Below, piece after piece: positions 1-64,000 of a stretch of DNA of 64,000 bases. Both the position numbers and the translations under genes were made by a program. The notes beneath the pieces were generated by a model. It did not search any database. It was not told the origin of the DNA and worked only from the letters and a program-made list of their open reading frames with translations. This DNA comes from Dehalococcoidia bacterium (GTDB lineage: Bacteria > Chloroflexota > Dehalococcoidia > Lucifugimonadales > UBA2985): the NCBI GenBank assembly GCA_034422115.1, contig DAOUJW010000021.1, positions 65,876 through 129,875 on the forward strand, read 5' to 3'. How positions within the stretch are numbered: position 1 is the stretch's first letter; every line of letters begins with the position of its first letter.

Positions 1-1212
1 GGACTGCCAACCACGCTGCTGGCCCTTCCCGCGCTTCCATTTATCCTGGGAACCAGTCTCGTCACGGCTCTCCTGGGGTTGGCAGGCCCGGGAGAGGCCG
101 AGATGGTCGGCTTGGTCGCCTGGCTGTGCCTGTCCTACCTCAAGACGGTGGTGGAGGTGTTCGACGCCATACCCGGAAACGCTGTCAGCGTGGGAGGCTT
201 CGGCATAACGTTGGTAGTCGTGTACTACGCAGCGCTGCTGGCGGCGGTCGCCGCGCGCCCAAGGCTGCCAGCCATCTCAGCGCGGCTTTCGCAGCCCTTC
301 GTCAGAGAGTCCGGCCTTGCGGAGAGGGTGGAGTCGTGGCAGCCGGGCCGCCGCGCCTTCTGGGCTATGGCCTTCATGGGCGTCCTGGCGTCGGCAGTGA
401 TATGGACAGCTGCGATCTCCAGGCCCGACGGCCGGCTGCACGTCGCCTTCCTGGACGTGGGCCAGGGCGACGCCGTTTTCGTGGTCACGCCCGGAGGCCG
501 CCAGGCGCTCATCGACGGCGGCGCAGACCCCAAGAGGCTGCTCAACCATCTGGGAGACCGCGTCCCGTTCTGGGACGACGGCCTGGACATGGTGGTTCTG
601 ACCCATCCCCACGAGGACCACGTGGCCGGGTTGGTTGAGGCGCTTGACAGGTATGAGGTGGACATGGCGCTGGAGCGCAGGTTCGATTTCCCGTCCCCGG
701 ACTACGCCCTGTGGCAGTCCGTGCTAGCGGACAGGGACGTCCAGGCCCTGCAGGCGGTGGAGGGGCAGCGGATAACCCTGGGCAATGGCGTGTTGCTGGA
801 GGTCATCTATCCCCCTGACAGGCTGCTGGAGGGCACCACGTCGGACGTGAACAACGCGTCGATAGTCATGCGGCTGACCTACGGCGAGACCTCCTTCCTG
901 CTCACGGGTGACGTGCACTGGGACGCCGAAAGCTACATCCTTAGCCGCTCTCTGCCCATTCGGAGCGACGTGCTAAAAGTCCCCCACCAGGGCAGCAACA
1001 CGTCCAGTTCCGACGCCTTTGTCCGCCAGGTAACGCCCCGGGTCGCCGTCATATCCGTGGGAGCGGACAACGCCTTCGGCCACCCGCACCCTGAGACGAT
1101 GGACACCCTCCGGGCCGCCCTGCCCGATGACAGAATCCTGACAACCGCCCTGAACGGGACGGTCCAGTTCACCTCAGACGGCTCGCGGCTGTGGGTGCAG
1201 GCGGAGAGGTAG
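1..1212 (+). CDS. comEC: ComEC/Rec2-family DNA internalization protein, C-terminal metallo-beta-lactamase domain (5' end outside window)
   Basis: Frame 1 is open from nt 1 with no stop before the listed ATG at 79. The N-terminal part is hydrophobic. MBL motifs LDVGQGDA and THPHEDHVAG are present, followed by HQGS...GADNAFGHPH. Confidence 0.8.
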   Translation, partial: GLPTTLLALPALPFILGTSLVTALLGLAGPGEAEMVGLVAWLCLSYLKTVVEVFDAIPGNAVSVGGFGITLVVVYYAALLAAVAARPRLPAISARLSQPFVRESGLAERVESWQPGRRAFWAMAFMGVLASAVIWTAAISRPDGRLHVAFLDVGQGDAVFVVTPGGRQALIDGGADPKRLLNHLGDRVPFWDDGLDMVVLTHPHEDHVAGLVEALDRYEVDMALERRFDFPSPDYALWQSVLADRDVQALQAVEGQRITLGNGVLLEVIYPPDRLLEGTTSDVNNASIVMRLTYGETSFLLTGDVHWDAESYILSRSLPIRSDVLKVPHQGSNTSSSDAFVRQVTPRVAVISVGADNAFGHPHPETMDTLRAALPDDRILTTALNGTVQFTSDGSRLWVQAER

Positions 1213-1214
1213 CC

Positions 1215-1763
1215 TTACTCCCACAACCTCTCAAAGGACAGCCGCCCGTCTTCACTCTCCTGCAACAGGTACACGTCCGGGTTGGACAGGGACTCCCAGC
1301 CGCCGTAGCCAAAGGCGGGGTCCAGGGAGCTCAGGACAAGGCTCAACAGGTTGCCGTGGGTCACCGCGAGGGGAAGGTTGTAGCCTCCGTCCAGGAGCTC
1401 GTTCAGGCAGGCCCAGGCTCTCTCCAGCGCCTCCCGACCGGACTCGCCGCCGGGGGCACGAGAGTCCAGGTCGTCGAAAGAGCTGCGGATAACGTCGCGC
1501 CAGTTGTCCAGAGGGCCGTCGGCGAGCCTCCGCTCGTTCAGGCGAGGGTCCACACGGACAGCCAGTCCGGCAGACGCCGCAAAGGGCTCAATTGTCTGCC
1601 TGGCCCGCAGGAACGCGCTGGACACCGCCGCGTCAATGCGCCTGCCGGAGAGGAAGTCGGCAAGGGACTCGGCCTGGCTGAAGCCAAGAGTCGTCAATGG
1701 GTCGTCGGGGAGCTGGCCGGAGGCCTGGCAGTGCCGCACCAAGAGCAGTCTACGTGACGGCAA
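1215..1763 (-). CDS. histidine phosphatase family protein (phosphoglycerate-mutase-like)
   Basis: LLLVRHCQASG (RHG-type catalytic motif) near the N-terminus and VTHGNL later; 182 aa. Confidence 0.75.
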   Translation of the reverse strand: MPSRRLLLVRHCQASGQLPDDPLTTLGFSQAESLADFLSGRRIDAAVSSAFLRARQTIEPFAASAGLAVRVDPRLNERRLADGPLDNWRDVIRSSFDDLDSRAPGGESGREALERAWACLNELLDGGYNLPLAVTHGNLLSLVLSSLDPAFGYGGWESLSNPDVYLLQESEDGRLSFERLWE

Positions 1764-1831
1764 TACAATACCACTCTATCAACGTATGTCCGTAACGCGG
1801 GCTTGGTGAACGGATAAGCGATGGACTGGCT

Positions 1832-2248
1832 TCACGCAGTCCGGCGGCTGACCAGGTACAGGTGGTTGCGCCCGTTCTCCCGGCGATAGGCCATCTCGTC
1901 CATCATCTCCTTTGCCAGGTGAACGCCGAGGCCGCCGATGGAGCGGCTCTCGACGGGGCCGGTGGTGTCCGGCTCCGGGGCATCGGTCATCGGGTCAAAG
2001 GCGTGGCCTTCGTCCGTAATGTTGATGGTCACGGCGTCCGCCGCCGAGGTGAGCGCTATCTCGATCTCGTGCTCGTTGTCGTCGTGGCCGTAGTCCATGA
2101 TGTTGAGCACGAGCTCCTCAAGGACCAGGTTAATCCGGAAAAGGAGGTCCGGCGGCCACTCCTCCTTCTCCGCAAAGGCCTCTATGGACTCTGTTATCTT
2201 GTCCAGCTCTTCGCGGTCTGACAAGACCTTGAGGATCAGGTCACTCAA
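1832..2248 (-). CDS. anti-sigma regulatory factor, Ser/Thr kinase (RsbW/SpoIIAB-like HATPase)
   Basis: 138 aa. N-box-like EELVLNIMDYGH and G-box-like GGLGVHLAKEMMDE. Sits downstream of a STAS gene. Confidence 0.75.
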   Translation of the reverse strand: MSDLILKVLSDREELDKITESIEAFAEKEEWPPDLLFRINLVLEELVLNIMDYGHDDNEHEIEIALTSAADAVTINITDEGHAFDPMTDAPEPDTTGPVESRSIGGLGVHLAKEMMDEMAYRRENGRNHLYLVSRRTA

Positions 2249-2425
2249 GACTCAGACCTCGCTCTGCCGGTCGGGCCGACGCAGATAGTTCCTCTGGTCT
2301 CCTGGTTTCTCATCCCCCAAAAACCTTTTTGAAACATAGTATCTACTCAGAACTCCGCCGCCCTCATCGCCTAGCCAGCCCCCGGAGACCGGAGCGCGTT
2401 GGCGTTGGCGCGGGAGGCATTCGGG

Positions 2426-2821
2426 CTAGCTCCCAAGAGAGGAGATGGCCTCCGCCTGAGTGGCGTGAGTTGGGATGATCTTGTCGAAGCCGCTGATCTG
2501 GAAGACCTCGTTAATGGAGTCGGAGAGGGAGCACATGCCAAACTTGGCCGACTTCCCCTGAAGCTGCTTGGCCACCAGCAGTATGACCCTGAGACCGGCG
2601 CTGCTGATGTAGGACAGATTCTCCAGGTTCAGGACAAAGGTGTTGACGTTGTCCTTCAACATGGTTTCCAGGGCGTCCTGAAAGTCCTTGGCGTTGCCGC
2701 CGTCAACTCTGCCCGATGCCTTTGCCACCAGGGCCCCGCCGGCCAACTCGCCTTGTATCATGAGATTCTTGGTATCGGAGACCGTCCAGCCTCCTCCGGC
2801 TTCCTGTCCGCTTGTTGTCAT
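2426..2821 (-). CDS. STAS-domain anti-sigma-factor antagonist (SpoIIAA/RsbV-like)
   Basis: 131 aa. LENLSYISSAGLRVILLVAKQL is the conserved phosphorylatable-Ser region of STAS proteins. Confidence 0.75.
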   Translation of the reverse strand: MTTSGQEAGGGWTVSDTKNLMIQGELAGGALVAKASGRVDGGNAKDFQDALETMLKDNVNTFVLNLENLSYISSAGLRVILLVAKQLQGKSAKFGMCSLSDSINEVFQISGFDKIIPTHATQAEAISSLGS

Positions 2822-3088
2822 AGAGAACCCTCGCTGTGATGGCTATTTTTGCTTCCAATTCAGAGCCGACGGGAGGCCGGGTGTCTCCCGCGGCTATTTT
2901 GTGCGCTCCGACCGGCTCTGCTGGAGGATACTTCTCAGCAGACCTATCCGGGTGCGTTTCCCAGTATGAGATTGTGCCACTTGCCGCGCTCGATGGCGCA
3001 AACCTTCTAATACAATAGCACGACAAACGATTTCAGTAAACACCCTCGTATCATTCAGTAAGTACCCTCGCGCCCGCCGCCACGCGCC

Positions 3089-4960
3089 CTAGACCGGCAG
3101 GTCCTGGAAGTTCATGGCGTACAGCTTGGCGTACAGGCCGTCCTTTGCCAGCAGGTCGTTGTGCTTGCCAAGCTCCGCTATGCGCCCCTGCTCCATCACC
3201 AGTATCTTGTCAGCGTCCTGGATGGTGGAGAGCCTGTGGGCAATGATGATGGCCGTCCGGCCCCGCAACAGCTCCTTGAGAGCGTCCTGGATCAGGCGCT
3301 CCGTGTAGCTGTCCACGTTGGCCGTGGCCTCGTCCAGTATCAGGATGCGGGGGTCAGCCACCAGCGCCCGGGCGAAGGCGATGAGCTGCCTCTGGCCCAC
3401 GCTCAGGTTGCTGCCCCGCTCGTGGAGGACGGTCTCGTAGCCGTCGGGCAGCCTCATGATGAAGTCGTGCGCGCCCAGGGCCCTGGTCGCCTTCTCGATG
3501 TCCTCCTGGGTGGCGTCGCGATTGGCGAAGCGTATGTTTTCGGCAACGGTCGTGGAGTAGAGGAATGGCTCCTGGAGCACAAGGCTCATCTGGCTCGCCA
3601 GCGAGGAGCGGGTGATGTCACGCAGGTCGTAGCCGTCCACGGTGATGCTCCCCTGGCCGACGTCATAGAAGCGTGTGACCAGGGCCACCATCGTCGTCTT
3701 GCCCGCGCCCGTCGGCCCCACAATCGCCATCGACTCTCCCGGCAGCACCTCCACCGACACGTCGTCCAGCACCTGCACCTCCGGGTTGTAGGAGAAGGAC
3801 ACGTTGTTGAACTTCACGTGCCCCTTGATGGGCGGCAGCTTCTCCGCGTCCGGCTTGTCCACCAGGTCAGGCTGCACGTCCAGAAGCTCGAAGATGCGCA
3901 TTCCGGCGGTCATGGCCCTCTGCATCATGGCGTACTGCATCACCAGGGCGCGGATTGGCTCGAAGAAGCGCTGCACCAGCAGGGCGAACATCACCATAGT
4001 ACCCAGCTCCAGGGTACCGGTCTGCTCCATCCTGCCGCCGACGATTATCAGTATGCCGAAGGCGATGGCGGTGAGCACCTCCACCGTGGGCATCAGGCTG
4101 GCGGTGAGCCTGCTGGCGCTGAGGTTGGCGTTCAGGTGCTCGGCGTTCAACTCGTCAAACTGGGACAGGTTGACCTTCTCCCTGTTCATGCTCTGGGTGA
4201 CCCGCACGCCGGTGATGTTCTCCTGGAGGCTGGCGTTCACTCCGGCAATGGCGTACCGGATGCGCATGAATGACCGCCGGGCGCGGATCTGCCAGAAGAC
4301 CATGATCACCGCGAAGACCGGCATGACGACGAAGCAGAGGAGCGCCAGCTCCATGTTCCGGTTCAGCATCACCACAACGATGAGCACAAGGCTGAGCACC
4401 TCCGCGAAGCCCACCACAAAGATGGTCATGAACTCCTGGAGGGCCGTGGTGTCGTTCTGGACGCGGCTCATCAGCCTACCCACCTCGTTGTGGTCAAAGA
4501 ACTGGGTGGAGAGTCGCTGCAGGTGGGCGTGCATGTCGCTCCGCAGCTTGTACAGCACCGCCATGTTCACCCTGGCCAGGCCCCTGAGATGGATGAAGTT
4601 GCCCGCCAGGTTCAGCACAACCACCCCGGCAAAGACCAGGCCAATCCCGTGCAGCCCGGCCACCCGCTCCGCCACGGAGAGCTCGGGGTCCCTCAGGTAC
4701 CGGTCGATGGCCTCGCCAACCAGCACGGGCACCGCTATCTGGGTCACGATGTACACCAGCATCGCAATCAGGCTCACCAGTGTCATCTTCCAGTGGGGCT
4801 TCAGGTATCCCGCCAGACGAAAGACAACGGCCTGGTCGTAGACCTTGCCAAACTCCGTGTCCTCCAGCACCAGGCTGAGGCGCCCGCGTATCCTGCGGAC
4901 CTCCTGGACACCCGGAAGGTTGGGGTTTATTCCGCCCTGGCCAAGTCCTCCCCACTGCAT
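3089..4960 (-). CDS. ABC exporter, fused permease/ATP-binding subunit (MsbA/multidrug type)
   Basis: N-terminal six-TM-like half. Walker A GPTGAGKTT, signature LSVGQRQ, Walker B ILILDEATA. Confidence 0.9.
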   Translation of the reverse strand: MQWGGLGQGGINPNLPGVQEVRRIRGRLSLVLEDTEFGKVYDQAVVFRLAGYLKPHWKMTLVSLIAMLVYIVTQIAVPVLVGEAIDRYLRDPELSVAERVAGLHGIGLVFAGVVVLNLAGNFIHLRGLARVNMAVLYKLRSDMHAHLQRLSTQFFDHNEVGRLMSRVQNDTTALQEFMTIFVVGFAEVLSLVLIVVVMLNRNMELALLCFVVMPVFAVIMVFWQIRARRSFMRIRYAIAGVNASLQENITGVRVTQSMNREKVNLSQFDELNAEHLNANLSASRLTASLMPTVEVLTAIAFGILIIVGGRMEQTGTLELGTMVMFALLVQRFFEPIRALVMQYAMMQRAMTAGMRIFELLDVQPDLVDKPDAEKLPPIKGHVKFNNVSFSYNPEVQVLDDVSVEVLPGESMAIVGPTGAGKTTMVALVTRFYDVGQGSITVDGYDLRDITRSSLASQMSLVLQEPFLYSTTVAENIRFANRDATQEDIEKATRALGAHDFIMRLPDGYETVLHERGSNLSVGQRQLIAFARALVADPRILILDEATANVDSYTERLIQDALKELLRGRTAIIIAHRLSTIQDADKILVMEQGRIAELGKHNDLLAKDGLYAKLYAMNFQDLPV

Positions 4961-4962
4961 TG

Positions 4963-6786
4963 CTAGGAGCCCCCCTCCACGTTCAGGGTTCGCGTCTCAA
5001 GGCCGAGGCCGGCTGCGCCGTTGCCGTCGGCGGACAGCGTTCCGCCGCCGTTGACCTCCATCTCCTGCGGGCGCAGCTGAAGCTCGTATATCTCCTGGTA
5101 CGGGCCAGGCACGCTCAATAGCTCCTCGTGGACGCCCTTCTGCACTATCCTGCCCTCTTTCATCACCAGTATCATGTCTGCGTTCTTCACGCTGCTCAGG
5201 CGATGGGCAATGACGAAGGTAGTCCTGCCCTGAATCACCGTATCCAACGCTTGGCGAATAAGATGCTCCGTCTCCGTATCGACGCTGGACGTGGAGTCGT
5301 CCAGGATGAGGATGGGCGGGTCCAGCAGCAGCGTGCGGGCGATGGCCAGTCGCTGCCTCTGGCCGCCGGAGAGGGTCACGCCCCGCTCTCCCACGTAGCT
5401 GTCGTACCCATCGGGCATGCTCTCAATGAAGTCGTGAAGCTGGGCGGCCTTGGCCGCTCGCACCACGTCCTCAAAGGGCGCGTCCACGGAGCCGTAGGCA
5501 ATGTTCGCCCTTATGGTAGAGGTGAAGATGAACACGTCCTGCTGCACAATGCCCACGTTGCGGCGCAGGGAGGCCAGGGTGGCGTCCCGGATGTCCATCC
5601 CGTCGATGGTGATGCGGCCTTCGGTTACGTCGTAGAAGCGGGGAATCAGGTGTACGACGGTGGTCTTGCCGCTGCCGGGCGCGCCGAGAATGGCGATCAC
5701 CTTCGTCCTGGGAGCTTCGAAGTCGACGCCCTTGAGCACCGGCGACAGCTCGCTGTACCCGAAGGACACGTCCTCAAAGCGCACGTCGCCACTCACGCGC
5801 CCCACGTCCAGGGCGTTCCGCTTCTCCTGCACCGGCGACTCCGCGTCCAGCACGTAGAAGATGCGCTCCCCGGAGGACATGGCGCGGGAGAAGCTGTTGA
5901 CTATCCAGGCCGTCATGCGCACGGGTATGGCCAGCAGGCCCATGTAGAGAAGGAAGGAGACCAGCTCACCCTCCGTCATGGCCCCGTCCACCACCTGCAG
6001 CGCGCCGAACCACAGGATGACGCCCGTTCCTCCAAGGAGGAAGAAGTTGTTGAGGGACGTGGTGATGGCCTGGAGCCTCTCGGCGGTGAAGCCGTACCGG
6101 GCCACCTCAGAGGCGTGGTAGTTGAACTTCCCCTTCTCCAGGTCTTCGGCGGCGAAGGCCTTGACCACCCGCTGCCCGGCCAGGTTCTCCTGGAGCACCG
6201 TGTTCAGGTATCCCATCTCCGTGCGCTCGGCCATCCAGTTGCGGCGCATCTCCAGCATGATGGTAGCCGTCCGCAGGATGATGAAGGGCACAAACACCAG
6301 GCTCATCAGGGCCAGCTTCCAGCTTGAGATGACCAGGATGACGCTGACGCCCAGGATGAGGAGCACCATGTAGCCGCCGCGTATCACGCCTCCCTGGATG
6401 AACATCCGCACCCCCTCCACGTCCGCAGTGGCCCGGGACATCAGGTCACCGGATCGCTGGTTGTCGTGGAAGCCGAAGCTGAGACGCTGCAGCCGCTCGT
6501 AGAAGGCGTTGCGGATGTCGTAGGCGACGCGCTGGCCCAGGGACTCGCCGAGGTACTGCTGTCCGTAGGCGGCCACGCCTCGGAGGGCGCTTATGACCAG
6601 TACCAGCACGGCCAGGAAGACGAGGGGCGCGACTTCGCCGGACTTGACCACCTCGTCAACGGCGGTGCCGAGTATGCGGGGTATGGCCAGGGCAAAGGCC
6701 GTTACGCCAATGGTGCAGACGTAGGCCAGCAGCAGTCTGTACTTGTACTTGAGGGAGAAGCGGACGAGCCTGAGCAGGATGCGCAT
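4963..6786 (-). CDS. ABC exporter, fused permease/ATP-binding subunit (partner of 3089..4960)
   Basis: Walker A GAPGSGKTT, signature LSGGQRQR, Walker B ILILDDSTS. Only a 2-nt gap to the downstream paralogue suggests a heterodimer. Confidence 0.9.
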   Translation of the reverse strand: MRILLRLVRFSLKYKYRLLLAYVCTIGVTAFALAIPRILGTAVDEVVKSGEVAPLVFLAVLVLVISALRGVAAYGQQYLGESLGQRVAYDIRNAFYERLQRLSFGFHDNQRSGDLMSRATADVEGVRMFIQGGVIRGGYMVLLILGVSVILVISSWKLALMSLVFVPFIILRTATIMLEMRRNWMAERTEMGYLNTVLQENLAGQRVVKAFAAEDLEKGKFNYHASEVARYGFTAERLQAITTSLNNFFLLGGTGVILWFGALQVVDGAMTEGELVSFLLYMGLLAIPVRMTAWIVNSFSRAMSSGERIFYVLDAESPVQEKRNALDVGRVSGDVRFEDVSFGYSELSPVLKGVDFEAPRTKVIAILGAPGSGKTTVVHLIPRFYDVTEGRITIDGMDIRDATLASLRRNVGIVQQDVFIFTSTIRANIAYGSVDAPFEDVVRAAKAAQLHDFIESMPDGYDSYVGERGVTLSGGQRQRLAIARTLLLDPPILILDDSTSSVDTETEHLIRQALDTVIQGRTTFVIAHRLSSVKNADMILVMKEGRIVQKGVHEELLSVPGPYQEIYELQLRPQEMEVNGGGTLSADGNGAAGLGLETRTLNVEGGS

Positions 6787-7016
6787 TGTTGTATGAGTAT
6801 ATTCACCATAGGGTTCACTGCGTATGGCTCGAAAGGGGAGGAGGGGTCAACACAATGCCCAGCGTATATTACTCCAAACCTGAGCTTGCGTCTAGGGTGT
6901 GGGTTTAATCAAGCAGGGCTACCGCAAAGTCGCGATCATGCGTGAGCACAACCGGGGGGAGTAAATGAGTGGGAGCAACTAGAGACGTTCGGGTCGGACG
7001 TGAAATCTACAGAACG

Positions 7017-7403
7017 CTACATCCCCGCCAGTTGCTGGGCGTCCTGGATGTACTCCGCGGTCTCGATGATGATGCGTTCGGTGTCTTCAATAGGTTCGCA
7101 GTTGCCGGAGTAGAAGCAGTCGCCGTGAAGGGCAGCCTGCCTCTCAAAGTACCTGGCCTGCAAACCGCGCATGGACGGGTCGGCGGCGGCCATTGTGCGC
7201 AGGGCCCTGGTGGTGTCGGGCGACCTGGGAGGAAGCCTGTCCGTGCGAACGAGGATCAGGGCGTCCGTGGCGCGCTTGGCCGCGCACCAAGCCTTCTCCG
7301 CGGCGTCGCGGAGGTCGCCGGCGGCAAGACGCTCCAGGGCTGCACGATGCATCTGCCGCGCGTCGCCGAATATGCGGGCGGCTTCAGATTCAACTACGGT
7401 CAT
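7017..7403 (-). CDS. hypothetical all-helical protein, possibly HEPN/PaREP1-like
   Basis: 128 aa ORF with host-like codon usage. The pattern AEKAWCAAKRATDAL...ALHGDCFY resembles PaREP1/HEPN-type helical proteins. The functional call is weak. Confidence 0.45.
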   Translation of the reverse strand: MTVVESEAARIFGDARQMHRAALERLAAGDLRDAAEKAWCAAKRATDALILVRTDRLPPRSPDTTRALRTMAAADPSMRGLQARYFERQAALHGDCFYSGNCEPIEDTERIIIETAEYIQDAQQLAGM

Positions 7404-7548
7404 TCACGTCTCCTCACCGGGCATTATAGCATAGCGCTTTAGTGAAACTCACTCTCCAACAAACCCTTGCCTGTAAAATGCGCGGGACTTATAATTTACC
7501 TTGTTTCAATTGCAACACATCGCCTCCAGTGTTCACGGAGGGCGTCGC

Positions 7549-8223
7549 TTGCCCAAGCCTTCCACCATCGCAATAGACGGTCCAGTCGCATCAGGGAAAA
7601 CGGCCGTGGGCGGCCTGTTGGCTCTGCGACTTGCGTATCGCTTCATCGATACCGGCGTGATGTACCGGGCCGTCACCTGGGCTGCGCTGAGGGACGGGAT
7701 AAACCCCGAGGACGGGGCGGCGGTGACCGCGCTGGCCCACAGGATGCAGATGGAAGTTACCTACAGCGACAACCTGAGCGGCCCAAGGCTCAAGGTCGAT
7801 GGCCGCGAGCTCACGGGGGAGCTGCGGGCGAAAGAGGTGGACGGCTGGGTGTCCCTGGTGTCCAGCTACAGCGGCGTCAGGCGTGCGCTGGTGGCTCGAC
7901 AGCGGGCGCTGGCAGAGGAGGGTAGGATCATCATGGTGGGCAGGGACATAGGCACGGTGGTGCTGCCGGACGCAGACCTCAAGGTGTTCCTCACCGCCTC
8001 CCGCGAGGAGCGCGCCCAACGTCGATACCGCGAGATGAAGGAGAAAGGCCAGTCGCCTAAAATGGAGCAGGTGATGGAGAACCTGCTGGCCAGGGACGAG
8101 ATGGACAGCAGCAGGGCCGACTCGCCGCTGCGGGCGGGGAGCGGCGCGCACGTCCTGAACACAAACCACATGGGGCTTGATGAAGTGGTGGACAGCATAA
8201 TCAAGCTGATGGAAGAGGGCTGA
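7549..8223 (+). CDS. cmk: cytidylate kinase
   Basis: IAIDGPVASGKT P-loop followed by DTGVMYRA. The start is placed at TTG 7549, preceded by GGAGGG at 7537..7542. The ORF is open from 7501, so the start is uncertain. Confidence 0.85.
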   Translation: MPKPSTIAIDGPVASGKTAVGGLLALRLAYRFIDTGVMYRAVTWAALRDGINPEDGAAVTALAHRMQMEVTYSDNLSGPRLKVDGRELTGELRAKEVDGWVSLVSSYSGVRRALVARQRALAEEGRIIMVGRDIGTVVLPDADLKVFLTASREERAQRRYREMKEKGQSPKMEQVMENLLARDEMDSSRADSPLRAGSGAHVLNTNHMGLDEVVDSIIKLMEEG

Positions 8224-8909
8224 TGGGCGCAGTTTACTCCTCCGCCAGATTCATGATGCGCAACGCGCTGCGGCTCTTCGGCGACTGGCAGGTTGAGGGC
8301 AGGGAGTGCGTTCCGCCCAGGGGGCCGCTCATCGTGGTGTCCAACCACCAGAGCAACATGGATCCCCCGCTGATCATGGCGAGCCTCCCCCGGCGGGTCT
8401 ACTTCATGGCAAAGCGGGGCATCTTCAACGGCCCGGTACTGTCGTTCCTGCTGAAGGCCTACGGCGCATTCCCCCTCAACCGGGACGGCGGCGACCTGCA
8501 GGCCATCCAGTGGAGCCTGAAAATGCTCGACGGCGGCGCAGCCATAGGAATGTTCCCGGAGGGCACCCGGAGTCCCTATGGGATGCGGAAGGGCATACCC
8601 GGCATTGCGATGATTGCCCTCAAGTCCGGCGCTCCCATCCTGCCGATGGGGATGACCGGCACGGAGCGGACCGGCCCGCCCTGGCAGGTGGCAATGCCCA
8701 GGGGCGAGTTCAGAGTGAAGATAGGCCAGCCCTTCTCACTGCCCACGATAGAGGGCAGGGTCAGCCGCGAGCAGCTACAGGGCATGACCGATATGATCAT
8801 GGAGCGCGTCGCGGCCCTGCTTCCCAACGACTACCGCGGAGTCTACGACCTGAAGAGCGCGCCTGCACCGCCCAGCCCGACGGCCAGAGCGCAGGACGGG
8901 GGCGGTTAG
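8223..8909 (+). CDS. plsC: 1-acyl-sn-glycerol-3-phosphate acyltransferase
   Basis: HX4D motif NHQSNMD and FPEGTRS. Overlaps the cmk stop (TGATG). Confidence 0.85.
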   Translation: MGAVYSSARFMMRNALRLFGDWQVEGRECVPPRGPLIVVSNHQSNMDPPLIMASLPRRVYFMAKRGIFNGPVLSFLLKAYGAFPLNRDGGDLQAIQWSLKMLDGGAAIGMFPEGTRSPYGMRKGIPGIAMIALKSGAPILPMGMTGTERTGPPWQVAMPRGEFRVKIGQPFSLPTIEGRVSREQLQGMTDMIMERVAALLPNDYRGVYDLKSAPAPPSPTARAQDGGG

Positions 8910-8911
8910 CC

Positions 8912-10756
8912 ATGTGCGGCATCATCGGATACACGGGCTGCAAAGAGACCGCGCCCATCCTGCTGGACGGCCTGGCCAACCTGGAGTACCGGGGCTACGA
9001 CAGCGCCGGCATTTCGGTCATCGCCCCGGACGGCGATGTCGCGGTGCGCAAGGCCTCCGGCAAGCTGGAGAGCCTGGTGCTGTCCCTCCAGGGCGCGCTG
9101 CCTGTAGGAAGCGCGGGCATCGGGCACACGCGCTGGGCCACCCACGGCGAGGCCAACACGTCCAACGCCCACCCTCTGCTGGACTGCCGGGAAGAGGTCA
9201 TCGTAGTCCATAACGGCATTGTGGAGAACTACCTGGAGCTCAAGGAGGAGCTTGTGGAGCAGGGCCACGCCTTCGCGTCCGAGACGGACAGCGAGGTCAT
9301 CCCCCACCTGATTGAGGGCTACCTTGGCCGCGGGTCGACAACCGAGGAGGCGGTGCGACTGGCGGCCCTGCGGCTCACGGGCGCCCACGCCGCGGTGGTG
9401 ATGTGCAAGCGCGACCCCGGAAAGCTCATTGCCTTCAGGGTGCGCAACGCAGGAGGCATACTGGTGGGATACGGCGAAGACGAGATGCTGCTGGCCAGCG
9501 ACCTGCCCGCCATCATCCCTCACACCCGGGAGGTGGCCTTCCTCTCCGCCGGCGAGATGGTGTCCTTGACGCGGGACTCGGCTTCGTACTGCTCACTGGA
9601 CGGCTCCGCGCTGGAGAAGACACCCCAGCATCTGCCCTACGATGCGGTGTCCGTTGCCAAGAGCGGCTTCAGCCACTTCATGCTCAAGGAGATTGTGGAG
9701 CAGCCCCAGGCCACCATTGCCACCCTGCGCGGGCGGGTGTCCTTCGATCCCGGAGACGTGAACCTGGAGGAGCTTGGCCTTGCGGACTCGGACATCCAGG
9801 GCATTAACCGGGTGATTTTCGTGGCGATGGGCACAAGCTACAACGCCGCGCTGGTGGCCCGGCACATGATGGAGCAGCTCAGCGGCCTGCCGTCGGAGGC
9901 GGAGATAGCCTCCGAGTTCCGGTACAGGAACCCCATCCTGGACTCCAAAACGCTGGTGGTCTCCATAGGCCAGTCAGGTGAGACGGCGGACACCCTGTCG
10001 GCGATGGAGGAGGCGTCCCGCAAGGGCGCGCGGCTGATAACCGTGTGCAACTCCGAGGGCAGCCAGGCCACGAGGCTGGCGGAGGGCTGTATCTACCTGC
10101 GGGCTGGCCCGGAGATAGGCGTGGCGTCGACCAAGACCTTCACCTGCTCGCTTGAGGCCCTCTACCTGCTGGCGGCGTACATCGGCAGTCGGCGGGGGTT
10201 CCTCTCCGAATCGGAGCTTGGCAAGGCCTTGAGAGACCTCGTGAAGCTGCCGGACCTGCTGAGCGAGATGGTCGCCCGCCAGGAGCCGTACATCGCCCTG
10301 GCTGAGCGATTCCACAGGAAGCCCAACTTCCTCTACATGGGCCGTGGGCCCAACCACGCCATAGCCCTGGAGGGGGCGCTGAAGCTCAAGGAGATAGCCT
10401 ACACCCACGCGGAGGGGTGCTCCGCCGGGGAGATGAAGCACGGCCCCATAGCCCTCATCGACGAGGGGATGCCGGTGGTCGCCATTGCGCCCCGGGACGA
10501 CCTGCGGGACAAGATGCTCAACAGCATATTCGAGGTGAAGGCCAGGGGCGCCACGGTGATCGCCCTGGCAACCGAGGGGGACGAGGAGATAGCAGGCATA
10601 GCCGACCACGTGCTGTACATCCCGCCCACGTCTCCGCTTCTGACGCCGGTGCTGGCCTCCGTCCCGTTGCAGCTTCTGGCTTACCACATAGCCGTCAAGC
10701 GCGGCTGCGAGATAGACCAGCCGCGAAACCTGGCCAAGTCCGTGACCGTAGAGTAG
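8912..10756 (+). CDS. glmS: glutamine--fructose-6-phosphate aminotransferase
   Basis: Begins MCGIIGY (N-terminal nucleophile Cys), has two SIS domains and a C-terminal ...KSVTVE. The listed ORF from 8306 is an upstream open-frame extension overlapping plsC. Confidence 0.95.
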   Translation: MCGIIGYTGCKETAPILLDGLANLEYRGYDSAGISVIAPDGDVAVRKASGKLESLVLSLQGALPVGSAGIGHTRWATHGEANTSNAHPLLDCREEVIVVHNGIVENYLELKEELVEQGHAFASETDSEVIPHLIEGYLGRGSTTEEAVRLAALRLTGAHAAVVMCKRDPGKLIAFRVRNAGGILVGYGEDEMLLASDLPAIIPHTREVAFLSAGEMVSLTRDSASYCSLDGSALEKTPQHLPYDAVSVAKSGFSHFMLKEIVEQPQATIATLRGRVSFDPGDVNLEELGLADSDIQGINRVIFVAMGTSYNAALVARHMMEQLSGLPSEAEIASEFRYRNPILDSKTLVVSIGQSGETADTLSAMEEASRKGARLITVCNSEGSQATRLAEGCIYLRAGPEIGVASTKTFTCSLEALYLLAAYIGSRRGFLSESELGKALRDLVKLPDLLSEMVARQEPYIALAERFHRKPNFLYMGRGPNHAIALEGALKLKEIAYTHAEGCSAGEMKHGPIALIDEGMPVVAIAPRDDLRDKMLNSIFEVKARGATVIALATEGDEEIAGIADHVLYIPPTSPLLTPVLASVPLQLLAYHIAVKRGCEIDQPRNLAKSVTVE

Positions 10757-10779
10757 GGCGTAGTCAAGAGCATATAGAC

Positions 10780-11853
10780 ATGCTGTCAGAGGTGAGACTG
10801 CAGCTGGAGCGTAGGGAGGAAGGCCTGTCGCCCTTTGCCGCCAGGTCAGTCAACTCCAAAGGCCGCGTGACTCCCGAAGAGCCGTCGCCACTAAGGACGG
10901 AGTTCCAGCGAGACCGGGACCGCATCATCCACAGCAACGGTTTTCGACGCCTCAAGCACAAGACCCAGGTGTTCATCGCCCCCACCGGCGACCACTACGT
11001 GACGCGTCTGACCCACACCCTGGAGGTGACGCAGATAGCTCGCACCATCGCCAGGGCGCTCAACCTCAACGAAGACCTGGCGGAGGCCATCGGCCTGGGG
11101 CACGACCTGGGGCACACGCCCTTCGGCCACCTGGGAGAGGAGGAGCTGGACCGCCTGCACCCGGAGGGGTTCCGCCACTCGGCCCAGAGCCTGCGGATGG
11201 TGGAGTATCTGGGCAGGAACGGGCAGGGCCTGAACCTCACATGGGAGGTCAGGGAGGGCATTGAGTCCCACTCCAAGCCTAGGGAGGATCTGATGGGCGC
11301 GCTCAAAGGGGACGACGTTTCGCTGGAGGCGCAGGTGTGCCGCATATCCGACGCAGTGGCCTATCTCAACCACGACATCGGGGACGCCATCAGGGCCGGG
11401 GTCATCTCCGAAGACGACCTGCCCCAGGTTTCCAAAGAGGTACTGGGCACCCGCCACTCACAGCGCATCGACACTATGGTCAGCGACATCGTTAGCTCCT
11501 CCTGGGGCATCGCAGAGGGGAAGCATCCCGCCAGTGGCGAGAAACCGGCCATCGTCATGAGCCCCGGCGTGCATCAGGCGGCCAACGAGCTGCGGGAGTT
11601 CATGTTCCAGCGGGTGTACCTGCCCGCCAGCGACGGGGAGCTTGGCGACCAGGCCAGGGAGGTCATACGGCTGCTCTACGGCCACTTCTGCGCCCACCCG
11701 GAGGAGATACCGGCGGAGTACCACATACGGCGCGACCCCGCAGAGCGGATGGCCGTGGACTACATCTCCAGCATGACCGACCACTTTGCGCTGCGCATCG
11801 CCGAGGGCATACGGCCTGGGATAGCTTCACTGAGCGCGGCGCTGTACCGGTAA
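10780..11853 (+). CDS. dGTP triphosphohydrolase-like HD-domain protein
   Basis: HD motif GHDLGHTPFGH, then RTEFQRDRDRIIHS and FRRLKHKTQVF. Start taken at ATG 10780, after the glmS stop. Confidence 0.85.
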   Translation: MLSEVRLQLERREEGLSPFAARSVNSKGRVTPEEPSPLRTEFQRDRDRIIHSNGFRRLKHKTQVFIAPTGDHYVTRLTHTLEVTQIARTIARALNLNEDLAEAIGLGHDLGHTPFGHLGEEELDRLHPEGFRHSAQSLRMVEYLGRNGQGLNLTWEVREGIESHSKPREDLMGALKGDDVSLEAQVCRISDAVAYLNHDIGDAIRAGVISEDDLPQVSKEVLGTRHSQRIDTMVSDIVSSSWGIAEGKHPASGEKPAIVMSPGVHQAANELREFMFQRVYLPASDGELGDQAREVIRLLYGHFCAHPEEIPAEYHIRRDPAERMAVDYISSMTDHFALRIAEGIRPGIASLSAALYR

Positions 11854-11864
11854 TATTCAGCAAC

Positions 11865-11892
11865 GTAGGGGCGGTTCGCGAACCGCCCCTAC
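11865..11892. repeat. perfect 28-bp palindrome GTAGGGGCGGTTCGCGAACCGCCCCTAC (family D); possible terminator hairpin after the dgt-like gene
   Basis: Read directly. A near-identical copy lies at 49264..49290. No T-tract follows. Confidence 0.8.
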
Positions 11893-12006
11893 AGGACTCC
11901 TTCATTTGGCTCACAATTTCCGCTTCGGTCACTTGAAGACGGACTCAACGCGTCTGCTAGAATTGATATAGACACCCCGTTCCCGCGCGGAGGTTTCTAC
12001 CAAGCC

Positions 12007-13830
12007 ATGACCGTGATCCAGGAAGTTAAAAGCCGCAGCGACATTGTAGACGTGGTCTCCGACCGCGTGACCCTCGCCAAGTCAGGGCGCAACTTCAAGG
12101 CCGCCTGCCCCTTCCACGCTGAGAAGACGCCCTCCTTCTACGTCTTCCCTGAGCGGCAGACGTGGCGCTGCTTCGGGGCCTGCGCGGAGGGCGGAGACGT
12201 CATCTCCTTCACCATGAAGGCCGAGAGCCTGGACTTCGCTCAGGCCCTCAGCCAGCTGGCCCAGCGCGCGGGTGTGACGATGCCCACGCCCCAGACCAGG
12301 AGGCGAGATGAGGCCCTGGACAGGGTGAACGAGGCGGCGCTGGACTTCTTCAGAGGCCTTCTGAAATCGGAGGCGGGCCGGATGACCAGGGAGTACCTTG
12401 AGCGGCGGGGCGTGAACCGTGAAGCCGAGGACATGTTCCAGCTTGGACTCAGCCCGGCGGGCTGGGACACCCTGACTCGCCACTTGAAAGACCAGGGATA
12501 CCAGGAGCAGCAGATACTCTCGGCAGGCCTGGCAACCAGGACCGAGAGGGGAGACATCCGAGACCTCTTCCACGGGCGTCTCATCTTCCCCATCTGGGAC
12601 TCCTCCGGCAACCCCGCGGGGTTTGGCGGCAGGGCGCTGGACGACTCCAACCCCAAGTACCTCAACACGCCCAGGACGCCCCTCTTCGACAAGGGGCATC
12701 TGCTGTACGGCCTGCACCTGGCGCGCGAGTCCATCAGCAGGGAGGGCACAGTCGTGGTGGTGGAGGGCTACATGGACGTCATCGCGGCCCACCAGCACGG
12801 CTTCCACAACGTCGTGGCCTCAATGGGCACGGCTCTCACGGAGCGACAGGTGAGCGCCCTGCGGAACATCGCCTCCAACTTTGTGCTGGCCCTTGACCCG
12901 GACAACGCGGGTCAGCAGGCGACTCTGCGCAGCCTCCAGTCGTCGTGGCAGGTGTTCGAGCGGCGCGCGCTGCGGGCCGGGGGCAGGAGCGACGTGGTGT
13001 TCTACGAGCGGCAGCCCCACGCCTCTCTCAAGGTTGCCGTCCTTCCGACGGGCAAAGACCCCGACCTGCTCATCCGCGAGTCGCCGGAGGAGTGGGAGTC
13101 CCTGGTGACCGACGCCAAGCCCCTGATGGACTACCTTTTCGACACGATGGCCTCAAGGCTGGACGCGTCTTCCGGGCAGGACAAGCTGCGGGCCACGGAA
13201 GCGCTGTTCCCGTTCATAGCGTCAATGGACAACCCCTACGACCAGGACCGGTACTTCCGGCGGCTGGCGGACCTCATGGGCGTCAGCGAGGCGGCCCTGG
13301 AAGCGAGCATAGGCCGGCCCCAGAGACGCCCGGCAACTGGGAATCGGGCAGCAGGCGCGCCGCCCAGGGCCAGCGCGTCGCCCATCGCTATGGCGCACCG
13401 GGACCCCCTGGAGGAGTACTGCCTCTCCCTGCTGCTCCGGCACCCGGAGCTTGGAGAGGGCGGCATCGACATCTCACCGGACTACTTTGACCTGTCTGAA
13501 AACCGGGACATCTTCACAAAATGGGCTGAATGTGCTACAATTGACGATATAAGGGGGAGTCTGTCGCCAAATCTGGCCGAGCACCTCCAGACCCTGCTTG
13601 ACATAGAGAATCCGCCCTCCAACATCAAGGAGAGGGCGAAGGCGTTTGAGGAGGTGGTGAACCGGCTGAAGGAGCGGTTCTACAAAGTCCAGGAGCAGGT
13701 GCTGATGGAGCAGTTGGAGGGAGCCGATTGGACAGACATCTCTAGTTTGCAGCCATCATTGGACCAGGCCCGGGAGATTAACCGCCAGCTGAGGGAGCTA
13801 TTCTCCGGGTCAACCACAGAATCTACGTGA
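12007..13830 (+). CDS. dnaG: DNA primase
   Basis: Zinc-binding [11 protein letters not shown]...WRCFGC and [16 protein letters not shown]. Confidence 0.95.
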
Positions 13831-15407
13831 TTTGGAGAAAAGTGAGAAGACGCAAGAACGACATAGACGATCTTGGAGACCTGCCGGAGGAGGAAGAGGA
13901 GGAGTCCCGTATTCCCTCTGAGAACATCCTCTCGATAGTCGGCTCGGAGTTCGCGGGAGACAACAAGGAGTTGTCCGTTGCCATCGCTCCGCCCCAGGCC
14001 GACGTGGAGGATGAGGACGCAGTCACCACCGACGGCATCGCCAAGGAGGACATGGACGAGGCAGGCGGCGACGTGGAGGCGGAAGCGGAGGCGGAGCCGG
14101 ACCTGGAGGCCGACCTTGGCAGCCAGGACATGATCGACGACCCCGTCCGCATGTACCTGCGGGAGATCGGACGGGTTCACCTGCTCACGGCCCAGGACGA
14201 GCGATCCCTGGCCCGCCGCATGGAGTGCGGCATCCACGTCAAGAGCCTGGAGAAGGAGCTGACCTCCACGGACGGCCGCACGCCCAGGGCCTATGAGACC
14301 GTCCTGCTGCTGATGGAGCGTCTGTGGGAGGCCACGCCCCTGGTCAACGCCCTTGGCACGCATCTGGGCCGCTCGGAGCCCCTGAGCCTGACCCAGGTTG
14401 TCTCTGACCCGGAGGTCCTTGCCGCCATAGACAGCGAGATCAGCCCGGAGATGGTGGAGGACCTGGCCGCGGAGCTCGACCGCCCCACGGACCAGGTGAC
14501 CAAGGAGATCCTGGAGTTCTCCCTGAACACCCGCCTTCTGCCTCCGGACCTCTTCGAGATAATCGACGGCAACATGCCCGTAGAGCAGCTGCCCCGCGTC
14601 ATGGAGGACCCGGACTTTATGCGTGACCTCCGCGTCAAGGAGCTGTCCCTCAGGGCGCACTTCTCCCACATTGTTGAGGAGGGCCTGCGGGCGCAGAAGC
14701 ACCTGGCGGAGGCCAACCTGCGGCTGGTGGTAAGCGTAGCCAAGAAGTACATCGGGCGCGGCATGTCCCTGCTTGACCTGGTGCAGGAGGGGAACATCGG
14801 CCTGATTCGCGCCGTGGAGAAGTTCGACTATCGCAAGGGGTACAAGTTCAGCACCTATGCGACGTGGTGGATTCGCCAGGCCATAACCAGGGCCATCGCC
14901 GACCAGGCCCGGACGATTCGCATACCCGTCCACATGGTGGAGACCATCAACAAGCTGATGCGCACAAGCCGGCGGCTGGTGCAGGAGTACGGCCGGGAGC
15001 CAACCAGCGAGGAGATAGGGCGGGACATGGACGTCAGCCCAGAGAAGGTGCGCGAGATTCTGAAGATTTCCCAGGAGCCGGTCTCCCTGGAGACCCCCAT
15101 TGGCGAGGAGGAGGACAACCACCTTGGGGACTTCATTGAGGACCGGGGCGCAGTGGCCCCGGCGGAGGCCGCGTCCTACCAGCTTCTCAAGGAGCAGGTG
15201 GAGGACGTTCTGGACACCCTCAACCACAGGGAGCGTCGAGTACTTCAGCTGAGATTCGGGCTGGAGGACGGCCGCAGCCGCACGCTGGAAGAGGTTGGCA
15301 AGGAGTTCGGCGTCACAAGGGAGCGCATACGGCAGATTGAGGCCAAGGCCCTCCGGAAGCTGCGCCATCCCTCCCGCTCCAAGAAGCTCCGGGACTTCCT
15401 GGAATAG
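13827..15407 (+). CDS. rpoD: RNA polymerase sigma factor RpoD (primary sigma-70)
   Basis: Region 2 [27 protein letters not shown] and region 4 [12 protein letters not shown]...[10 protein letters not shown]. Acidic low-complexity N-terminus. GTG start overlaps the dnaG stop (GTGA); the exact start is uncertain. Confidence 0.93.
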
Positions 15408-15549
15408 TCCTCCTACTCTGGGAGCGCGCCTTGCTAAGCCGGCAATACAATGTATTGCTATGAGACTTGGGACTTAGGGGCGTGGACAACAACCCATCGT
15501 CACCCCCGCGAAAGCGGGGGTCTAGCCGGCCTTACAACGTACGCCCTAG

Positions 15550-15768
15550 ATTCCTGCTTCCCGAGACCTTTGCACAACTTAAAGTGTCAGTTTGCCAGAA
15601 GCGCAACGCTGTCATTCTGAACGGAGCGCAGCGGAGTGAAGAATCCAAAGTCTCTGTCCGCAAAGCTGCGACGTATTTGGTGAACGTCCTTGGATTCTTC
15701 GCTGCGCTCAGAATGACACTCGCATGGGGCTTGGTCATGAGTTACGCAAAGGTCTCCTTCCGCAGGAA
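15550..15768. repeat. MITE-like element, copy 1 (about 219 bp, nested inverted repeats)
   Basis: Outer arms are ATTCCTGC...GCAGGAA. Sub-terminal inverted repeat is GACCTTTGCACAAC / GTTACGCAAAGGTC. The central long hairpin is GTCATTCTGA..GAAGAATCCAA / TTGGATTCTTC..TCAGAATGAC. Shares an identical core of about 50 nt with 39029..39238. Confidence 0.85.
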
Positions 15769-15940
15769 CGACGAAAGGACGCGCCATTTTATCCTCTAAT
15801 GTGGCATTAGCCGCGCCGCGTCTACTTTCGAAACTCTTAAGAATTCCACCTCACATTGTAATCCTCCCTGTGGCATAATATAGGTATGGGGCCTATTGAA
15901 ATCCAACCCTTAGCGTACCGCTCCCTGGAGTGAGCGTCCT

Positions 15941-16174
15941 ATGCGATTCCGAGTCATGGCCAGGGTGGTGTCCACCGAGGGCGGCGAGAAGTCCGTCAGG
16001 GGCGACACATTTGAGCACGACGAAGAGGAAGAGGCGCGCAAGCACTACCTTGAGGTGGTCAAGAGGATGAGGATGTCCCACGCCTACGGCCTTCAGCAGG
16101 CGTCCCTGGAACGCCAGAGAGACGATGGAAAATGGGAGAGGATAGACCAGTTGACCAAGGAGCAGCTCAGATAA
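15941..16174 (+). CDS. hypothetical small charged protein (77 aa)
   Basis: ORF with a GGAG-containing leader (ctggagtgagcgtcctATG). No recognisable motif. Confidence 0.45.
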   Translation: MRFRVMARVVSTEGGEKSVRGDTFEHDEEEEARKHYLEVVKRMRMSHAYGLQQASLERQRDDGKWERIDQLTKEQLR

Positions 16175-16235
16175 CCGACCTGTATCTCCTCTCCCCAAAG
16201 TAGTTTAGCGGCATACTGAACAGAACCAGACAGAG

Positions 16236-16889
16236 GTGAATCAATTGGCGTCTTTCTTCCCCAAGTCCAGCATCATGACCCTGGCGGCGCTCGTCACTGT
16301 GGCGGCGCTGGCGCTTTCTGCCTGCACGTCCTCCCCAACGGCTACCCCGGCACAACCCACTTCTACGCCCGCGCCTGAGGCCACACAGCCCGGCGCTCCC
16401 ACCCAGCCCCCCGTTGTAGACGCCGCTCCCGTCATGCTTGACCTGCCCCTGGACTTCCCCATCGAGACCTACCAGGGAGAGGAGTACGCGGCCGGAACAA
16501 ACCTCAACTTCTCCAATTTCTTTGTGGACGGCAAGCCGGTAATTCTGAACTTCTGGGCGGGGTTGTGCCCGCCGTGCAGGGCGGAGATGCCGGACTTCCA
16601 GGAGTTCCACGCTGAGCACAAGGATGAGGTCACACTGGTCGGAGTCGACATCGGGCAGTACCTCTTCCTGGGCGACCGGCAGGACGCCGGTACGCTTCTG
16701 AGCGAGTTGGGCATCACCTATCCAACCGGGTTCACAAGCGAGGGCGACGTGGTGCGCAAGTACGAGGTGCTGGGTATGCCCACCACCGTGTTCCTCAACC
16801 CGGACGGGACGGTGTTCCGCAACTGGAACGGCATTCTCACCAAGGAGCAGCTGAACGATAGGGCCGAGGATCTGCTGGCAAACCAGTAG
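16236..16889 (+). CDS. TlpA/ResA-family thiol-disulfide oxidoreductase lipoprotein
   Basis: Signal peptide with lipobox LALSAC. Thioredoxin-fold active site WAGLCPPCRAEMP. Confidence 0.85.
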   Translation: MNQLASFFPKSSIMTLAALVTVAALALSACTSSPTATPAQPTSTPAPEATQPGAPTQPPVVDAAPVMLDLPLDFPIETYQGEEYAAGTNLNFSNFFVDGKPVILNFWAGLCPPCRAEMPDFQEFHAEHKDEVTLVGVDIGQYLFLGDRQDAGTLLSELGITYPTGFTSEGDVVRKYEVLGMPTTVFLNPDGTVFRNWNGILTKEQLNDRAEDLLANQ

Positions 16890-16924
16890 CCTTCCGGCTA
16901 ACCCCAAGCTGAAGGGAGACAGTC

Positions 16925-17830
16925 ATGAGCATAGCAAGGAACATCTCTTCACAACTCCTGGGTTCGCAATCGCTGAAGAGCATCGTCATTCCGCTGGTTG
17001 TGGCGGGCTCTGCTCTGGGCATTGCGGTAACGGGCGCGATGATCCTGGGCAAGGACGGCGGCATTGACGGCATCAACCACTTTGTGGAGTCCCTGTCCGG
17101 CATGGCCGGCGACGGGCTAGGCGACCTGGGGCTGCTGGCTCCCCTGGGTTTCGCATTTGCAGTGGGCATGGTCTCAGCCGTGAACCCCTGTGGGTTTGCC
17201 ATGCTGCCGGCGTACCTGGGCCTGTACCTTGGCACCAACAACCAGGACGATGCTAGCACTCCCATTCAGCAGATTGGCAAGGGCCTGCTGATCGGCAGTT
17301 CCGTTACCGCCGGGCTGGTCATACTATTTGGCGTTGCGGGAACCATCATCGCCCTGGGCTTCCGCTCCGTGGGAGATGTGCTGCCCTGGCTGGGCCTTGG
17401 CATCGGCATCCTGCTGACGGTCACGGGCGCGTGGCTGGTCGGAGGCGGCAAGCTGTACACCGGCATAGCGGCTCAGGCCGCCTCCCGCATAGGCGACCCG
17501 GGTCAGGTGAACGTCAAGGGCTACTTCCTGTTCGGCATCAGCTACGGCATAGCCTCGCTGAGCTGCACGCTGCCCATCTTCCTGTCAGTAATAGGCACGT
17601 CCTTCACCGCCGACACCATCCTCACCTCCATGGGGCAGTTCCTGCTCTACGGCATGGGGATGGGCCTGGTGATCATGGTGCTCACCCTGGGAGTGGCCTT
17701 CTTCAAGAGCGCCATGATGGCCACCGTGCGCAAGATTCTCCCGTACGTCGGGCCGGTGGGGGCCTGGTTCATGGTGCTGGCAGGCGCCTACATCGTGTTC
17801 TACTGGCTCACAATCGGCGGGTTGTTCTAA
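16925..17830 (+). CDS. ccdA: cytochrome c biogenesis protein CcdA (DsbD-family thiol-disulfide transporter)
   Basis: Polytopic membrane protein. VSAVNPCGFAMLPAYLGLY and a second conserved Cys in SLSCTLPIF. Confidence 0.8.
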   Translation: MSIARNISSQLLGSQSLKSIVIPLVVAGSALGIAVTGAMILGKDGGIDGINHFVESLSGMAGDGLGDLGLLAPLGFAFAVGMVSAVNPCGFAMLPAYLGLYLGTNNQDDASTPIQQIGKGLLIGSSVTAGLVILFGVAGTIIALGFRSVGDVLPWLGLGIGILLTVTGAWLVGGGKLYTGIAAQAASRIGDPGQVNVKGYFLFGISYGIASLSCTLPIFLSVIGTSFTADTILTSMGQFLLYGMGMGLVIMVLTLGVAFFKSAMMATVRKILPYVGPVGAWFMVLAGAYIVFYWLTIGGLF

Positions 17831-17897
17831 GCGAAACCGAAAGGTACGTACTCCATACAAGTTTGGCGGCGCTAACGCAATTGGCGCGTCTTTCATT

Positions 17898-17990
17898 CCC
17901 GCTCTGGTTCGACAGGCTCACCATGAGCCGGAAGTGGAATAGAGGCTATGCGGCCACCGCTCATCCTGAGCGTGTCGAAGGGTGAGCGGG
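17898..17990. repeat. REP-like hairpin pair (family A), two units in inverted orientation
   Basis: Units at 17898..17931 (cccgctctggttcgacaggctcaccatgagccgg) and 17957..17990 (ccgctcatcctgagcgtgtcgaagggtgagcggg). Confidence 0.85.
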
Positions 17991-18040
17991 ACCGTTTGCT
18001 AATACCAACACGTCTTGGGGTTACCGGCAGGTCTGCAGTT

Positions 18041-18991
18041 CTATTCCCCGCCGAAGTAGCGACGGGGGTTGTCCACCATCATGGTGTGTATCGCCTCGTC
18101 GCTGACGCCCAGTTCCCGCAGGCGGGGCAGCACCACCCGATTGATGAAGCAGATTCCGTCGGGATTGTAGGTCTGCCGCTCCTCGTTCATCTCCTGGGTC
18201 AGCAGGAATGAGAGGGGATAGTCGTGGGACAGAGTAACGCGGTCCACCAGCCCCATGTCCAGCAGTCCCTTCACGGTCTGAGTGCGCTCGTCCCACTTGG
18301 GGCCCTGCACCCGGCCGCCGGGATACCTGTCCATCCCCAGGTAGCAACCCTGGCGGACAATGCCCGACAGATAGTCCAGATCGGTCGAATCGTTGCTGTG
18401 GCCGATGCACACCCGGTTCAGGTCAACACCCTCCTCAAGGAAGATCTGCACCTGGCCGTTGCCCACCATTTCGGGCGCGGCGGTATGGGTAGTGATTGGC
18501 ACGCCGGTGTGGTTGGAGGCGCGGGCGGCCGCACGCAGAACAATCTCGTTGGCCGGCGTCACTCCCTCTTCCGTGGTGGCAACCTTGATGACCCCCGGCT
18601 TGATGTCCGTCCCGTCGAGACCGACCTCGATGTCCCTGATGAAGGCCCTGGCAAGCTGGTCCGGGTTGACGCCCCTGGCAATCGACCGGGGGATGTCAAT
18701 CCAGATGCCCGTGCAGACTATGATGTGCATCTCCGACTGCTCAGCCACGGCGCGGATTACGCCTATGTCCCTGCCCAGGTCCATAGTGGTAACGTCCACG
18801 TAGGTGCGCACGCCCTCGGCGGCGGCGTCCTTCATGGCGGCAATGCCGGTGGCGATTGCCTGCTCCCGGTCCACAAGCTCCGGGAAGGTCTGGGGAATGC
18901 CCGCGGAGCTATTGAGTATGTGCTCGTGCATGAGGGTGAAACCCAGGTCGTTCACGTCCACGGGCCCAAGTACGCTGTTCACTGTAGGCAT
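18041..18991 (-). CDS. phosphotriesterase-family (PTE/PHP) metal-dependent hydrolase
   Basis: N-terminal GFTLMHEHI (HxH metal ligands), TIM-barrel amidohydrolase-like length, later GHSND. Confidence 0.8.
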   Translation of the reverse strand: MPTVNSVLGPVDVNDLGFTLMHEHILNSSAGIPQTFPELVDREQAIATGIAAMKDAAAEGVRTYVDVTTMDLGRDIGVIRAVAEQSEMHIIVCTGIWIDIPRSIARGVNPDQLARAFIRDIEVGLDGTDIKPGVIKVATTEEGVTPANEIVLRAAARASNHTGVPITTHTAAPEMVGNGQVQIFLEEGVDLNRVCIGHSNDSTDLDYLSGIVRQGCYLGMDRYPGGRVQGPKWDERTQTVKGLLDMGLVDRVTLSHDYPLSFLLTQEMNEERQTYNPDGICFINRVVLPRLRELGVSDEAIHTMMVDNPRRYFGGE

Positions 18992-19077
18992 AGCTCACCT
19001 CCAAATTAGCGCTTGTTGCAGCGGCGACAACAGGAGGTTACACCCAACGCAACGGCGGTGTAAAGGAGAGGCGCAGC

Positions 19078-19467
19078 TCACGCCCCGAGCTGAGCTATGG
19101 TCCTAGTCATCCACTCGATGTAGTTCTTGCGGGACATCCCGCGGCGCTTGGCCTCCGAGGTTATAGCGTCGGCCACGTCTGCGTCCAGGACAAGGTTGAG
19201 CCGCACGCTGGGCTTGTCTCGCGCTCCTCGAACCAGCAGTATGGAAGTCAGCGCACAGCCTTCGGGGACTTCAATATCCTCAAGGGCGCTGGGAACAGCA
19301 AGCGGCAGTCCGTCTCTTTCCGTCTCTATCGCGTAATCGTTTAGAACGTCGCTCGCATTGGCCAGTACTTCCTCGATTGTATACCCCATAGCACCTATGC
19401 CGTCGATGTCTGGGAACCATATACCGTAGCCATCCCCTCCACCTTCAATCAATGCTGGATATCTCAT
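19078..19467 (-). CDS. hicB: HicB-family antitoxin with C-terminal RHH-like tail
   Basis: MRYPALIEGGGDGYGIWFPDIDGIGAMGYTIEEVLANA matches the HicB N-domain pattern. Start taken at ATG 19467, just after the hicA stop. Confidence 0.8.
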   Translation of the reverse strand: MRYPALIEGGGDGYGIWFPDIDGIGAMGYTIEEVLANASDVLNDYAIETERDGLPLAVPSALEDIEVPEGCALTSILLVRGARDKPSVRLNLVLDADVADAITSEAKRRGMSRKNYIEWMTRTIAQLGA

Positions 19468-19469
19468 TC

Positions 19470-19697
19470 TTAATGCTCCCAACCGGCTTTTCTAGCGATA
19501 GTACGCGCTACGCCTGGCTTGACCTCAGTATGCCTGGGCACTGCAATAATGCCCTCAATCTCTGGGTGTCGATAGATATCATGCCGTGAACCATGTCGTT
19601 GAAGATACCAGCCCTCTTCTTCAAGCCTCAATACAATTAGTCGAGTTCGCGTTTCCAAGACGTGTATGATTATAACACGCCGCCGTGTCACTTTCAA
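19470..19697 (-). CDS. hicA: HicA-family mRNA interferase toxin
   Basis: LEEEGWYLQRHGSRHDIYRHP...AVPRHTEVKPGVARTIARKAG is the HicA dsRBD-like motif. The true start is probably internal (TTG at 19658), because a TATAAT lies inside the long ORF. Confidence 0.75.
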   Translation of the reverse strand: MKVTRRRVIIIHVLETRTRLIVLRLEEEGWYLQRHGSRHDIYRHPEIEGIIAVPRHTEVKPGVARTIARKAGWEH

Positions 19698-19730
19698 GCA
19701 CGCAGCTGCTATCCAGTTATTGCCCTGTGC

Positions 19731-20558
19731 CTAGTCCATCCTTGGCACAAGGCGCATTCTTGCAATCAGCACCTGTGGAATGGCGCTAAAGTGTGCCCAG
19801 CTTAGCGGCCTGTCCGGCCTCACCTGGCCTTGGGGAATCGATGGCTCCTCCATCCAGTCCAGGGCAAACCCGTGCTTGAAGCAGGCGTTGAAGAGCATTC
19901 CAATGGGCCTGTGGAAGTAGTATTGCGGCTCAGGCTGGCCCACAATTCCCAGGCCCATGTGCATATGGGGGATTGAGTAATCGGTGACAATGGCGCCAAA
20001 GCTGGTCACCAGTTGGCCGTCCCTGTCCTGCTCCTCCGCTATCCTGCGCACGTTGCCGGAGTTGAATACCGGATGCGTAACGGAGAACACGAACCGGCCG
20101 CCGGGCTTCAGCAGCGCGGGCAGCGTTGAGAGAAGCGGCTCGATGGATGCCATGTCCATCAGGCCCATTGTGCAGACGGCGGCGTCAAAATGCGCCCTGC
20201 CCAGGGTCAGGAGCGCCTCCGGGTCGGACGCGTCCATGACCCTGTAGTCGATCCTGTCGGCGTTCTCCGTCGTGCGCTGGCGCGCCCGGGCGATGAACCG
20301 CTCCGAGTGGTCGAACGCCACGACCTCTGCTCCCAGGGCCGCCATGCGCCGGGCGAAGCGCCCCGCGCCGCAGGCGATGTCCAGCACCCGCTCGCCGGGC
20401 TGCAGCTCCAGCATGCGCTCCGTGTTGGGTTCCAGGAGAAGCTCCTGGGTCGGGTTGCCGTCGCCTATGCGGTCGTCCCACCACTCGGCAAGGCGGTCCC
20501 ACACCTCCCTTGTGGCGCTGTTGTACTCCGCAAAATCGGGCGATATCGAGTCGTTCAT
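19731..20558 (-). CDS. class I SAM-dependent methyltransferase
   Basis: Motif I VLDIACGAGRFARRMA. 275 aa. Confidence 0.8.
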   Translation of the reverse strand: MNDSISPDFAEYNSATREVWDRLAEWWDDRIGDGNPTQELLLEPNTERMLELQPGERVLDIACGAGRFARRMAALGAEVVAFDHSERFIARARQRTTENADRIDYRVMDASDPEALLTLGRAHFDAAVCTMGLMDMASIEPLLSTLPALLKPGGRFVFSVTHPVFNSGNVRRIAEEQDRDGQLVTSFGAIVTDYSIPHMHMGLGIVGQPEPQYYFHRPIGMLFNACFKHGFALDWMEEPSIPQGQVRPDRPLSWAHFSAIPQVLIARMRLVPRMD

Positions 20559-20568
20559 AACACAGCCC

Positions 20569-20943
20569 CTAGTCCGTGGCGTGCAGCTCCACCTGCACCA
20601 GGGGGCTGCCCTCTACCCACGCCTCCACGTCCATTGCGCGCCCGTCGGTCCTGCGCTCTGCGATCTTGGTGAACACCTCTCTTCGTTTCGACTCCGCAGT
20701 AATGGGCGTGGCCGTGGCGGGTATGTCCACCTGAACGCTCTCCTTGAGGTGGAAGGTGAACCGGGGATTGGCAATGAGGTTGGCCAGCCAGTCCCTTGGC
20801 CCCGGCAGCCCGGAGATGAACAGCTCATCGTCCAGCAGATGGAACCATATCTCTATGCGACGCGGCTGGCCGCTCTTCCTGCCCGTTGTGGTTATGTCTA
20901 TGACCTTGTCCTTCAGGAGCGCCTGTTCAATAGCTTCGTTCAT
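20569..20943 (-). CDS. nitroreductase-family deazaflavin(F420)-dependent oxidoreductase-like (split-barrel)
   Basis: ITTTGRKSGQPRRIEIWF...ISGLPGPRDWLANLIANP pattern. Start at ATG 20943; the longer listed ORF to 21327 has no support. Confidence 0.65.
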   Translation of the reverse strand: MNEAIEQALLKDKVIDITTTGRKSGQPRRIEIWFHLLDDELFISGLPGPRDWLANLIANPRFTFHLKESVQVDIPATATPITAESKRREVFTKIAERRTDGRAMDVEAWVEGSPLVQVELHATD

Positions 20944-21094
20944 GATTCGCCTCTGTAGAAATACTTTGAGAGCATTATACCAGCAGCCGCGAGGCGCTGA
21001 GTCCACCTTAAGCAAGCGGCCATTAGCCTTGACGTTGGAATCTAGGAGAAATAGAATATGCCAGCAGAAAAGCTCCTCCATACGGAGTACAGCG

Positions 21095-21565
21095 TTGGCA
21101 TCTAGCGACAGGATAGAGTATCCGGTTTCGGCCGGCGGTGTGGTGTACAGGGTTGCGGAGGACGGCGTAGAGATTGTATTGGGCGGGTTCCGCTCCCAGG
21201 AGGGCTGGACTTGGGGACTTCCCAAGGGCACTCCCGACCCCGGAGAGACCATGGAGCAGACGGCCGTACGCGAGGTGACGGAGGAGACGGGGCTGAAGGT
21301 TGCCCTGGAAGCGCCCATCGACACCATTCAGTACTGGTTTGTCCGATCCAGCGACGGCGTCAGGTGCCACAAGACCGTCCACTTCTATCTGATGACCCCC
21401 ATCGGCGGGTCCATAAACGAGCACGACCAGGAGTTCGACGACGTACAGTGGCGCCACGACCGGGAGGCCCTTCGCACCCTGACCTACAAGAACGAGGCCA
21501 AGATTGTGGAGAAGGCAATGAAGATGGTGTCCCGGAAAGTCGCAGAGGAGAGAGCCGTTGATTAG
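21095..21565 (+). CDS. NUDIX hydrolase
   Basis: Nudix box GLPKGTPDPGETMEQTAVREVTEETG. Start proposed at TTG 21095 (GGAG 7 nt upstream), because the listed ORF start at 20744 overlaps the convergent gene. The start is uncertain. Confidence 0.75.
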   Translation: MASSDRIEYPVSAGGVVYRVAEDGVEIVLGGFRSQEGWTWGLPKGTPDPGETMEQTAVREVTEETGLKVALEAPIDTIQYWFVRSSDGVRCHKTVHFYLMTPIGGSINEHDQEFDDVQWRHDREALRTLTYKNEAKIVEKAMKMVSRKVAEERAVD

Positions 21566-22100
21566 AGGAGAGATGACAGTCCTGCGGGACAAGAAGCTGG
21601 AGGACGCCCCCACAGACTACGCCTGGCGCACGGACGAGGAGCTTTCCGCGCTGGACGCCACCACGCCCCTTCGCATGTCGTACAACAGCTTCCTGCGCCT
21701 CTTCGAGGACGAGCTGAGACACCCCGTCCCGTGGTCCAAGCGGTTCGCCGTGGAGACCCTTGACGAGAAGCTCATTGGCAACTGCATGTACTACGACATC
21801 GATACCTCCAAGGGCCAGGCGGAGCTTGGCATTATGATTGGGGACAGGGACTACTGGAACCAGGGCTACGGCACGGACGTGGTCAACACCCTGGTGGGCC
21901 ACGTGTTCTCCACCACTACCCTCAAGCGGATATACCTCCACACTCTGACCTGGAACGTGCGGGCGCAGAAGTCCTTCCAGAAGTGCGGCTTTGTCCCACT
22001 GCGGGAGGTCAAGAGAAGCGGCTACGAGTTCCTCCTGATGGAGCTGATGCGGGACAGGTGGGAGGAGCTGGCGTCCGGGCGGGCTCAATCGCAGATTTGA
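21558..22100 (+). CDS. GNAT-family N-acetyltransferase (RimJ/RimL-like)
   Basis: ELGIMIGDRDYWNQGYGTDVVNTLVGHVF...NVRAQKSFQKCGF acetyl-CoA binding core. Confidence 0.8.
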   Translation: MIRGEMTVLRDKKLEDAPTDYAWRTDEELSALDATTPLRMSYNSFLRLFEDELRHPVPWSKRFAVETLDEKLIGNCMYYDIDTSKGQAELGIMIGDRDYWNQGYGTDVVNTLVGHVFSTTTLKRIYLHTLTWNVRAQKSFQKCGFVPLREVKRSGYEFLLMELMRDRWEELASGRAQSQI

Positions 22101-22178
22101 GCCACTCGCTGTGACGCTCCGCAGTATTGCTTATCATATCCGCCGATTATTGACCTGTGATATTAGATATACTACTGT

Positions 22179-22436
22179 TTGTCTGTGAGGTCTCGACACC
22201 ACCGGACTCTGGAGGCGATATTCTCTAGGCCGACACCGGCGGATATTAGATGGGCAGACATTGAGTCCTTAATGGAGGCCTTGGATGTCGATGTTGTGGA
22301 GCGCTCAGGATCACGAGTGCTATTCCGCAAAGGTCAGGCTTCTATCCTGATACACCGACCACATCCTCAGCCGGAGGTACCAAGAGGCTCCATCCGCAGG
22401 ATAGCGCAATTCTTGGAACATATAGGAGCAGTCTAA
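22179..22436 (+). CDS. hicA: HicA-family toxin (long subtype)
   Basis: HRTLEAIFSRPTPADIRWADIESLMEAL...GSRVLF...IHRPHPQPEVPRGSIRRIAQFLEHIG pattern. AT-richer than its surroundings. Confidence 0.7.
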   Translation: MSVRSRHHRTLEAIFSRPTPADIRWADIESLMEALDVDVVERSGSRVLFRKGQASILIHRPHPQPEVPRGSIRRIAQFLEHIGAV

Positions 22437-22774
22437 TGCTGACCTACAAGGGATACATTGCCGCCGTTGATTACGACGATTCAGTGGATGAGCTTCACGC
22501 TTATGTAGTAAACAGCGGACCCTATTCTATCGCCAATTGCTTTGCCAAGGACGTAGAAGGGCTTAAGCGCGAGCTAGCTCTATCTATAGACGATTATCTG
22601 GCCTCCTGCAATGAGTCTGGTATAGAACCCCAAAAGCCCTTCTCGGGCAAAGTGGACATTCAATTGGGCCCAGAACTCCTACAGAAAGTTACCATAGCTT
22701 CCACGAAAGCAGGACTGAGCCTGAACGCCTGGATCACCCAGTCAATAGAAACCGCGCTCCGCAATAATGAATGA
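22436..22774 (+). CDS. hicB: HicB-family antitoxin
   Basis: MLTYKGYIAAVDYDDSVDELHAYVVN...FSGKVDIQLGPELLQKVTIASTKAGLSLNAWITQSIE (RHH-like C-terminus). Overlaps the hicA stop by 1 nt (TAATG). Confidence 0.7.
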   Translation: MLTYKGYIAAVDYDDSVDELHAYVVNSGPYSIANCFAKDVEGLKRELALSIDDYLASCNESGIEPQKPFSGKVDIQLGPELLQKVTIASTKAGLSLNAWITQSIETALRNNE

Positions 22775-22903
22775 AACGACGCGAGCGGCCAGACCTCCAA
22801 GGCGCCCTCGCCTGGCTGTTGTTTAAGGTGGGAACGGATAATATAATGGTCTTGGTGTGTCCACAACGGCAATCGACGCATCAGTGGTAGAATACAAGCG
22901 TGT

Positions 22904-22979
22904 GCCCCTGTAGCTCAGGCGGATAGAGCATCGGTTTCCTAAACCGAGTGCCCCGGTTCGAGTCCGGGCAGGGGTACCA
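22904..22979 (+). tRNA. tRNA-Arg (anticodon CCT)
   Basis: Cloverleaf folded by hand: acceptor GCCCCTG/CAGGGGT, anticodon arm TCGGT-TTCCTAA-ACCGA, T arm CCCGG-TTCGAGT-CCGGG, encoded CCA. Confidence 0.9.
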
Positions 22980-23032
22980 TACTGAAAACAGGGACCGTCC
23001 CGGAGTATATTTCAGCAAGAGCAGAACGAGGT

Positions 23033-23329
23033 ATGCCTATGGCTAAGGAAGAGCGCAAACCCAGGCAGCTGCCGCGGCCCTTCGAGATGCACTGGGGCAA
23101 GGGGCAGATAGTGGAGGAGGCCACCTGTGTAGGGCAGTACCACGAGCCCGCCGTCCAGCTTCTGGAGTACGAAGACGGCGCGGAGTCCATACGGTTCTGC
23201 CACTACGATCTCAGGGGTCGGTTCCAGCGCAGCCCCCTGATGATCAGCGAGGATGTGATCGCAGAGCTGAGGGACTCGCTGGCCCAGGCACCTCGCCTTC
23301 GGGAGCTGCTGAAGAGACTGGTAGAGTAG
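23033..23329 (+). CDS. hypothetical protein (98 aa)
   Basis: ORF between tRNA-Arg and the tRNA-Trp cluster. No recognisable motif. Confidence 0.45.
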   Translation: MPMAKEERKPRQLPRPFEMHWGKGQIVEEATCVGQYHEPAVQLLEYEDGAESIRFCHYDLRGRFQRSPLMISEDVIAELRDSLAQAPRLRELLKRLVE

Positions 23330-23380
23330 GCATTACATCGGAATGCCGCCTGGGGATTTGGCCTGGAGCAGGTCCAGGGA

Positions 23381-23408
23381 TTCCACAAACTCCGCCTTAT
23401 GGTATACT
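23381..23408 (+). promoter_or_regulatory. candidate sigma-70 promoter for the tRNA Trp-Leu-Cys cluster
   Basis: TTCCAC (23381..23386), 16-nt spacer, TATACT (23403..23408), about 24 nt upstream of tRNA-Trp. Confidence 0.35.
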
Positions 23409-23431
23409 CTTTATCTGTCGTATTGGTGTGC

Positions 23432-23509
23432 AGGAGTGTAGCTCAGCCCGGTTAGAGCAACGGTCTCCAAAACCGTAGGTCGGGGGTTCGAATCCTCCCA
23501 CTCCTGCCA
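23432..23509 (+). tRNA. tRNA-Trp (anticodon CCA)
   Basis: Acceptor AGGAGTG/CACTCCT, anticodon arm ACGGT-CTCCAAA-ACCGT, T loop TTCGAAT, encoded CCA. Confidence 0.9.
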
Positions 23510-23533
23510 GAATCCCAGGACGCAAGAAGCCGT

Positions 23534-23620
23534 GCCGAGGTGGTGGAATTGGTAGACACGCGGTCTTGAGGGGGCCGTGGGCGTTAGCCCGTAGGAGTTC
23601 AAATCTCCTCCTCGGCACCA
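23534..23620 (+). tRNA. tRNA-Leu (anticodon GAG)
   Basis: Acceptor GCCGAGG/CCTCGGC, anticodon arm CGGTC-TTGAGGG-GGCCG, long variable arm, encoded CCA. Confidence 0.9.
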
Positions 23621-23643
23621 AAAACGTGGTAAAATAGCACAAG

Positions 23644-23719
23644 GGCGACGTAGCCAAGTGGTTAAGGCGGAGCTCTGCAAAAGCTCTATTCGGCGGTTCG
23701 AATCCGCCCGTCGCCTCCA
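23644..23719 (+). tRNA. tRNA-Cys (anticodon GCA)
   Basis: Acceptor GGCGACG/CGTCGCC, anticodon arm GAGCT-CTGCAAA-AGCTC, T arm GGCGG-TTCGAAT-CCGCC, encoded CCA. Confidence 0.9.
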
Positions 23720-23732
23720 AACATAAATTGCA

Positions 23733-23772
23733 AAAAGCAGAGCGGGGAAAAGCGCCCCTTCTGCTTTTTTAT
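23733..23772 (+). terminator. intrinsic terminator after the tRNA Trp-Leu-Cys cluster
   Basis: Hairpin AGCAGAGCGGGG-aaaagcg-CCCCTTCTGCT followed by TTTTTTATT. Confidence 0.75.
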
Positions 23773-23788
23773 TGAACCCTCCTGTTTT

Positions 23789-23871
23789 GCCCAGGTGGCG
23801 AAAGGGTAGACGCGGCGGACTTAAAATCCGCTCCCCGCAAGGGGGTGTGGGTTCGAATCCCTCCCTGGGCA
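23789..23871 (+). tRNA. tRNA-Leu (anticodon TAA), CCA not encoded
   Basis: Acceptor GCCCAGG/CCTGGGC, anticodon arm GCGGA-CTTAAAA-TCCGC, long variable arm. The 3' end reads A-CAG, so there is no genomic CCA. Confidence 0.85.
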
Positions 23872-23922
23872 CAGAACCCTTACCAGGTGTAACGGCTTGG
23901 CAAGACGGGATTGTGCCCCCGC

Positions 23923-24315
23923 TCAGGACCCCAAGACCGCGCGGCGTAGTATGTCATTGAGCCGAGTCTGCCAACCCTCTCCGCCCTCGCGCAGGCGGGC
24001 CACTATGTCCGCATCCAGCCGGATGTTGAGGTGCACCTTTGTGGGAGCCTTCTGCTTGCCACGCGTACGGCGGGACCATTGGACAAGCTCAGGGTCAACC
24101 TCTATGGCCGGCCGGGCTCGGGCAAAGTCCTCCTCCGTCCACTCCGGGGCGTCCGGGTCTCTGGCAATGCCGACCAGTATTGCAATATCCTCCCCGTATC
24201 GAGCCTCTACCTCGTCAAATGTCAAATCGGTTGCCGCCAGCTCCTCAATCTGCGCCTCCGTGAGGTCTACTGCGGCAGGTTCTGGGCTGACATGGTCAGG
24301 CTTAAGCTCCGGCAT
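23923..24315 (-). CDS. brnA: BrnA-family antitoxin (DUF4415-like)
   Basis: C-terminal RGKQKAPTKVHLNIRLDADIVARLREGGEGWQTRLNDILRRAV is the BrnA/DUF4415 signature. Lies downstream of, and overlapping, brnT. Confidence 0.75.
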   Translation of the reverse strand: MPELKPDHVSPEPAAVDLTEAQIEELAATDLTFDEVEARYGEDIAILVGIARDPDAPEWTEEDFARARPAIEVDPELVQWSRRTRGKQKAPTKVHLNIRLDADIVARLREGGEGWQTRLNDILRRAVLGS

Positions 24316-24562
24316 AATCTCTCTCCTCTCGTCTACTGGCCCTTCTCAAGCTGATAATTCGTTTAACATCCCCGCGTTGTGTGTATACTACTGCGTGAAG
24401 ACGGTTTCCGATGTAGCCGACAGCGAAGTAACGGGTCTCCCCGTGCCTGTGAGTCAGCCTGATGATGGCTGTGTCCCACTCGAAAACCTCGATCGCCGTG
24501 AAGTCGACGCGGTGTTTCTGTATATTGGATGTCTGCTTCGCATCGTCCCATTCGTATGCCAC
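24302..24562 (-). CDS. brnT: BrnT-family toxin (DUF497 ribonuclease)
   Basis: AYEWDDAKQTSNIQKHRVDFTAIEVF...RIISLRRASRREERDY. Start proposed at GTG 24562; the ORF is open to TTG 24625. Confidence 0.75.
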   Translation of the reverse strand: MAYEWDDAKQTSNIQKHRVDFTAIEVFEWDTAIIRLTHRHGETRYFAVGYIGNRLHAVVYTQRGDVKRIISLRRASRREERDYAGA

Positions 24563-24702
24563 AGGTATATCGTAGCCACAAACTGCGGCGTAGTCAAGAG
24601 AGCCTGCGAAAGTGTGGTTGCACAATGGCGAAGGATGAGGTGTCGCAAGTCCACATCGTTGCTATAATGGGCGCAGTATCAACGCCACAACCGGAGTAAG
24701 CA

Positions 24703-25278
24703 ATGCAACCCGAAGTTACCGAAAGCATAATGGAGACGCCCGCCGGCAGCAGGCTGGGCTTTGAGGAGTCGGCGGCCATTGAGGAGGCCATTTCCTTCAT
24801 GCTGGACGAGGCCAGCCAGGACCGCGACGGGGAGGACTTCCTGTCCCGCGACGGCCTCCAGGCCTACGTAAGCACGATAATGCAGCAGGTGGGCATGGAG
24901 GTCACGTGCGACGTGCCACTGGCCGCGGGCGGCTCACCCGACGTCATGCTGGACATTGTGGCAACCGCCGACGGCCAACAGAGCATAGTGCGACTGGAGG
25001 AGAACCCATCCCTGGAAGACCTGGACAAGGTCCGCGGACTGCTCGCGCAGCTAAAGGCAGCCGGGACGCAGGGCAGGCTCTACCTGGCCACCGACATCCT
25101 GAACGGCAACAATTTGGTTCTGGGGCCTCTCAGCGGGGGCGTGAAGGAACTCATGGTGGAGGAGGGGATTGGCGTCATCCTTGTGGACAAGCTCTTTATC
25201 CTGATTTGCCAGAACCACGACCAGCTCATGCTGGAAGAGATGCCCCACTTCGTCTTTCCGCCGCCAACTCCGGGCTAG
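24703..25278 (+). CDS. hypothetical protein (191 aa), possible restriction-endonuclease-like fold
   Basis: TATAAT at about 24662 and GGAG 7 nt before the ATG. PDVMLDIVATADGQQSIVRLEEN resembles a degenerate PD-(D/E)xK core. The functional call is weak. Confidence 0.55.
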   Translation: MQPEVTESIMETPAGSRLGFEESAAIEEAISFMLDEASQDRDGEDFLSRDGLQAYVSTIMQQVGMEVTCDVPLAAGGSPDVMLDIVATADGQQSIVRLEENPSLEDLDKVRGLLAQLKAAGTQGRLYLATDILNGNNLVLGPLSGGVKELMVEEGIGVILVDKLFILICQNHDQLMLEEMPHFVFPPPTPG

Positions 25279-25308
25279 GCGCGCTCCCGATTTGCTATAA
25301 TCCTCTGC

Positions 25309-25980
25309 GTGAAGAGTCTGGCGTTACACCCCTGGGACGTGGAGGCGACGGAGGCCATCGCTATCCAGCGAGACCTGGCCTCCAGGGTGGTCGCAGAAGA
25401 CGGCTTTGACAACCCGCCCCGATACGTGACCGGCGTGGACATATCACCGCCGGACGCAGAGGGCGTTGCTACGGCTGCCGCCGTTCTGCTGGAGCTGCCC
25501 GGCCTGCAGACGGTCGAGGTCAGGGTGTACAAGGGAAGGCCCGGCTTCCCATACGTGCCCGGCCTGCTGTCCTTTCGGGAGACGCCCCTGGTGCTGGGAG
25601 CGCTGGAGCAACTGGAGACGGCGCCGGACATCATCCTCGCCGACGGCCAGGGCATTGCCCACCCCAGGCGGTTCGGCATAGCCTGTCACTTGGGGCTTCT
25701 GACTGACACGCCCGCCATCGGCTGCGCCAAGTCCATTCTCAGAGGTCGGCCGGAGGACGAACTGGACTCAGATAGGGGGTCTTTCGTTGATCTGGTGGAC
25801 AGGGGCGAAGTGGTCGGCGCGGCCGTCCGCACTCGGAAGTCGGTGAGGCCCGTTTACGTCTCAGTCGGCCACAAGATCAGCCTGGGCAGCGCAATAGAGT
25901 GGACGCTGGCCTGCTGCAAGGGGTATCGTATACCGGAGCCCACCCGCTTGGCGCACCTGGCCGCGGCGGGCAAGCTCTAG
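25309..25980 (+). CDS. nfi: endonuclease V
   Basis: GVDIS...FPYVPGLLSFRETPLVL...ILADGQGIAHPRRFGIACHLGLL...IGCAKS, the full-length Nfi pattern. Confidence 0.9.
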   Translation: MKSLALHPWDVEATEAIAIQRDLASRVVAEDGFDNPPRYVTGVDISPPDAEGVATAAAVLLELPGLQTVEVRVYKGRPGFPYVPGLLSFRETPLVLGALEQLETAPDIILADGQGIAHPRRFGIACHLGLLTDTPAIGCAKSILRGRPEDELDSDRGSFVDLVDRGEVVGAAVRTRKSVRPVYVSVGHKISLGSAIEWTLACCKGYRIPEPTRLAHLAAAGKL

Positions 25981-26035
25981 TGACATCGGCGCTCCGCAGA
26001 GGGCTGCCGTCTTTGACAAAAGAAAGGTGAACGAT

Positions 26036-27134
26036 ATGCAGGAACTCAGGGGACGCGCAGAGGAGCTTAGGGAGAGGATAGCACAGCTGCTGGAGCGTCT
26101 TTGACGTAGCCGGCAAAGAGGCGGAGATAACGCAGCTGGAGGCCCGGGCCGGTCGCCCGGAGTTCTGGGACGACCCCCAGGCCGCCCAGCCGCACATGAT
26201 TCGACTGGCGGAGATCAAGGACGTGGTGGACGCGTGGCGAGACTTGGAGAGCCGCGCGTCGTCGGCCTGCGACCTCATCGCACTGGCCCTTGAGGAGGAC
26301 GACACCAGCCTGGAGGAGTCCCTGTTCACAGACCTAGAGGCCATTTCCGAGGAGCTGAAGGACAGGGAGTTCCAGCTGACCCTCTCCGGCGAGTACGATA
26401 CCCGCAACGCCATCCTGGCCATCCACGCCGGGGCGGGCGGCACGGAGTCCCAGGACTGGGCGCAGATGCTCATGCGGATGTACCTGCGGTGGTCTGAGCG
26501 CAGGCGCTACAAGAACGAGCTGCTTGACGTGTCGCCGGGAGACGAGGCGGGAGTCAAGAGCGCAGTCATCAGCGTGGAAGGCAGGCACGCCTACGGCTAC
26601 CTGAAGGCCGAGGGCGGTACGCATCGGCTGGTGCGCCTGTCGCCCTTCGACTCCGCGCACATGAGGCATACGTCCTTTGCCCTGGTGGAGGTGCTGCCGG
26701 AAGCGGAGGAGCGGGTCGACGTCACCATCAACCCGGACGACCTTCGCATCGACGTATTCCGGGCCAGCGGCCACGGCGGACAGGCGGTGCAGAAGAACGC
26801 CACGGCCGTGCGCATAACCCACCTGCCGACGGGCATTGTGGTGAGCTGCCAGAACGAGCGCTCCCAGTTCCAGAACAAGGAGTTTGCGATGAAGGTGCTG
26901 CGGGCCAGGCTGATGGAGCTGGAGATGAAGCGTCAGGCGGAGGAGCAGGCCAGGCTCAAGGGCGAGCACGTCTCGGCGGAGTGGGGCAGCCAGATAAGGA
27001 GCTACGTACTGCACCCGTACAAGATGGTGAAGGACCACCGCACCAACCACGAGACCTCGGACCCCGGCGCAGTGCTGGACGGTGAGCTAGACGACTTCAT
27101 CCAGGCGTACCTGCTGGGGACTGTGGGGACGTAG
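26036..27134 (+). CDS. prfB: peptide chain release factor 2, requires +1 programmed frameshift at 26099..26105
   Basis: Frame-0 leader MQELRGRAEELRERIAQLLERL ends at CTT TGA C (TGA at 26102..26104), preceded by GGAG plus a 3-nt spacer. The +1 frame continues DVAGKEAEITQLE..., then SPF and GGQ (SGHGGQAVQK) to the stop at 27134. Confidence 0.93.
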
Positions 27135-27155
27135 GTGGGATGGTGAGTCGCTAGT

Positions 27156-27194
27156 CCCGCTGCTCAAATGGTTCGACAGGCTCACCATGAGCGG
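27156..27194. repeat. REP-like hairpin unit (family A)
   Basis: cccgctgctcaaatggttcgacaggctcaccatgagcgg, immediately after the prfB stop. Confidence 0.8.
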
Positions 27195-27204
27195 CGGGGG
27201 AGGG

Positions 27205-27927
27205 CTAAATTGACTTGGATGGCGCCGCGTCCTCAGAGTCCGGGGCGGCCTCCGCCTTGCCGATGGCCTCCAGCACCTTGTCGATGAAGGTCTCCTCCGG
27301 GACTGCGCCTATGAACTGGGTGGTCTCGTTGATGACCGTCTTGGGCACGCCCATGACCCGGTACTTCTGGGCAATCTGCGGGAACTCCTGCACCTCCACC
27401 ACGTCCGCCTTGACGCGGTCGTTCTCCATCGCCATCATTTGGGCCACACGGGCCACGGAGGGGCAGTGGGGTCAGGTGGGTGTCACAAACACCTGGATAT
27501 GGACGTCCTGGTCCACCAGTTGCAACTTCTTGCGAGTGTCCGCGCTGAGCGATGTCCTTGGCTTGGACAGCTTGATTGCGCTCTCAATTATGGTGACGAA
27601 CTCGTACCCCGACGGCATTCCGTAGTACTTGACGCTTGCGTCCTCGCCCCTGGTCACCACGATGGCTGGTATCCGCTCGACGCCGCTCTCACGGGCCGCC
27701 TGCCCCTGGCTGTAGAAGTCCACCGTCTCCAGCTCCAGCATAGGTGAGAGGGAGGTCAGCTCCTCCAGTATCTGCTGGGTCTGGGGGCAGGTGGCGCACT
27801 CCCGGCCGGGCACAAAAAGCTGTCCCGCAAGCTGGGAGGTGAAGAGCTTCAGGGTGATCTTGCGCTTCAGCTCCTTGCGAAATCGCTCCTCCAGGGTCTG
27901 GCGGTCCTGCGGTGAGATGATGGGCAT
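27205..27927 (-). CDS. two-domain glutaredoxin-like / protein-disulfide-oxidoreductase-like protein with in-frame UGA (candidate selenocysteine, U-P-H-C)
   Basis: ORFs 27472..27993 and 27205..27456 share one frame, interrupted only by TGA at 27472..27474. The junction reads VFVTPT-[TGA]-PHCPSVARVAQMM...EFPQIAQKYRVMGVPKTVIN. The first Trx unit has CATC. Start set at ATG 27927 (AAGGAG 7 nt upstream), because the longer ORF start lies inside a REP unit. Confidence 0.6.
27426..27469 (-). promoter_or_regulatory. candidate SECIS-like stem-loop downstream of the in-frame UGA
   Basis: Folded by hand. CCACUGCC (+3..+10) pairs with GGCGAUGG (+39..+46) with one C-A mismatch and one G-U pair. The apical hairpin is GGCC-CGUGU-GGCC (+18..+30). 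Confidence 0.3.
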
Positions 27928-27984
27928 TGGACGACTCCTTTGTCGTGGGCGGCGTAGGGTTATCTTACCATAAGGGTCTGTATT

Positions 27985-28077
27985 CCCGCTCATGGTGAGC
28001 TTGTCGAACCATTTGAGCGGGAAAAGAGCGGCCGTTGTCCCCGCTCATACCCTTCGACAGGCTCAGGGTGAGCGGGG
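27985..28077. repeat. REP-like hairpin pair (family A)
   Basis: Units at 27985..28021 (cccgctcatggtgagcttgtcgaaccatttgagcggg) and 28039..28077 (ccccgctcatacccttcgacaggctcagggtgagcgggg), with cores in inverted orientation. Confidence 0.9.
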
Positions 28078-28106
28078 ACAAGGTAACACCCCCGACGCAG
28101 CCACCC

Positions 28107-29474
28107 CTACCTGTACCGGGGCCGCTGGAGGGATGCGAAGAGGGCCGCCGAAATCATAAGCAGCGCAGCAAAGCTGAGGAAGGCGAACCTGTAGCTGCCG
28201 GAGACGTCGAAGACGTAGGCAGCATAGACGGGGCCGAGCATCGACCCGGCCATCTGCACCATGCCGGAGAGGCCCAGGATGGTGCCGAAGGACTTGCGCC
28301 CAAAGTAGTCGCCCTTGATGGCCGGCATGGTGGCGGCGGAGCAGCCGTAGGACGGGGCGTAGAGGGCCACGAACAGCGTGATGTGCCACAGGTCCTGGGC
28401 GTAGGCGATGACCAGGCAGGAGACGGCCAGGGAGCACACGCTGGCAACGGCGATGATCTTGGTTCCAAAGATGTCGTTGAGGACGCCGCCGCCCAGCCTG
28501 CCGATTATGCTGACCATGCCCATAGAGCCCAGGACGGCGGCGGCGGTCGCACGGGAGTAGCCCAGGTCCTCAACCAGGGGGATGGCATGGAGCGTGGCGG
28601 CCCCGGTGACCAGGAGCCGTATGGCGAACCCGAAGGACAGGACCCAGAAGGGCTTTGTGAGCAGGGCCTCCATCACGCTCATGCCGATGTCCGGCTCTTC
28701 CTCCGCCTCCGGCTCAGGCTCGGCCTCTGCAACCTCGGTCTCGTCCTCGGACCCGCCGCGGACGTCCAGGGGCTTGCCTGTAGCCGGTACAGTAACGTCT
28801 CCGTCCGGCATCATCCCGTACTGCTCCGGCCTGTGGCGCATCATGAGGCCGGTGGGTATCCCGATGAGCAGCGTGCCTATGCCGGTGGCGACGAAGGCCA
28901 TCCGCCAGCCGTACAGGTCGATGAACCAGGCGACCACTATCACGCCGGCCGCGCCCACGGCCACCGCCGAACGCAGCAGGCCAAAGGCCGTGCCCCTTCG
29001 CCGGATGAACCAGTTGGTCACCGTGGTGTCGATGGCTATCATGGAGCTGAGGCTGCGCCCCGCCGTCACCATCAGGATGAATATGAGATAGAAGGCCAGC
29101 AGGGAGTTGATCATGGACAGGAGTATCATGCCAATGCTGGTCAGGATGATACCCAGCACTATCATGATGCGCGGGCCGAACCTGTCGATCAGGAAGCCCT
29201 CTATGCCGCCCAGGAACCCGGCCTCCAGCCTGGAGAGGGAGATGGCGCCCGCCAGGGCCGTGCGGCCCCAGTCAAAGTGGTCTGTGAGGCGCTTGTAGAA
29301 GAGGCTCAGGCCGTATGCGCCGGTCATGCTGCTGAAGGTCAGGAGCAGGAACGCGGCCAGCACAATCCACCAGCCGTAGAAGATCCTTGGCCTGCTCTGC
29401 TGCAACTCTGGACCTTCCTTCCCGTGCCTGGTGTCGATAGAGTCTGGGGTCGACGATGCGCGTGGGCGCCGCAT
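28107..29474 (-). CDS. MFS transporter (oxalate/formate-antiporter-like) with acidic central loop
   Basis: Twelve-TM-like hydrophobic profile and N-terminal FYGWWIVLAAF. Start taken at ATG 29474, because the ORF extension to 29621 translates a REP unit (FDRLTMSG). Confidence 0.8.
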   Translation of the reverse strand: MRRPRASSTPDSIDTRHGKEGPELQQSRPRIFYGWWIVLAAFLLLTFSSMTGAYGLSLFYKRLTDHFDWGRTALAGAISLSRLEAGFLGGIEGFLIDRFGPRIMIVLGIILTSIGMILLSMINSLLAFYLIFILMVTAGRSLSSMIAIDTTVTNWFIRRRGTAFGLLRSAVAVGAAGVIVVAWFIDLYGWRMAFVATGIGTLLIGIPTGLMMRHRPEQYGMMPDGDVTVPATGKPLDVRGGSEDETEVAEAEPEPEAEEEPDIGMSVMEALLTKPFWVLSFGFAIRLLVTGAATLHAIPLVEDLGYSRATAAAVLGSMGMVSIIGRLGGGVLNDIFGTKIIAVASVCSLAVSCLVIAYAQDLWHITLFVALYAPSYGCSAATMPAIKGDYFGRKSFGTILGLSGMVQMAGSMLGPVYAAYVFDVSGSYRFAFLSFAALLMISAALFASLQRPRYR

Positions 29475-29543
29475 CGAGCGTACCCGTCGGCCTCGGACTA
29501 ACATATACCCAGGGCAGGTGCGTGTCAACCAAAGGACATCCTG

Positions 29544-29637
29544 CCCGCTCATGGTGAGCCTGTCGAACCATTTGAGCGGGCATAAAGCAGGGGTGAGGCT
29601 CCCGCTCACACCCTTCGACAAGCTCAGGATGAGCGGG
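29544..29637. repeat. REP-like hairpin pair (family A)
   Basis: Units at 29544..29580 and 29601..29637, with the same architecture as 27985..28077. Confidence 0.9.
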
Positions 29638-29781
29638 AATGAAGTGTATCAGCACACGTTGGCGATCACGAGGAGGGATACCAACACCGGTCAGAGATAC
29701 CGAACATTGCTACCGATTGACCGCGGAAGGTACAAGGCATAGAATGGAAGGACACCATTCCTTCAGTTTTAAGGAGCATAC

Positions 29782-30030
29782 ATGTACTCAAGCGTGATTG
29801 GTAAGATAGAGAAGGCCAAGAGGTACGCCGAGGAGAAGGGCCGGGTAACCTTCAGCAGCTTTGTGGTGAACTTCCGTGGCGAGAACGACGACCACAAGGT
29901 GGAGTACAGCGAGGGGGTCCTGTCCTGTACCTGCGCATTCTTTGCCGGTCACGGCTTCTGTACTCACACCATGGCCATTGAACGAATGCTGGAGGAGATG
30001 CTTGCTCCAGTAGAAGTGGCCCAGGCCTAG
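29782..30030 (+). CDS. small SWIM-type zinc-finger protein (82 aa)
   Basis: CTCAFFAGHGFCTH fits the SWIM CxCxnCxH signature. Confidence 0.55.
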   Translation: MYSSVIGKIEKAKRYAEEKGRVTFSSFVVNFRGENDDHKVEYSEGVLSCTCAFFAGHGFCTHTMAIERMLEEMLAPVEVAQA

Positions 30031-30106
30031 CACATATAACCCCGGTACACCGCAACAGGTTAACACAGCCGCCCAGGGCTGCAATGAGCCTGGAAACCAC
30101 GAGCCG

Positions 30107-30604
30107 ATGTTGTTGATCTTTGGCGGTCTTCCCGCCGTAGGGAAGACATCAATTGCCGCCGGCCTTGCGCGGGACATCGGGGCTGTTCACCTGCGCATCG
30201 ACTCCATAGAGCAGGCGCTGCGCAACTCCAACATGACCATTTCGGGCCCTGAGGGGTATGAGGTCGCTTATGCGATTGCCGAGGACAACCTGAAACTGGG
30301 TCACACCGTAATTGCAGATTCCGTGAACCCGATAGAGGTAACGAGAGCCGCCTGGCGGGAGGTCGCCCGGCGGGCGGGCAAGCCCTACGTTGAGATTGAG
30401 ATTGTCTGCTCAGACCAGGCGGAACACCGGCGCAGGGTGGAGTCGCGAGTGGCCGACATCCCCGGCCACAGGTTGCCCTCGTGGCAGGAGGTGTGCGACC
30501 GGGAGTACGAGCCCTGGGCGGCCGGCATGGTCATTGACACGGCGGGGCAGGATATCGAGGCGAGCGTCTCAGCGCTGCGTGAGAGGCTGGAGGGTTCAGG
30601 GTGA
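30107..30604 (+). CDS. P-loop kinase-like ATPase (AAA_33-type)
   Basis: Walker A GGLPAVGKTS at the N-terminus, Walker-B-like VIADSV, 165 aa. Confidence 0.65.
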   Translation: MLLIFGGLPAVGKTSIAAGLARDIGAVHLRIDSIEQALRNSNMTISGPEGYEVAYAIAEDNLKLGHTVIADSVNPIEVTRAAWREVARRAGKPYVEIEIVCSDQAEHRRRVESRVADIPGHRLPSWQEVCDREYEPWAAGMVIDTAGQDIEASVSALRERLEGSG

Positions 30605-30624
30605 GCGGGTAATCTTAATTGTCC

Positions 30625-32376
30625 TCACACCCTCGCGGCCACCGCCTCCTGGATGAGGCTGAGCACGTCATTTACGGGCCTTGCGCCCAGGTCCTGGCCG
30701 TCCCGCAGGCGCACCGCAACCGAGTCGGCCTCCATCTCCCGGTCGCCCACCACCAGCATGAAGGGCACCTTGTTCAGCTGGGCGTTGCGTATCTTGGCGT
30801 TCATACGCTCCGAGCGTCCGTCCACCTCCACCCGGATGTCCTGTGCCCGCAGCCTGTCCGACACCCCGTTGGCAAAGTCCAGGTGGCGGTCTGCTATGGG
30901 GATGACCACCACCTGCACGGGGGCCAGCCACGCGGGAAACGCCCCGGCGTAGTGCTCGATGAGGACGCCAAAGAAGCGCTCGATGGCTCCCAGCAGGGCG
31001 CGGTGCACCATGAAGGGTCGATGCTCGCGGCCGTCCTCGCCGATGTAGGTCACGTCGAACCGCTCCGGCAGGTTGAAGTCGAACTGGATGGTTGAGCACT
31101 GCCACTCGCGGCCCAGGGCGTCCAGCAGCTTCACGTCTATCTTGGGGCCGTAGAAGGCCGCGCCCCCGTCGTCCACGTCGTGGGGCAGGTTTCGCTCCAG
31201 GATGACCTCGCGCAGGACCTGGGTCGCCATGTCCCAGTCATCCACGGAGCCGGCGAACTTCCCGCTTTCGTTGCGAGTCGAGAGGTAGACGTGGAACTGC
31301 TGAAAGCCAAAGGCGTTCAGGAAGAACTGCATGAAGTCCACGCACCTGCCAATCTCCTCCTTCACCTGGTCAGGGCGGCAGAAGATGTGGGCGTCGTCCT
31401 GGGTGAAGCCGCGCACCCGCAGCAGGCCGTGCAGCACGCCCGACCGCTCGTAGCGGTACACCGTCCCCAGCTCCCCCAGGCGCATGGGCAGCTCCCGGTA
31501 GCTCCTGAGGCCGTTCTTGTAAATCTGCACGTGGAAGGGGCAGTTCATGGGCTTCACGTAGTAGTCCTGGCCGTCCACGTCCATGGGGGAGTACATGTTC
31601 TCGGCGTAGAAGTCCAGGTGGCCGCTGGTCTCCCAGAGGGTGGACTTGCCGACGTGGGGCGAATAGACCAGATCGTAGCCGGCGCGGTAGTGCTCCCTGC
31701 GCCAGAAGTCCTCGATGATGCCGCGCACGCGGCCGCCCTTTGGATGCCAGTAGACCAGCCCCGGGCCGTACTCCTCGTGGAACGACAGCAGGTCAAGCTC
31801 ACGGCCCAGCCTGCGATGGTCCCGGCGCTGGGCCTCCTCCAGGCGCTCCAGGTACTCCTCCAGCGCCTCGCCGGTCTCGAAGGCCGTGCCGTAGATGCGC
31901 TGAAGCATGGGGCGTTTCTCGTCGCCCCGCCAGTAGGCGCCGGCGATGCTCAGGAGCTTGCAAGCGCTTATGTGCGCTGTCGTGTCCACGTGAGGCCCAC
32001 GACACAAATCCACGAAGTCGCCGTGGCGGTAGACGCTGATGACCTCGTCGGTTGGCAGCTCTTCGATGATCTCCAGCTTGTAGGTCTGCTCTGCGAACAT
32101 CTCAAGGGCCTGCTCGCGGCTTATCTCCTGGTACACGAAGGGAAGGCCGCCGGCGATGGTCTCCCATATGCGCTCCTCAATGGCCTCCAGGTCCTCCGGG
32201 GTGAAGGCGCGGGACACCTCGAAGTCGTAGTAGAAGCCGTCCTCGGTGGGAGGCCCAATGCCCAGCTTGGCCTCCGGGAAGAGCTGGAGCACGGCGTCCG
32301 CCATCACGTGGGCGGCGGAGTGCCTCATGCGCTCGCGGAGGGAGTGGGTGTCCTGGTTGTGGTCAAGGGTGGTCAT
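30625..32376 (-). CDS. thrS: threonine--tRNA ligase lacking the N-terminal TGS domain
   Basis: Begins at the editing-domain motif RHSAAHVMADAV. Class II core (YRYERSGVLHGLLRVRGFTQDDAHIF) and a C-terminal anticodon-binding domain. 583 aa. Confidence 0.93.
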   Translation of the reverse strand: MTTLDHNQDTHSLRERMRHSAAHVMADAVLQLFPEAKLGIGPPTEDGFYYDFEVSRAFTPEDLEAIEERIWETIAGGLPFVYQEISREQALEMFAEQTYKLEIIEELPTDEVISVYRHGDFVDLCRGPHVDTTAHISACKLLSIAGAYWRGDEKRPMLQRIYGTAFETGEALEEYLERLEEAQRRDHRRLGRELDLLSFHEEYGPGLVYWHPKGGRVRGIIEDFWRREHYRAGYDLVYSPHVGKSTLWETSGHLDFYAENMYSPMDVDGQDYYVKPMNCPFHVQIYKNGLRSYRELPMRLGELGTVYRYERSGVLHGLLRVRGFTQDDAHIFCRPDQVKEEIGRCVDFMQFFLNAFGFQQFHVYLSTRNESGKFAGSVDDWDMATQVLREVILERNLPHDVDDGGAAFYGPKIDVKLLDALGREWQCSTIQFDFNLPERFDVTYIGEDGREHRPFMVHRALLGAIERFFGVLIEHYAGAFPAWLAPVQVVVIPIADRHLDFANGVSDRLRAQDIRVEVDGRSERMNAKIRNAQLNKVPFMLVVGDREMEADSVAVRLRDGQDLGARPVNDVLSLIQEAVAARV

Positions 32377-32436
32377 GGCTGTATCCAGGTAGCTAGTCTA
32401 CCCGCAAGGGCGCAAACTGGCAAGGCTGGGTGGGGC

Positions 32437-32916
32437 CTAGAGGCGCTTGTAATAGCGAACCAAGGGCAAGGGAGTGTAGCCCGCTTTCTCATACGATCTT
32501 CGGGCGGGCGCATGGGACTCATCGCCGCCAGTTCCTACCTCGACCATCACAACCCCAGCAGCTTGCATCTCCTCCAGAGCCCTCTTGTTCAACCCTGTAC
32601 CAATGCCGAGACTCTGGTAGTCGGGATGTACCGCCAGTAACTCCACCTCCCCGGTTTGGCCTCTGATCTGATAAGCCACAAACCCGACAACTTTTCCGTC
32701 TAGCTCGGCAACAAGGACGCTGGTATTCTCCCGATCCTTGCAAGAGGCTTCCACTCCTTCCCTTTGACTCTCACGCCAATCAGGATAGAGAAAGCTATAG
32801 ATTTTGGGTCCAAGTATTTGCTTGAAAGAGGCAAATACCGGTTCCCAGGCCAACAGTGACACCTCGACTATTTCGTCGAGGTCTTTATCATCAAATATTC
32901 GGACTTGCCAGCTCAT
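32437..32916 (-). CDS. GNAT-family N-acetyltransferase
   Basis: LAVHPDYQSLGIGTGLNKRALEEM acetyl-CoA-binding motif. 159 aa. AT-richer than thrS. Confidence 0.8.
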   Translation of the reverse strand: MSWQVRIFDDKDLDEIVEVSLLAWEPVFASFKQILGPKIYSFLYPDWRESQREGVEASCKDRENTSVLVAELDGKVVGFVAYQIRGQTGEVELLAVHPDYQSLGIGTGLNKRALEEMQAAGVVMVEVGTGGDESHAPARRSYEKAGYTPLPLVRYYKRL

Positions 32917-32948
32917 TTACTATCCTCACGAGCTTCTGCCCCGCAGAT

Positions 32949-34193
32949 TCAGGTTGTCTTGTCCTCAAACTGCCGCCGCACTTCACCCGTACCAACAAAC
33001 TGGGAGAGAAGCCGGTAGTTGCCTGACTCATAGCGGATGCGGCCGGCGACAATTGCCGGGTGGATCCGGGCTTGGGACGCCATCTGCATCACCTCCATTG
33101 GCCCGGCGTCCTCCAGTATCACGCCTCCCGCCCAAATCTCAGGCGGTATCAGAGCGTCCTGGGCGAGCTTATCAGCCTGTTCTTCTACTGAGCCTTTCTC
33201 TGTCCCGCGCAGTGAGTGGTCGTCGACAAAGCCCTCTTCATCTGCATCTCGGTCCAGGTGAAGTCCCACGTGGGCCAGCTCATGGAGTAGCGTATACCAG
33301 AAGTTGTCTATGCGGTCGTAGCGAAGGGTCAGGCCAATAACGGGTCTGCCGCCGGGCAGTCGCAGGGCTGCACCGTCCAGGTGTGTCCGGGGCAGGTGGC
33401 TCACGTACTCAAGACATATCCCTTGCTGAGCCAGATACTCCCTGGCCTGCACAGGGCCGTTCTCCATTACGCTCAACTGGGCCAGATGACGAAGAAGTTG
33501 AGGATTCACTGTGCCTGTATGGTACGCGACGGATGGCTCGTTCCGCCTGGCCTGTGCCAGCGCCTGCCAGCACCAGGCCCGGAGCGCGTAGTCGTCCGTC
33601 TTGGCGTTGACGCGCCGGTCGTCGTTCTTCCGATACAGGGGCTTGAGGGCAAGTTGAGGACCCACTGCCCGGTCCATCAGCCCTCTGATAAACTCTTCTG
33701 CGCGGTCTCTCAGATTGGCGACATTTGGGATCCATCCGGCATTCACCATGGCCTTTAGTGGAAACTTGCTCCACTCAATGTCCGGTATGTCGTCCGGGAT
33801 ACTTGCGCCCGGCTCTTGCAGCAGGACGTCGGCGGGTATGCCAAGGTGCTGGTGAAGGGCGCGAGCCATAGACATAGTGATGGGCCTCTTGCCCGAAAGC
33901 ACTTCAGAGACCCTGGCGGGGCTGCCTATGAACGGGACCAGGTCGCGACGAGTGAGTCCGGCCTGGTCCATGCGGAACTCAATGGCCGCAATTGCGGAAG
34001 GGAATCCCATGTCCACGGTCTTGGATTCGTAGACCTCAACAAGGTCGGACAGCACTTCCAGTTCGATTCTGCTGTGGTTGTTGGGGTCTTCAATCTGTCC
34101 ATCAGGACCCGAGAGTTCCTCCATAAGGTCCGCTATACGAGCCAAGGCCTCTTCGTAGTCCTCTTCGCTGCGAATCGGCCTGACGCTCACCAT
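32949..34193 (-). CDS. HigA-like HTH domain fused to ImmA/IrrE-family zinc metallopeptidase
   Basis: N-terminal antitoxin-like region with HTH (AGLTRRDLVPFIGSPARVSEVLSGKRPITMSMARAL). C-terminal HEXXH (LLHELAHVGLH). Lies 2 nt downstream of higB. Confidence 0.75.
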   Translation of the reverse strand: MVSVRPIRSEEDYEEALARIADLMEELSGPDGQIEDPNNHSRIELEVLSDLVEVYESKTVDMGFPSAIAAIEFRMDQAGLTRRDLVPFIGSPARVSEVLSGKRPITMSMARALHQHLGIPADVLLQEPGASIPDDIPDIEWSKFPLKAMVNAGWIPNVANLRDRAEEFIRGLMDRAVGPQLALKPLYRKNDDRRVNAKTDDYALRAWCWQALAQARRNEPSVAYHTGTVNPQLLRHLAQLSVMENGPVQAREYLAQQGICLEYVSHLPRTHLDGAALRLPGGRPVIGLTLRYDRIDNFWYTLLHELAHVGLHLDRDADEEGFVDDHSLRGTEKGSVEEQADKLAQDALIPPEIWAGGVILEDAGPMEVMQMASQARIHPAIVAGRIRYESGNYRLLSQFVGTGEVRRQFEDKTT

Positions 34194-34195
34194 GA

Positions 34196-34489
34196 TTACA
34201 CCTCCTCTGCATTGATGCGGTCATATTCAGCATGTGTGCCAATGAAGCGTACGTATACGATACCTCCTGGGTAGAATACGCTTACTACCAGCCGGTAGGC
34301 GCCGCCTTTGAGCCGGAAGACCACCCTATCTTTCCCGACTATGCTGGCAGTTGGGTGGAGCTCCTGAACTCTGGCCGGTGAGTCCCATTGCTCCCGGCTT
34401 GCCTGATCATGCCAAGCGCTGAGCGGCCCCTCTGCATCGGCATGAAGCTGCCAGAAATCGCGGAGAGTCCTCTTAGCAATGATTCTCAC
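34196..34489 (-). CDS. higB: HigB-family toxin (RelE/ParE superfamily mRNA interferase)
   Basis: MRIIAKRTLRDFW...VFRLKGGAYRLVVSVFYPGGIVYVRFIGTHAEYDRI is the typical HigB (PF09907-type) pattern. Confidence 0.75.
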   Translation of the reverse strand: MRIIAKRTLRDFWQLHADAEGPLSAWHDQASREQWDSPARVQELHPTASIVGKDRVVFRLKGGAYRLVVSVFYPGGIVYVRFIGTHAEYDRINAEEV

Positions 34490-34583
34490 AGGCGGACATG
34501 ACTCCTCCTTTTGGGTGCATTATACAACGCTCCCAAAAGAGATACAAGTAATGTAATCCCATAGTAAAGCGTCGCCGACTCTC

Positions 34584-34665
34584 CCCGCTCGTGGTGAGCC
34601 TGTCGAACCAGAGCGGGAGTGTCGACGACAGGCCACTCACCCTTCGACAAGCTCAGGATGAGCGG
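34584..34665. repeat. REP-like hairpin pair (family A)
   Basis: Units at 34584..34617 and 34633..34665. Confidence 0.85.
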
Positions 34666-34730
34666 ACGCCCCCACCCCTGGATGCCTGCCTACGCAGGCA
34701 TGGTTGCGTTGCGCGCCCCGCGCCCGCGGC

Positions 34731-34934
34731 CTACCCGCCTCCCGATACCCGGGGCCAGCGTCTCGGGTCCCTTGCCTCCGCGTGCGTGATGCTCTCCAGA
34801 GGCGCCCCGGGCTCCTGCTCAATGAGCTGGAGGAGGCCACACTCAGGGCACCAGGCGAGATAGACGTCCCCGCCTCGGATGCGCTGGACCACCGGCGCCG
34901 GGTCATCATCGCCGCATTGCCTAGTTGCGCTCAT
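34731..34934 (-). CDS. hypothetical small Cys-containing protein (67 aa)
   Basis: GGGAGAGG Shine-Dalgarno 4 nt upstream of the ATG. RQCGDD...WCPECG has only three Cys. Sits between REP units. The coding call is tentative. Confidence 0.3.
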   Translation of the reverse strand: MSATRQCGDDDPAPVVQRIRGGDVYLAWCPECGLLQLIEQEPGAPLESITHAEARDPRRWPRVSGGG

Positions 34935-35001
34935 TGGCCTCTCCCTCTCTTATGCTTGTCCTCACGCCACCAGCGCCACTCCTTCCCGCCCACTAGGTAT
35001 T

Positions 35002-35041
35002 CCCGCTCATCCTGAGCTTGTCGAAGGGTCTAACCGAGCGG
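35002..35041. repeat. REP-like hairpin unit (family A)
   Basis: cccgctcatcctgagcttgtcgaagggtctaaccgagcgg. Confidence 0.8.
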
Positions 35042-35087
35042 AGGGGGCCGCATTCCTGCAAGAGACCTCAACTTATTCAGAGGTTTC

Positions 35088-35792
35088 TTAGTTCTTGAGA
35101 AAGTCCTCCGGTTTCGGTCGGCGACCCCAATCTTGCTGGCTGAAAGGAACATAGCTTTCCGCCAACTGTTGACGCCACAGCCGGTCCGCCTCTTCGTACT
35201 GTCTTGTTGCTTTCAACTTCTCCGTTCTTTTGGGGTTGAGCTGGTGTACGTTTCCAACTTCAGTCTCGTTTGGGTCGAAGTGAGCGGTAGTATAAGCCAC
35301 TCTTTCGTGAACAGTCATTGTGTGGTCGTAAGGTGTCTGGACGTCCAGTACGTAAGCACTCTCCATGTCGCAGATGCAATACCAGCGATTCTCCTGATTG
35401 GGGTAAATGTGTTCATACCCCAAGAGAATCCTGATCGACAGACTTGTAGCATGAGAAGGGGTGCCGTGGATCGGATTGCGTCTTGGTGCTCGTATCCATT
35501 GCCTAATTCTCCTAAGCCGGTAATCACTTGGCTTTTCGTTCATATTGCGCGCTTTGAACATCCAAGGTCGTATAAATTTCGAAAGGCTATATCTGGCCTC
35601 CTCGTAGGACTCTCTAGAAGGAGACCAGAAGGCTGCGTGTACTAGGGCTACGACAGCGCAATCGCCTGTTGGCATCTCCGGTATGGTTCCTGTAGACTTC
35701 CATTCTTGCTCCAGAAACTCTGCCCTGCCACCGTCAGTCAATTGCTGGCTCAGATTCGCCAAACATTGCCGTGGATTAGTATGGACACTCAT
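35088..35792 (-). CDS. hypothetical protein (234 aa), AT-richer orphan; possible papain-fold Cys/His enzyme
   Basis: Long ORF in a clearly AT-richer block. Candidate nucleophile GDCAVVALVHAAF, later YDHTMTVHE and HFDPNE. Charged helical C-terminus. The fold assignment is speculative. Confidence 0.6.
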   Translation of the reverse strand: MSVHTNPRQCLANLSQQLTDGGRAEFLEQEWKSTGTIPEMPTGDCAVVALVHAAFWSPSRESYEEARYSLSKFIRPWMFKARNMNEKPSDYRLRRIRQWIRAPRRNPIHGTPSHATSLSIRILLGYEHIYPNQENRWYCICDMESAYVLDVQTPYDHTMTVHERVAYTTAHFDPNETEVGNVHQLNPKRTEKLKATRQYEEADRLWRQQLAESYVPFSQQDWGRRPKPEDFLKN

Positions 35793-35953
35793 CTATGGTT
35801 CCTCATTTCTCAAGAAGTGGTCGGGTGAATATGCCCAATATGCCATTCTCTTCCCTGTGGTCTCCGCTCATACATTCTAGCCGATTGTGTATGACCGTGA
35901 AAGTATGGGAGAGACCGTCACTCCCGAGAAGTCGGGAGTCCACACCCCACCAC

Positions 35954-35985
35954 CCCTGGATTCCCGTTTTCACGGGAATGACGGT
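35954..35985. repeat. short hairpin, family B (CTGGATTCCCG-N6-CGGGAATGACGG)
   Basis: Stem ATTCCCG/CGGGAAT at 35960..35979. Same flanks (CTGGATTCC...GGAATGACG) as the copies at 39261, 59681 and 61552. Confidence 0.75.
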
Positions 35986-35992
35986 GGCTCTC

Positions 35993-38899
35993 TTAGCTCA
36001 CAAATTCCGAGCCCCCCGGCCGCGCCTTCCCCCCATGCACCGACGGCTCTGCGCACCACTTGGCCGCCAGCCGCCTCACGCCTGCGTACGTCTCCTGGTC
36101 AAAGCCCAGGAGGTCACAGAGGACGCGGCGGTCCAGGAGGGCGCGGTTGGGGTCTGCGTCTGCGAGGTATGCGGGTTTCAGCTCCTTGCCACGGAACTCG
36201 TTGAAGATGGCCTCTGCTGTGTGCAGCTGCTCACTGGTGAGGGCGCGGAAGTCCAGCACGGGGAGGGAGTCCGCGGAGCTGACAGTCAGGCTTGCCTTAC
36301 TAGACTGCTGGCGACTGGAGTGCCACCAATGCAGCAATAAACCTAGTGTAGAGTTGCCCCACACTGAGAAGGCATAATCGAATCTTTTGTCCGAGAAGAT
36401 GACGTTGGGCCACACCCTCCCGCCTATGGATTCCATTTCCGTGAAGGCAACAGCCAGAGGTTGAGAGCCAAATGTGAAGTCTCGGTTCAAGTGAGTTCGG
36501 CTAGCAGTGTCCCAGGCATCGGCAGCCCTGTCTTCCATCCCTGGCCTGACAATCAACTGGAAGTCCGGCAGGCACACCATACGCGTTTCTTTCTTGGCAT
36601 TGTGGTTCCACAGGGCAGGATATGTAGAGGTTGGACTGGCCGCCGCTTTGGTAAAAGGCCCAGCTGAACCAGCGATGTTTATGTCATGCCACCCGCGTCT
36701 ACCTACATCACTCAAGACCGCTATCCTAAGTGGTTCTCCAGTGGAGCCTAAGCCCGGGAGCCACAAATTGGAACGTGACAAGGCATAAGCAGTCTGAGAC
36801 AAGGAATAATCCAACAGGCGCACAGCGCCCCAGCTTTCCCCGTCCACATCGCGGGGCGCAGTAATGGTCTCGCCAGCTGTTTCCTCTCCTACCATTAGAG
36901 GAGTCCCACCATACGGCCCACCCTCGATACCTCTAACTTGGCTAGCATCCAATAGGTTGGCTGTTAGTGAGCTTGCGTGGGCAAAACCTTGTGGTCTGCG
37001 CCGTAGCGACGTGAAGTGCGCCCAGTCTTGAGGTATTTCATCCTGTTTGAGCTTACGGGCAATAACAAGGCACTCAGCCATACCCGTGTCTGATGAAAAG
37101 GACATATCCCGTCCGTTGGCAGCTATGCTCAGTACCGTCACATCCGTATAGTGGTCGTCCATCATGTCACGGAATCCCTGCCAGGAAAGGCCATTGGCTA
37201 TGGACAGTGGAAGCACCAGGGCCAGTACGCCGCCAGGTTTGATCTTCTTGTGGGCAAGAGCGGCAAATGCGGAGGCTATGCCAGCATACCCGTGGTAGCA
37301 AGTATTCTTCGTGTACTTGCTCAGACTCTTTGCCATGTCCTTTTGCGTAACTAACCCTGTGCTCAATCCCCTGAAGTGTTTGATGTAGTCCTCGTCTCTG
37401 TCTTCGCCTTCCCAATCCGAACCCGGCCTGGTAAATGGAGGATTCATTATCACAAGGTCATAGGCCTCGTCCGGTACCTCCGCGCGTATCTGGGCCGCCG
37501 TCTCCTCACCCGCGCTGCCGGTGCGCATGGCCGGGTCGCTGGTGTTGAACAGGGTCAGCACGTTGGAGGACTGGAGAAGCTCCAGTGAGCCTATCATCAC
37601 GCTGCCGTCCCGCATCCGGCCGTAGGGCATGGTGTACAGGTGGGACTCGTTGAAGAGGACGGAGGGCTCCACGCCGGAGAGGGTTGAGCCTGTGATGTGG
37701 ACGGCGGAGGGCATGACGTCGCAGCCGTACAGCACGTCCTCCATCATCACCCTGTGGAGGGCGGCCGCGTCGCCCCCGGCGCGCTCGTGGCGGGCGGCTA
37801 TCTGCTCGTACACCGCCGAGAGCAGGGCGCCGGTGCCGCAGGCGAAGTCGCCGATTCGCAGCCCGCCAATCGCCTCCGCGCTCGACCAGTCGACGCCCTC
37901 CATCTTGGCCACGGCCAGCCGGGCCAGCAGCGCCGCCGAGGCCGGCAGGGTGTAGAAGGTGGCCAGGTACTTGCGGTCGGCTATGAGCCGCTGGAAGATG
38001 CGGCCGGTCAGGTCGTGGGCGTTGTCCACCCCCGCCGCATCCACGGCCTGGGCGGTGTGCCTGAGACGCCGCAGAATGTCCGCCGCATCGCCCGATGGCA
38101 GCTGCTCCAGAATGTCCTTGGCAATGGCAAAAATGGCCCAGTAGTTGATCCCCAGAATCGCATCCCAGGCCGCCAGCGTCTCCCCCTGGGGGTTGTCCAC
38201 GCCGTCGCCGCACACCACGGCCAGGGGCTTCACGCCCTCATGCCTCCCGGCAATGCGCTCATGGAACACCAGGGCGTTGGCGATGATGGCGCAGGCCATG
38301 CGGCGGGTCTGTGGCACGTTGGTCATGCCCAGCAGCCGGGCGATGGAGTTGGTGACGCCCCGATGGGTCTTGTCCAGCTCATCCAGGAGCCTTGCGGCGC
38401 CGTCGATGCCCTCCTGGAGAGCGGTGGTGGCCCTGGCGACTGCGCGCTGTGGGACCGACACGAGGCGCACCATGTCCGCCAGGTCCTCGATGCCGCCGTC
38501 CAGCCAGCCCGACTCCGGGAAGCGATGCGCGCCCTCCGCGCCCTCGGTGAAGACGCAGTAGGAGAGGCGCGCCGACGACAGCGCATCCCGGAGGTCGTGG
38601 GCGTCTCCCACGTCCTCCGGGTATCTCAGGGCAATGGCGGCCTCGATGGGCCGTCCGCCGGCGGCCACCTCCAGCCCAAGGCGGTCCATGGCCTCCCGCT
38701 CGACGGTCGGGGCGGGCATGTACTCCGCCTCGATGACCACGGGCGCGCGGCCCGGGGCGGTGATGAGGATGTCGGGGCGCAGGTTGGGCTGGTTGGCAAT
38801 GGCCTGGGTGTTCTCGGAGCGCACGACGCTGCGGGGCAGCATGGCCTGGAGCAGGCCGCCCATGGCGTTGTTGGCGGATGGCTCAGTGTGTCTGGGCAT
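35993..38899 (-). CDS. fused nuclease-like / gamma-class N6-adenine DNA methyltransferase / C-terminal specificity region (type IIG-like restriction-modification enzyme)
   Basis: N-terminal RPDILITAPGRAPVVIEAEY (PD...ExE, near-canonical PD-(D/E)xK). Motif I IGDFACGTGALL (about 37820..37849). Motif IV VIMNPPF (37433..37444). About 480 aa follow C-terminal to NPPF. 968 aa, with no separate S or R gene nearby. Confidence 0.65.
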   Translation of the reverse strand: MPRHTEPSANNAMGGLLQAMLPRSVVRSENTQAIANQPNLRPDILITAPGRAPVVIEAEYMPAPTVEREAMDRLGLEVAAGGRPIEAAIALRYPEDVGDAHDLRDALSSARLSYCVFTEGAEGAHRFPESGWLDGGIEDLADMVRLVSVPQRAVARATTALQEGIDGAARLLDELDKTHRGVTNSIARLLGMTNVPQTRRMACAIIANALVFHERIAGRHEGVKPLAVVCGDGVDNPQGETLAAWDAILGINYWAIFAIAKDILEQLPSGDAADILRRLRHTAQAVDAAGVDNAHDLTGRIFQRLIADRKYLATFYTLPASAALLARLAVAKMEGVDWSSAEAIGGLRIGDFACGTGALLSAVYEQIAARHERAGGDAAALHRVMMEDVLYGCDVMPSAVHITGSTLSGVEPSVLFNESHLYTMPYGRMRDGSVMIGSLELLQSSNVLTLFNTSDPAMRTGSAGEETAAQIRAEVPDEAYDLVIMNPPFTRPGSDWEGEDRDEDYIKHFRGLSTGLVTQKDMAKSLSKYTKNTCYHGYAGIASAFAALAHKKIKPGGVLALVLPLSIANGLSWQGFRDMMDDHYTDVTVLSIAANGRDMSFSSDTGMAECLVIARKLKQDEIPQDWAHFTSLRRRPQGFAHASSLTANLLDASQVRGIEGGPYGGTPLMVGEETAGETITAPRDVDGESWGAVRLLDYSLSQTAYALSRSNLWLPGLGSTGEPLRIAVLSDVGRRGWHDINIAGSAGPFTKAAASPTSTYPALWNHNAKKETRMVCLPDFQLIVRPGMEDRAADAWDTASRTHLNRDFTFGSQPLAVAFTEMESIGGRVWPNVIFSDKRFDYAFSVWGNSTLGLLLHWWHSSRQQSSKASLTVSSADSLPVLDFRALTSEQLHTAEAIFNEFRGKELKPAYLADADPNRALLDRRVLCDLLGFDQETYAGVRRLAAKWCAEPSVHGGKARPGGSEFVS

Positions 38900-39028
38900 G
38901 GTGGCTCAGGGCTTCTCTACGAGTAACGTACGTTGGCTGCTCCGTATGATACCACTCTCCCCCGCATCAAATCCCGCCCCAGACCCTATCGGGGAGCGGG
39001 GCGGGCCAGGTCCTGACCATTCCTGCGT

Positions 39029-39238
39029 AGGAAGACCTTTGCACAACATAAGGTATCATTTCGCCAGAAGCGCGACGCTGTCATTCTGAACGGAGCGCAG
39101 CGGAGTGAAGAATCCAAAGTCTCTGTCTGCAAAGCTACGATGTCCGTAGGCAAAGACCTTGGATTCTTCGCTGCGCTCAGAATGACACTCATAAGGGTAT
39201 TGGTCACAAGTTGCGTAAAGTTCTCCGCAGGCAGGAAT
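39029..39238. repeat. MITE-like element, copy 2 (about 210 bp)
   Basis: Same architecture as 15550..15768: outer ATTCCTGC...GCAGGAAT, sub-terminal GACCTTTGCACAAC / GTTGCGTAAAGTTC, and an identical core of about 50 nt. Confidence 0.85.
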
Positions 39239-39260
39239 CCATTCCCACCGCCCCTCCTGG

Positions 39261-39280
39261 ATTCCGGCTTCCGCCGGAAT
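39261..39280. repeat. short hairpin, family B (ATTCCGGC-TTCC-GCCGGAAT)
   Basis: Perfect 8-bp stem with flanks CTGG...GACGG. Confidence 0.75.
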
Positions 39281-39391
39281 GACGGCTCTCCGTTGCTTCC
39301 ACCACAGGGCGTCCACTTTCATGCCAATTGACGGATACAAACATATCTGCTAAATTTACATCACCACCCCAGCGATCGCATCGCTGGCCTG

Positions 39392-39423
39392 ACGCTCCTC
39401 CTCAGGGAGGGGCGTTTATTTTT
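39392..39423 (+). terminator. intrinsic-terminator-like hairpin with T-tract on the + strand (no annotated + strand gene upstream)
   Basis: ACGCTCCTCC-TCAG-GGAGGGGCGT (10-bp stem, one G-U pair) followed by TTTATTTTT. Lies about 40 nt beyond the vapC stop but has no U-tract in the vapC direction. Confidence 0.5.
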
Positions 39424-39462
39424 GCCCTGCAGCGCTTATGGCCAACCCGGTCCTTCCCTCCG

Positions 39463-39858
39463 CTACGGGTTTGAGGGGTTCAGGGACACAGCCGCGAGTC
39501 TCTCGTCAAAGGTCTTGATCTCCCTGATCCCGCGTCGTCGGCAGCTGGCCAGGTGGCAGAGGTCCCTGGCTTGCAGGGCGGGATACTGCTCATGGAGGCG
39601 TCGGGCCAGGGCCACGTCCGCCTCTTCCAGCGGCCAGACCTCAACTGCGGCGCTCGCAATCAGCGCGAGCGTAGCGTCGAAGGTCTGCAGCCTTCCTGTG
39701 GGCAAGTACGCATGGGCCAGCTCCTGCATTACCTCTGCAGAAGTGCAGAGTGGAGCGCCGCTCCGGTTGGCTTCGACAAAGAAGCTCTGGGCGGGCGTCC
39801 GGAGCGCGTGAGGGCGCCCCACCGCATACATGAAGACGTTGGTGTCGACGAAAATCAC
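39463..39858 (-). CDS. vapC: VapC-family PIN-domain toxin
   Basis: IFVDTNVFMYAVG (first catalytic Asp) and later acidic residues. GTG start at 39858 overlaps the vapB stop (GTGA). Confidence 0.8.
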   Translation of the reverse strand: MIFVDTNVFMYAVGRPHALRTPAQSFFVEANRSGAPLCTSAEVMQELAHAYLPTGRLQTFDATLALIASAAVEVWPLEEADVALARRLHEQYPALQARDLCHLASCRRRGIREIKTFDERLAAVSLNPSNP

Positions 39859-40130
39859 GTCCTGGCAACTCCTCGCCCGCGTGACTCGCTTATAACGCGC
39901 AGGTGCTCGCTCCAGTCCGGCTCCGTCTCGGGACTTTCGAGCGCGGCGCATGACCTGAAGAACTCCTCTACGTCCTCCGGGGACTCAAACAGCCTTACGC
40001 TCTGGCGCGTTTCAAGGCGCTCGCGGGCGGCCGCCCGCAGCCATGCGCTGAGGCTCATACCCTCCCGACGGGCCTGGTCTACGAACCGCTCCCGGTCGTC
40101 GTCTGGAATCACCAACTGCACTCGGGCCAT
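39855..40130 (-). CDS. vapB: VapB-type antitoxin (RHH/CopG-like)
   Basis: MARVQLVIPDDDRERFVDQARREGMSLSAWLRAAARERL is a ribbon-helix-helix pattern. Start at ATG 40130. Confidence 0.75.
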   Translation of the reverse strand: MARVQLVIPDDDRERFVDQARREGMSLSAWLRAAARERLETRQSVRLFESPEDVEEFFRSCAALESPETEPDWSEHLRVISESRGRGVART

Positions 40131-40245
40131 ATCCCTCTCCAGCCAATTCAAAGGGGGGTGTGTAACATCGTTACACACCCCCTTGTTCAAGTCAAGCAAC
40201 AGCACGCGTTGGTAACGCCTACGTCGGTTGGAGTGCCACCCTCTT

Positions 40246-40390
40246 CCCGCTCACCCTGAGCCTGTCGAAGGGAGTGAGCGGGAGCCTCAAGGCTGTTGAA
40301 TGACCGCTCTGGTTCGACAAGCTCACCATGAGCGGGAAAACAGCGGTTGTAGCTGTACCGCCCATACTTCGACAAGCTCAGTATGAGCGG
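40246..40390. repeat. REP-like cluster (family A), three units
   Basis: Units at 40246..40282, 40303..40336 and 40358..40390. Confidence 0.85.
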
Positions 40391-40478
40391 CGCCGTTCGC
40401 CATAACCAACGCCTGTAGAGTACCATCGCGCCCGCATTCCTTGTAGCCCCAATCACCCTTTGCTATACTAACGGCGCT

Positions 40479-41972
40479 ATGGCTGAAGCCAGCAAGAAAT
40501 ACGAGGCCGTCATTGGCCTGGAGGTGCACGCTCAGCTCCTCACCAGGAGCAAGATGTTCTGCTCCTGCCCATCGGACTACATCCAGGCCGCGCCCAACAC
40601 CGTGGTCTGCCCCGTGTGCCTGGGTATGCCCGGAACCCTCCCCGTCATCAACAGCAAGGCCGTGGAGTTCGTCATCATGACGGGCCTGGCCCTCAACTCC
40701 GAGATCGCGGAGGCCACCCAGTTCCATCGCAAGAACTACCCCTACCCGGACCTGATGAAGGGCTACCAGATATCCCAGTACGACGGGCCAATCGCCAACG
40801 GCGGGTGGCTGGACATTGAGGTCGACGGCGCGCCGAGGCGTATCCAGATAACGCGGGTGCACCTGGAGGAGGACGTGGCGAAGCTGCAACATCGACAGGC
40901 GGCCGACGGCGAGGACTACAGCCTTGTCGACGTCAATCGCTCCGGGTCGCCGCTCATGGAGACGGTGAGCGAGCCGGACATGCGCTCCCCGGAGGAGGCC
41001 CGCCAGTACCTGGTGAACCTGCGGGCCATTCTCCAGTACCTGGGCGTGTCCACCGGCAACATGGAGGACGGCAGCTTCCGGTGCGACGCCAACATCAGCA
41101 TAAGGCCCGCCAACAGCCAGGAGCTCTTCCCCAAGGTTGAGGTGAAGAACATGAACAGCCTGCGAGCCGTCTACCGCGCCCTCCAGTACGAGGAGGAGCG
41201 GCAGATTCAGGTGGTTGAGGAGGGCGGCCAGGTGGTGCAGGAGACCCGGGGATGGGTGGAGGACCGGGGCGTCACCTTCTCCCAGCGCACCAAGGAGTTC
41301 GCCCACGACTATCGATACTTCCCGGAGCCGGACCTGCCGCCCCTGTCCATAAGCAGGCAGTGGGTGGACGACATCAGGGCGCGGCTCCCGGAGCTGCCCG
41401 GCGCTCGCCGGGACCGGTTCATCTCGATGTACGAGCTGCCCGCGTACGACGCCTCCCAGCTGACGTCGTCCAAGGCCACGGCGGACTTCTTCGAGGAGTC
41501 GCTCAAGGCGAAGGAGACCCAGCCATCGGCGCTGGCGGCCAAGGCCAAGGCCGTCGGCAACTGGATGCTGGGAGACCTGGCCGGTCTCGTGAACGCATCG
41601 GGCGCAGACCTGGCAGAGTCGAATATCACGCCCGGCCACCTGCGGGAGTTCACGGACCTCATCGACGCCGGGACCATCAGCGGGCCCGCGGCCAAGACGG
41701 TGCTTGAGGAGATGTTCAAGTCGGGCAAGCAGGCCCAGGCCATTGCCCAGGAGCAGGGCCTGACCCAGATAAGCGACGCCGGTGAGCTTGACGGCACAGT
41801 CGCAGAAATCCTGGAGAGGAACGAGCAGGCGGTGCAGGACTACCTTGGAGGCAAGGAGACCGCCCTCAAGTTCCTGGTGGGACAGGTGATGAAGGAGACG
41901 CGGGGCCGGGCCAGCCCCGCGCTGGTCAACCAGATGCTTGAGGAGAAGCTGGCGTCCAAGGGAGGTGGATAG
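40479..41972 (+). CDS. gatB: Asp-tRNA(Asn)/Glu-tRNA(Gln) amidotransferase subunit B
   Basis: YEAVIGLEVHAQL...CPVCLGMPG...TRVHLEEDVAKL and a full-length GatB pattern with a C-terminal YqeY-like domain. Confidence 0.95.
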   Translation: MAEASKKYEAVIGLEVHAQLLTRSKMFCSCPSDYIQAAPNTVVCPVCLGMPGTLPVINSKAVEFVIMTGLALNSEIAEATQFHRKNYPYPDLMKGYQISQYDGPIANGGWLDIEVDGAPRRIQITRVHLEEDVAKLQHRQAADGEDYSLVDVNRSGSPLMETVSEPDMRSPEEARQYLVNLRAILQYLGVSTGNMEDGSFRCDANISIRPANSQELFPKVEVKNMNSLRAVYRALQYEEERQIQVVEEGGQVVQETRGWVEDRGVTFSQRTKEFAHDYRYFPEPDLPPLSISRQWVDDIRARLPELPGARRDRFISMYELPAYDASQLTSSKATADFFEESLKAKETQPSALAAKAKAVGNWMLGDLAGLVNASGADLAESNITPGHLREFTDLIDAGTISGPAAKTVLEEMFKSGKQAQAIAQEQGLTQISDAGELDGTVAEILERNEQAVQDYLGGKETALKFLVGQVMKETRGRASPALVNQMLEEKLASKGGG

Positions 41973-42190
41973 TGGAGTCATTTTTCCAGTTTGCCATGAT
42001 CCTGGTATCCGTCCTGCTCATAGGAGTCATCCTGGTGCAGGTTCGAGGGCAGGGGTCGGGGTTCTTCGGCTCAGCGCAGGCGTCATTCCGCACACGGCGC
42101 GGGGTGGAGAAGACGCTGTTCCAGCTAACCATTGTCCTGGCCGTGGTGTTCACGGTGATTGCCATAGTGAGCGCCGTAGGGCCTTTCTGA
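41972..42190 (+). CDS. secG: preprotein translocase subunit SecG
   Basis: 72 aa, two TM segments, LIGVILVQVRGQGSGFFG signature. Confidence 0.8.
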   Translation: MESFFQFAMILVSVLLIGVILVQVRGQGSGFFGSAQASFRTRRGVEKTLFQLTIVLAVVFTVIAIVSAVGPF

Positions 42191-42227
42191 CGACTCAGAC
42201 GCCCTAACGTCTATAGAAGCGGCCCCC

Positions 42228-43052
42228 TTGATCACCCTCACCACCGACTTCGGCACTCGCGACCCCTACGTCGCGGAGATGAAGGCCGTGGCCCTGGGCA
42301 TCAACCCGCACGCGACCTTCGTGGACATCTCCCACCACGTTGCGCCACAGAACGTGCTGGAGGGCGCGTATGTCCTGGGATCCGCCTACCGCTACTTCCC
42401 GCCGGACGCCATTCACGTTGCCGTGGTGGACCCGGGTGTGGGCACGTCGCGCAGGGCGATTGCGCTGACCACAACCGAGGGCCGATTCCTGGCGCCGGAC
42501 AACGGCCTGCTGACCTACGCCGTCAGAGAGAGCGCCGAGTACGAGGCGGCCACTCGCGGCAGAGGCTTTGCAGAGCCTGTGGAAGTGCCCATACCCGCCG
42601 GATGCGCCGCCTATGAGCTGTCCAACGAGAGCCTCAGGCTGTCTCCCCTGAGCGACACCTTCCACGGCCGCGACGTCTTTGCGCCCGCGGCGGCGCACCT
42701 GTCCCTGGGCCTGCCGCTGGAAGAGGTGGGCGAGAGGCTGGAGTCCATGATGTGCCTTTGCATCCCCAAGCCGGAGGAGCGGGGGAGCAGCGTGGCCGGC
42801 TTCATCGTACACGTGGACGGCTACGGCAACCTGATAACGACCATAGACGACAGGGCGCTGCGGCAGAGGGACGTTGAGGTGCTGGTGAAGGGTCGCAGGA
42901 TACGCGGCCTAAGCCGGTCGTACCAGGAGGGCGCGGCGGTCCTTGCTATCGTGGGGAGCCACGGCAGCCTTGAGGTGGCCGTCAGGAACGGCAGCGCGGC
43001 GCAGGAGCTTGGCGCTGAAGTCGGAGACGAGGTAGTAGTGGAGCTGCGCTAG
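42228..43052 (+). CDS. SAM hydroxide adenosyltransferase (DUF62, chlorinase/fluorinase family)
   Basis: ITLTTDFGTRDPYVAEMKAV...VVDPGVGT...FHGRDVFAPAAAHL. Confidence 0.85.
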   Translation: MITLTTDFGTRDPYVAEMKAVALGINPHATFVDISHHVAPQNVLEGAYVLGSAYRYFPPDAIHVAVVDPGVGTSRRAIALTTTEGRFLAPDNGLLTYAVRESAEYEAATRGRGFAEPVEVPIPAGCAAYELSNESLRLSPLSDTFHGRDVFAPAAAHLSLGLPLEEVGERLESMMCLCIPKPEERGSSVAGFIVHVDGYGNLITTIDDRALRQRDVEVLVKGRRIRGLSRSYQEGAAVLAIVGSHGSLEVAVRNGSAAQELGAEVGDEVVVELR

Positions 43053-43064
43053 TCGCCTTCCTTT

Positions 43065-43155
43065 CCCGCTCATAGTGAGCCTGGTCGAACCAGAGCGGGA
43101 AGACAAAAACTGTACGGCTCCCGCTCATACCCTTCGACAAGCTCAGGGTGAGCGG
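43065..43155. repeat. REP-like hairpin pair (family A)
   Basis: Units at 43065..43099 and 43120..43155. Confidence 0.85.
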
Positions 43156-43194
43156 TGTCATGAACTACTTTCAACACGCGTTAGGAGTAGTTGG

Positions 43195-43515
43195 CTAGCT
43201 CGGCTCTATGACCACGGCCGTGCCGTAGGCCAGTATCTCCGACGCATTGCCCATGATGGCGGAGGTCATGAAACGCGTGCCCACTATGGCGTTCGCGCCC
43301 ATCTCTGCCGCGCGTGCTGTCATGCGGCGCACGGCCTCCTCCCTGGCCTCCGCCAGCAGGCGCGTGTACTCCTCTATCTCCCCGCCTACCATGTTGCGCA
43401 GGCCGGCCATGATGTCCCGCCCAACGTGCCTGGCGCGAACGGTGCTGCCCCGCACAAGGCCAACCACCCTTGTGATCTGTGCGCCCTCTATCTCGTCTGT
43501 GGTTACGATTATCAT
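43195..43515 (-). CDS. YbjQ-family (UPF0145) protein
   Basis: MIIVTTDEIEGAQITRVVGLVRGSTVRARHVGRDIMAGLRNMVGGEI...ANAIVGTRF. Start at ATG 43515. Confidence 0.85.
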   Translation of the reverse strand: MIIVTTDEIEGAQITRVVGLVRGSTVRARHVGRDIMAGLRNMVGGEIEEYTRLLAEAREEAVRRMTARAAEMGANAIVGTRFMTSAIMGNASEILAYGTAVVIEPS

Positions 43516-43525
43516 TAGTCCCTGT

Positions 43526-43759
43526 CTAGTCCCTGTCCTGGAAGTTCTCTCCCTTGAGCTGTCGAATCCTGTCCCAGACAACGTAGAGAAACAGGAGCAC
43601 GAAGCCCAGACCGCCTGCAACCACGGCCAGCCTTATTATCAGGGGGATGTTATTGGCCTCAAAGATGTTCAGGAAGAAGTTGTAGATGAGGTTTCCGCCC
43701 AGGACAAGTCCCGCCCCAATTATGAGGACCGTCGCCGTTCGCAGAAGCGTCGGTTGCAT
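43526..43759 (-). CDS. small membrane protein (77 aa, two TM segments)
   Basis: Two hydrophobic segments. Tightly packed between the FAD oxidase and the ybjQ-like gene. Confidence 0.55.
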   Translation of the reverse strand: MQPTLLRTATVLIIGAGLVLGGNLIYNFFLNIFEANNIPLIIRLAVVAGGLGFVLLFLYVVWDRIRQLKGENFQDRD

Positions 43760-43768
43760 TTCGGCCTC

Positions 43769-45184
43769 CTAAAGCCCCAGCTTCCCGGGGTTCATAATGT
43801 TGTTGGGGTCCAGCGCCGACTTTATGCTGCGCAGCGCCTCCAGGTTGCTTCCAAGCTCACGGGGCATCAGGTGGACCAGCTTCGTCCCGATGCCGTGGAC
43901 GTACTCCATCGAGCCTCCCATGTCCTGGGCCAGCGAAAGCACCTCGTCCGACGCGCCAGGCAGCTGGCCGGGTTCGCCTCGCTCCTCCATACCCACGTCC
44001 ACAAGTATCATGGAGAAGAGCTCAGGCTGCGTCCAGAGGGAGTATTCCCTCACGTGCAGGCCGCGCTCCGCCGCAAGCTGCCGGCAGCGACGCCGGTACT
44101 CCAGCACCCTGGACGCGGGAAGGGCAACGTGGGGGTAGTCCGTGGTCCTGGGCCAGCCGCGGGTCGGCCGCTCCGCGGGCTTGCCGCTCAGGAAACGCTC
44201 CTTGTAGCTGTAGGCGGAGTCGTGGCGGGTGTCCCAGTAGCGCTGGGCCGGCTGCGGGCCAACGTCACTCCCGCTAGAGGCCAGGCACACCTTCAGCGTC
44301 CGCGCCACCTGCGCCTCCACCTCCTCGGCGTACCCCTCGAATACCAGGTACATCACCACCGTGGACGACTCGTCGGAGCCGTCCGGGCTGTAGACAGGCT
44401 CCTCGCTGAGGTCGATCAGCGCGGGCCTGAGGCCCAGGGAGAACATCTCCAGCATGGCGGCAAACCCGTCCTCGAATTGGGGAAAGGTGAAGGACTTGAA
44501 GACCCGGCTCTCAGGCAGCCGGAAGACCCTGAGGGTGGCCCTGGTTATGATGCCCAGGACGCCCTCTGCGCCTATGAACAAGGGATGCAGCGAGGGGCCC
44601 GCCGACATCTTGGGCACGGCCTTTGTCTTGAGCATATCACCGTTGGGAAGCGCCACCTCCAGGCCAAGCACCTGCTCCCCCATTGAGCCGTACCTGGCGG
44701 CCCTGTACCCCACGCCGTTGGTGGAGATCGCGCCTCCGATGGTGGCTATGGGCACGCTGTAGGGGTCGTGGCCCAGCATGAAGCCCTCCGCGCCCAAGGC
44801 GTCGTTCAGGTCTCCCAGGATAACGCCCGCCTCTACGGTGACCGTCCTGTCCTGGGGGCTTATCTCCAGTATGCGGTTCATCCGCTTCAGGTCGACGGCT
44901 ATGCCGCCCTTAAGGGGAGTTAGTGCGCCCGCAACGCCCGTGCCGCCGCCGTAGGGCACGATTGGTATGCTCTCGCGGCAGGCCAGCCTGACAGTCTCCG
45001 CGACCTCCTCGGCGGAGCCGGGGCGCGCGACCGCGAACACCCGCGGCGCGTTGGGGTCTACAGGCTCGCCACGCCACCGGCCAAAGGCGTCCATTGAGTA
45101 GGCCGCCAGGGAAGGCTCGTCAAGGAGTACGTTGTCCGGCCCAACAATGCGTTTGAGGTCTGTCTCCACAGACTGCAATATCAC
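43769..45184 (-). CDS. FAD-linked oxidase (GlcD / D-lactate dehydrogenase family)
   Basis: FAD-binding PCMH region PYGGGTGVAGA...GGIAVDL and a C-terminal FAD-oxidase domain (HGIGTK). Confidence 0.85.
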   Translation of the reverse strand: MILQSVETDLKRIVGPDNVLLDEPSLAAYSMDAFGRWRGEPVDPNAPRVFAVARPGSAEEVAETVRLACRESIPIVPYGGGTGVAGALTPLKGGIAVDLKRMNRILEISPQDRTVTVEAGVILGDLNDALGAEGFMLGHDPYSVPIATIGGAISTNGVGYRAARYGSMGEQVLGLEVALPNGDMLKTKAVPKMSAGPSLHPLFIGAEGVLGIITRATLRVFRLPESRVFKSFTFPQFEDGFAAMLEMFSLGLRPALIDLSEEPVYSPDGSDESSTVVMYLVFEGYAEEVEAQVARTLKVCLASSGSDVGPQPAQRYWDTRHDSAYSYKERFLSGKPAERPTRGWPRTTDYPHVALPASRVLEYRRRCRQLAAERGLHVREYSLWTQPELFSMILVDVGMEERGEPGQLPGASDEVLSLAQDMGGSMEYVHGIGTKLVHLMPRELGSNLEALRSIKSALDPNNIMNPGKLGL

Positions 45185-45196
45185 CGCATGGCTCCG

Positions 45197-45238
45197 TTTA
45201 CCCCCATCCTGACCTTCCCCCGCGAGCGGGGGAAGGGA
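45197..45238. repeat. repeat family E (TTTACCCCCATCCTGACCTTCCCCCGCGAGCGGGGGAAGGGA)
   Basis: Contains the hairpin CCTTCCCCC...GGGGGAAGG. A second copy lies at 49176..49218. Confidence 0.8.
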
Positions 45239-45301
45239 CTACCAGAACCCGATGGGAGTCGCTGAGAGGTTCGGGTATTGAGGGGGAAGTTGTCGCCGGA
45301 A

Positions 45302-46677
<1,376 letters not shown>

Positions 46678-46681
<4 letters not shown>

Positions 46682-47160
46682 GCGCGCGCCTCGACGGTGG
46701 CGACGGCCATTGCCCCTATGCCCTCGCCGCGGCCCGGAAACCCCAAGCCGTCGGTGGTGGTGCACTTGATGTTGACCTGGCCGGGGGACAACCCCGCTGT
46801 TTCGGCAATCGTTTCACGCATGTTCTGTACGTAGGGAGCAAGCCTTGGGCGTTCGGCGACTATTGTAGCATCCAGATTTACCACCTGCCACCCTTCCCGC
46901 GCCAGGAGGTCAGCAACCGTCTTCAGGAATATCAGGCTGGACGCGCCGCGATACTGCGGGTCCGACGACGGGAAGTGCGCGCCGATGTCCCCCAGGCCCG
47001 CGGCCCCCAGCATGGCGTCCACAATGGCGTGCACCAGTACGTCGCCGTCGCTGTGCCCCGCCAGCCCCGACTCGTATTCAACAAGGACGCCGCCGAGCCA
47101 CAGCGGAATGCCCGGCTCCAGCCTGTGCACGTCGTACCCTATTCCGGCGCGGGTGGACAT
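46678..47160 (-). CDS. ispF: 2-C-methyl-D-erythritol 2,4-cyclodiphosphate synthase
   Basis: IGYDVHRL...GHSDGDVLVHAI... Confidence 0.93.
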
Positions 47161-47172
47161 GGATGGCTGTGG

Positions 47173-47868
47173 CTACCGCCTAGCCCTGTCCCGGAGGATG
47201 GCCTCCGCCAGCAGCAGGTCGGTCTTGGTGGTTATCTTGATGTTGTCCGGAGAGCCCTGGAACACCCTCACCTCGTGGCCCAGCATCTCCACCAGAGAAG
47301 CGTCGTCAGTAACCTCGTCCAAGTTGCCCTGGTACGCCTTCCGCAGTAGGTCGTAGCTGAACACCTGGGGCGTCTGGACGGCCCGCAGCTCATCCCTGGG
47401 CACCGTCCTGAGCACCACACCCTCCGCGTCCACGCTCTTGATGGTATCGTTGACGGGCACGGTTGGGATGGCGGCCCCGGTGCGCGCCGCCTCCTGTATG
47501 CACCGCTCCAGTATGTCTGGGGTAACACATGGACGCGCGCCGTCGTGCACCATGACCCACCGGCAGGTAGACAGGCAGTCCAGGCCCGCCTTGACCGAGT
47601 CCTGCCGCCTCTCGCCGCCGGCGCACACCCGGCTAACCTTACGCCAGCCCTCCTCCGCCGCCAGCGCGCGGCCCCGTTCAAGGTTGTCGCGGTGCAGCAC
47701 CAGGACTATCTCGCCCACCTGCGGGAACTCCTCGAATGCCGCGACGGTGTGGGAAATCAGGGGCTTATCCAGCAGAGCCGCGAACACCTTGTCCACGTCG
47801 CCCATCCGCCGGCTGACACCCGCGGCGACAATGACCACGCCTGTTTCCGGCGATGAGTCCGGCGTCAC
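47173..47868 (-). CDS. ispD: 2-C-methyl-D-erythritol 4-phosphate cytidylyltransferase
   Basis: VIVAAGVSRRMG...VHDGARPC...VQTPQVF. Confidence 0.92.
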   Translation of the reverse strand: MTPDSSPETGVVIVAAGVSRRMGDVDKVFAALLDKPLISHTVAAFEEFPQVGEIVLVLHRDNLERGRALAAEEGWRKVSRVCAGGERRQDSVKAGLDCLSTCRWVMVHDGARPCVTPDILERCIQEAARTGAAIPTVPVNDTIKSVDAEGVVLRTVPRDELRAVQTPQVFSYDLLRKAYQGNLDEVTDDASLVEMLGHEVRVFQGSPDNIKITTKTDLLLAEAILRDRARR

Positions 47869-47877
47869 GGCCGCGCC

Positions 47878-48978
47878 CTAGGTCGCGCTGGGCTGAGCGA
47901 AGATGATGCGGCCCGCGGCCGTCTGGAGCACCCTGGTTATGGACACGTCCAGGTGGGAGTTGATGTACTTCTTGCCGCCCTCTATCACCACCATTGTGCC
48001 GTCGTCCAGGAAGGCCACGCCCTGGCCGATCTCCCTGCCCTCCTGGATAACCCTCACCATCATCTCCTCGCCGGGAATGACCACGGGCTTGAGGGCGTTG
48101 GCAAGCTCGTTGATGTTGAGCACCCTCACGCCCTGAAGCTCCGCCACGCGGTTCAGGTTGAAGTCTGTGGTGAGGATGGGCGCTCTCATGGTCTTGGCCA
48201 TCATCACCAGCTTGCCGTCCACCTCCGGCACGTCCCGCACGTCCTCGTCCAGGATCTGGATGGGCACGTCCTTCTCCTTGCGCAGCTTGTTGAGCATCTC
48301 CAGCCCTCTGCGACCCCGAGTGCGTCTGAGGGAGTCGCTGGAGTCTGCGATGTGCCGCAGCTCGTCCAGAACAAAGCGGGGGATGACCATCGTGCCCGCC
48401 ACGAAACCCGTCTTGCTGATGTCGGCAATCCTGCCGTCGATTATGGCGCTGGTGTCCATGAGGACGCGGCTGTTGGCGTTATACCGCCCGGCCTGCCCGC
48501 CTCGACGGGAGCGGTCCGGTAGGAACTGGGCAAAGTCCCGTTCCCTGGTCAACATAATCGCCATCCCCAGGGAGCCGAGTACAAGGCTCAGGCCGACGGG
48601 AACGGCCAGCCCCGGCCAGCCTGAGAGCCTGGAAAGACTTGTGGAAATCAGCGCCGCAACAACCAGGCCCAGTATCAGGCCAAGAGTCCCCGAAACCAGC
48701 GTGCTGAAGCTCATGTCCTGAAAGACCCTGCGAGTCCACTGGATTGGGGTGAGAACCAGATAGGGAGCAACAGCCAGACCGAAAACACCGCCGGTCAGCA
48801 TTCCGCCCAGGCCCCACGGGACGGGAGCCTCTTCATCCATCATCGACCCAACCCACAGCCCCAGAACCCATCCGCCCAGCCCGGCGAGCGCCAGCCCCAC
48901 CAGGCGCAGCCACCATTGAATACCCATATAGCCATCTCCTTCCGCCTCCTCCAGGGAGAACCAAATAATCCGGTCCAA
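47878..48978 (-). CDS. PIN/TRAM-domain membrane protein (YacL-like)
   Basis: N-terminal TM helices, PIN core (VLMDTSAIIDGRI) and a C-terminal TRAM-like region. Conserved position upstream of ispD-ispF. Confidence 0.8.
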   Translation of the reverse strand: MDRIIWFSLEEAEGDGYMGIQWWLRLVGLALAGLGGWVLGLWVGSMMDEEAPVPWGLGGMLTGGVFGLAVAPYLVLTPIQWTRRVFQDMSFSTLVSGTLGLILGLVVAALISTSLSRLSGWPGLAVPVGLSLVLGSLGMAIMLTRERDFAQFLPDRSRRGGQAGRYNANSRVLMDTSAIIDGRIADISKTGFVAGTMVIPRFVLDELRHIADSSDSLRRTRGRRGLEMLNKLRKEKDVPIQILDEDVRDVPEVDGKLVMMAKTMRAPILTTDFNLNRVAELQGVRVLNINELANALKPVVIPGEEMMVRVIQEGREIGQGVAFLDDGTMVVIEGGKKYINSHLDVSITRVLQTAAGRIIFAQPSAT

Positions 48979-49083
48979 AAACGGACACTAATACACCTTA
49001 AGTATAGCACACGCGCACTGGGCCAAAGCCAGACTCGTAATGCGAGGCAGCACGGGCGGGGGCACACACCTCTCCACCACCCC

Positions 49084-49290
49084 TGGATTCCTGCCTACGG
49101 AGACCTTTGCAAAACCTCTTCCCCCTTCAAGGGGGAAGATTGAGATGGGGGTGAGCCGTGCGGGGACACGCCTCTTTTTACCCCCATCCTGACCTTCCCC
49201 CGCAAGCGGGGGAAGGGAGTTAGGATTATTCAGAGGTCTCACTCCGCAGGAATGGGGGAGGATGTAGGGCGGTTCGCGAACCGCCCCTAC
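49084..49290. repeat. composite repeat cluster (families B/C-left end, E, D plus an extra hairpin)
   Basis: 49087..49115 is ATTCCTGC-ctacgga-GACCTTTGCAAAAC, a truncated MITE left end. 49117..49137 is CTTCCCCC-TTCAA-GGGGGAAG. 49176..49218 is family E. 49264..49290 is the family D palindrome. Confidence 0.8.
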
Positions 49291-49339
49291 AATGCGTTCA
49301 GACTGTTCAACAGGTTAATCTGTGCGATGACCTGGGCCT

Positions 49340-50053
49340 TCAGCCTGCCGGCCCGGTAATGGTTATGACGCGGCTGGTGTACATCAGGCGGGGCAACGCC
49401 TTCAGCGCCTCCAGGTTTGGGCGGTCTACGTTCAGGAGGCGCGGCAGTCGGATGCCCTCTAACCGCTCCATGTAGGGGCAGCGCTTCTCAAAGGCCAGCA
49501 GCGTGTGCCTGTCGCCGCCGAGCAGCATGTGGTCCAGAGGCCCCTCCCAAGCCTCCACCTGCGCCTGGAGCGTCTCAGCGGCCTTGTCCATGAGCGCCCG
49601 GGCCTGCTCCTCACGACGGCGGGCAAAGCGCCCGGAGGAGCTGCCGCCCTTCTTGTGTCTCCCCTTGACGAAGCGGCTGCCGACCTTGGACTGGGCCAGA
49701 CGCTCCCCCTCGAAGACCCCGACGGCGTAGCCGCTGAGACGCAGCAGCACGACCAGTACAGTTCGCTGTTTGTCCAGGAGATCGCGCAGAGGGCCGGTGT
49801 TCCAGCCGGAATGCTCCGCCTGAGTCTCCACGGGAAAGGGCGGTAGCACAGCCTGTGACTCCTCTGGGCTCCAGAAGAGGAAGGCACCCGTACCGGAGTC
49901 CCGGACAGCCTCCGCCAAATATTCGTCCAATGGAACAGAGCTGGGGAGACCGCCGGAGGGCGGAATGCAGAGCGTGCGACCGCTTTTGGCCGGATTGTGC
50001 CAGCCATCGGCCAGGCGGCGTAATGCTCCAGAGGGTAAGTCCTGTTGTTCCAT
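49340..50053 (-). CDS. Vms1/VLRF1-like release-factor-fold protein (Actinobacteria/Chloroflexi acVLRF1 type)
   Basis: LLRLSGYAVGVFEGERLAQSKVGSRFVKGRHKKGGSSSGRFARRREEQ matches, from memory, the acVLRF1 core (GYAVGVF...GR..GG...RFARRRE). 237 aa. Confidence 0.55.
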   Translation of the reverse strand: MEQQDLPSGALRRLADGWHNPAKSGRTLCIPPSGGLPSSVPLDEYLAEAVRDSGTGAFLFWSPEESQAVLPPFPVETQAEHSGWNTGPLRDLLDKQRTVLVVLLRLSGYAVGVFEGERLAQSKVGSRFVKGRHKKGGSSSGRFARRREEQARALMDKAAETLQAQVEAWEGPLDHMLLGGDRHTLLAFEKRCPYMERLEGIRLPRLLNVDRPNLEALKALPRLMYTSRVITITGPAG

Positions 50054-50079
50054 GTCAGGCTCCGGTTCGGAAATGGCCC

Positions 50080-52482
50080 TTACGCCAGCTCCACCACGGT
50101 AGCGCCGTCGGTGCGGTTGCCCTCCTCCGAGGCAAAGGAGTTCACCAGCGTGTGTCCGGTGAGATGCTGACGCAGGGCGTCTCGCAGCGCGCCCGTGCCC
50201 ACGCCATGCACCAGGCGCACCGACGAGAGACCCGCCAGAGCCGCCCTGTCCAGGAAGCGATCCAGCCTGTCCAGCGCGTCCACCACCCGCACGCCGCGAA
50301 GGTCAAGATCGCGCTCCGCGGGCGTCTCGGCGGCGGGGGGTCTGGCGGCGGACGCGGCTCGCTGCCCAGGCGCGGCGGCCACCCTCTGCTCTATCTCGTC
50401 CAGGGACACTCTGAGTCTCACGGAGCCCAGCCCAAGCTCCACGTCGGACTCTTGCCTGGGCTCCGAGAGCACCTCAAGGGGCTGGCCGATGCCCCGCACC
50501 TGCACCATGTCTCCGGGCTTCAGCTGCCTGGTCCAACCCAGGCGCGCATCGTCTCCCCTCCACGCAGGCGATTGCAGGTCTCTCCTGACGCGCGAGACCT
50601 CCTGCCTGCGCCTCTGTATCTCCCGGGAGTCCTGGGCCGGCCCCGACGCCGGAAGCGACCGCTCAGCCTGGCGCAGCCGCCGCCACACCTCCTCCACCCT
50701 CGCCTGGAGCTCCCGGCGCGCCTCCACCATCATCGCTTCCTTCTCCCGCTCCAGGTCTGCCAGCCTCGTCTCAAGCTCCTGCCGCAGCCCCTGCGCTCGG
50801 TCCAGCTCCTCACGGATTTCCCTGTGCCTCTCCACGGCCTGGTGACGCTCTCGCTGGAGGTCGTTCAACAGGCTCTCCGTCTGCCTGAAGGCGCCCGACA
50901 GCAGGGCGCGGGCGTCGTCGATAACGTTCTGGGGCATACCCAGCCTGGTGGCGATGGTGAGGGCGTAGCTCCTCTCCGGCAGGCCGATGTTGAGCCTGTA
51001 GGTGGGCGCGAGGGTGTCCGGGTCAAGCTCCACGCTTGCGTTGACCATCCCCGGCCTCTCCTGCACAAAGGCCGCAAGGTCCCGGTGGTGGGAGGTGGCG
51101 ACCACCGGAATGCCCCGCCGGTTAAGCTCCATGAGGATGGACTTGGCAAGGGCCGCGCCCTCCTCCGGGTCGGTGCTGGTTCCCAGCTCGTCTATCAGCA
51201 CCAGCGACCGGCGCGTGGCGTGGTCCAGGAACCTGCTCAGGTTCTGCACGTGGGAGCTGAAGGTGGAGAGGGAGCGCTGGATGCTCTGCTGATCGCCTAT
51301 GTCTGCGTAGAAGCCGTCGAAGACGCTGACGACCGCCTCTGTAGCCGGGACGTGCAGACCCGCCTGGGCCATAGCCGTCAGCAGGCCGGCCATCTTCAGC
51401 GACACCGTCTTGCCTCCGGCGTTGGGGCCGGTGATGAGGATGATTGATGAGTCGTCGCCAAGCTGGATGGTGTTGGGCACGACGTCTCCGGCCAGCAGCG
51501 GGTGGCGCGCCTCCGACAGGAGGATGTACGGCTTATCGGACTGCGCCAGCGAGACGGGCGCGCCCCTAATCGACGCCGAGTATCTGGCCTTGGCCATTGC
51601 CAGGTCTATGCGCGCCAGCATGTCCATGCCCAGAAGCAGATCGTCCTTCCGGTCGCCCACCGCGCCGGACAGCTCCCGCAGGACGCGCTCCTCCTCACGC
51701 ACGGCCGCCAGTCGCAGCTCCTGCCACTGGTTGCCCGCGGGAATGGTCTGCATTGGCTCCACAAACAGGGTCGCGCCGCTGTCGGACACGTCGTGGACAA
51801 TGCCCTGGACGTTGTGGCGCATCTCCGCCTTCACCAGCAGCACCATGCGGCCCTGGCGCTGGGTTATGAGCGCCTCCTGCAGGACGCCCCTGCCGTACAG
51901 CCCCCGCATCATCCTCTGCAGGGACCGCTCCAGCGCGTTGAAGGTCTCCCGGGAGCGGATGCGCATCTCCGCAAGCTGTGGCGATGCGCCGTCCAGCACT
52001 TCGCCGTCCCGGCCGATGGCGCGGGACAGCTGCCGTTCCAGGTCTCGGAAGTCTGGTATCTGCCGTGCGAGATGGGACAGGATGCCGAGGTCGCTCTGAG
52101 AACCGACTACCGACCGCGCGCTTCCAAGGGCTCTGGCAGTGCCGGCGACGTCCCTGAGGTCTGCGCCGGGCAGTGTGCCCCCCAGCGCGGCGCTCTCCAC
52201 CGGCTGGCGCACGTCCCGGGCGGCGCTGAACTCCACGTCCCTGCTGCGCTCAAGGAGGCGCACCGCCTCCGATGTCTCCTGCTGGCGGCGCTGCACGTCC
52301 TGGCGTGCGTAGGACGGCCGCAGGCCCAGGGCCAGCTCCCTGGCCATCGGCGTTTGAGTGTGGCCCGCCAGGCGCTCCGTCACCTGGTGGAACTCAAGAA
52401 GCTCCAGGGCCCTCTCACGGAGGTCATCTTCGGGTGCGTCGATGGTGGCGTTGTCCATGCGGCCTTCGCTTGCGGGAATCAC
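50080..52482 (-). CDS. mutS2: endonuclease MutS2 (MutS ATPase core plus C-terminal Smr domain)
   Basis: Walker A GPNAGGKTV, MutS domain V, long coiled-coil, C-terminal Smr (LDLRGVRVVDALDRLDRFLD...LVHGVGTGALR). Confidence 0.93.
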   Translation of the reverse strand: MIPASEGRMDNATIDAPEDDLRERALELLEFHQVTERLAGHTQTPMARELALGLRPSYARQDVQRRQQETSEAVRLLERSRDVEFSAARDVRQPVESAALGGTLPGADLRDVAGTARALGSARSVVGSQSDLGILSHLARQIPDFRDLERQLSRAIGRDGEVLDGASPQLAEMRIRSRETFNALERSLQRMMRGLYGRGVLQEALITQRQGRMVLLVKAEMRHNVQGIVHDVSDSGATLFVEPMQTIPAGNQWQELRLAAVREEERVLRELSGAVGDRKDDLLLGMDMLARIDLAMAKARYSASIRGAPVSLAQSDKPYILLSEARHPLLAGDVVPNTIQLGDDSSIILITGPNAGGKTVSLKMAGLLTAMAQAGLHVPATEAVVSVFDGFYADIGDQQSIQRSLSTFSSHVQNLSRFLDHATRRSLVLIDELGTSTDPEEGAALAKSILMELNRRGIPVVATSHHRDLAAFVQERPGMVNASVELDPDTLAPTYRLNIGLPERSYALTIATRLGMPQNVIDDARALLSGAFRQTESLLNDLQRERHQAVERHREIREELDRAQGLRQELETRLADLEREKEAMMVEARRELQARVEEVWRRLRQAERSLPASGPAQDSREIQRRRQEVSRVRRDLQSPAWRGDDARLGWTRQLKPGDMVQVRGIGQPLEVLSEPRQESDVELGLGSVRLRVSLDEIEQRVAAAPGQRAASAARPPAAETPAERDLDLRGVRVVDALDRLDRFLDRAALAGLSSVRLVHGVGTGALRDALRQHLTGHTLVNSFASEEGNRTDGATVVELA

Positions 52483-52546
52483 GCCCTCAGCTTAGCAGTA
52501 CAGGCAGGGCTGCGTCCAGAAAGAGCCTATGCAAAACGCTGTTGCA

Positions 52547-52583
52547 CCCGCTCATACCCTTCGACAGGCTCAGGGTGAGCGGG
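52547..52583. repeat. REP-like hairpin unit (family A)
   Basis: cccgctcatacccttcgacaggctcagggtgagcggg. Confidence 0.85.
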
Positions 52584-52599
52584 AATGGGTGCCCATTAG

Positions 52600-53385
52600 T
52601 CAGGAGTGGGTTTCGACGAAGGTGCGCATGGCGTCGAAGTACTGCTCACGGCCACGAAGCAGGAGGTCGTTGTGGCCCGCCATCGGGATTACCTCAATGG
52701 CCTTGTCCTCGGAGCTGACAGACTCGTAGAACTCAAAGGCCCTCTCAACGAGTATCAGGTCGTCCCGCTCGCCGTGAATGACCAGCAGGGGCAGGGTGAC
52801 GGAGCGCACCTTCTCCTCGTGCAGGCGGAGCATCTCGGCGATAACCGGCTCATCCGGAGGCAGGCCCCATCGCTCTATCGTGCGCCCAATGCTGGCGGAG
52901 CCGCTCTCCATTATCAGCCCGGCTATCTCGTCCTGGAAGCGGGCGGTGATCTCCAGCGCAGAGTGGCAGCCCATTGAGCGCCCCTTCACGAAGATGGGGC
53001 CGGTGAACCCCTCGGACGCCAGCATCCGCTTGAAGTACGTGAACACCTCCGCGGCGTCGGAGGTCATTGTGGAGAAGGTTGGCAGCCCGCTGCTCTGGCC
53101 GTAGCCCCGGAAGTCGGCCACAAAGAAGCTCATGCCCGCCCGGTGGTACGAGGGGACCAGGGTGTCGTACTGGCAGGCCACCTCCCCGTTGCCGTGGAAG
53201 AAGAGGATGTTGGGCGAATTCGGCTCAAGGGGGTAGAACCTGGCGGACAGTGACACGCCGGTGCCCACGGGGATGAGGTGGTCGGTGGCGCCGGCGGGCG
53301 GCTGCGACCATATCCGCTGGGGGTAGAACATGGCCTGGCTCATAAGCGGGTGGTCCAGGGGTGAGTAGTCTATGGGCTGGTACAT
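52600..53385 (-). CDS. alpha/beta hydrolase
   Basis: Nucleophile elbow GRSMG, HGNG oxyanion region and a C-terminal GHND. 261 aa. Confidence 0.8.
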   Translation of the reverse strand: MYQPIDYSPLDHPLMSQAMFYPQRIWSQPPAGATDHLIPVGTGVSLSARFYPLEPNSPNILFFHGNGEVACQYDTLVPSYHRAGMSFFVADFRGYGQSSGLPTFSTMTSDAAEVFTYFKRMLASEGFTGPIFVKGRSMGCHSALEITARFQDEIAGLIMESGSASIGRTIERWGLPPDEPVIAEMLRLHEEKVRSVTLPLLVIHGERDDLILVERAFEFYESVSSEDKAIEVIPMAGHNDLLLRGREQYFDAMRTFVETHS

Positions 53386-53603
53386 GACGCCTCCTGTCGC
53401 GTGTTGACTCTATCAGGAGGCGGGCGGGTTGTCCAGCAGTTCATAATTGCGGTGGTGCATGGGTTTCGGCTACCTTACGCACGCCCTAGAAAAATGCAAG
53501 TAGGGCTGGCAAAACTGCTAATCCCAGTGCAGACGCCTGTTACACCCTCTTGTTTACTTGCAGTACCAGTCCATAACATCTGAGGTCCCTCTGCCTCGCG
53601 CGC

Positions 53604-53633
53604 TTGACAACCTTTCCCGCCATTTCTTATACT
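53604..53633 (+). promoter_or_regulatory. sigma-70-type promoter of groESL
   Basis: TTGACA (53604..53609), 18-nt spacer, TATACT (53628..53633), directly upstream of the CIRCE element. Confidence 0.6.
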
Positions 53634-53643
53634 ACGGCAGGAT

Positions 53644-53670
53644 TTAGCAGTCGGAGTCTGCGACTGCTAA
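53644..53670 (+). promoter_or_regulatory. CIRCE operator (HrcA binding site), variant TTAGCAGTC-N9-GACTGCTAA
   Basis: Perfect 9-bp inverted repeat with a 9-nt spacer between the promoter and groES. The canonical form is TTAGCACTC-N9-GAGTGCTAA. Confidence 0.8.
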
Positions 53671-53709
53671 GTCTGCGCGAAAACTAAATACGCAAGTAGA
53701 AAAGGAGGT

Positions 53710-54009
53710 ATGCAGGTGGCACGGAATTTCCAACCCTTGGGTGACCGCGTAGTGGTGAGGCCCATAGAGCGGGAAGAGGTCTCCGCCGGCGGCATCGTCC
53801 TACCGGACACCGCCAAAGAGAAGCCCCAGGAGGGAGAGGTGATGGCCGTGGGCAAGGGCCGGGTTGCCGACGATGGAAAGGTGATAGAGATGGAGTCCAA
53901 GGTGGGCGACATTGTCATCTACTCCAGGTACGCCGGCAGCGAGTTCCGGGAGGACGGGGAGGACTTCCTGGTCCTCAGGGAGAGCGACATCCTGGCGAAG
54001 ATCACCTAA
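53710..54009 (+). CDS. groES: co-chaperonin GroES
   Basis: FQPLGDRVVVRP...GGIVLPDTAKEKPQEGEV. GGAGG at 53704..53708 favours GTG 53716 as the true start. Confidence 0.93.
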   Translation: MQVARNFQPLGDRVVVRPIEREEVSAGGIVLPDTAKEKPQEGEVMAVGKGRVADDGKVIEMESKVGDIVIYSRYAGSEFREDGEDFLVLRESDILAKIT

Positions 54010-54041
54010 TCGATATCGTTATCATTAAATCTGGGAGGTAG

Positions 54042-55655
<1,614 letters not shown>

Positions 55656-55676
55656 GCTCCACCGCATAGTAGAGTG

Positions 55677-55714
55677 GAGAGGGGTCAGCCCGGTATTCCG
55701 GGCTGACCCCTCTC
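55677..55714 (+). terminator. terminator-like perfect 17-bp hairpin after groEL
   Basis: GAGAGGGGTCAGCCCGG-TATT-CCGGGCTGACCCCTCTC. No clear T-tract follows. Confidence 0.55.
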
Positions 55715-55732
55715 AGCGATAAAGGAGAGCGC

Positions 55733-56104
55733 ATGGGTTATGGGAGGCCGTGGCCGTGGAACTTCAAAGGCACTATCTTCTTTGCGGTCTGTGCGATCCT
55801 GGGGTCAATGGTGGGAATGGTCGTGGAGTTCCTGGGCATTTACCCCGGTTCTTTTTGGTTGGGCCTGTTTGTCGGCTCTATGGTTGGCGCGGTTATAACA
55901 TACAGATCGCCAAAGTATTGGTCGGAGGCGCGGAGAAGGGAAAAAGAAGTCGGATCTGCACTCGATGAATTAGCGAGCGAATTGCGCTCAGAGGCGATGC
56001 GGACGCAGCCGATTGCCACCATAGGCTGCACAGTCCTGTATTTCGCAGTGTTCATAGGAGCTATCGCCTTATTTGTGTTCTGGATGTTTAGAATCTCGTC
56101 CTAA
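55733..56104 (+). CDS. hypothetical membrane protein (123 aa, three hydrophobic segments)
   Basis: ORF with hydrophobic segments in an AT-richer block. No motif. Confidence 0.5.
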   Translation: MGYGRPWPWNFKGTIFFAVCAILGSMVGMVVEFLGIYPGSFWLGLFVGSMVGAVITYRSPKYWSEARRREKEVGSALDELASELRSEAMRTQPIATIGCTVLYFAVFIGAIALFVFWMFRISS

Positions 56105-56315
56105 CGCCTCCCCCCAAGTCTGCCTTGCGCAACATCCATCCGTCATACCGCGGAAGTAGCCGGTGTCTCCTCTCAACCTCCATGCTCAGCGAGACCTCTG
56201 CATAATCCCCACCGTCATCACGGGAATGACGCATCGGCTGCCATTACTATGAAAATGTGGCGCCGCGAGGCCTTTTTGCTTTTGAAACCCAATCCAGCCT
56301 GTAGAGGAATGTGGA

Positions 56316-56564
56316 CTACATGTTGGCAAGGTTCGTCTTAAACAACTTGATGACCTGCTCGAATCCCGCTTGTCTTGCTCGACTTGCCTCAGGGTCAAAC
56401 CCGGGGCCGCTCTCCACCAGTTCTTCAATCAGACCATCGTTAGGGTCCAGCCCCGCGTGATGAGCTACAATGGCTATTAGCCCCACCAGGGCTTCCAGGC
56501 CGGCCTCGCTGGCGTCAGAGTGCGTCCGAAAACTCTCCATCAGTCTATCCATTGGAGATTCCAT
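56316..56564 (-). CDS. hypothetical protein (82 aa)
   Basis: ORF in an AT-richer block. No motif. Confidence 0.4.
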   Translation of the reverse strand: MESPMDRLMESFRTHSDASEAGLEALVGLIAIVAHHAGLDPNDGLIEELVESGPGFDPEASRARQAGFEQVIKLFKTNLANM

Positions 56565-56619
56565 TGCATTCTCCTCTCATGTAAGTTCCCTTCCCCGCCC
56601 GAAATCGATGGCGTAGGCG

Positions 56620-57684
56620 TCACTCCGTCGGCAGCTCTCCCGCCCGGGTTGGGCCGCCGGAAACCCTCTTCCGCCTCCAGGAGCGGCTCAGATGGAACAG
56701 GAGGAACACCACACCGCCGAGTATCACAATGCTCAGGTAGCTTATGGAGCGGTCCAGGAGCGCCACGGAGAGGGCCTCGCTGCGGGGCAGGCTCAGGGCG
56801 AGCAGCCCCAGGATGCCCGGCTCCACAATGCCCAGCCCGCCGGGGGTTATCGGCACGGTGGTCAGCATGGCGTTGGCCAGCGTCACAAAGAGCACGAGGG
56901 CAAAAGTGACGTCACCTGAGAGGTCCAGGGCCTGTATCACAAAGTAGAGGCGACCCACCTCCGTGAACCACACCAGAAGGCTCAGGACGAACAGGATAGG
57001 GAGCTGCTTGAAGCTCTCCATTGTGCCCTGGTGAAACCGGTCGTAGGTCTCCCGGAAGCGAACCGGAAGGAATCTGGCCAGGTGCATGCCAAACTGCTTC
57101 ATGGCCACCAGCATCCCCAGTCCAACGAACACCAGCACTGCCGCTATGCCCAGGAACAGCGGTATGCCGCTCACGTTGCCGCCGCTGTAGACGGCGGAGG
57201 CCGCCAGGACAAGCAGGATAAACACCATCACAACGTCCAGCACTCGCTCAGCCAGAACGGTGCCTATCGTGCGGGGAAAGCTGGCGCCTGTGTCCTCGGT
57301 GAAGACGTAGGCGCGGTAGGCGTCTCCCAGTCGAAACCACGTCACGGCGTTGGCGAACCACCCCATGAACACGTACACCCCGCACGTCAGGGCGGAGGGC
57401 GCGTTGCGCGTATCCGGCCCTATGACGTTGGCGTTGCTCAGCATAATCCGCCACCGCAGACCTCTGAGCAGGAACCCGAAGTAGTAGGAGGCGAAGGCCA
57501 GCAGGTAGAGGGAGACGTCGCTGGTGGCGAGAATGTCCGCCGTCTCGCTCCAGTCTATGTTGAAGCGAGTTGCCAGCAGCAGCAGGAACATAGCGGCAAT
57601 GGAGAATGATATGAGGGTGGGAATGGAGAACACCCGCCGCTTCAGGGATATTGCCCTGCCGCCCTGGTCGTCTGGCCCGTTCAT
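56620..57684 (-). CDS. flippase-like / lysylphosphatidylglycerol-synthase TM-region family membrane protein (UPF0104)
   Basis: About 8 TM segments and PITPGGLGIVE, a motif typical of the family. Confidence 0.7.
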   Translation of the reverse strand: MNGPDDQGGRAISLKRRVFSIPTLISFSIAAMFLLLLATRFNIDWSETADILATSDVSLYLLAFASYYFGFLLRGLRWRIMLSNANVIGPDTRNAPSALTCGVYVFMGWFANAVTWFRLGDAYRAYVFTEDTGASFPRTIGTVLAERVLDVVMVFILLVLAASAVYSGGNVSGIPLFLGIAAVLVFVGLGMLVAMKQFGMHLARFLPVRFRETYDRFHQGTMESFKQLPILFVLSLLVWFTEVGRLYFVIQALDLSGDVTFALVLFVTLANAMLTTVPITPGGLGIVEPGILGLLALSLPRSEALSVALLDRSISYLSIVILGGVVFLLFHLSRSWRRKRVSGGPTRAGELPTE

Positions 57685-57726
57685 GCCGGGAATGGCGTCA
57701 CCTCCATTGGGGCGTTCAACACTGAC

Positions 57727-58449
57727 CTAAAGCGGGCGCTTTGCCGGGATGCCCGGCCTCCGCGGATAGCGGTCCGGCGACGAAGCGGTCTTCCTCAGCG
57801 CCACCAGCCATCGAGGGTCTTCCGGATTCACGTCGTCCACAACCTCGATGCACTCCAGCGAACCGCCCAGCAACCCGATGGCCCGCTCCGCCTCTCGCAG
57901 CTCGTCATCTATGCCCGCCTTCTTCTGTGCCACGACAATGCCGCCCGTCTTGCAGAAGGGCAGAGTCAGCTCGGCCAGGGCCGCCATGTGCGCCACAGCC
58001 CGGGACACCACAACGTCGAAGCTCTCACGAAGACGCGGTTCGTGGGCAAGGGTCTCGGCGCGGCCGTTCTCTATCTCTACCCTGTCAAGTCCCAGGACAT
58101 CCACAACGTGACGGAGGAAGGCCGTCTTCTTGCCCACGGACTCCAGGAGAGTCACGTTCAGGCCGGGCCAGGCTATCTTGAGGGGCAGGCCCGGGAACCC
58201 CGCGCCGCTGCCCACGTCCAGCAGGCTGCCTCCGGCCAGCGTCTCATTGGGGATGACCCTGGCCACTGAAAGAGAGTCCAGGAAGTGCCTGGCCGCCACC
58301 TCATGCGGGTCGACTATGGCGGTGAGGTTTACGGCCCTGTTCCAATCCACCAGTTCGCGGAAGTATCGCCGGAAGAGGATGGTCTTCTCCTCTCCAAGAC
58401 CCAACTCCGGGAATGCGGTCTCCTCAAGGAGCGCCTCCACTTTCGTCAC
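57727..58449 (-). CDS. rsmG: 16S rRNA (guanine527-N7)-methyltransferase
   Basis: LLDVGSGAGFPGLPLKI and overall GidB pattern. Confidence 0.9.
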   Translation of the reverse strand: MTKVEALLEETAFPELGLGEEKTILFRRYFRELVDWNRAVNLTAIVDPHEVAARHFLDSLSVARVIPNETLAGGSLLDVGSGAGFPGLPLKIAWPGLNVTLLESVGKKTAFLRHVVDVLGLDRVEIENGRAETLAHEPRLRESFDVVVSRAVAHMAALAELTLPFCKTGGIVVAQKKAGIDDELREAERAIGLLGGSLECIEVVDDVNPEDPRWLVALRKTASSPDRYPRRPGIPAKRPL

Positions 58450-58589
58450 TGTCCCTTCTGCTCAAAGCGCGTCATTGCTGCAAACCTGAGGCATTATATC
58501 ACCATCGGAGGCGGTGCATACACCGCCAAGCCTTTTGTGCTATAATTCACGCTGACCCAACAGCACATGAGCCATCAGGAATAGACAGT

Positions 58590-59594
58590 ATGCCGGTACT
58601 TTACGTAGCTTCCAACCAGCCTCGAGCGGGCAAGACCGCCGTAGCAGTCACCCTCGCCCGCAAGCTGTCCCAGGACGGCAGGCAGGTGGCCCTCTTCAAG
58701 CCCTTCAGCTCAGCCTCGGGAGACGCAGCCCCGGACGCCCGGACGCTCAGGCAGGCGGCAGGCACATCCGGCGATTGGCCCGTGGCGATGTCCCCGGAGC
58801 AGGCCCTGGATGGAGCAGCCCTGGACCGGGCGGTGGAGACGGCCCGGCAGGCCGGCGGCGACATCACCATTGTCGAGGGCTTGAGCGGCTTGCAGGGAGC
58901 GGCCGGGGCCAACTCGCAGGCGCTTGCCGAAAGGCTGGACTCCCAGGTCGTCGTTGTGCTGGGCTACGGGTCCGGCGCAGTCGCCGGTGAAGCTGCCGCG
59001 GCAAAGGAACTCTTTGGCGACAGGCTGGCGGGTGTCATAGTCAACGGCGTGACCCGCTACAAGATGCGGGAGGTGGAGAGCAACGTGGCTCCCAGGATAG
59101 AGGCCGGGGGCGTCAGGGTGCTGGCGTCCATCCCTGAGGACAGGCGGCTTCTGGGCACCACCGTGGAACAGCTGGCGGACCACCTTGGCGGTCGTTTCCT
59201 CAGCTGGGAGGAGAAGAAGGACAACTTTGTGGAGCACTTCCTCATCGGCGGCCTTGTGCTGGACTGGGGAGTGCTGTACTTCGAGCGATTGGAGAACAAG
59301 GCGGTCATCGTCAGGGGCGACAAGCCGGACATCCAGATGGCGGCCCTGGGTACCCCCACAAGCTGCATTGTGCTCACCGCCGGGCAGCCGCCCATTCAGT
59401 ACGTCCAGTACGAGGCGGGACAGGAGGAGGTGCCTCTGATACAGGTGGACACGGACACCCTGGCCACCGCCGAGGCCCTGGAGTCGCTACAGGAGAAAGC
59501 CCTCTTCGACCACCCGCTCAAGCAGGGCCAGTTCATGGAGCTTATGTCCCGGCACGGAAGCTGGGACGCCGTGTACCAGTCGCTGGGGATCTAG
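58590..59594 (+). CDS. DRTGG-domain protein with N-terminal P-loop-like (Pta N-terminal/CobQ-like) region
   Basis: Start MPVLYVASNQPRAGKTAVAV at ATG 58590. Later region ...VLTAGQPP.. (DRTGG-like). The upstream ORF extension overlaps rsmG. Confidence 0.65.
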   Translation: MPVLYVASNQPRAGKTAVAVTLARKLSQDGRQVALFKPFSSASGDAAPDARTLRQAAGTSGDWPVAMSPEQALDGAALDRAVETARQAGGDITIVEGLSGLQGAAGANSQALAERLDSQVVVVLGYGSGAVAGEAAAAKELFGDRLAGVIVNGVTRYKMREVESNVAPRIEAGGVRVLASIPEDRRLLGTTVEQLADHLGGRFLSWEEKKDNFVEHFLIGGLVLDWGVLYFERLENKAVIVRGDKPDIQMAALGTPTSCIVLTAGQPPIQYVQYEAGQEEVPLIQVDTDTLATAEALESLQEKALFDHPLKQGQFMELMSRHGSWDAVYQSLGI

Positions 59595-59680
59595 GAAGAC
59601 CGTTAAAGGCCGTCGTTCCTGCGAAAGCATGCCCTCGTGCTCCGACACGGGGGCAGGAACCTCTGTCCCCACACATTTAG

Positions 59681-59700
59681 ATTCCTGCTTCCGCAGGAAT
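59681..59700. repeat. short hairpin, family B (ATTCCTGC-TTCC-GCAGGAAT)
   Basis: Perfect 8-bp stem. Its arms equal the outer arms of the MITE-like element. Confidence 0.8.
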
Positions 59701-59729
59701 GACGATTACTTACTCAGAGGTTCCCTAGC

Positions 59730-60167
59730 TCAGGAAGTGGGCGCAGTCGTTGCGCTCTCCTCCTCGCTGCCCACCCAGACCTCTCCGCCCTCGAACACCT
59801 CCTTCTTCCAGATAGGCACAATCTGCTTGATCCTGTCCACAATGTACCCGCCGGCCTCAAAGGCCTGCTGCCTGTGGGGTGAGGCCAGCGCCACCACAAG
59901 GCTTATCTCCCCGATGTCCACCCGACCCACCCGGTGAGCGACGGCAAAGTCGTCGATGTCCCACTTCTCCCGCAGCTCATCCGCTATCTGCTGGAGCATG
60001 TTCTCCGCCATTGGCTGATACGCCTCGTACTCCAGGTACTCCACGTTCCGCCCCTCGGAGAAGTCCCGCGTGGTGCCCAGGAAGGTGATCACGGCCCCAT
60101 TGCTGTTGCTGCGGACCTGGGCGGTTATCTCCTCCGGGTTCAGGGGCTCACTGGTAATCTTGATCAT
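59730..60167 (-). CDS. moaE: molybdopterin synthase catalytic subunit
   Basis: GAVITFLGTTRDF...EYEAY..MA...HRVG..IGE..V pattern. Directly downstream of moaD. Confidence 0.88.
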   Translation of the reverse strand: MIKITSEPLNPEEITAQVRSNSNGAVITFLGTTRDFSEGRNVEYLEYEAYQPMAENMLQQIADELREKWDIDDFAVAHRVGRVDIGEISLVVALASPHRQQAFEAGGYIVDRIKQIVPIWKKEVFEGGEVWVGSEEESATTAPTS

Positions 60168-60169
60168 GT

Positions 60170-60412
60170 CTACCCTCCACTTACCGGTGGTATGAAGGCC
60201 ACCTCGTCCCCCTCGTGAAGGGGATCGGCGGGGCCAACGTATTCCGAGTTTACAGCTATGAGCACGGAGTTGGAAGAGGGCAGCGCGGGGTAGACTATGC
60301 GAAGCCGCCCCAGCAGCTCCTCCGCCGTGGCTCCCTCCGGCAGGTCGATCTCGGCCTCGGCTGTGCCCGCCCTCTCACGATACAGGGCGAAGAAGCGCAC
60401 GTTTACTCTCAA
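60170..60412 (-). CDS. moaD: molybdopterin synthase sulfur-carrier subunit (MoaD/ThiS family)
   Basis: 80 aa ending ...FIPPVSGG (C-terminal GG). TTG start. Confidence 0.85.
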   Translation of the reverse strand: MRVNVRFFALYRERAGTAEAEIDLPEGATAEELLGRLRIVYPALPSSNSVLIAVNSEYVGPADPLHEGDEVAFIPPVSGG

Positions 60413-60541
60413 GGTGTTCCTCTCATGCTCTCGATGGACTCAGTATAATACTCCTGATACGATACGGGGAAGTCCGAGGGCCTTGGGCCGCTGCTTGCCT
60501 GCCAGTTTGAAGGCGGTTACACTATTCAGGAAGTCCACAGA

Positions 60542-61363
60542 GTGAGAGGCCCCATGACCTCCTTCCAGGAAAAGCTGACCGCAGCCGCCCGCAGGAACCA
60601 GTCGCTGGTGTGCGTGGGACTGGACCCGGATCCGGCACTCATGCCCATCGACGACGTTGCGGAGTTCAACAAGGCCATCATCGACGCCACGGCGGACCAG
60701 GTATGCTGCTACAAGCCCAACGTGGCCTTTTACGAGGCCCTGGGCTTTCCCGGCCTGGAGGCTCTCAAGCGCACACTGGAGCACGTCCCGGATGACATAC
60801 CCGTCATAGGCGACGCCAAGCGGGGGGACATCGGCTCTACTGCCAAGGCTTATGCCAAAGCTGTCTTCGAGCAGTGGGGCTTCGACGCCGTGACGGTCAG
60901 CCCGTACCTGGGTGCCGACTCCCTGGAGCCGTTCCTGGAGTACGCCGACAGGGGCGTCCTGGTACTGTGCCACACGTCCAACCCCGGCGCAGCCGACTTC
61001 CAGGAGCTGTCGGTGGGCGAGCGACAGCTGTTCGAGGAGCTCGCGGTCAAGGCGCGTGGGTGGAACACCAGGGGAAACGCCGGGCTGGTGGTGGGAGCAA
61101 CCTATCCGCAGCAGCTGCAATCGGTGCGCCAAATCTGCCCTGACATGGTGATACTTGCGCCGGGCGTGGGCGCGCAGGGTGGCGATCTAGAGAACACCGT
61201 CAAGTACGGCGTCAACGCCGACGGCGAGGGGCTGATAATCAACTCCTCCCGCGGCATCATCTTCGCCTCAAGGGACGCGGCCGACTTCGCAGACGCCGCC
61301 CGAAAGGCGGCCCAGGAGCTTCGCCAGGCCATAAACAGGGCCAAGGAAGAGGCGCGACGATGA
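60542..61363 (+). CDS. pyrF: orotidine 5'-phosphate decarboxylase (type 2)
   Basis: LVCVGLDPD...YKPNVAFYE...[12 protein letters not shown]. The start may be the ATG a few codons downstream. Confidence 0.92.
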
Positions 61364-61587
61364 TAATGGAGTGGGGAATAGGGGACGTGGTCACCATGCG
61401 CAAGCCGCACCCATGCGGCAGCTACCAGTGGCGGGTGACCAGGCTGGGCGCGGACATAGGCCTCCGGTGCGTCCAGTGCGGCCGCCGGGTGCTGCTGGAG
61501 CGGCGGGCCTTGGAGAAGCGGGCGAAGAGCGTGGAGCGGGCTGCATCTCCCGTTCCTGCGGAGGCAGGAATCCAGGACTCCCTGTAG
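61360..61587 (+). CDS. DUF951-family protein; C-terminal tail runs into a family B hairpin
   Basis: [39 protein letters not shown] is the DUF951 core. The last roughly 12 codons ([12 protein letters not shown]) translate the repeat at 61552..61571. Confidence 0.8.
61552..61571. repeat. short hairpin, family B (GTTCCTGC-GGAG-GCAGGAAT)
   Basis: Read directly. Overlaps the 3' end of the DUF951 ORF. Confidence 0.75.
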
Positions 61588-61646
61588 CGCACGGCTAGAC
61601 CCCCGCGAAGGCGGGGGTGGTCTGGTGATTGTGGCTGACCCTCACT

Positions 61647-61740
61647 CCCGCTCATCCTGAGCATGTCGAAGGAAATGAGCGGGACAACTACACCCACAAT
61701 TTACCCGCTCATATCGTTCGACAGGCTCACCATGAGCGGG
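61647..61740. repeat. REP-like hairpin pair (family A)
   Basis: Units at 61647..61683 and 61704..61740. Confidence 0.85.
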
Positions 61741-61776
61741 AACATCCGGCCAATGGCAATCGCCACAGTCAGCCTA

Positions 61777-61962
61777 TCACCGCTCAGACGCCAGCGTGCC
61801 GCCCTTGGCCCAGTTCTCCCTTGCAACGTCATGGAATATGACAATGGTGTCATCTGCGGTGGTTTTGGCTATGTCGACCACCGCGTCGGTGATGGCCTTG
61901 GCCAGCTCCGCCTTCTGCTCCTTGCTCCTCCCCTCAAACAGCTCAATCTTGACAATGGGCAT
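61777..61962 (-). CDS. 4-oxalocrotonate tautomerase family enzyme
   Basis: 61 aa starting MPIVKIELFEGRS (catalytic Pro-1). Confidence 0.88.
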   Translation of the reverse strand: MPIVKIELFEGRSKEQKAELAKAITDAVVDIAKTTADDTIVIFHDVARENWAKGGTLASER

Positions 61963-62082
61963 GATTCACCTCCGGCTAAACGTGATATGGACTGACTGAC
62001 ACGGCCAGGGCAGGCGCGCCCGCCGCGTCCAGCTACCAATCATAGCACACTCGCCTTGTGGCACGGATTGCGGAAAGCTATA

Positions 62083-63075
62083 ATGCCTTCCGTGAAAGTG
62101 TCGGAGCTAGGCGAGTTCGCCCTCATACGCGTCCTCCAGGAGATGGTCTGCGCCAGTGGCCTGCCCTCTCCCATGACCCTTGGCATTGGCGACGATGCTG
62201 CCGCCTGGCGCAACCCGGACTCCACGGAGCTGACCACCACTGATACGATGGTTGAGGGCGTCCACTTCCTCCACGATGGGTTATCGTGGAACGACCTGGG
62301 GTGGAAGGCCCTTGCCGTCAACCTGAGCGACATCGCCGCCATGGGCGGGCTGCCCCTGCACGCCCTGGTCACCCTGGGCCTCAAGCCCGACACTGAAGTG
62401 GACGACGTGAAGGCCATGTACGATGGTCTGCTGTCCGCCTGCCGCGAGTACGGCTGCACGATAGCCGGCGGCGACATTGTGCGCTCGCCCGTGACCTTTG
62501 TCACCATGACCGTCGTTGGCACAGCCACCGGCCATCTGCTGACCCGCAGCGCAGGGCGGCCGGGAGACGTGGTCGCCGTCACGGGGCCGCTGGGCTCCTC
62601 CGCCGGGGGTCTGAAGGCTCACCTGGAGGGTATGGTACTTGACCCGGAGCTAAAGCAGCGCCTGAGCAACGCCCACAACCGTCCCCTGCCCAGGATCCGG
62701 GAGGGGCAGGTACTGGTGCGAGAGGAGGTGCAGACGGCAATGGACATAAGCGACGGCCTGGTAGACGACCTCTCAAAGCTGGCCGCCGCAAGCGGTGTGG
62801 GGGCGGTGGTCTGCGCCTCGCGGGTGCCCGTAGACCCCCGCCTAAAGAGCGCCTTTCCCAAAGACCACCTGCAGATGGCCCTCAACGGCGGAGAGGACTA
62901 CGAGCTGCTCTTCGCGGGCAGCCAGGATGTAGTAGACAGGGCGTTGGCGGGACTGGACGCATCCGCCTCAATCATAGGCCGCCTTGTGGCCGACCACCCC
63001 GGCCAGGCCCGCGTGCTGGACGACAACGGCACAGAGCTTGAAATCGCCAGGCGCGGATGGGACCACTTCGCGTAA
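62083..63075 (+). CDS. thiL: thiamine-monophosphate kinase
   Basis: ELGEFALI...IGDDAA...TTDTMVEGVHF...AVNLSDIAAMG pattern. ATG at 62083 is preferred over TTG at 62056. Confidence 0.9.
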   Translation: MPSVKVSELGEFALIRVLQEMVCASGLPSPMTLGIGDDAAAWRNPDSTELTTTDTMVEGVHFLHDGLSWNDLGWKALAVNLSDIAAMGGLPLHALVTLGLKPDTEVDDVKAMYDGLLSACREYGCTIAGGDIVRSPVTFVTMTVVGTATGHLLTRSAGRPGDVVAVTGPLGSSAGGLKAHLEGMVLDPELKQRLSNAHNRPLPRIREGQVLVREEVQTAMDISDGLVDDLSKLAAASGVGAVVCASRVPVDPRLKSAFPKDHLQMALNGGEDYELLFAGSQDVVDRALAGLDASASIIGRLVADHPGQARVLDDNGTELEIARRGWDHFA

Positions 63076-63076
63076 G

Positions 63077-63580
63077 ATGACTCCGCTTGTTCTCAACAGC
63101 CGCAGCGCAAGGGAGACCGCGCGTATCGGTCGAGTCCTGGGGCAGCTCGCCGAACCCGGCGACGTCTTCCTTCTGTCCGGGGACCTGGGCACCGGCAAGA
63201 CGTGCCTGACCCAGGGCATCGCCAAGGGACTGGGCATCAATGATTACGTTCGAAGCCCCACCTTTGTGCTGGTCACCATCCATCAGGGAAGACTGCCCCT
63301 GTATCATATAGACATATATCGCCTGGACGAGGTCGCGGAGGTGGTGGACCTGGGACTGGAGGAGTACCTGGCGGGCGACGGCGTGTCCGTGATAGAGTGG
63401 GCCAGCAAGGCGCTGGATGTGTTCCCGCAGCCGTACTTGCTGGTGACCCTGGAGTACGAGGGCGAGAGCGAGCGGGTCATCCAACTGGAGCCGAGGGGAG
63501 AGCGGTACGAGAGGCTGCTCGCTCAGGTTGAGAAGCGGCTGAGCCGGACAGCGTCACGCCGGAGAGGGAGCCAGGCATAG
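63077..63580 (+). CDS. tsaE: tRNA t6A37 biosynthesis ATPase TsaE
   Basis: FLLSGDLGTGKTCLTQGIAKGL...SPTF...HIDIYRL. Confidence 0.9.
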   Translation: MTPLVLNSRSARETARIGRVLGQLAEPGDVFLLSGDLGTGKTCLTQGIAKGLGINDYVRSPTFVLVTIHQGRLPLYHIDIYRLDEVAEVVDLGLEEYLAGDGVSVIEWASKALDVFPQPYLLVTLEYEGESERVIQLEPRGERYERLLAQVEKRLSRTASRRRGSQA

Positions 63581-63581
63581 C

Positions 63582-64000
63582 ATGGAGCTATCCATAGACA
63601 CTTCGACAAGGTACGCCGGGGCGGGCCTCTCCGAAGGGGGGCTGCTGCTGGCGGAGTACTCCTGGGTGTCTCGCCAGAACCACTCTGTTGAGCTTCTCCC
63701 CGCCGTCGACCACCTTCTGAAGACCAACGGCGCTTTGCCCAAAGACCTCACCTGCGTCTTCGTGGCCATTGGCCCCGGGGGGTTCAGCGCCCTGCGTGTT
63801 GGGCTGAGCACGGCCAAGGGCCTGGCCATCTCCCTGGGCATTCCGCTGGTAGCGCTGAACACCCTGGAGATAGAGGCCGACCCCTTCCGCGGCCTGGGGC
63901 TGCCGGTCTGCGCCGCGCTGGACGCTGGGCGGGGCGAGGTGGCGGCAGCCGTCTACGCCGAGGAAGGCGGCATTTGGAGAACGGCGCGGGACGCCTGGAT
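63582..64000 (+). CDS. tsaB: tRNA t6A37 biosynthesis protein TsaB (3' end outside window)
   Basis: ATG at 63582, frame open to the window end. MELSIDTSTRYAGAGL...FVAIGPGGFSALRVGLSTAKGLA is the YeaZ/TsaB pattern. Not in the ORF track because there is no stop in the window. Confidence 0.85.
   Translation, partial: MELSIDTSTRYAGAGLSEGGLLLAEYSWVSRQNHSVELLPAVDHLLKTNGALPKDLTCVFVAIGPGGFSALRVGLSTAKGLAISLGIPLVALNTLEIEADPFRGLGLPVCAALDAGRGEVAAAVYAEEGGIWRTARDAW

What the first reader, a model, noticed from the sequence alone, without database searches (positions are those of the whole stretch)
27205..27927. In-frame UGA at the first Cys of the second CxxC of a glutaredoxin/PDO-like protein: candidate selenoprotein (U-P-H-C)
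Two minus-strand ORFs (27472..27993 and 27205..27456) are in the same frame. They are separated only by TGA (27472..27474) and five sense codons.

Read through, the junction is ...HIQVFVTPT-[TGA]-PHCPSVARVAQMMAMENDRVKADVVEVQEFPQIAQKYRVMGVPKTVIN.... The TGA therefore occupies exactly the position of the N-terminal redox Cys in the family motif F-V-T-P-T-C-P-x-C-P. The first thioredoxin-fold unit keeps an ordinary CATC.

Neither fragment is a sensible protein alone. The upstream piece would stop after beta-1 of unit 2, and the downstream piece would lack its active site.

The mRNA just after the UGA can form a two-tier stem-loop. CCACUGCC (+3..+10) pairs with GGCGAUGG (+39..+46), and the apical hairpin is GGCC-CGUGU-GGCC (+18..+30). 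That geometry and distance are compatible with a bacterial SECIS.

Sec replacing Cys in the redox motifs of Trx-fold proteins is a known theme. This particular two-domain architecture would need to be checked against known selenoprotein families.
Basis: partly seen in the sequence, partly recalled or inferred. Interest (0 to 1): 0.85.

Follow-up and report, generated by a model that had tools for sequence, protein, structure and literature searches.

The report
Selenocysteine protein disulfide oxidoreductase gene
The in-frame UGA is real and almost certainly encodes selenocysteine in a two-domain thioredoxin-fold disulfide oxidoreductase, but this selenoprotein family, with selenocysteine at this same position, is already catalogued, so the gene is an ordinary member that gene callers truncate.

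Summary
One minus-strand gene (27927..27205) carries an in-frame TGA (27474..27472) at the first Cys of the second redox motif, giving F-V-T-P-T-U-P-H-C-P.

The joined protein matches NCBIfam TIGR02187.2 "PDO_seleno_TRX" at 249 bits against a cut-off of 185. It aligns full-length to solved Pyrococcus PDO structures.

The TGA is kept in 50 distinct sequences from Chloroflexota genomes and metagenomes, including clades only about 50% identical. About 40 of the 80 best species-level genomes have TGA, 36 have Cys and 4 have Asp or Ser. Downstream codons are under purifying selection (dN/dS 0.06-0.26).

A hairpin at +19..+34 fits the published bacterial SECIS model. It is fully paired in 45/50 TGA forms against 10/35 Cys forms, with compensatory changes.

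Sec machinery could not be located in this genome. In eight other genomes with the TGA form, selB or a Sec-containing selD lies within 10 kb.

The parts
27205..27927 (-). Complete coding sequence of the selenocysteine-containing protein disulfide oxidoreductase: 240 residues including Sec152, plus the TAG stop at 27205..27207.
   Evidence: Reading frame. NCBIfam TIGR02187.2 at 249.2 bits against a cut-off of 185. Full-length match to PDB 1J08 and 1A8L at E about 1e-41.
27935..27940 (-). Shine-Dalgarno sequence AAGGAG, 7 nt upstream of the ATG at 27927.
   Evidence: Read directly from the sequence. The 151-aa ORFs called in relatives start at the same Met.
27787..27798 (-). Redox motif of the N-terminal thioredoxin-fold unit, C44-A-T-C47 (ordinary cysteines).
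   Evidence: C44 and C47 are invariant in alignment A2.
27472..27474 (-). In-frame UGA, read as Sec152. It is the first residue of the C-unit redox motif U-P-H-C (27463..27474).
   Evidence: Aligns with the invariant Cys column and with the first Cys of CPYC in Pyrococcus PDO. TGA is kept in 50 distinct sequences.
27441..27456 (-). Apical hairpin of the SECIS element, +19..+34 from the U of UGA. It has the pair G19-C34, a bulged U20, the stem GGCC/GGCC and the loop C-G-U-G-U.
   Evidence: Fully paired in 45/50 Sec forms against 10/35 Cys forms. Cells paired: 95.3% against 70.3%. Pair 21-33 covaries as GC 34, CG 5, AU 3, GU 2. Codon choice is constrained. Meets the published bSECIS constraints. 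Same geometry as E. coli fdhF, shifted by one codon.
27426..27469 (-). The lower stem pairs +6..+13 with +42..+49. It is possible thermodynamically but has no comparative support.
   Evidence: The two-tier structure evaluates at -13.8 kcal/mol. The lower helix is paired in 65.4% of cells in Sec forms and 70.7% in Cys forms.

Best explanation
**What it is.** Window 27927..27205 (minus strand) is a single gene for a 240-residue protein disulfide oxidoreductase. The protein belongs to the PDO / AhpF-N-terminal-domain family and has two thioredoxin-fold units. Codon 152, UGA, is read as selenocysteine.

**How the recoding works (inferred).** While the ribosome sits on the UGA, SelB carrying Sec-tRNA(Sec) and GTP binds a small hairpin 16 nt downstream. 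The hairpin has the pair G19-C34, a bulged U20, a 4-bp GGCC/GGCC stem and a 5-nt loop with G26-U27. SelB delivers Sec in competition with RF2.

**What the protein does (inferred).** It carries a U-P-H-C motif in the C-terminal unit, in place of the usual C-P-Y-C, and an ordinary C-A-T-C in the N-terminal unit. The Sec sits at the exposed, attacking position. It forms a selenenylsulfide with Cys155 and should make the protein a faster disulfide reductase or isomerase. By analogy with archaeal PDO/TrxR and AhpF, a thioredoxin-reductase-type flavoprotein probably recycles it.

**Shown here.** The frame; family membership; the position of the UGA; its conservation; selection on the downstream codons; and a hairpin specific to the TGA forms.

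**Not shown.** SelB dependence, actual selenium incorporation, the redox partner, and the Sec machinery of this particular genome.
For: **Family and position.**
- NCBIfam TIGR02187.2 'PDO_seleno_TRX': 249.2 bits against a cut-off of 185, covering residues 6-221.
- Full-length alignment to the solved structures 1J08, 1A8L, 2AYT and 2HLS. The UGA falls on the first Cys of FVTPTCPYCP.

**Conservation.**
- TGA is kept in seven species-level Dehalococcoidia genomes at 78-96% protein identity.
- It is also kept in metagenome contigs, including a clade at about 50% identity with the motif T-U-P-Y-C-P.
- Among the 80 best species genomes, about 40 have TGA, 36 have TGC/TGT and 4 have Asp or Ser.
- On a rough NJ tree there are at least 16 state changes among the Sec, Cys and Asp/Ser forms.

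**Translation continues past the UGA.**
- dN/dS for the 71 codons after the TGA is 0.06-0.26.
- The five codons P-H-C-P-S change synonymously, apart from one Ser to Thr.

**SECIS.**
- A full 4-bp stem occurs in 45/50 Sec forms against 10/35 Cys forms (Fisher p = 5e-9). Adding G26 and a GU in the loop gives 41/50 against 2/35 (p = 5e-13).
- Helix cells paired: 95.3% against 70.3%, with GC/CG/AU/GU covariation at pair 21-33.
- Among sequences encoding A-R-x-A, the third base of codon 10 is G in 47/47 Sec forms against 7/15 Cys forms.
- Median ensemble probability of pair 22-32 is 0.62 against 0.0006.
- All four published bSECIS constraints are met.

**UGA is otherwise a stop in this genome.**
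- 14 other ORFs in the window end in TGA.
- The adjacent prfB has the RF2 frameshift site CTT TGA C.

**Sec machinery in relatives that carry the TGA form.**
- selB lies within 10 kb of the gene in four loci.
- A selD with its own in-frame UGA (CAGUAAK) lies about 3 kb away in four loci from three genomes; two of the loci are both on OX638353.1.
- All 47 Dehalococcoidia/Chloroflexota SelD genes fetched are of the Sec type.

**Literature.**
- The family is listed with a UxxC motif (PMC13188914; PMC1794560).
- Dehalococcoidia MAGs are reported with 46-49 selenoproteins (PMC13326102).
Against: - No tRNA-Sec, selA, selB or selD was found in the 64-kb window. None was found in 10 kb beyond its right end or in the syntenic region to its left in a close relative.
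- A SelD-based genome scan did not return the seven closest genomes. That scan is pattern-limited, so this is not evidence of absence.
- The MFE fold of the 60 nt after the UGA is no better than shuffled sequence (z = -0.38). The apical hairpin alone is only -6.1 kcal/mol.
- 10 of 35 Cys forms can also form the 4-bp stem, because the peptide V/M-A-R-L/V-A in GC-rich codons tends to give GGCC...GGCC. The hairpin is therefore partly a by-product of coding.
- Rfam has no matching family.
- Reviews list the family as 'predicted with high confidence', not as experimentally verified.
Confidence: 0.93

Rival explanations
1. UGA readthrough without the Sec system. A near-cognate or suppressor tRNA would insert Trp, Cys or Arg at position 152, or UGA would be locally reassigned. 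The hairpin would only slow termination.
For: The Sec machinery was not located in this genome. The hairpin is short (-6.1 kcal/mol) and also occurs in some Cys forms.
Against: The UGA sits exactly on the catalytic Cys, in a family already catalogued as Sec/Cys at this site. The hairpin has the G-[G/U] loop signature and the spacing of the SelB-dependent bSECIS model. UGA is used as a stop, and prfB keeps its UGA frameshift site. Relatives with the TGA form have selB or a Sec-type selD next to the gene.
Confidence: 0.03
2. A split gene. Translation would stop at the UGA, giving a 151-residue N-terminal protein. The 83-residue C-terminal piece would be made separately from the GTG at 27456.
For: Gene callers produce exactly these two ORFs. 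A GTG lies five codons after the TGA.
Against: The five codons between the TGA and the GTG (P-H-C-P-S) are conserved at the protein level, with synonymous third-base changes (CCC/CCA, CAC/CAT, TGC/TGT, TCC/TCG/TCT). That is only expected if they are translated. In the second clade the GTG is replaced by GCG. The downstream piece would lack its active site and the first strand of its fold.
Confidence: 0.02
3. A pseudogene or an assembly or sequencing error. The TGA would be a nonsense mutation or a miscalled TGC/TGT.
For: Some metagenome copies are frameshifted (L010, L012). One genome has TGA followed directly by TAG (L055).
Against: The same TGA appears in 50 distinct sequences from independent assemblies, including long-read complete chromosomes. 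There are no frameshifts or further stops, and dN/dS downstream is 0.06-0.26.
Confidence: 0.01

Closest known systems
[quoted passage not shown] The listed example is Carboxydothermus hydrogenoformans CHY_0740 / ABB15282.1 (PMC1794560, PMC1914089, PMC13188914). The NCBIfam model is TIGR02187.2 'PDO_seleno_TRX'.
   Same: Same curated HMM, passed well above its cut-off. Same two-unit thioredoxin-fold architecture. Same Sec position, the first residue of the UxxC motif. One Sec per protein. Cys-containing homologues exist alongside.
   Different: The lineage: Dehalococcoidia/Chloroflexota, rather than the Firmicutes, Actinobacteria and Asgard archaea named in the papers read here. The motif is U-P-H-C. 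I did not retrieve the CHY_0740 sequence, so the column identity rests on the family motif in the review, not on my own alignment.
Archaeal and Aquifex protein disulfide oxidoreductases with solved structures (P. furiosus 1A8L, P. horikoshii 1J08, A. aeolicus 2AYT/2YWM, A. pernix 2HLS).
   Same: Full-length homology at E 1e-41 to 1e-26. Two thioredoxin-fold units. A CxxC in each unit. The FVTPTCPYCP motif in the C-terminal unit.
   Different: Those proteins have Cys where this one has UGA. Their redox partners (thioredoxin reductase) are known from biochemistry. No partner was identified here.
E. coli fdhF SECIS, the reference bacterial selenocysteine insertion sequence.
   Same: A hairpin directly downstream of the UGA, inside the coding sequence. 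A single bulged U on the 5' side, then 4 bp, then a small loop with G-U at loop positions 2-3. In E. coli these are U17 and G23 U24; here they are U20 and G26 U27, exactly one codon further from the UGA. Which residues matter for SelB binding is from established knowledge, not tested here.
   Different: The loop is 5 nt rather than 4. The stem is GGCC/GGCC. The long lower helix of fdhF has no supported counterpart here.
Sec-containing thioredoxin and glutaredoxin (UxxC; experimentally verified selenoprotein families, PMC13188914 Table 1).
   Same: Thioredoxin fold, with Sec at the N-terminal attacking position of the redox motif.
   Different: Those are single-domain proteins in different families (PF00085, PF00462). 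Here there is a two-unit PDO architecture, and the best single-domain Pfam hit is Thioredoxin_3.

Membership tests
PDO / AhpF-N-terminal-domain selenoprotein family (NCBIfam TIGR02187.2 PDO_seleno_TRX) | Whole-protein score above the curated equivalog cut-off. | tested here: met
   249.2 bits against a cut-off of 185. Residues 6-221 match profile positions 2-209 of 209.
PDO / AhpF-N-terminal-domain selenoprotein family (NCBIfam TIGR02187.2 PDO_seleno_TRX) | Two tandem thioredoxin-fold units in one polypeptide of about 230 residues. | tested here: met
   End-to-end sequence alignment to the solved PDOs 1J08 and 1A8L (residues 4-222 against 4-225). Pfam Thioredoxin_3 hits in two stretches. No structure was predicted here.
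PDO / AhpF-N-terminal-domain selenoprotein family (NCBIfam TIGR02187.2 PDO_seleno_TRX) | Redox motif CxxC or UxxC in the C-terminal unit, with Sec, when present, as its first residue. | tested here: met
   The motif U152-P-H-C155 aligns with the invariant C152/C155 columns and with CPYC of Pyrococcus PDO. The review lists UxxC for this family.
Bacterial selenoprotein gene (SelB/SECIS-dependent UGA recoding) | An in-frame UGA aligned with Cys in homologues (a Sec/Cys pair). | tested here: met
   35 distinct Cys forms and 50 TGA forms share the same column.
Bacterial selenoprotein gene (SelB/SECIS-dependent UGA recoding) | The UGA and the downstream frame are conserved across species under purifying selection. 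| tested here: met
   dN/dS downstream is 0.06-0.26.
Bacterial selenoprotein gene (SelB/SECIS-dependent UGA recoding) | The bSECIS consensus, as quoted in PMC13188914 Fig. 2: a 3-9 nt apical loop; a 4-16 bp upper stem; G in the first two loop positions, usually followed by G or U; 16-37 nt between the UGA and the loop; free energy at or below -7.5 kcal/mol. | tested here: met
   The loop CGUGU is 5 nt. The stem is 4 bp, plus G19-C34 across a bulge. G26 is followed by U27. The spacing is 21 nt. The two-tier structure evaluates at -13.8 kcal/mol, but the apical hairpin alone is -6.1 kcal/mol. The hairpin is enriched and covaries in TGA forms. bSECISearch itself was not available.
Bacterial selenoprotein gene (SelB/SECIS-dependent UGA recoding) | selA, selB, selD and tRNA-Sec present in the same genome. 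| not testable with these tools
   None were found in the window or the reachable flanks. Indirect evidence only: selB, or a selD that itself has an in-frame UGA, lies within 10 kb of the TGA-form gene at eight loci from seven other Chloroflexota genomes. Selenoprotein-rich Dehalococcoidia are reported in PMC13326102.
Bacterial selenoprotein gene (SelB/SECIS-dependent UGA recoding) | Selenium shown in the protein (75Se labelling or mass spectrometry). | not testable with these tools
   This needs an experiment. The review lists the family as predicted with high confidence, not as verified.

The most novel reading that the evidence does not exclude
The gene itself is ordinary, but the comparative picture may not have been described. 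In Chloroflexota, about half of the sampled species-level genomes carry the Sec form of PDO. A rough tree shows at least 16 state changes among the Sec, Cys and Asp/Ser forms. The SECIS is a minimal fdhF-like hairpin that lies over the conserved peptide V/M-A-R-L/V-A. In GC-rich codons, 10 of 35 Cys forms already form the stem. This coding-imposed 'proto-SECIS' could explain why the site flips so easily between Cys and Sec. It would make PDO a natural system for studying how SECIS elements arise and decay.
Probability: 0.25. Interest if true: 0.35.

Novelty: already known. Interest (0 to 1): 0.15.

Why it matters
- **Annotation.** Gene callers split this gene into a 151-aa and an 83-aa ORF. 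Public records of the closest relatives hold only the truncated 151-aa product. Recognising the UGA as Sec restores a complete redox enzyme and marks the organism as a selenium user.
- **Biology.** It adds one more instance to a family that reviews and a curated NCBIfam model already list as a selenoprotein. A specialist would not be surprised.
- **Modest wider value.** The Sec form appears very common in Chloroflexota. The TGA-specific hairpin is a clean comparative example of a minimal bacterial SECIS.

Tried and rejected
- **Rfam.** Gathering threshold on the whole window, and E up to 10 on 27300-27600, gave only tRNAs and no SECIS-like family.
- **Single-sequence folding.** The MFE structure differs from the proposed one and is no better than shuffles (z = -0.38). 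Single-sequence thermodynamics does not decide the question; the comparative test does.
Rejected as a selected structure: 65% paired in Sec forms against 71% in Cys forms.
- **Other recoded genes in the window.** I scanned all TGA-joined same-frame ORF pairs for coding-like GC3 on both sides. Only this gene qualifies. Two other GGCC-N5-GGCC sites are not preceded by an in-frame TGA.
- **Sec machinery of this genome.**
  - ARAGORN and Rfam on the window.
  - Extension 10 kb to the right on the source contig, and the syntenic left region in relatives (two look-ups failed on start-codon choice).
  - tRNA scan of the held loci.
  - tblastn with E. coli SelA/SelB/SelD over 1.57 Mb around PDO genes and 1.50 Mb around SelD genes.
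  - A genome scan with a Dehalococcoidia SelD.
- Result: machinery found next to the TGA form in other genomes, but not for the window's own clade.
- **BSepDB supplements.** Not held as text.
- **A functional link to the adjacent prfB.** Rejected: prfB-PDO synteny also occurs with Cys forms.
- **One pattern search** failed on syntax.

Full report
**1. The observation**

On the minus strand, an ATG at 27927 is preceded by AAGGAG at 27940..27935. It opens 151 sense codons that end at TGA 27474..27472. The same frame continues for 88 further sense codons to TAG 27207..27205. Five of these (P-H-C-P-S) precede the GTG at 27456 that ORF finders use as a start.

The first unit carries C-A-T-C (27798..27787). 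No other pair of TGA-joined ORFs in the window looks coding on both sides.

**2. What the protein is**

With Cys placed at the TGA, the 240-residue product was scanned against the family libraries.

- It scores 249.2 bits against NCBIfam TIGR02187.2, cut-off 185, over the whole profile. That model is named "PDO_seleno_TRX, protein disulfide oxidoreductase".
- Pfam gives Thioredoxin_3 in two stretches.
- It aligns end to end with the solved PDOs of Pyrococcus horikoshii and P. furiosus (1J08, 1A8L; E about 1e-41). It also matches those of Aquifex and Aeropyrum, and more weakly the N-terminal domain of AhpF.
- In those alignments the TGA lies on the first Cys of FVTPTCPYCP, the active site of the C-terminal unit.
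- In a 15-sequence family alignment that column is an invariant Cys.

**3. Conservation of the UGA**

The closest database proteins, at 80-100% identity, are all 151-152 residues long. They stop at the same place. Full-length homologues of about 244 residues appear only at 59% identity or less.

- DNA from seven species-level Dehalococcoidia genomes (78-96% protein identity) has TGA at the site and an intact, conserved frame after it. An eighth genome, at 55% identity, has TGC.
- Metagenome contigs add a second clade, only about 50% identical, with T-[TGA]-P-Y-C-P.
- A family-wide genome scan kept the best 80 of at least 567 loci. About 40 have TGA, 36 have TGC/TGT and 4 have Asp or Ser. Most are Dehalococcoidia, with some Ktedonobacteria, Thermomicrobia and Chloroflexia.
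- On a rough neighbour-joining tree the forms are interleaved, with at least 16 state changes.

Against the window, dN/dS for the 71 codons after the TGA is 0.06-0.26. The five codons between the TGA and the GTG vary almost only at synonymous positions (CCC/CCA, CAC/CAT, TGC/TGT, TCC/TCG/TCT).

This excludes a pseudogene, a sequencing error and a split gene that re-initiates at the GTG. In the second clade that GTG is GCG.

**4. UGA is otherwise a stop**

In my ORF set for the window, 14 other ORFs end in TGA. The convergent neighbour is prfB. It carries the classical RF2 frameshift site CTT TGA C at 26099..26105. A general reassignment of UGA is therefore not the explanation.

**5. The SECIS**

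Positions are counted with the U of UGA as +1. In window coordinates it is 27456..27441.

Single-sequence folding does not single it out. The MFE structure is a different one, with z = -0.38. The comparative test is decisive.

| Measure | TGA forms | Cys forms | Statistic |
|---|---|---|---|
| Full 4-bp stem | 45/50 | 10/35 | Fisher p = 5e-9 |
| Stem plus G26 and a GU in the loop | 41/50 | 2/35 | p = 5e-13 |
| Apical helix, cells paired | 95.3% | 70.3% | |
| Codon 10 ends in G (A-R-x-A sequences only) | 47/47 | 7/15 | |
| Median ensemble probability of pair 22-32 | 0.62 | 0.0006 | Mann-Whitney p = 5e-9 |

- Pair 21-33 in TGA forms is GC in 34, CG in 5, AU in 3 and GU in 2 sequences. These are compensatory changes.
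- Among sequences encoding A-R-x-A, Ala8 is GCC in 47/47 TGA forms. Arg9 is never CGC in TGA forms, but is CGC in 5/15 Cys forms.
- The element meets the published bSECIS constraints (quoting PMC13188914). The loop is 5 nt. The stem is at least 4 bp. G at loop position 2 is followed by U or G. Twenty-one nt separate the UGA from the loop.
- The two-tier structure evaluates at -13.8 kcal/mol. The hairpin alone is -6.1 kcal/mol.
- The geometry copies the E. coli fdhF SECIS, shifted by one codon. The bulged U is at 20 against 17, followed by four pairs, and the loop G-U is at 26-27 against 23-24.

It is best explained by conserved coding sequence.

Two caveats apply. The sequences are related, so the p-values overstate independence, although the many Sec/Cys switches mitigate this. 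And some Cys forms already have the stem, because the peptide V/M-A-R-L/V-A in GC-rich codons tends to give GGCC...GGCC.

**6. Sec machinery**

The window has five ordinary tRNAs and no tRNA-Sec. It has no SelA, SelB or SelD; the only SelD-like hit is ThiL.

The window comes from ENA ERZ23495174, scaffold_410, 150,520 nt. Ten kb beyond its right end holds no sel genes, and neither does the syntenic region to its left in a 96%-identical relative.

I fetched 10-kb flanks around 80 PDO genes and searched them with E. coli SelA, SelB and SelD.

- selB lies within 10 kb in four loci.
- selD lies about 3 kb away in four loci from three genomes; two of the loci are both on OX638353.1.
- All eight loci carry the TGA form.
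- Those selD genes themselves contain an in-frame UGA (LSHCAG-U-AAKIS), the known Sec form of SelD.

A last genome scan with that SelD returned 47 Dehalococcoidia/Chloroflexota SelD genes. All are of the Sec type, and one has selB beside it. The scan did not return the window's seven closest genomes. It depends on shared exact 8-mers, so this says little either way.

BSepDB reports Dehalococcoidia MAGs with 46-49 selenoproteins, one of them with the same UUID-style isolate name as the closest relatives found here (PMC13326102).

The machinery in this particular genome therefore remains inferred.

**7. Comparison with what is known**

- Zhang et al. [quoted passage not shown]
- Fujita et al. 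2007 list the same Carboxydothermus gene, CHY_0740, as "glutaredoxin-like, TGA" (PMC1914089).
[quoted passage not shown] It also notes the family in Asgard archaea (PMC13188914).

The window's gene passes the family's curated model and has the same motif and Sec position. It is a member of a known selenoprotein family, not a new architecture.

**8. Mechanism**

Shown here: one reading frame; family membership; the UGA on the attacking Cys; and a hairpin specific to the TGA forms at SECIS distance.

Inferred from established knowledge of bacterial Sec decoding and of PDO/AhpF chemistry:

- SelB with Sec-tRNA(Sec) binds the hairpin and decodes the UGA in competition with RF2.
- Sec152 attacks substrate disulfides and forms a selenenylsulfide with Cys155.
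- A thioredoxin-reductase-type enzyme recycles the motif.

No redox partner gene is adjacent. The neighbours are prfB, an MFS transporter, an AAA_33 kinase-like gene and thrS. The prfB-PDO neighbourhood also occurs with Cys forms, so it carries no functional meaning.

**9. Verdict**

The lower half of the proposed stem-loop is not supported. The Sec machinery of this genome is still unchecked.

The kind is already known and curated, so interest is low (0.15). The only mildly new material is comparative. It covers the high frequency of the Sec form in Chloroflexota, the repeated switching between Sec and Cys, and a minimal SECIS that sits on a coding-imposed proto-hairpin.

Noticed in passing
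window 26036-27134 (+): prfB (release factor 2) has the classical programmed +1 frameshift. The ATG at 26036 opens 22 codons, then CTT TGA C at 26099-26105. The +1 frame continues to 27134. The gene converges on the selenoprotein gene with a 70-nt gap. The same neighbourhood occurs in relatives with Cys forms, so it is not linked to Sec.
   Followed up: yes
window 27162-27194, 27986-28018, 28043-28075, and 14 further sites (e.g. 17908, 29545, 34585, 40247, 61648): A REP-like palindromic element of about 33 nt (core TTCGACARGCTCASNNTGAGCGG) occurs 17 times in the window, against 0 expected. It often occurs in inverted pairs in intergenic regions. One 97%-complementary inverted pair brackets the selenoprotein gene.
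   Followed up: partly
L141 13848-14933 (-); likewise L145, L146, L179: In other Dehalococcoidia, a selD gene with its own in-frame UGA (LSHCAG-U-AAKIS) lies about 3 kb from the Sec form of the PDO gene. ribH, thiG and thiE lie between them. All 47 Dehalococcoidia/Chloroflexota SelD genes fetched (L184-L227, L239, L240, L259) are of the Sec type.
   Followed up: partly
L068 851-904 (compare L040, L045): A Cys form (TPNCGYCP) keeps the full SECIS-like hairpin GGCC-AGGUU-GGCC. It nests among TGA forms with nearly the same protein, which looks like a recent Sec-to-Cys replacement.
   Followed up: partly
L085, L087, L089, L092 (active-site codon near position 851): Four SAR202/Dehalococcoidia homologues have Asp or Ser in place of the first Cys/Sec of the C-unit motif (TPSDTDCP, TPASADCP, TPTDTYCP, TPTDPDCP). 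They keep only the second Cys.
   Followed up: no
L055 854-859; L010; L012: L055 has TGA followed directly by TAG, where relatives have CAG. L010 and L012 are frameshifted copies from metagenome contigs. These may be decayed genes or assembly errors.
   Followed up: no
window 32000-37000 (ORFs 32949-34193, 35088-35792, 35993-38899, all on the minus strand): A stretch of lower G+C (0.51-0.61 against 0.62-0.66 around it) holds ORFs with no NCBIfam match. The 968-aa ORF has a weak, sub-threshold Pfam hit to the Eco57I restriction-modification methylase. REP-like elements lie at 34585-35025. It may be an acquired restriction-modification island.
   Followed up: partly
window 22904-23872 (+): A cluster of five tRNA genes: Arg-CCT, Trp-CCA, Leu-GAG, Cys-GCA and Leu-TAA. 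None is tRNA-Sec.
   Followed up: yes

What the first reader, a model, noticed from the sequence alone, without database searches (positions are those of the whole stretch)
49340..52482. Vms1/VLRF1-like release-factor-fold gene immediately downstream of mutS2: possible ribosome-rescue/quality-control pair
MutS2 (50080..52482, MutS ATPase plus Smr) is followed 26 nt later, on the same strand, by a 237-aa protein. Its core, GYAVGVFEGERLAQSKV...GRHKKGGSSSGRFARRREEQ, resembles the Actinobacteria/Chloroflexi VLRF1 (acVLRF1) clade of eRF1-fold proteins. Eukaryotic members of that fold (Vms1/ANKZF1) release nascent chains from stalled large subunits.

MutS2 has been shown in Bacillus to sense and split collided ribosomes. 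A MutS2-VLRF1 operon would place a collision sensor/splitter next to a candidate peptidyl-tRNA-releasing factor. That suggests an RQC route distinct from, or additional to, RqcH/RqcP.

The loop where I recall a catalytic Gln (GxxQ) in this family reads GGSSSG here. Either the enzyme uses different chemistry or my alignment is off.
Basis: inference. Interest (0 to 1): 0.7.

Follow-up and report, generated by a model that had tools for sequence, protein, structure and literature searches.

The report
MutS2 paired with Vms1-like release factor
A Chloroflexi bacterium encodes MutS2, which splits collided ribosomes, right next to a small eRF1/Vms1-like protein, and this pairing recurs in about 90 genomes of two phyla, pointing to an unstudied bacterial way of freeing stuck nascent chains, here with the usual catalytic glutamine replaced by serine.

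Summary
On the minus strand, mutS2 (50080..52482) is followed after 26 nt, with a GGAG ribosome-binding site, by a 237-aa gene (49340..50053). This gene matches Pfam acVLRF1 (102 bits against a cut-off of 27) and models confidently as an eRF1 M-domain fold.

The adjacency is not chance. Of 244 non-redundant acVLRF1 loci from species-representative genomes, 89 have mutS2 (once a stand-alone Smr gene) beside them. Four geometries occur, in Dehalococcoidia and in Gaiellales-type Actinomycetota. No other neighbour recurs across lineages. Of the 80 MutS2 genes closest to the window's, 34 have the VLRF gene alongside.

The missing glutamine is real. The family motif GGxSQ reads GGSSSG here. About a third of family diversity has Ser or Ala at that position. 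The loop has not decayed: G136, G137 and S139 are invariant in all 244 sequences. The mutS2 link holds for both Gln and Gln-less forms.

Best reading: a two-gene split-then-release module. MutS2 splits collided ribosomes, and the VLRF protein resolves the peptidyl-tRNA left on the 50S. This is inferred, not shown.

Untested: catalysis without Gln, and independence from RqcH.

The parts
50080..52482 (-). mutS2 (rqcU-type collision sensor and ribosome-splitting ATPase). 800 aa from a GTG; the source-contig gene call starts at the ATG at 52458 (792 aa).
   Evidence: TIGR01069 mutS2 at 758 bits against a cut-off of 400. Pfam MutS_V (residues 348-528), MSSS/KOW-like SH3 (656-697) and Smr (726-799). 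Walker A GPNAGGKT and Walker B LIDELG are present in the translation. No MutS I/II mismatch-recognition domains were hit.
50899..51441 (-). ABC-type ATPase domain (MutS_V) of MutS2
   Evidence: PF00488, E = 8.7e-35, residues 348-528. In B. subtilis MutS2 this domain is essential for splitting disomes (PMC10897456).
50086..50307 (-). Smr domain of MutS2 with DLR and HGxG motifs (LDLRG ... VHGVGTG)
   Evidence: PF01713, E = 6e-19; translation. It has the same DLR/HGxG type as B. subtilis MutS2, where these residues serve ribosome binding, not mRNA cleavage (PMC10897456).
50054..50079 (-). 26-nt intergenic spacer with a GGAG Shine-Dalgarno 7 nt upstream of the ATG. No promoter-like or terminator-like site, so co-transcription is likely.
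   Evidence: Sequence read; promoter/terminator scan.
49340..50053 (-). acVLRF1-family gene: 237 aa, an eRF1 M-domain (RNase H fold) release-factor-like protein with a short N-terminal extension
   Evidence: PF18859 at 102.2 bits against 27.1; NF041024 at 115.2 bits, below its cut-off of 125; weak eRF1_2 match. AlphaFold2 pLDDT 91, pTM 0.85. Foldseek best matches are eRF1/aRF1 at E = 4e-9, then Balon, Pelota and Vms1-60S (6r84_R, E = 3e-3). Profile hit to aRF1 3agk at E = 9e-12.
49631..49648 (-). Catalytic-loop codons G136-G137-S138-S139-S140-G141 (GGSSSG), where the family motif is GGxSQ
   Evidence: Translation; alignments. G136, G137 and S139 are invariant in 244 of 244 homologues. Position 140 is Gln in 114 and Ser/Ala in 130. 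The model's lowest-confidence segment (pLDDT 56) covers residues ~131-140, as expected for a flexible loop.

Best explanation
mutS2 and the acVLRF1 gene form a co-transcribed, functionally coupled ribosome-rescue module of the split-then-release type. Step 1 is established for B. subtilis MutS2 and inferred here from orthology and identical domain architecture. The MutS2 dimer recognises collided ribosomes through its KOW-like and Smr domains and uses its ABC ATPase to split the stalled ribosome, leaving a 50S subunit that still carries peptidyl-tRNA. Step 2 is inferred. The 237-aa acVLRF1 protein has the eRF1 M-domain but no stop-codon-reading domain and no C domain. It docks on that obstructed 50S through its conserved basic residues (R105, K123, K130, H133, R142, R145, R147). 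It inserts its Gly-Gly loop towards the peptidyl-transferase centre and severs the nascent chain from the tRNA, either by ester hydrolysis as eRF1 does or by cutting the 3'-CCA as Vms1/ANKZF1 does. This frees the subunit. In the window's clade the loop Gln is replaced by Ser. I think the protein most likely still engages the peptidyl-transferase centre and remains active with altered chemistry or specificity, because the loop is the most constrained part of the protein. This last point is the weakest step.
For: Shown here:
(a) Both family assignments hold, as does the eRF1-like fold.
(b) The organisation is operon-like: 26-nt gap, a Shine-Dalgarno site, no intervening promoter-like or terminator-like signals.
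(c) The neighbourhood is conserved. 89 of 244 non-redundant acVLRF1 loci have mutS2 or Smr adjacent, in four geometries: Dehalococcoidia mutS2->VLRF (17, median gap 64 nt); Dehalococcoidia VLRF->mutS2 (30, median 114 nt); Actinomycetota mutS2->VLRF (14, median 11 nt, some overlapping); Actinomycetota convergent (21, stop-to-stop about 2 nt). All other neighbours are lineage-local.
(d) From the MutS2 side, 34 of the 80 closest MutS2 loci carry VLRF, essentially all of those at 45% identity or more.
(e) One locus (L020) has a stand-alone 113-aa Smr protein instead of MutS2 next to VLRF. This ties the link to the collision-sensing domain.
(f) The loop plus helix start has the lowest entropy of the protein in every group: 0.37 against 1.26 bits in Gln-less Dehalococcoidia, and 0.22 against 0.90 bits in Actinomycetota. 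G136, G137 and S139 are invariant. The basic residues are universally conserved.
(g) There is no defence-system signature.
From the literature: MutS2 splits collided ribosomes (PMC10897456). Vms1/ANKZF1 releases chains from 60S, dependent on the GxxQ Gln, by CCA cleavage (PMC7026593). [quoted passage not shown]
From my own knowledge, not checked here: in bacterial RF1/RF2 and in eRF1 the two glycines are far more critical than the Gln side chain, whose replacement leaves substantial release activity.
Against: There is no experimental datum for any acVLRF1 protein. The residue that Vms1 activity depends on is absent here, and Ala occupies the same column in many Actinomycetota, so that column cannot be catalytic in those clades. 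About 64% of the sampled VLRF loci have no mutS2 within 4-6 kb, and at least one assembly has the two genes on different contigs (CBDESW01). The factor therefore does not need to be encoded with MutS2. A published survey found mutS2 in 0 of 3,213 Actinobacteriota genomes (PMC11633108), while the family is named for Actinobacteria, so many acVLRF1 proteins probably work without MutS2. B. subtilis resolves the same intermediate with RqcH/RqcP plus Pth and has no VLRF. Convergent gene pairs are not operons. Non-independence: the linked loci may trace to only a few ancestral juxtapositions.
Confidence: 0.5

Rival explanations
1. Non-catalytic partner. The Gln-less VLRF protein is a Pelota/Dom34-like inactive release-factor paralogue. 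It occupies the A site or peptidyl-transferase centre of the stalled ribosome, or of the split 50S, and assists or licenses the MutS2 ABC ATPase in splitting or anti-reassociation. This would mirror Pelota-ABCE1. The peptide would be released by Pth or another factor.
For: The Gln on which Vms1 depends is missing, and Ala is tolerated at that column. Foldseek also matches Pelota/Dom34 and the non-catalytic bacterial eRF1 homologue Balon. Park et al. explicitly draw the parallel between inactive eRF1-family members and ABC-ATPase splitters (PMC10897456). Burroughs and Aravind interpret Gln-less bacterial eRF1 families as non-catalytic ribosome binders (PMC6514570).
Against: In the Gln-less baeRF families the whole loop is poorly conserved (PMC6514570). 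Here the loop is the best-conserved segment, with invariant GG and Ser. The protein lacks the N and C domains through which Pelota reaches the decoding centre and its GTPase or ATPase partners. The mutS2 link is equally present for canonical GGxSQ relatives, 30 loci, so the pairing did not arise with loss of catalysis. B. subtilis MutS2 splits disomes in vitro without any partner (PMC10897456).
Confidence: 0.25
2. Stand-alone rescue factor with loose genomic association. acVLRF1 is a single-component specialised release factor, ArfB-like, as Burroughs and Aravind proposed. It acts independently of MutS2. The adjacency would reflect co-regulation of stress-related translation genes, or inherited synteny, rather than a substrate hand-off.
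For: About two thirds of loci are unlinked, including 83 Gln-type Dehalococcoidia loci. The tree suggests the linked loci form one super-clade, so there may have been few independent origins. The family occurs in Actinobacteria, which by a published survey lack mutS2. No fusion proteins appear among the best 150 family representatives.
Against: Adjacency survived at least three rearrangements of order and orientation, and is present in two phyla, while every other neighbour changed. Gaps are often 0-40 nt or overlapping. A Smr-only gene substitutes for mutS2 once. Within the closest MutS2 clade nearly every gene has VLRF beside it.
Confidence: 0.15
3. Hibernation or ribosome-protection factor. 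The protein is a Balon-like A-site binder that parks on idle or damaged ribosomes, unrelated to nascent-chain release.
For: Foldseek matches to Balon on M. smegmatis and P. urativorans 70S ribosomes at E around 1e-6 to 1e-5. No catalytic Gln.
Against: Balon has three domains and about 360 aa. This protein has only the M-domain plus a short extension. The matches to eRF1/aRF1 are better, and the profile hit is to acVLRF1, not to a Balon-type family. A link to a collision-splitting ATPase is not expected for a hibernation factor.
Confidence: 0.05

Closest known systems
acVLRF-1 family (Pfam PF18859; NCBIfam NF041024; Burroughs and Aravind 2019, PMC6514570)
   Same: Significant profile match. Stand-alone protein of about 240 aa. 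eRF1 M-domain (RNase H) fold with a short N-terminal extension and no stop-codon-binding domain. Chloroflexi/Actinobacteria range. Gly-Gly loop followed by an Arg-rich helix.
   Different: The family-defining GGxSQ motif reads GGSSSG, so there is no Gln. It scores just below the NCBIfam cut-off (115 against 125 bits). [quoted passage not shown]
Eukaryotic Vms1 / ANKZF1 (eVLRF-1)
   Same: Same superfamily and clade, according to the literature. The proposed role is the same: removing the nascent chain-tRNA from a large subunit after ribosome splitting. There is a weak but real fold match to Vms1 on the 60S (6r84_R).
   Different: No Rei1 zinc finger, ankyrin repeats, VIM or treble-clef domains. 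No GxuQ Gln. Direct similarity is weak: Foldseek E = 3e-3 and no sequence-profile hit at E <= 1. The upstream splitter would be MutS2 rather than the RQT complex or Pelota-ABCE1, and there is no ubiquitin or Cdc48 context.
B. subtilis RQC pathway (MutS2/RqcU -> RqcH + RqcP -> Pth)
   Same: Orthologous MutS2 with an identical domain set and DLR/HGxG Smr motifs. The same problem has to be solved: a 50S obstructed by peptidyl-tRNA.
   Different: B. subtilis has no VLRF. It exposes the ester bond by Ala-tailing and uses Pth. Here a loop-bearing eRF1-type factor is encoded with MutS2. No rqcH or rqcP was found in the window or in any fetched flank, and the rest of the genome was not testable.
Archaeal/eukaryotic aRF1/eRF1 and Pelota-ABCE1
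   Same: These are the best structural and profile matches (aRF1 3agk E = 9e-12; eRF1 Foldseek E = 4e-9). The segment HKxGGxSxxRFxR is recognisably shared. The pairing of an eRF1-fold protein with an ABC-type ATPase is conceptually parallel.
   Different: Single-domain core. No codon recognition, no GTPase-binding C domain. MutS2's ATPase is of the MutS clade, not the ABCE1 clade.
ArfB (bacterial stand-alone GGQ rescue factor)
   Same: A small stand-alone factor predicted to bring a Gly-Gly loop to the peptidyl-transferase centre of stalled complexes without codon recognition.
   Different: Unrelated fold (bacterial RF peptidyl-hydrolase domain). ArfB acts on 70S ribosomes with an empty mRNA channel through a C-terminal helix, and it keeps the GGQ motif.

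Membership tests
acVLRF1 (PF18859 / NF041024) | Profile HMM match above the curated threshold | tested here: met
   PF18859: 102.2 bits against a gathering score of 27.1, E = 3.3e-29, covering profile positions 1-129 of 130. NF041024: 115.2 bits, E = 3e-33, which is below that model's strict 'exception' cut-off of 125. NCBI names close homologues 'Vms1/Ankzf1 family peptidyl-tRNA hydrolase'.
acVLRF1 (PF18859 / NF041024) | eRF1 M-domain (RNase H fold) core without the stop-codon-binding N domain and without the C domain; short N-terminal extension | tested here: met
   237 aa. AlphaFold2 pLDDT 91. Foldseek best matches are eRF1/aRF1, with isolated eRF1 M-domains aligning over about 130 columns at rmsd 3.5-5 A. 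The best 150 family representatives are all 130-290 aa.
acVLRF1 (PF18859 / NF041024) | GGxSQ catalytic-loop motif (PMC6514570) | tested here: not met
   The loop is GGSSSG, with Ser at the Gln column (S140) and at the eRF1 GGQ column (S138). This is shared by a whole subclade, and by about a third of family representatives, which have Ser or Ala there. It is therefore a variant inside the family rather than an outsider.
acVLRF1 (PF18859 / NF041024) | Actinobacteria/Chloroflexi phyletic range | tested here: met
   The closest loci are all Dehalococcoidia/Chloroflexota MAGs (up to 90% identity). More distant ones are Gaiellales/Thermoleophilia Actinomycetota.
acVLRF1 (PF18859 / NF041024) | Peptidyl-tRNA hydrolase or tRNA-cleaving activity on ribosomal complexes | not testable with these tools
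   I found no experimental characterisation of any family member in the searchable literature.
Vms1/ANKZF1 (eVLRF-1) | GxuQ loop with the Gln required for release | tested here: not met
   There is no Gln in the loop. The requirement for Q295 is stated in PMC7026593.
Vms1/ANKZF1 (eVLRF-1) | Accessory domains (Rei1-type zinc finger, ankyrin repeats, VIM, treble-clef) | tested here: not met
   The Pfam scan finds only the acVLRF1, baeRF_family10, eRF1_2 and baeRF_family2 families on one stretch.
Vms1/ANKZF1 (eVLRF-1) | Direct sequence or structure similarity to Vms1 | tested here: inconclusive
   Foldseek 6r84_R: E = 3.1e-3, TM 0.38, ranked 44th, behind eRF1, aRF1, Balon and Pelota. No Vms1 chain appears among the PDB profile hits at E <= 1.
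MutS2 (TIGR01069; RqcU-type ribosome splitter) | Equivalog HMM above cut-off, with the architecture core/lever-clamp-ABC ATPase-KOW-Smr and without MutS I/II domains | tested here: met
   TIGR01069: 758 bits against 400, covering 2-790 of 790. MutS_V, MSSS and Smr domains are present, with no MutS_I or MutS_II hit. The architecture is as described for B. subtilis MutS2.
MutS2 (TIGR01069; RqcU-type ribosome splitter) | Smr DLR and HGxG motifs; intact Walker A and B | tested here: met
   LDLRG and VHGVGTG. GPNAGGKT and LIDELG in the translation.
MutS2 (TIGR01069; RqcU-type ribosome splitter) | ATP-dependent splitting of collided ribosomes | not testable with these tools
   Shown only for B. subtilis MutS2 (PMC10897456).
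Canonical bacterial RQC (RqcH/RqcP) | Presence of an NFACT protein (RqcH) and an S4 protein (RqcP) in the genome | tested here: inconclusive
   [quoted passage not shown] The RqcH query was verified as exact against PDB 7aqc (1272 bits). The rest of the genome could not be searched.
Pelota/Dom34 and Balon (non-catalytic eRF1 paralogues) | Three-domain architecture with a degenerate or absent Gly-Gly-Gln loop | tested here: not met
   Single core domain. The GG loop is retained and is the most conserved segment. Fold matches to these proteins are weaker than to eRF1/aRF1.

The most novel reading that the evidence does not exclude
Dehalococcoidia and Gaiellales-type Actinomycetota run a minimal two-component RQC branch that bypasses RqcH/RqcP alanine tailing. 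MutS2 splits the collided ribosome, and a bacterial Vms1 analogue reaches into the peptidyl-transferase centre of the obstructed 50S and releases the chain directly. In about a third of the family, including this gene, release uses a Gln-independent GGSS(S/A) loop. That would be either release-factor chemistry carried by the backbone and Ser, or a different reaction such as CCA cleavage. It would show that the 'universal' catalytic Gln of class-1 release-factor-like proteins is dispensable in nature.
Probability: 0.3. Interest if true: 0.85.

Novelty: new variant of a known kind. Interest (0 to 1): 0.66.

Why it matters
How the nascent chain is finally released is the least understood step of bacterial ribosome-associated quality control. 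The literature I could read says no dedicated bacterial release factor is known, and that Pth does the job in Bacillus after Ala-tailing.

A conserved gene pair joins the collision-splitting ATPase MutS2 to a Vms1/eRF1-like protein. This gives a concrete, testable candidate for a dedicated factor in two large and mostly uncultured lineages. It also ties the bacterial pathway to the eukaryotic Vms1 step.

These MutS2-positive Actinomycetota contrast with a published survey in which none of 3,213 Actinobacteriota genomes had mutS2 or rqcH.

Separately, one subfamily keeps a perfectly conserved Gly-Gly-Ser loop but has swapped the catalytic Gln for Ser or Ala. This is a natural experiment on what the Gln of release-factor-like proteins is for.

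The caveat is that everything beyond family membership and gene linkage is inference.

Tried and rejected
1. A correlation between Gln loss and mutS2 linkage. My first three VLRF-side scans suggested 52 of 115 Gln-less loci against 4 of 71 Gln-type loci were linked. The MutS2-side scan then revealed 26 further VLRF->mutS2 pairs with canonical GGTSQ loops, which the peptide patterns had missed. I reject the correlation as a sampling artefact.

2. Other conserved neighbours. Candidates were 2-hydroxyacid dehydrogenase, an ABC ATPase, UvrD, MetRS, a luciferase-like oxidoreductase, an AMP-ligase, and an AsnC-aminotransferase of 769 aa that I suspected might be a divergent MutS2. All are lineage-local and unrelated. 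No tRNA-repair gene (CCA-adding enzyme, cyclic phosphodiesterase, RtcB) recurred.

3. Defence-system membership. PADLOC finds nothing for the VLRF protein.

4. Fusion (Rosetta-stone) evidence. There is none among the best 150 family representatives.

5. rqcH/rqcP. Absent from the window and all fetched flanks. The mBio survey supplement is truncated and holds no Dehalococcoidia rows.

6. Co-occurrence test by assembly accession.

7. Literature. Searches for acVLRF1, VLRF1, Vms1 + MutS2, and Vms1 + RqcH + Smr + neighbourhood found no report of the pairing. Park et al. 2023 does not mention it. Cerullo et al. 2022 and Filbeck et al. 2022 are not held, so prior mention there cannot be excluded.

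8. A structure prediction of the MutS2-VLRF complex was considered but not attempted.

9. RNA elements. Rfam finds nothing in or near the pair.

Full report
OBSERVATION. The finding is on the minus strand and is accurate.
- mutS2 occupies 50080..52482, 800 aa from a GTG. Independent gene calls on the 150.5-kb source metagenome scaffold give 792 aa, so the ATG at 52458 is the probable start.
- After the TAA stop comes a 26-nt spacer with a GGAG Shine-Dalgarno 7 nt before the ATG of a 237-aa ORF, 49340..50053.
- A consensus scan finds no promoter-like or terminator-like site between the genes. The nearest minus-strand promoter-like site (53435..53407) lies upstream of the preceding alpha/beta-hydrolase gene.
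- The quoted peptide FVKGRHKKGGSSSGRFARRREEQ is encoded at 49604..49672.

WHAT THE TWO PROTEINS ARE.
The 800-aa protein is an orthodox MutS2.
- TIGR01069 scores 758 bits against a cut-off of 400.
- Pfam finds the MutS_V ATPase, the MSSS (KOW-like SH3) domain and Smr, with no mismatch-recognition domains.
- Walker A and B are intact, and the Smr domain has the DLR and HGxG motifs.
- This is the architecture and motif type of B. subtilis MutS2. That protein binds collided disomes through its KOW and Smr domains and splits them with its ATPase, without cutting mRNA (PMC10897456).

The 237-aa protein belongs to the acVLRF1 family.
- It matches Pfam acVLRF1 (PF18859) at 102.2 bits against a gathering score of 27.1. 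Weaker overlapping hits are baeRF_family10 and eRF1 domain 2.
- The NCBIfam acVLRF1 model scores 115 bits, just under its strict cut-off of 125.
- NCBI names near relatives 'Vms1/Ankzf1 family peptidyl-tRNA hydrolase'.
- An AlphaFold2 model built on 24 homologues is confident: pLDDT 91, pTM 0.85. The only soft segment is the loop at about residues 131-140.
- Foldseek against the PDB returns eRF1/aRF1 first (E = 4e-9). It then returns the bacterial eRF1 homologue Balon, Pelota/Dom34 and, at E = 3e-3, yeast Vms1 on the 60S subunit.
- A profile of the family hits archaeal aRF1 (3agk) at E = 9e-12 and no Vms1 chain at E <= 1.
'Vms1-like' is a clade name from the literature; the direct resemblance is closer to aRF1/eRF1.

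THE GLUTAMINE.
- Burroughs and Aravind define the acVLRF-1 loop motif as GGxSQ (PMC6514570). Vms1 release activity depends on the equivalent Gln, Q295 (PMC7026593).
- In alignments with Gln-bearing relatives the window protein reads GGSSSG. The aRF1/eRF1 alignment shows that the classical GGQ Gln corresponds to S138 and the VLRF-type Gln to S140. Both are Ser.
- Across 244 non-redundant homologues, position 140 is Gln in 114 and Ser or Ala in 130.
- That sample is biased towards my queries. Among the best 150 representatives from an exhaustive profile search of 1.84 billion cluster representatives, 95 have Gln, 31 Ala and 14 Ser, with 10 unscored. Roughly a third of family diversity therefore lacks the Gln, a fact not mentioned in the family description.
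- The loop is not decaying. G136, G137 and S139 are invariant in 244 of 244 sequences. The loop plus helix start has the lowest entropy in the protein in every group: 0.37 against 1.26 bits in Gln-less Dehalococcoidia, 0.22 against 0.90 bits in Actinomycetota, and 0.58 against 1.68 bits in Gln-type Dehalococcoidia.
- A handful of positions switch together with the Gln: R108G, Y128F, A135K and E181D. Seven basic residues stay universal.
- Because archaeal aRF1 and the other VLRF families carry the Gln, Ser/Ala is the derived state. This is inference from outgroup comparison.

THE NEIGHBOURHOOD. I surveyed one genome per GTDB species.
- Three VLRF-side scans were run, seeded with window-like, Gaiellales-like and Gln-type Dehalococcoidia alignments. 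They gave 220 non-redundant loci with 6-kb flanks.
- Unbiased clustering of all flanking ORFs in the first 81 loci put MutS2 first (25 loci). The runner-up reached 13 loci, and all the others were lineage-local metabolic or housekeeping genes.
- A MutS2-side scan of the 80 closest MutS2 genes found VLRF adjacent in 34. These were essentially all the loci at 45% identity or more to the window MutS2. They included 26 pairs that the VLRF-side patterns had missed because their loop is GGTSQ.
- Combined, 89 of 244 non-redundant VLRF loci are linked:
  - 17 Dehalococcoidia mutS2->VLRF, the window's arrangement, all Gln-less, median gap 64 nt;
  - 30 Dehalococcoidia VLRF->mutS2, all with canonical Gln, median gap 114 nt;
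  - 14 Actinomycetota mutS2->VLRF, median gap 11 nt, some overlapping;
  - 21 Actinomycetota convergent pairs with stop codons about 2 nt apart, plus 6 within 0.5-5 kb;
  - 1 locus (L020) where a stand-alone 113-aa Smr protein, rather than MutS2, is convergent with VLRF.
- For one particular gene to be an immediate neighbour by chance is roughly a 1-in-1,000 event per genome.
- A neighbour-joining tree groups the linked clades together, so the link may have arisen only a few times. It has nevertheless been kept through at least three changes of order or orientation and in two phyla, while every other neighbour turned over. That is the classical signature of functional coupling.
- An early impression that linkage is enriched among Gln-less forms was a sampling artefact and is withdrawn.

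MECHANISM (inferred).
- MutS2 produces 50S subunits obstructed by peptidyl-tRNA. In Bacillus these are Ala-tailed by RqcH/RqcP, and the chain is then released by Pth. [quoted passage not shown]
- An eRF1 M-domain protein with no codon-reading domain, encoded with the splitter, is the natural candidate to finish the job. It would dock on the 50S through its Arg/Lys-rich helix and put the Gly-Gly loop into the peptidyl-transferase centre.
- For the 30 Gln-bearing linked relatives this is a straightforward analogy to Vms1 or eRF1.
- For the window's Gln-less clade two readings remain. Either it is still active, with backbone- or Ser-based chemistry or tRNA cleavage, or it has become a non-catalytic binder working with the MutS2 ATPase in the manner of Pelota-ABCE1.
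- I favour retained engagement of the peptidyl-transferase centre for two reasons. The loop is under the strongest constraint in the protein. Also, from my own knowledge and not checked here, the glycines matter far more than the Gln side chain in RF1/RF2 and eRF1.
- Tolerance of Ala at that column shows that this residue is not itself catalytic in these clades.
- Confidence that the pair is functionally coupled is about 0.8. Confidence in the full split-then-release model is about 0.5.

WHAT COULD NOT BE SETTLED.
- Whether this is an RqcH-independent route. B. subtilis RqcH and RqcP queries find nothing in the window, the 238 VLRF loci or the 80 MutS2 loci. The genomes themselves could not be searched.
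- A published survey reports rqcH in 26 and mutS2 in 35 of 41 Chloroflexota genomes, and neither gene in 3,213 Actinobacteriota genomes (PMC11633108). This makes the MutS2-positive Gaiellales-type genomes found here notable, but it does not resolve the question.
- About two thirds of VLRF loci are unlinked, and at least one assembly has the two genes on separate contigs. VLRF can therefore be encoded, and probably can work, apart from MutS2.

NOVELTY.
- Both protein families are known and annotated.
- What appears new is (i) the conserved mutS2-acVLRF1 gene pair and (ii) the widespread, strongly constrained Gln-less loop variant.
- Burroughs and Aravind 2019 describe prokaryotic VLRF-1 as stand-alone and independent of RQC components, and never mention MutS2 or Smr. 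Park et al. 2023 does not mention the pairing either. No paper in the searchable library holds both concepts in this sense.
- I class it as a new variant of a known kind, with interest of about 0.66. It gives a concrete candidate for a missing step in bacterial RQC, and a natural test of the role of the release-factor Gln. It rests on comparative genomics only.

Noticed in passing
window 53604-53670 (+), upstream of groES 53710..54009 and groEL 54048..55655: A near-consensus sigma-70-type promoter (TTGACA, 18-nt spacer, TATACT; 11 of 12 matches) is followed by a CIRCE operator, TTAGCAGTC-N9-GACTGCTAA, with 2 mismatches to consensus and none expected by chance. This is a standard HrcA-regulated chaperonin operon, divergent from the hydrolase-mutS2-VLRF strand.
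   Followed up: partly
L020 6726-7067 (-), convergent with the VLRF gene at 5869-6708 (+): In one Dehalococcoidia genome whose VLRF gene has no mutS2 beside it, a stand-alone 113-aa Smr-domain protein (…VRVIHGKGTGVLK…) sits 35 nt downstream in convergent orientation, followed by a 455-aa gene that looks selA-like from its translation (not profile-checked). It is a single case, but it suggests the link is to the Smr (collision-sensing) function.
   Followed up: partly
Loci L067, L075, L078, L084-L157 (Gaiellales/Thermoleophilia Actinomycetota MAGs): These Actinomycetota carry full-length mutS2 (about 780 aa, with Smr). A published survey found mutS2 in 0 of 3,213 Actinobacteriota genomes (PMC11633108). 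In 41 of the 80 actinobacterial VLRF loci, mutS2 lies beside or within about 5 kb of the VLRF gene, which raises the possibility that the pair was acquired together.
   Followed up: partly
window 47878-48978 (-) and the gap 48979-49339: The gene downstream of VLRF is a membrane-anchored PIN + TRAM protein (YCF81_N by the contig's Pfam labels). It is separated from VLRF by an unusually long untranslated gap of about 360-410 nt with no Rfam hit. A weak terminator-like hairpin lies at 48986..48973. The gene is syntenic only in the two closest relatives (L001, L002), so it is probably not part of the module.
   Followed up: partly
window 52600-53385 (-): An alpha/beta-hydrolase (Hydrolase_4/S33-type, 261 aa) lies 117 nt upstream of mutS2 on the same strand, with the only minus-strand promoter-like site (53435..53407) in front of it. 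It is conserved upstream of mutS2 in only four close relatives (L001, L002, L004, L014). It may be co-transcribed, but it is not part of the conserved pair.
   Followed up: partly
window 22904-23872 (+): A cluster of five tRNA genes: Arg-CCT, Trp-CCA, Leu-GAG, Cys-GCA and Leu-TAA. No tmRNA was found in the window.
   Followed up: no
VLRF alignment positions 108, 128, 135, 181 (window numbering): Four positions switch in concert with loss of the loop Gln: R108->G, Y128->F, A135->K (two residues before the GG) and E181->D. They are conserved on both sides of the switch. This may mark a remodelled active site or contact surface. It is unexplained.
   Followed up: partly
L041-L052 group (11 Dehalococcoidia loci, loop GGSSSN): A Gln-less Dehalococcoidia subclade nests among the Gln-type mutS2-linked clades in the neighbour-joining tree, yet has no mutS2 within 6 kb. 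As in most Actinomycetota (GGSSAN/GGSSSN), an Asn follows the substituted position and might supply the missing amide. The window clade (GGSSSG/A) has no such residue.
   Followed up: no
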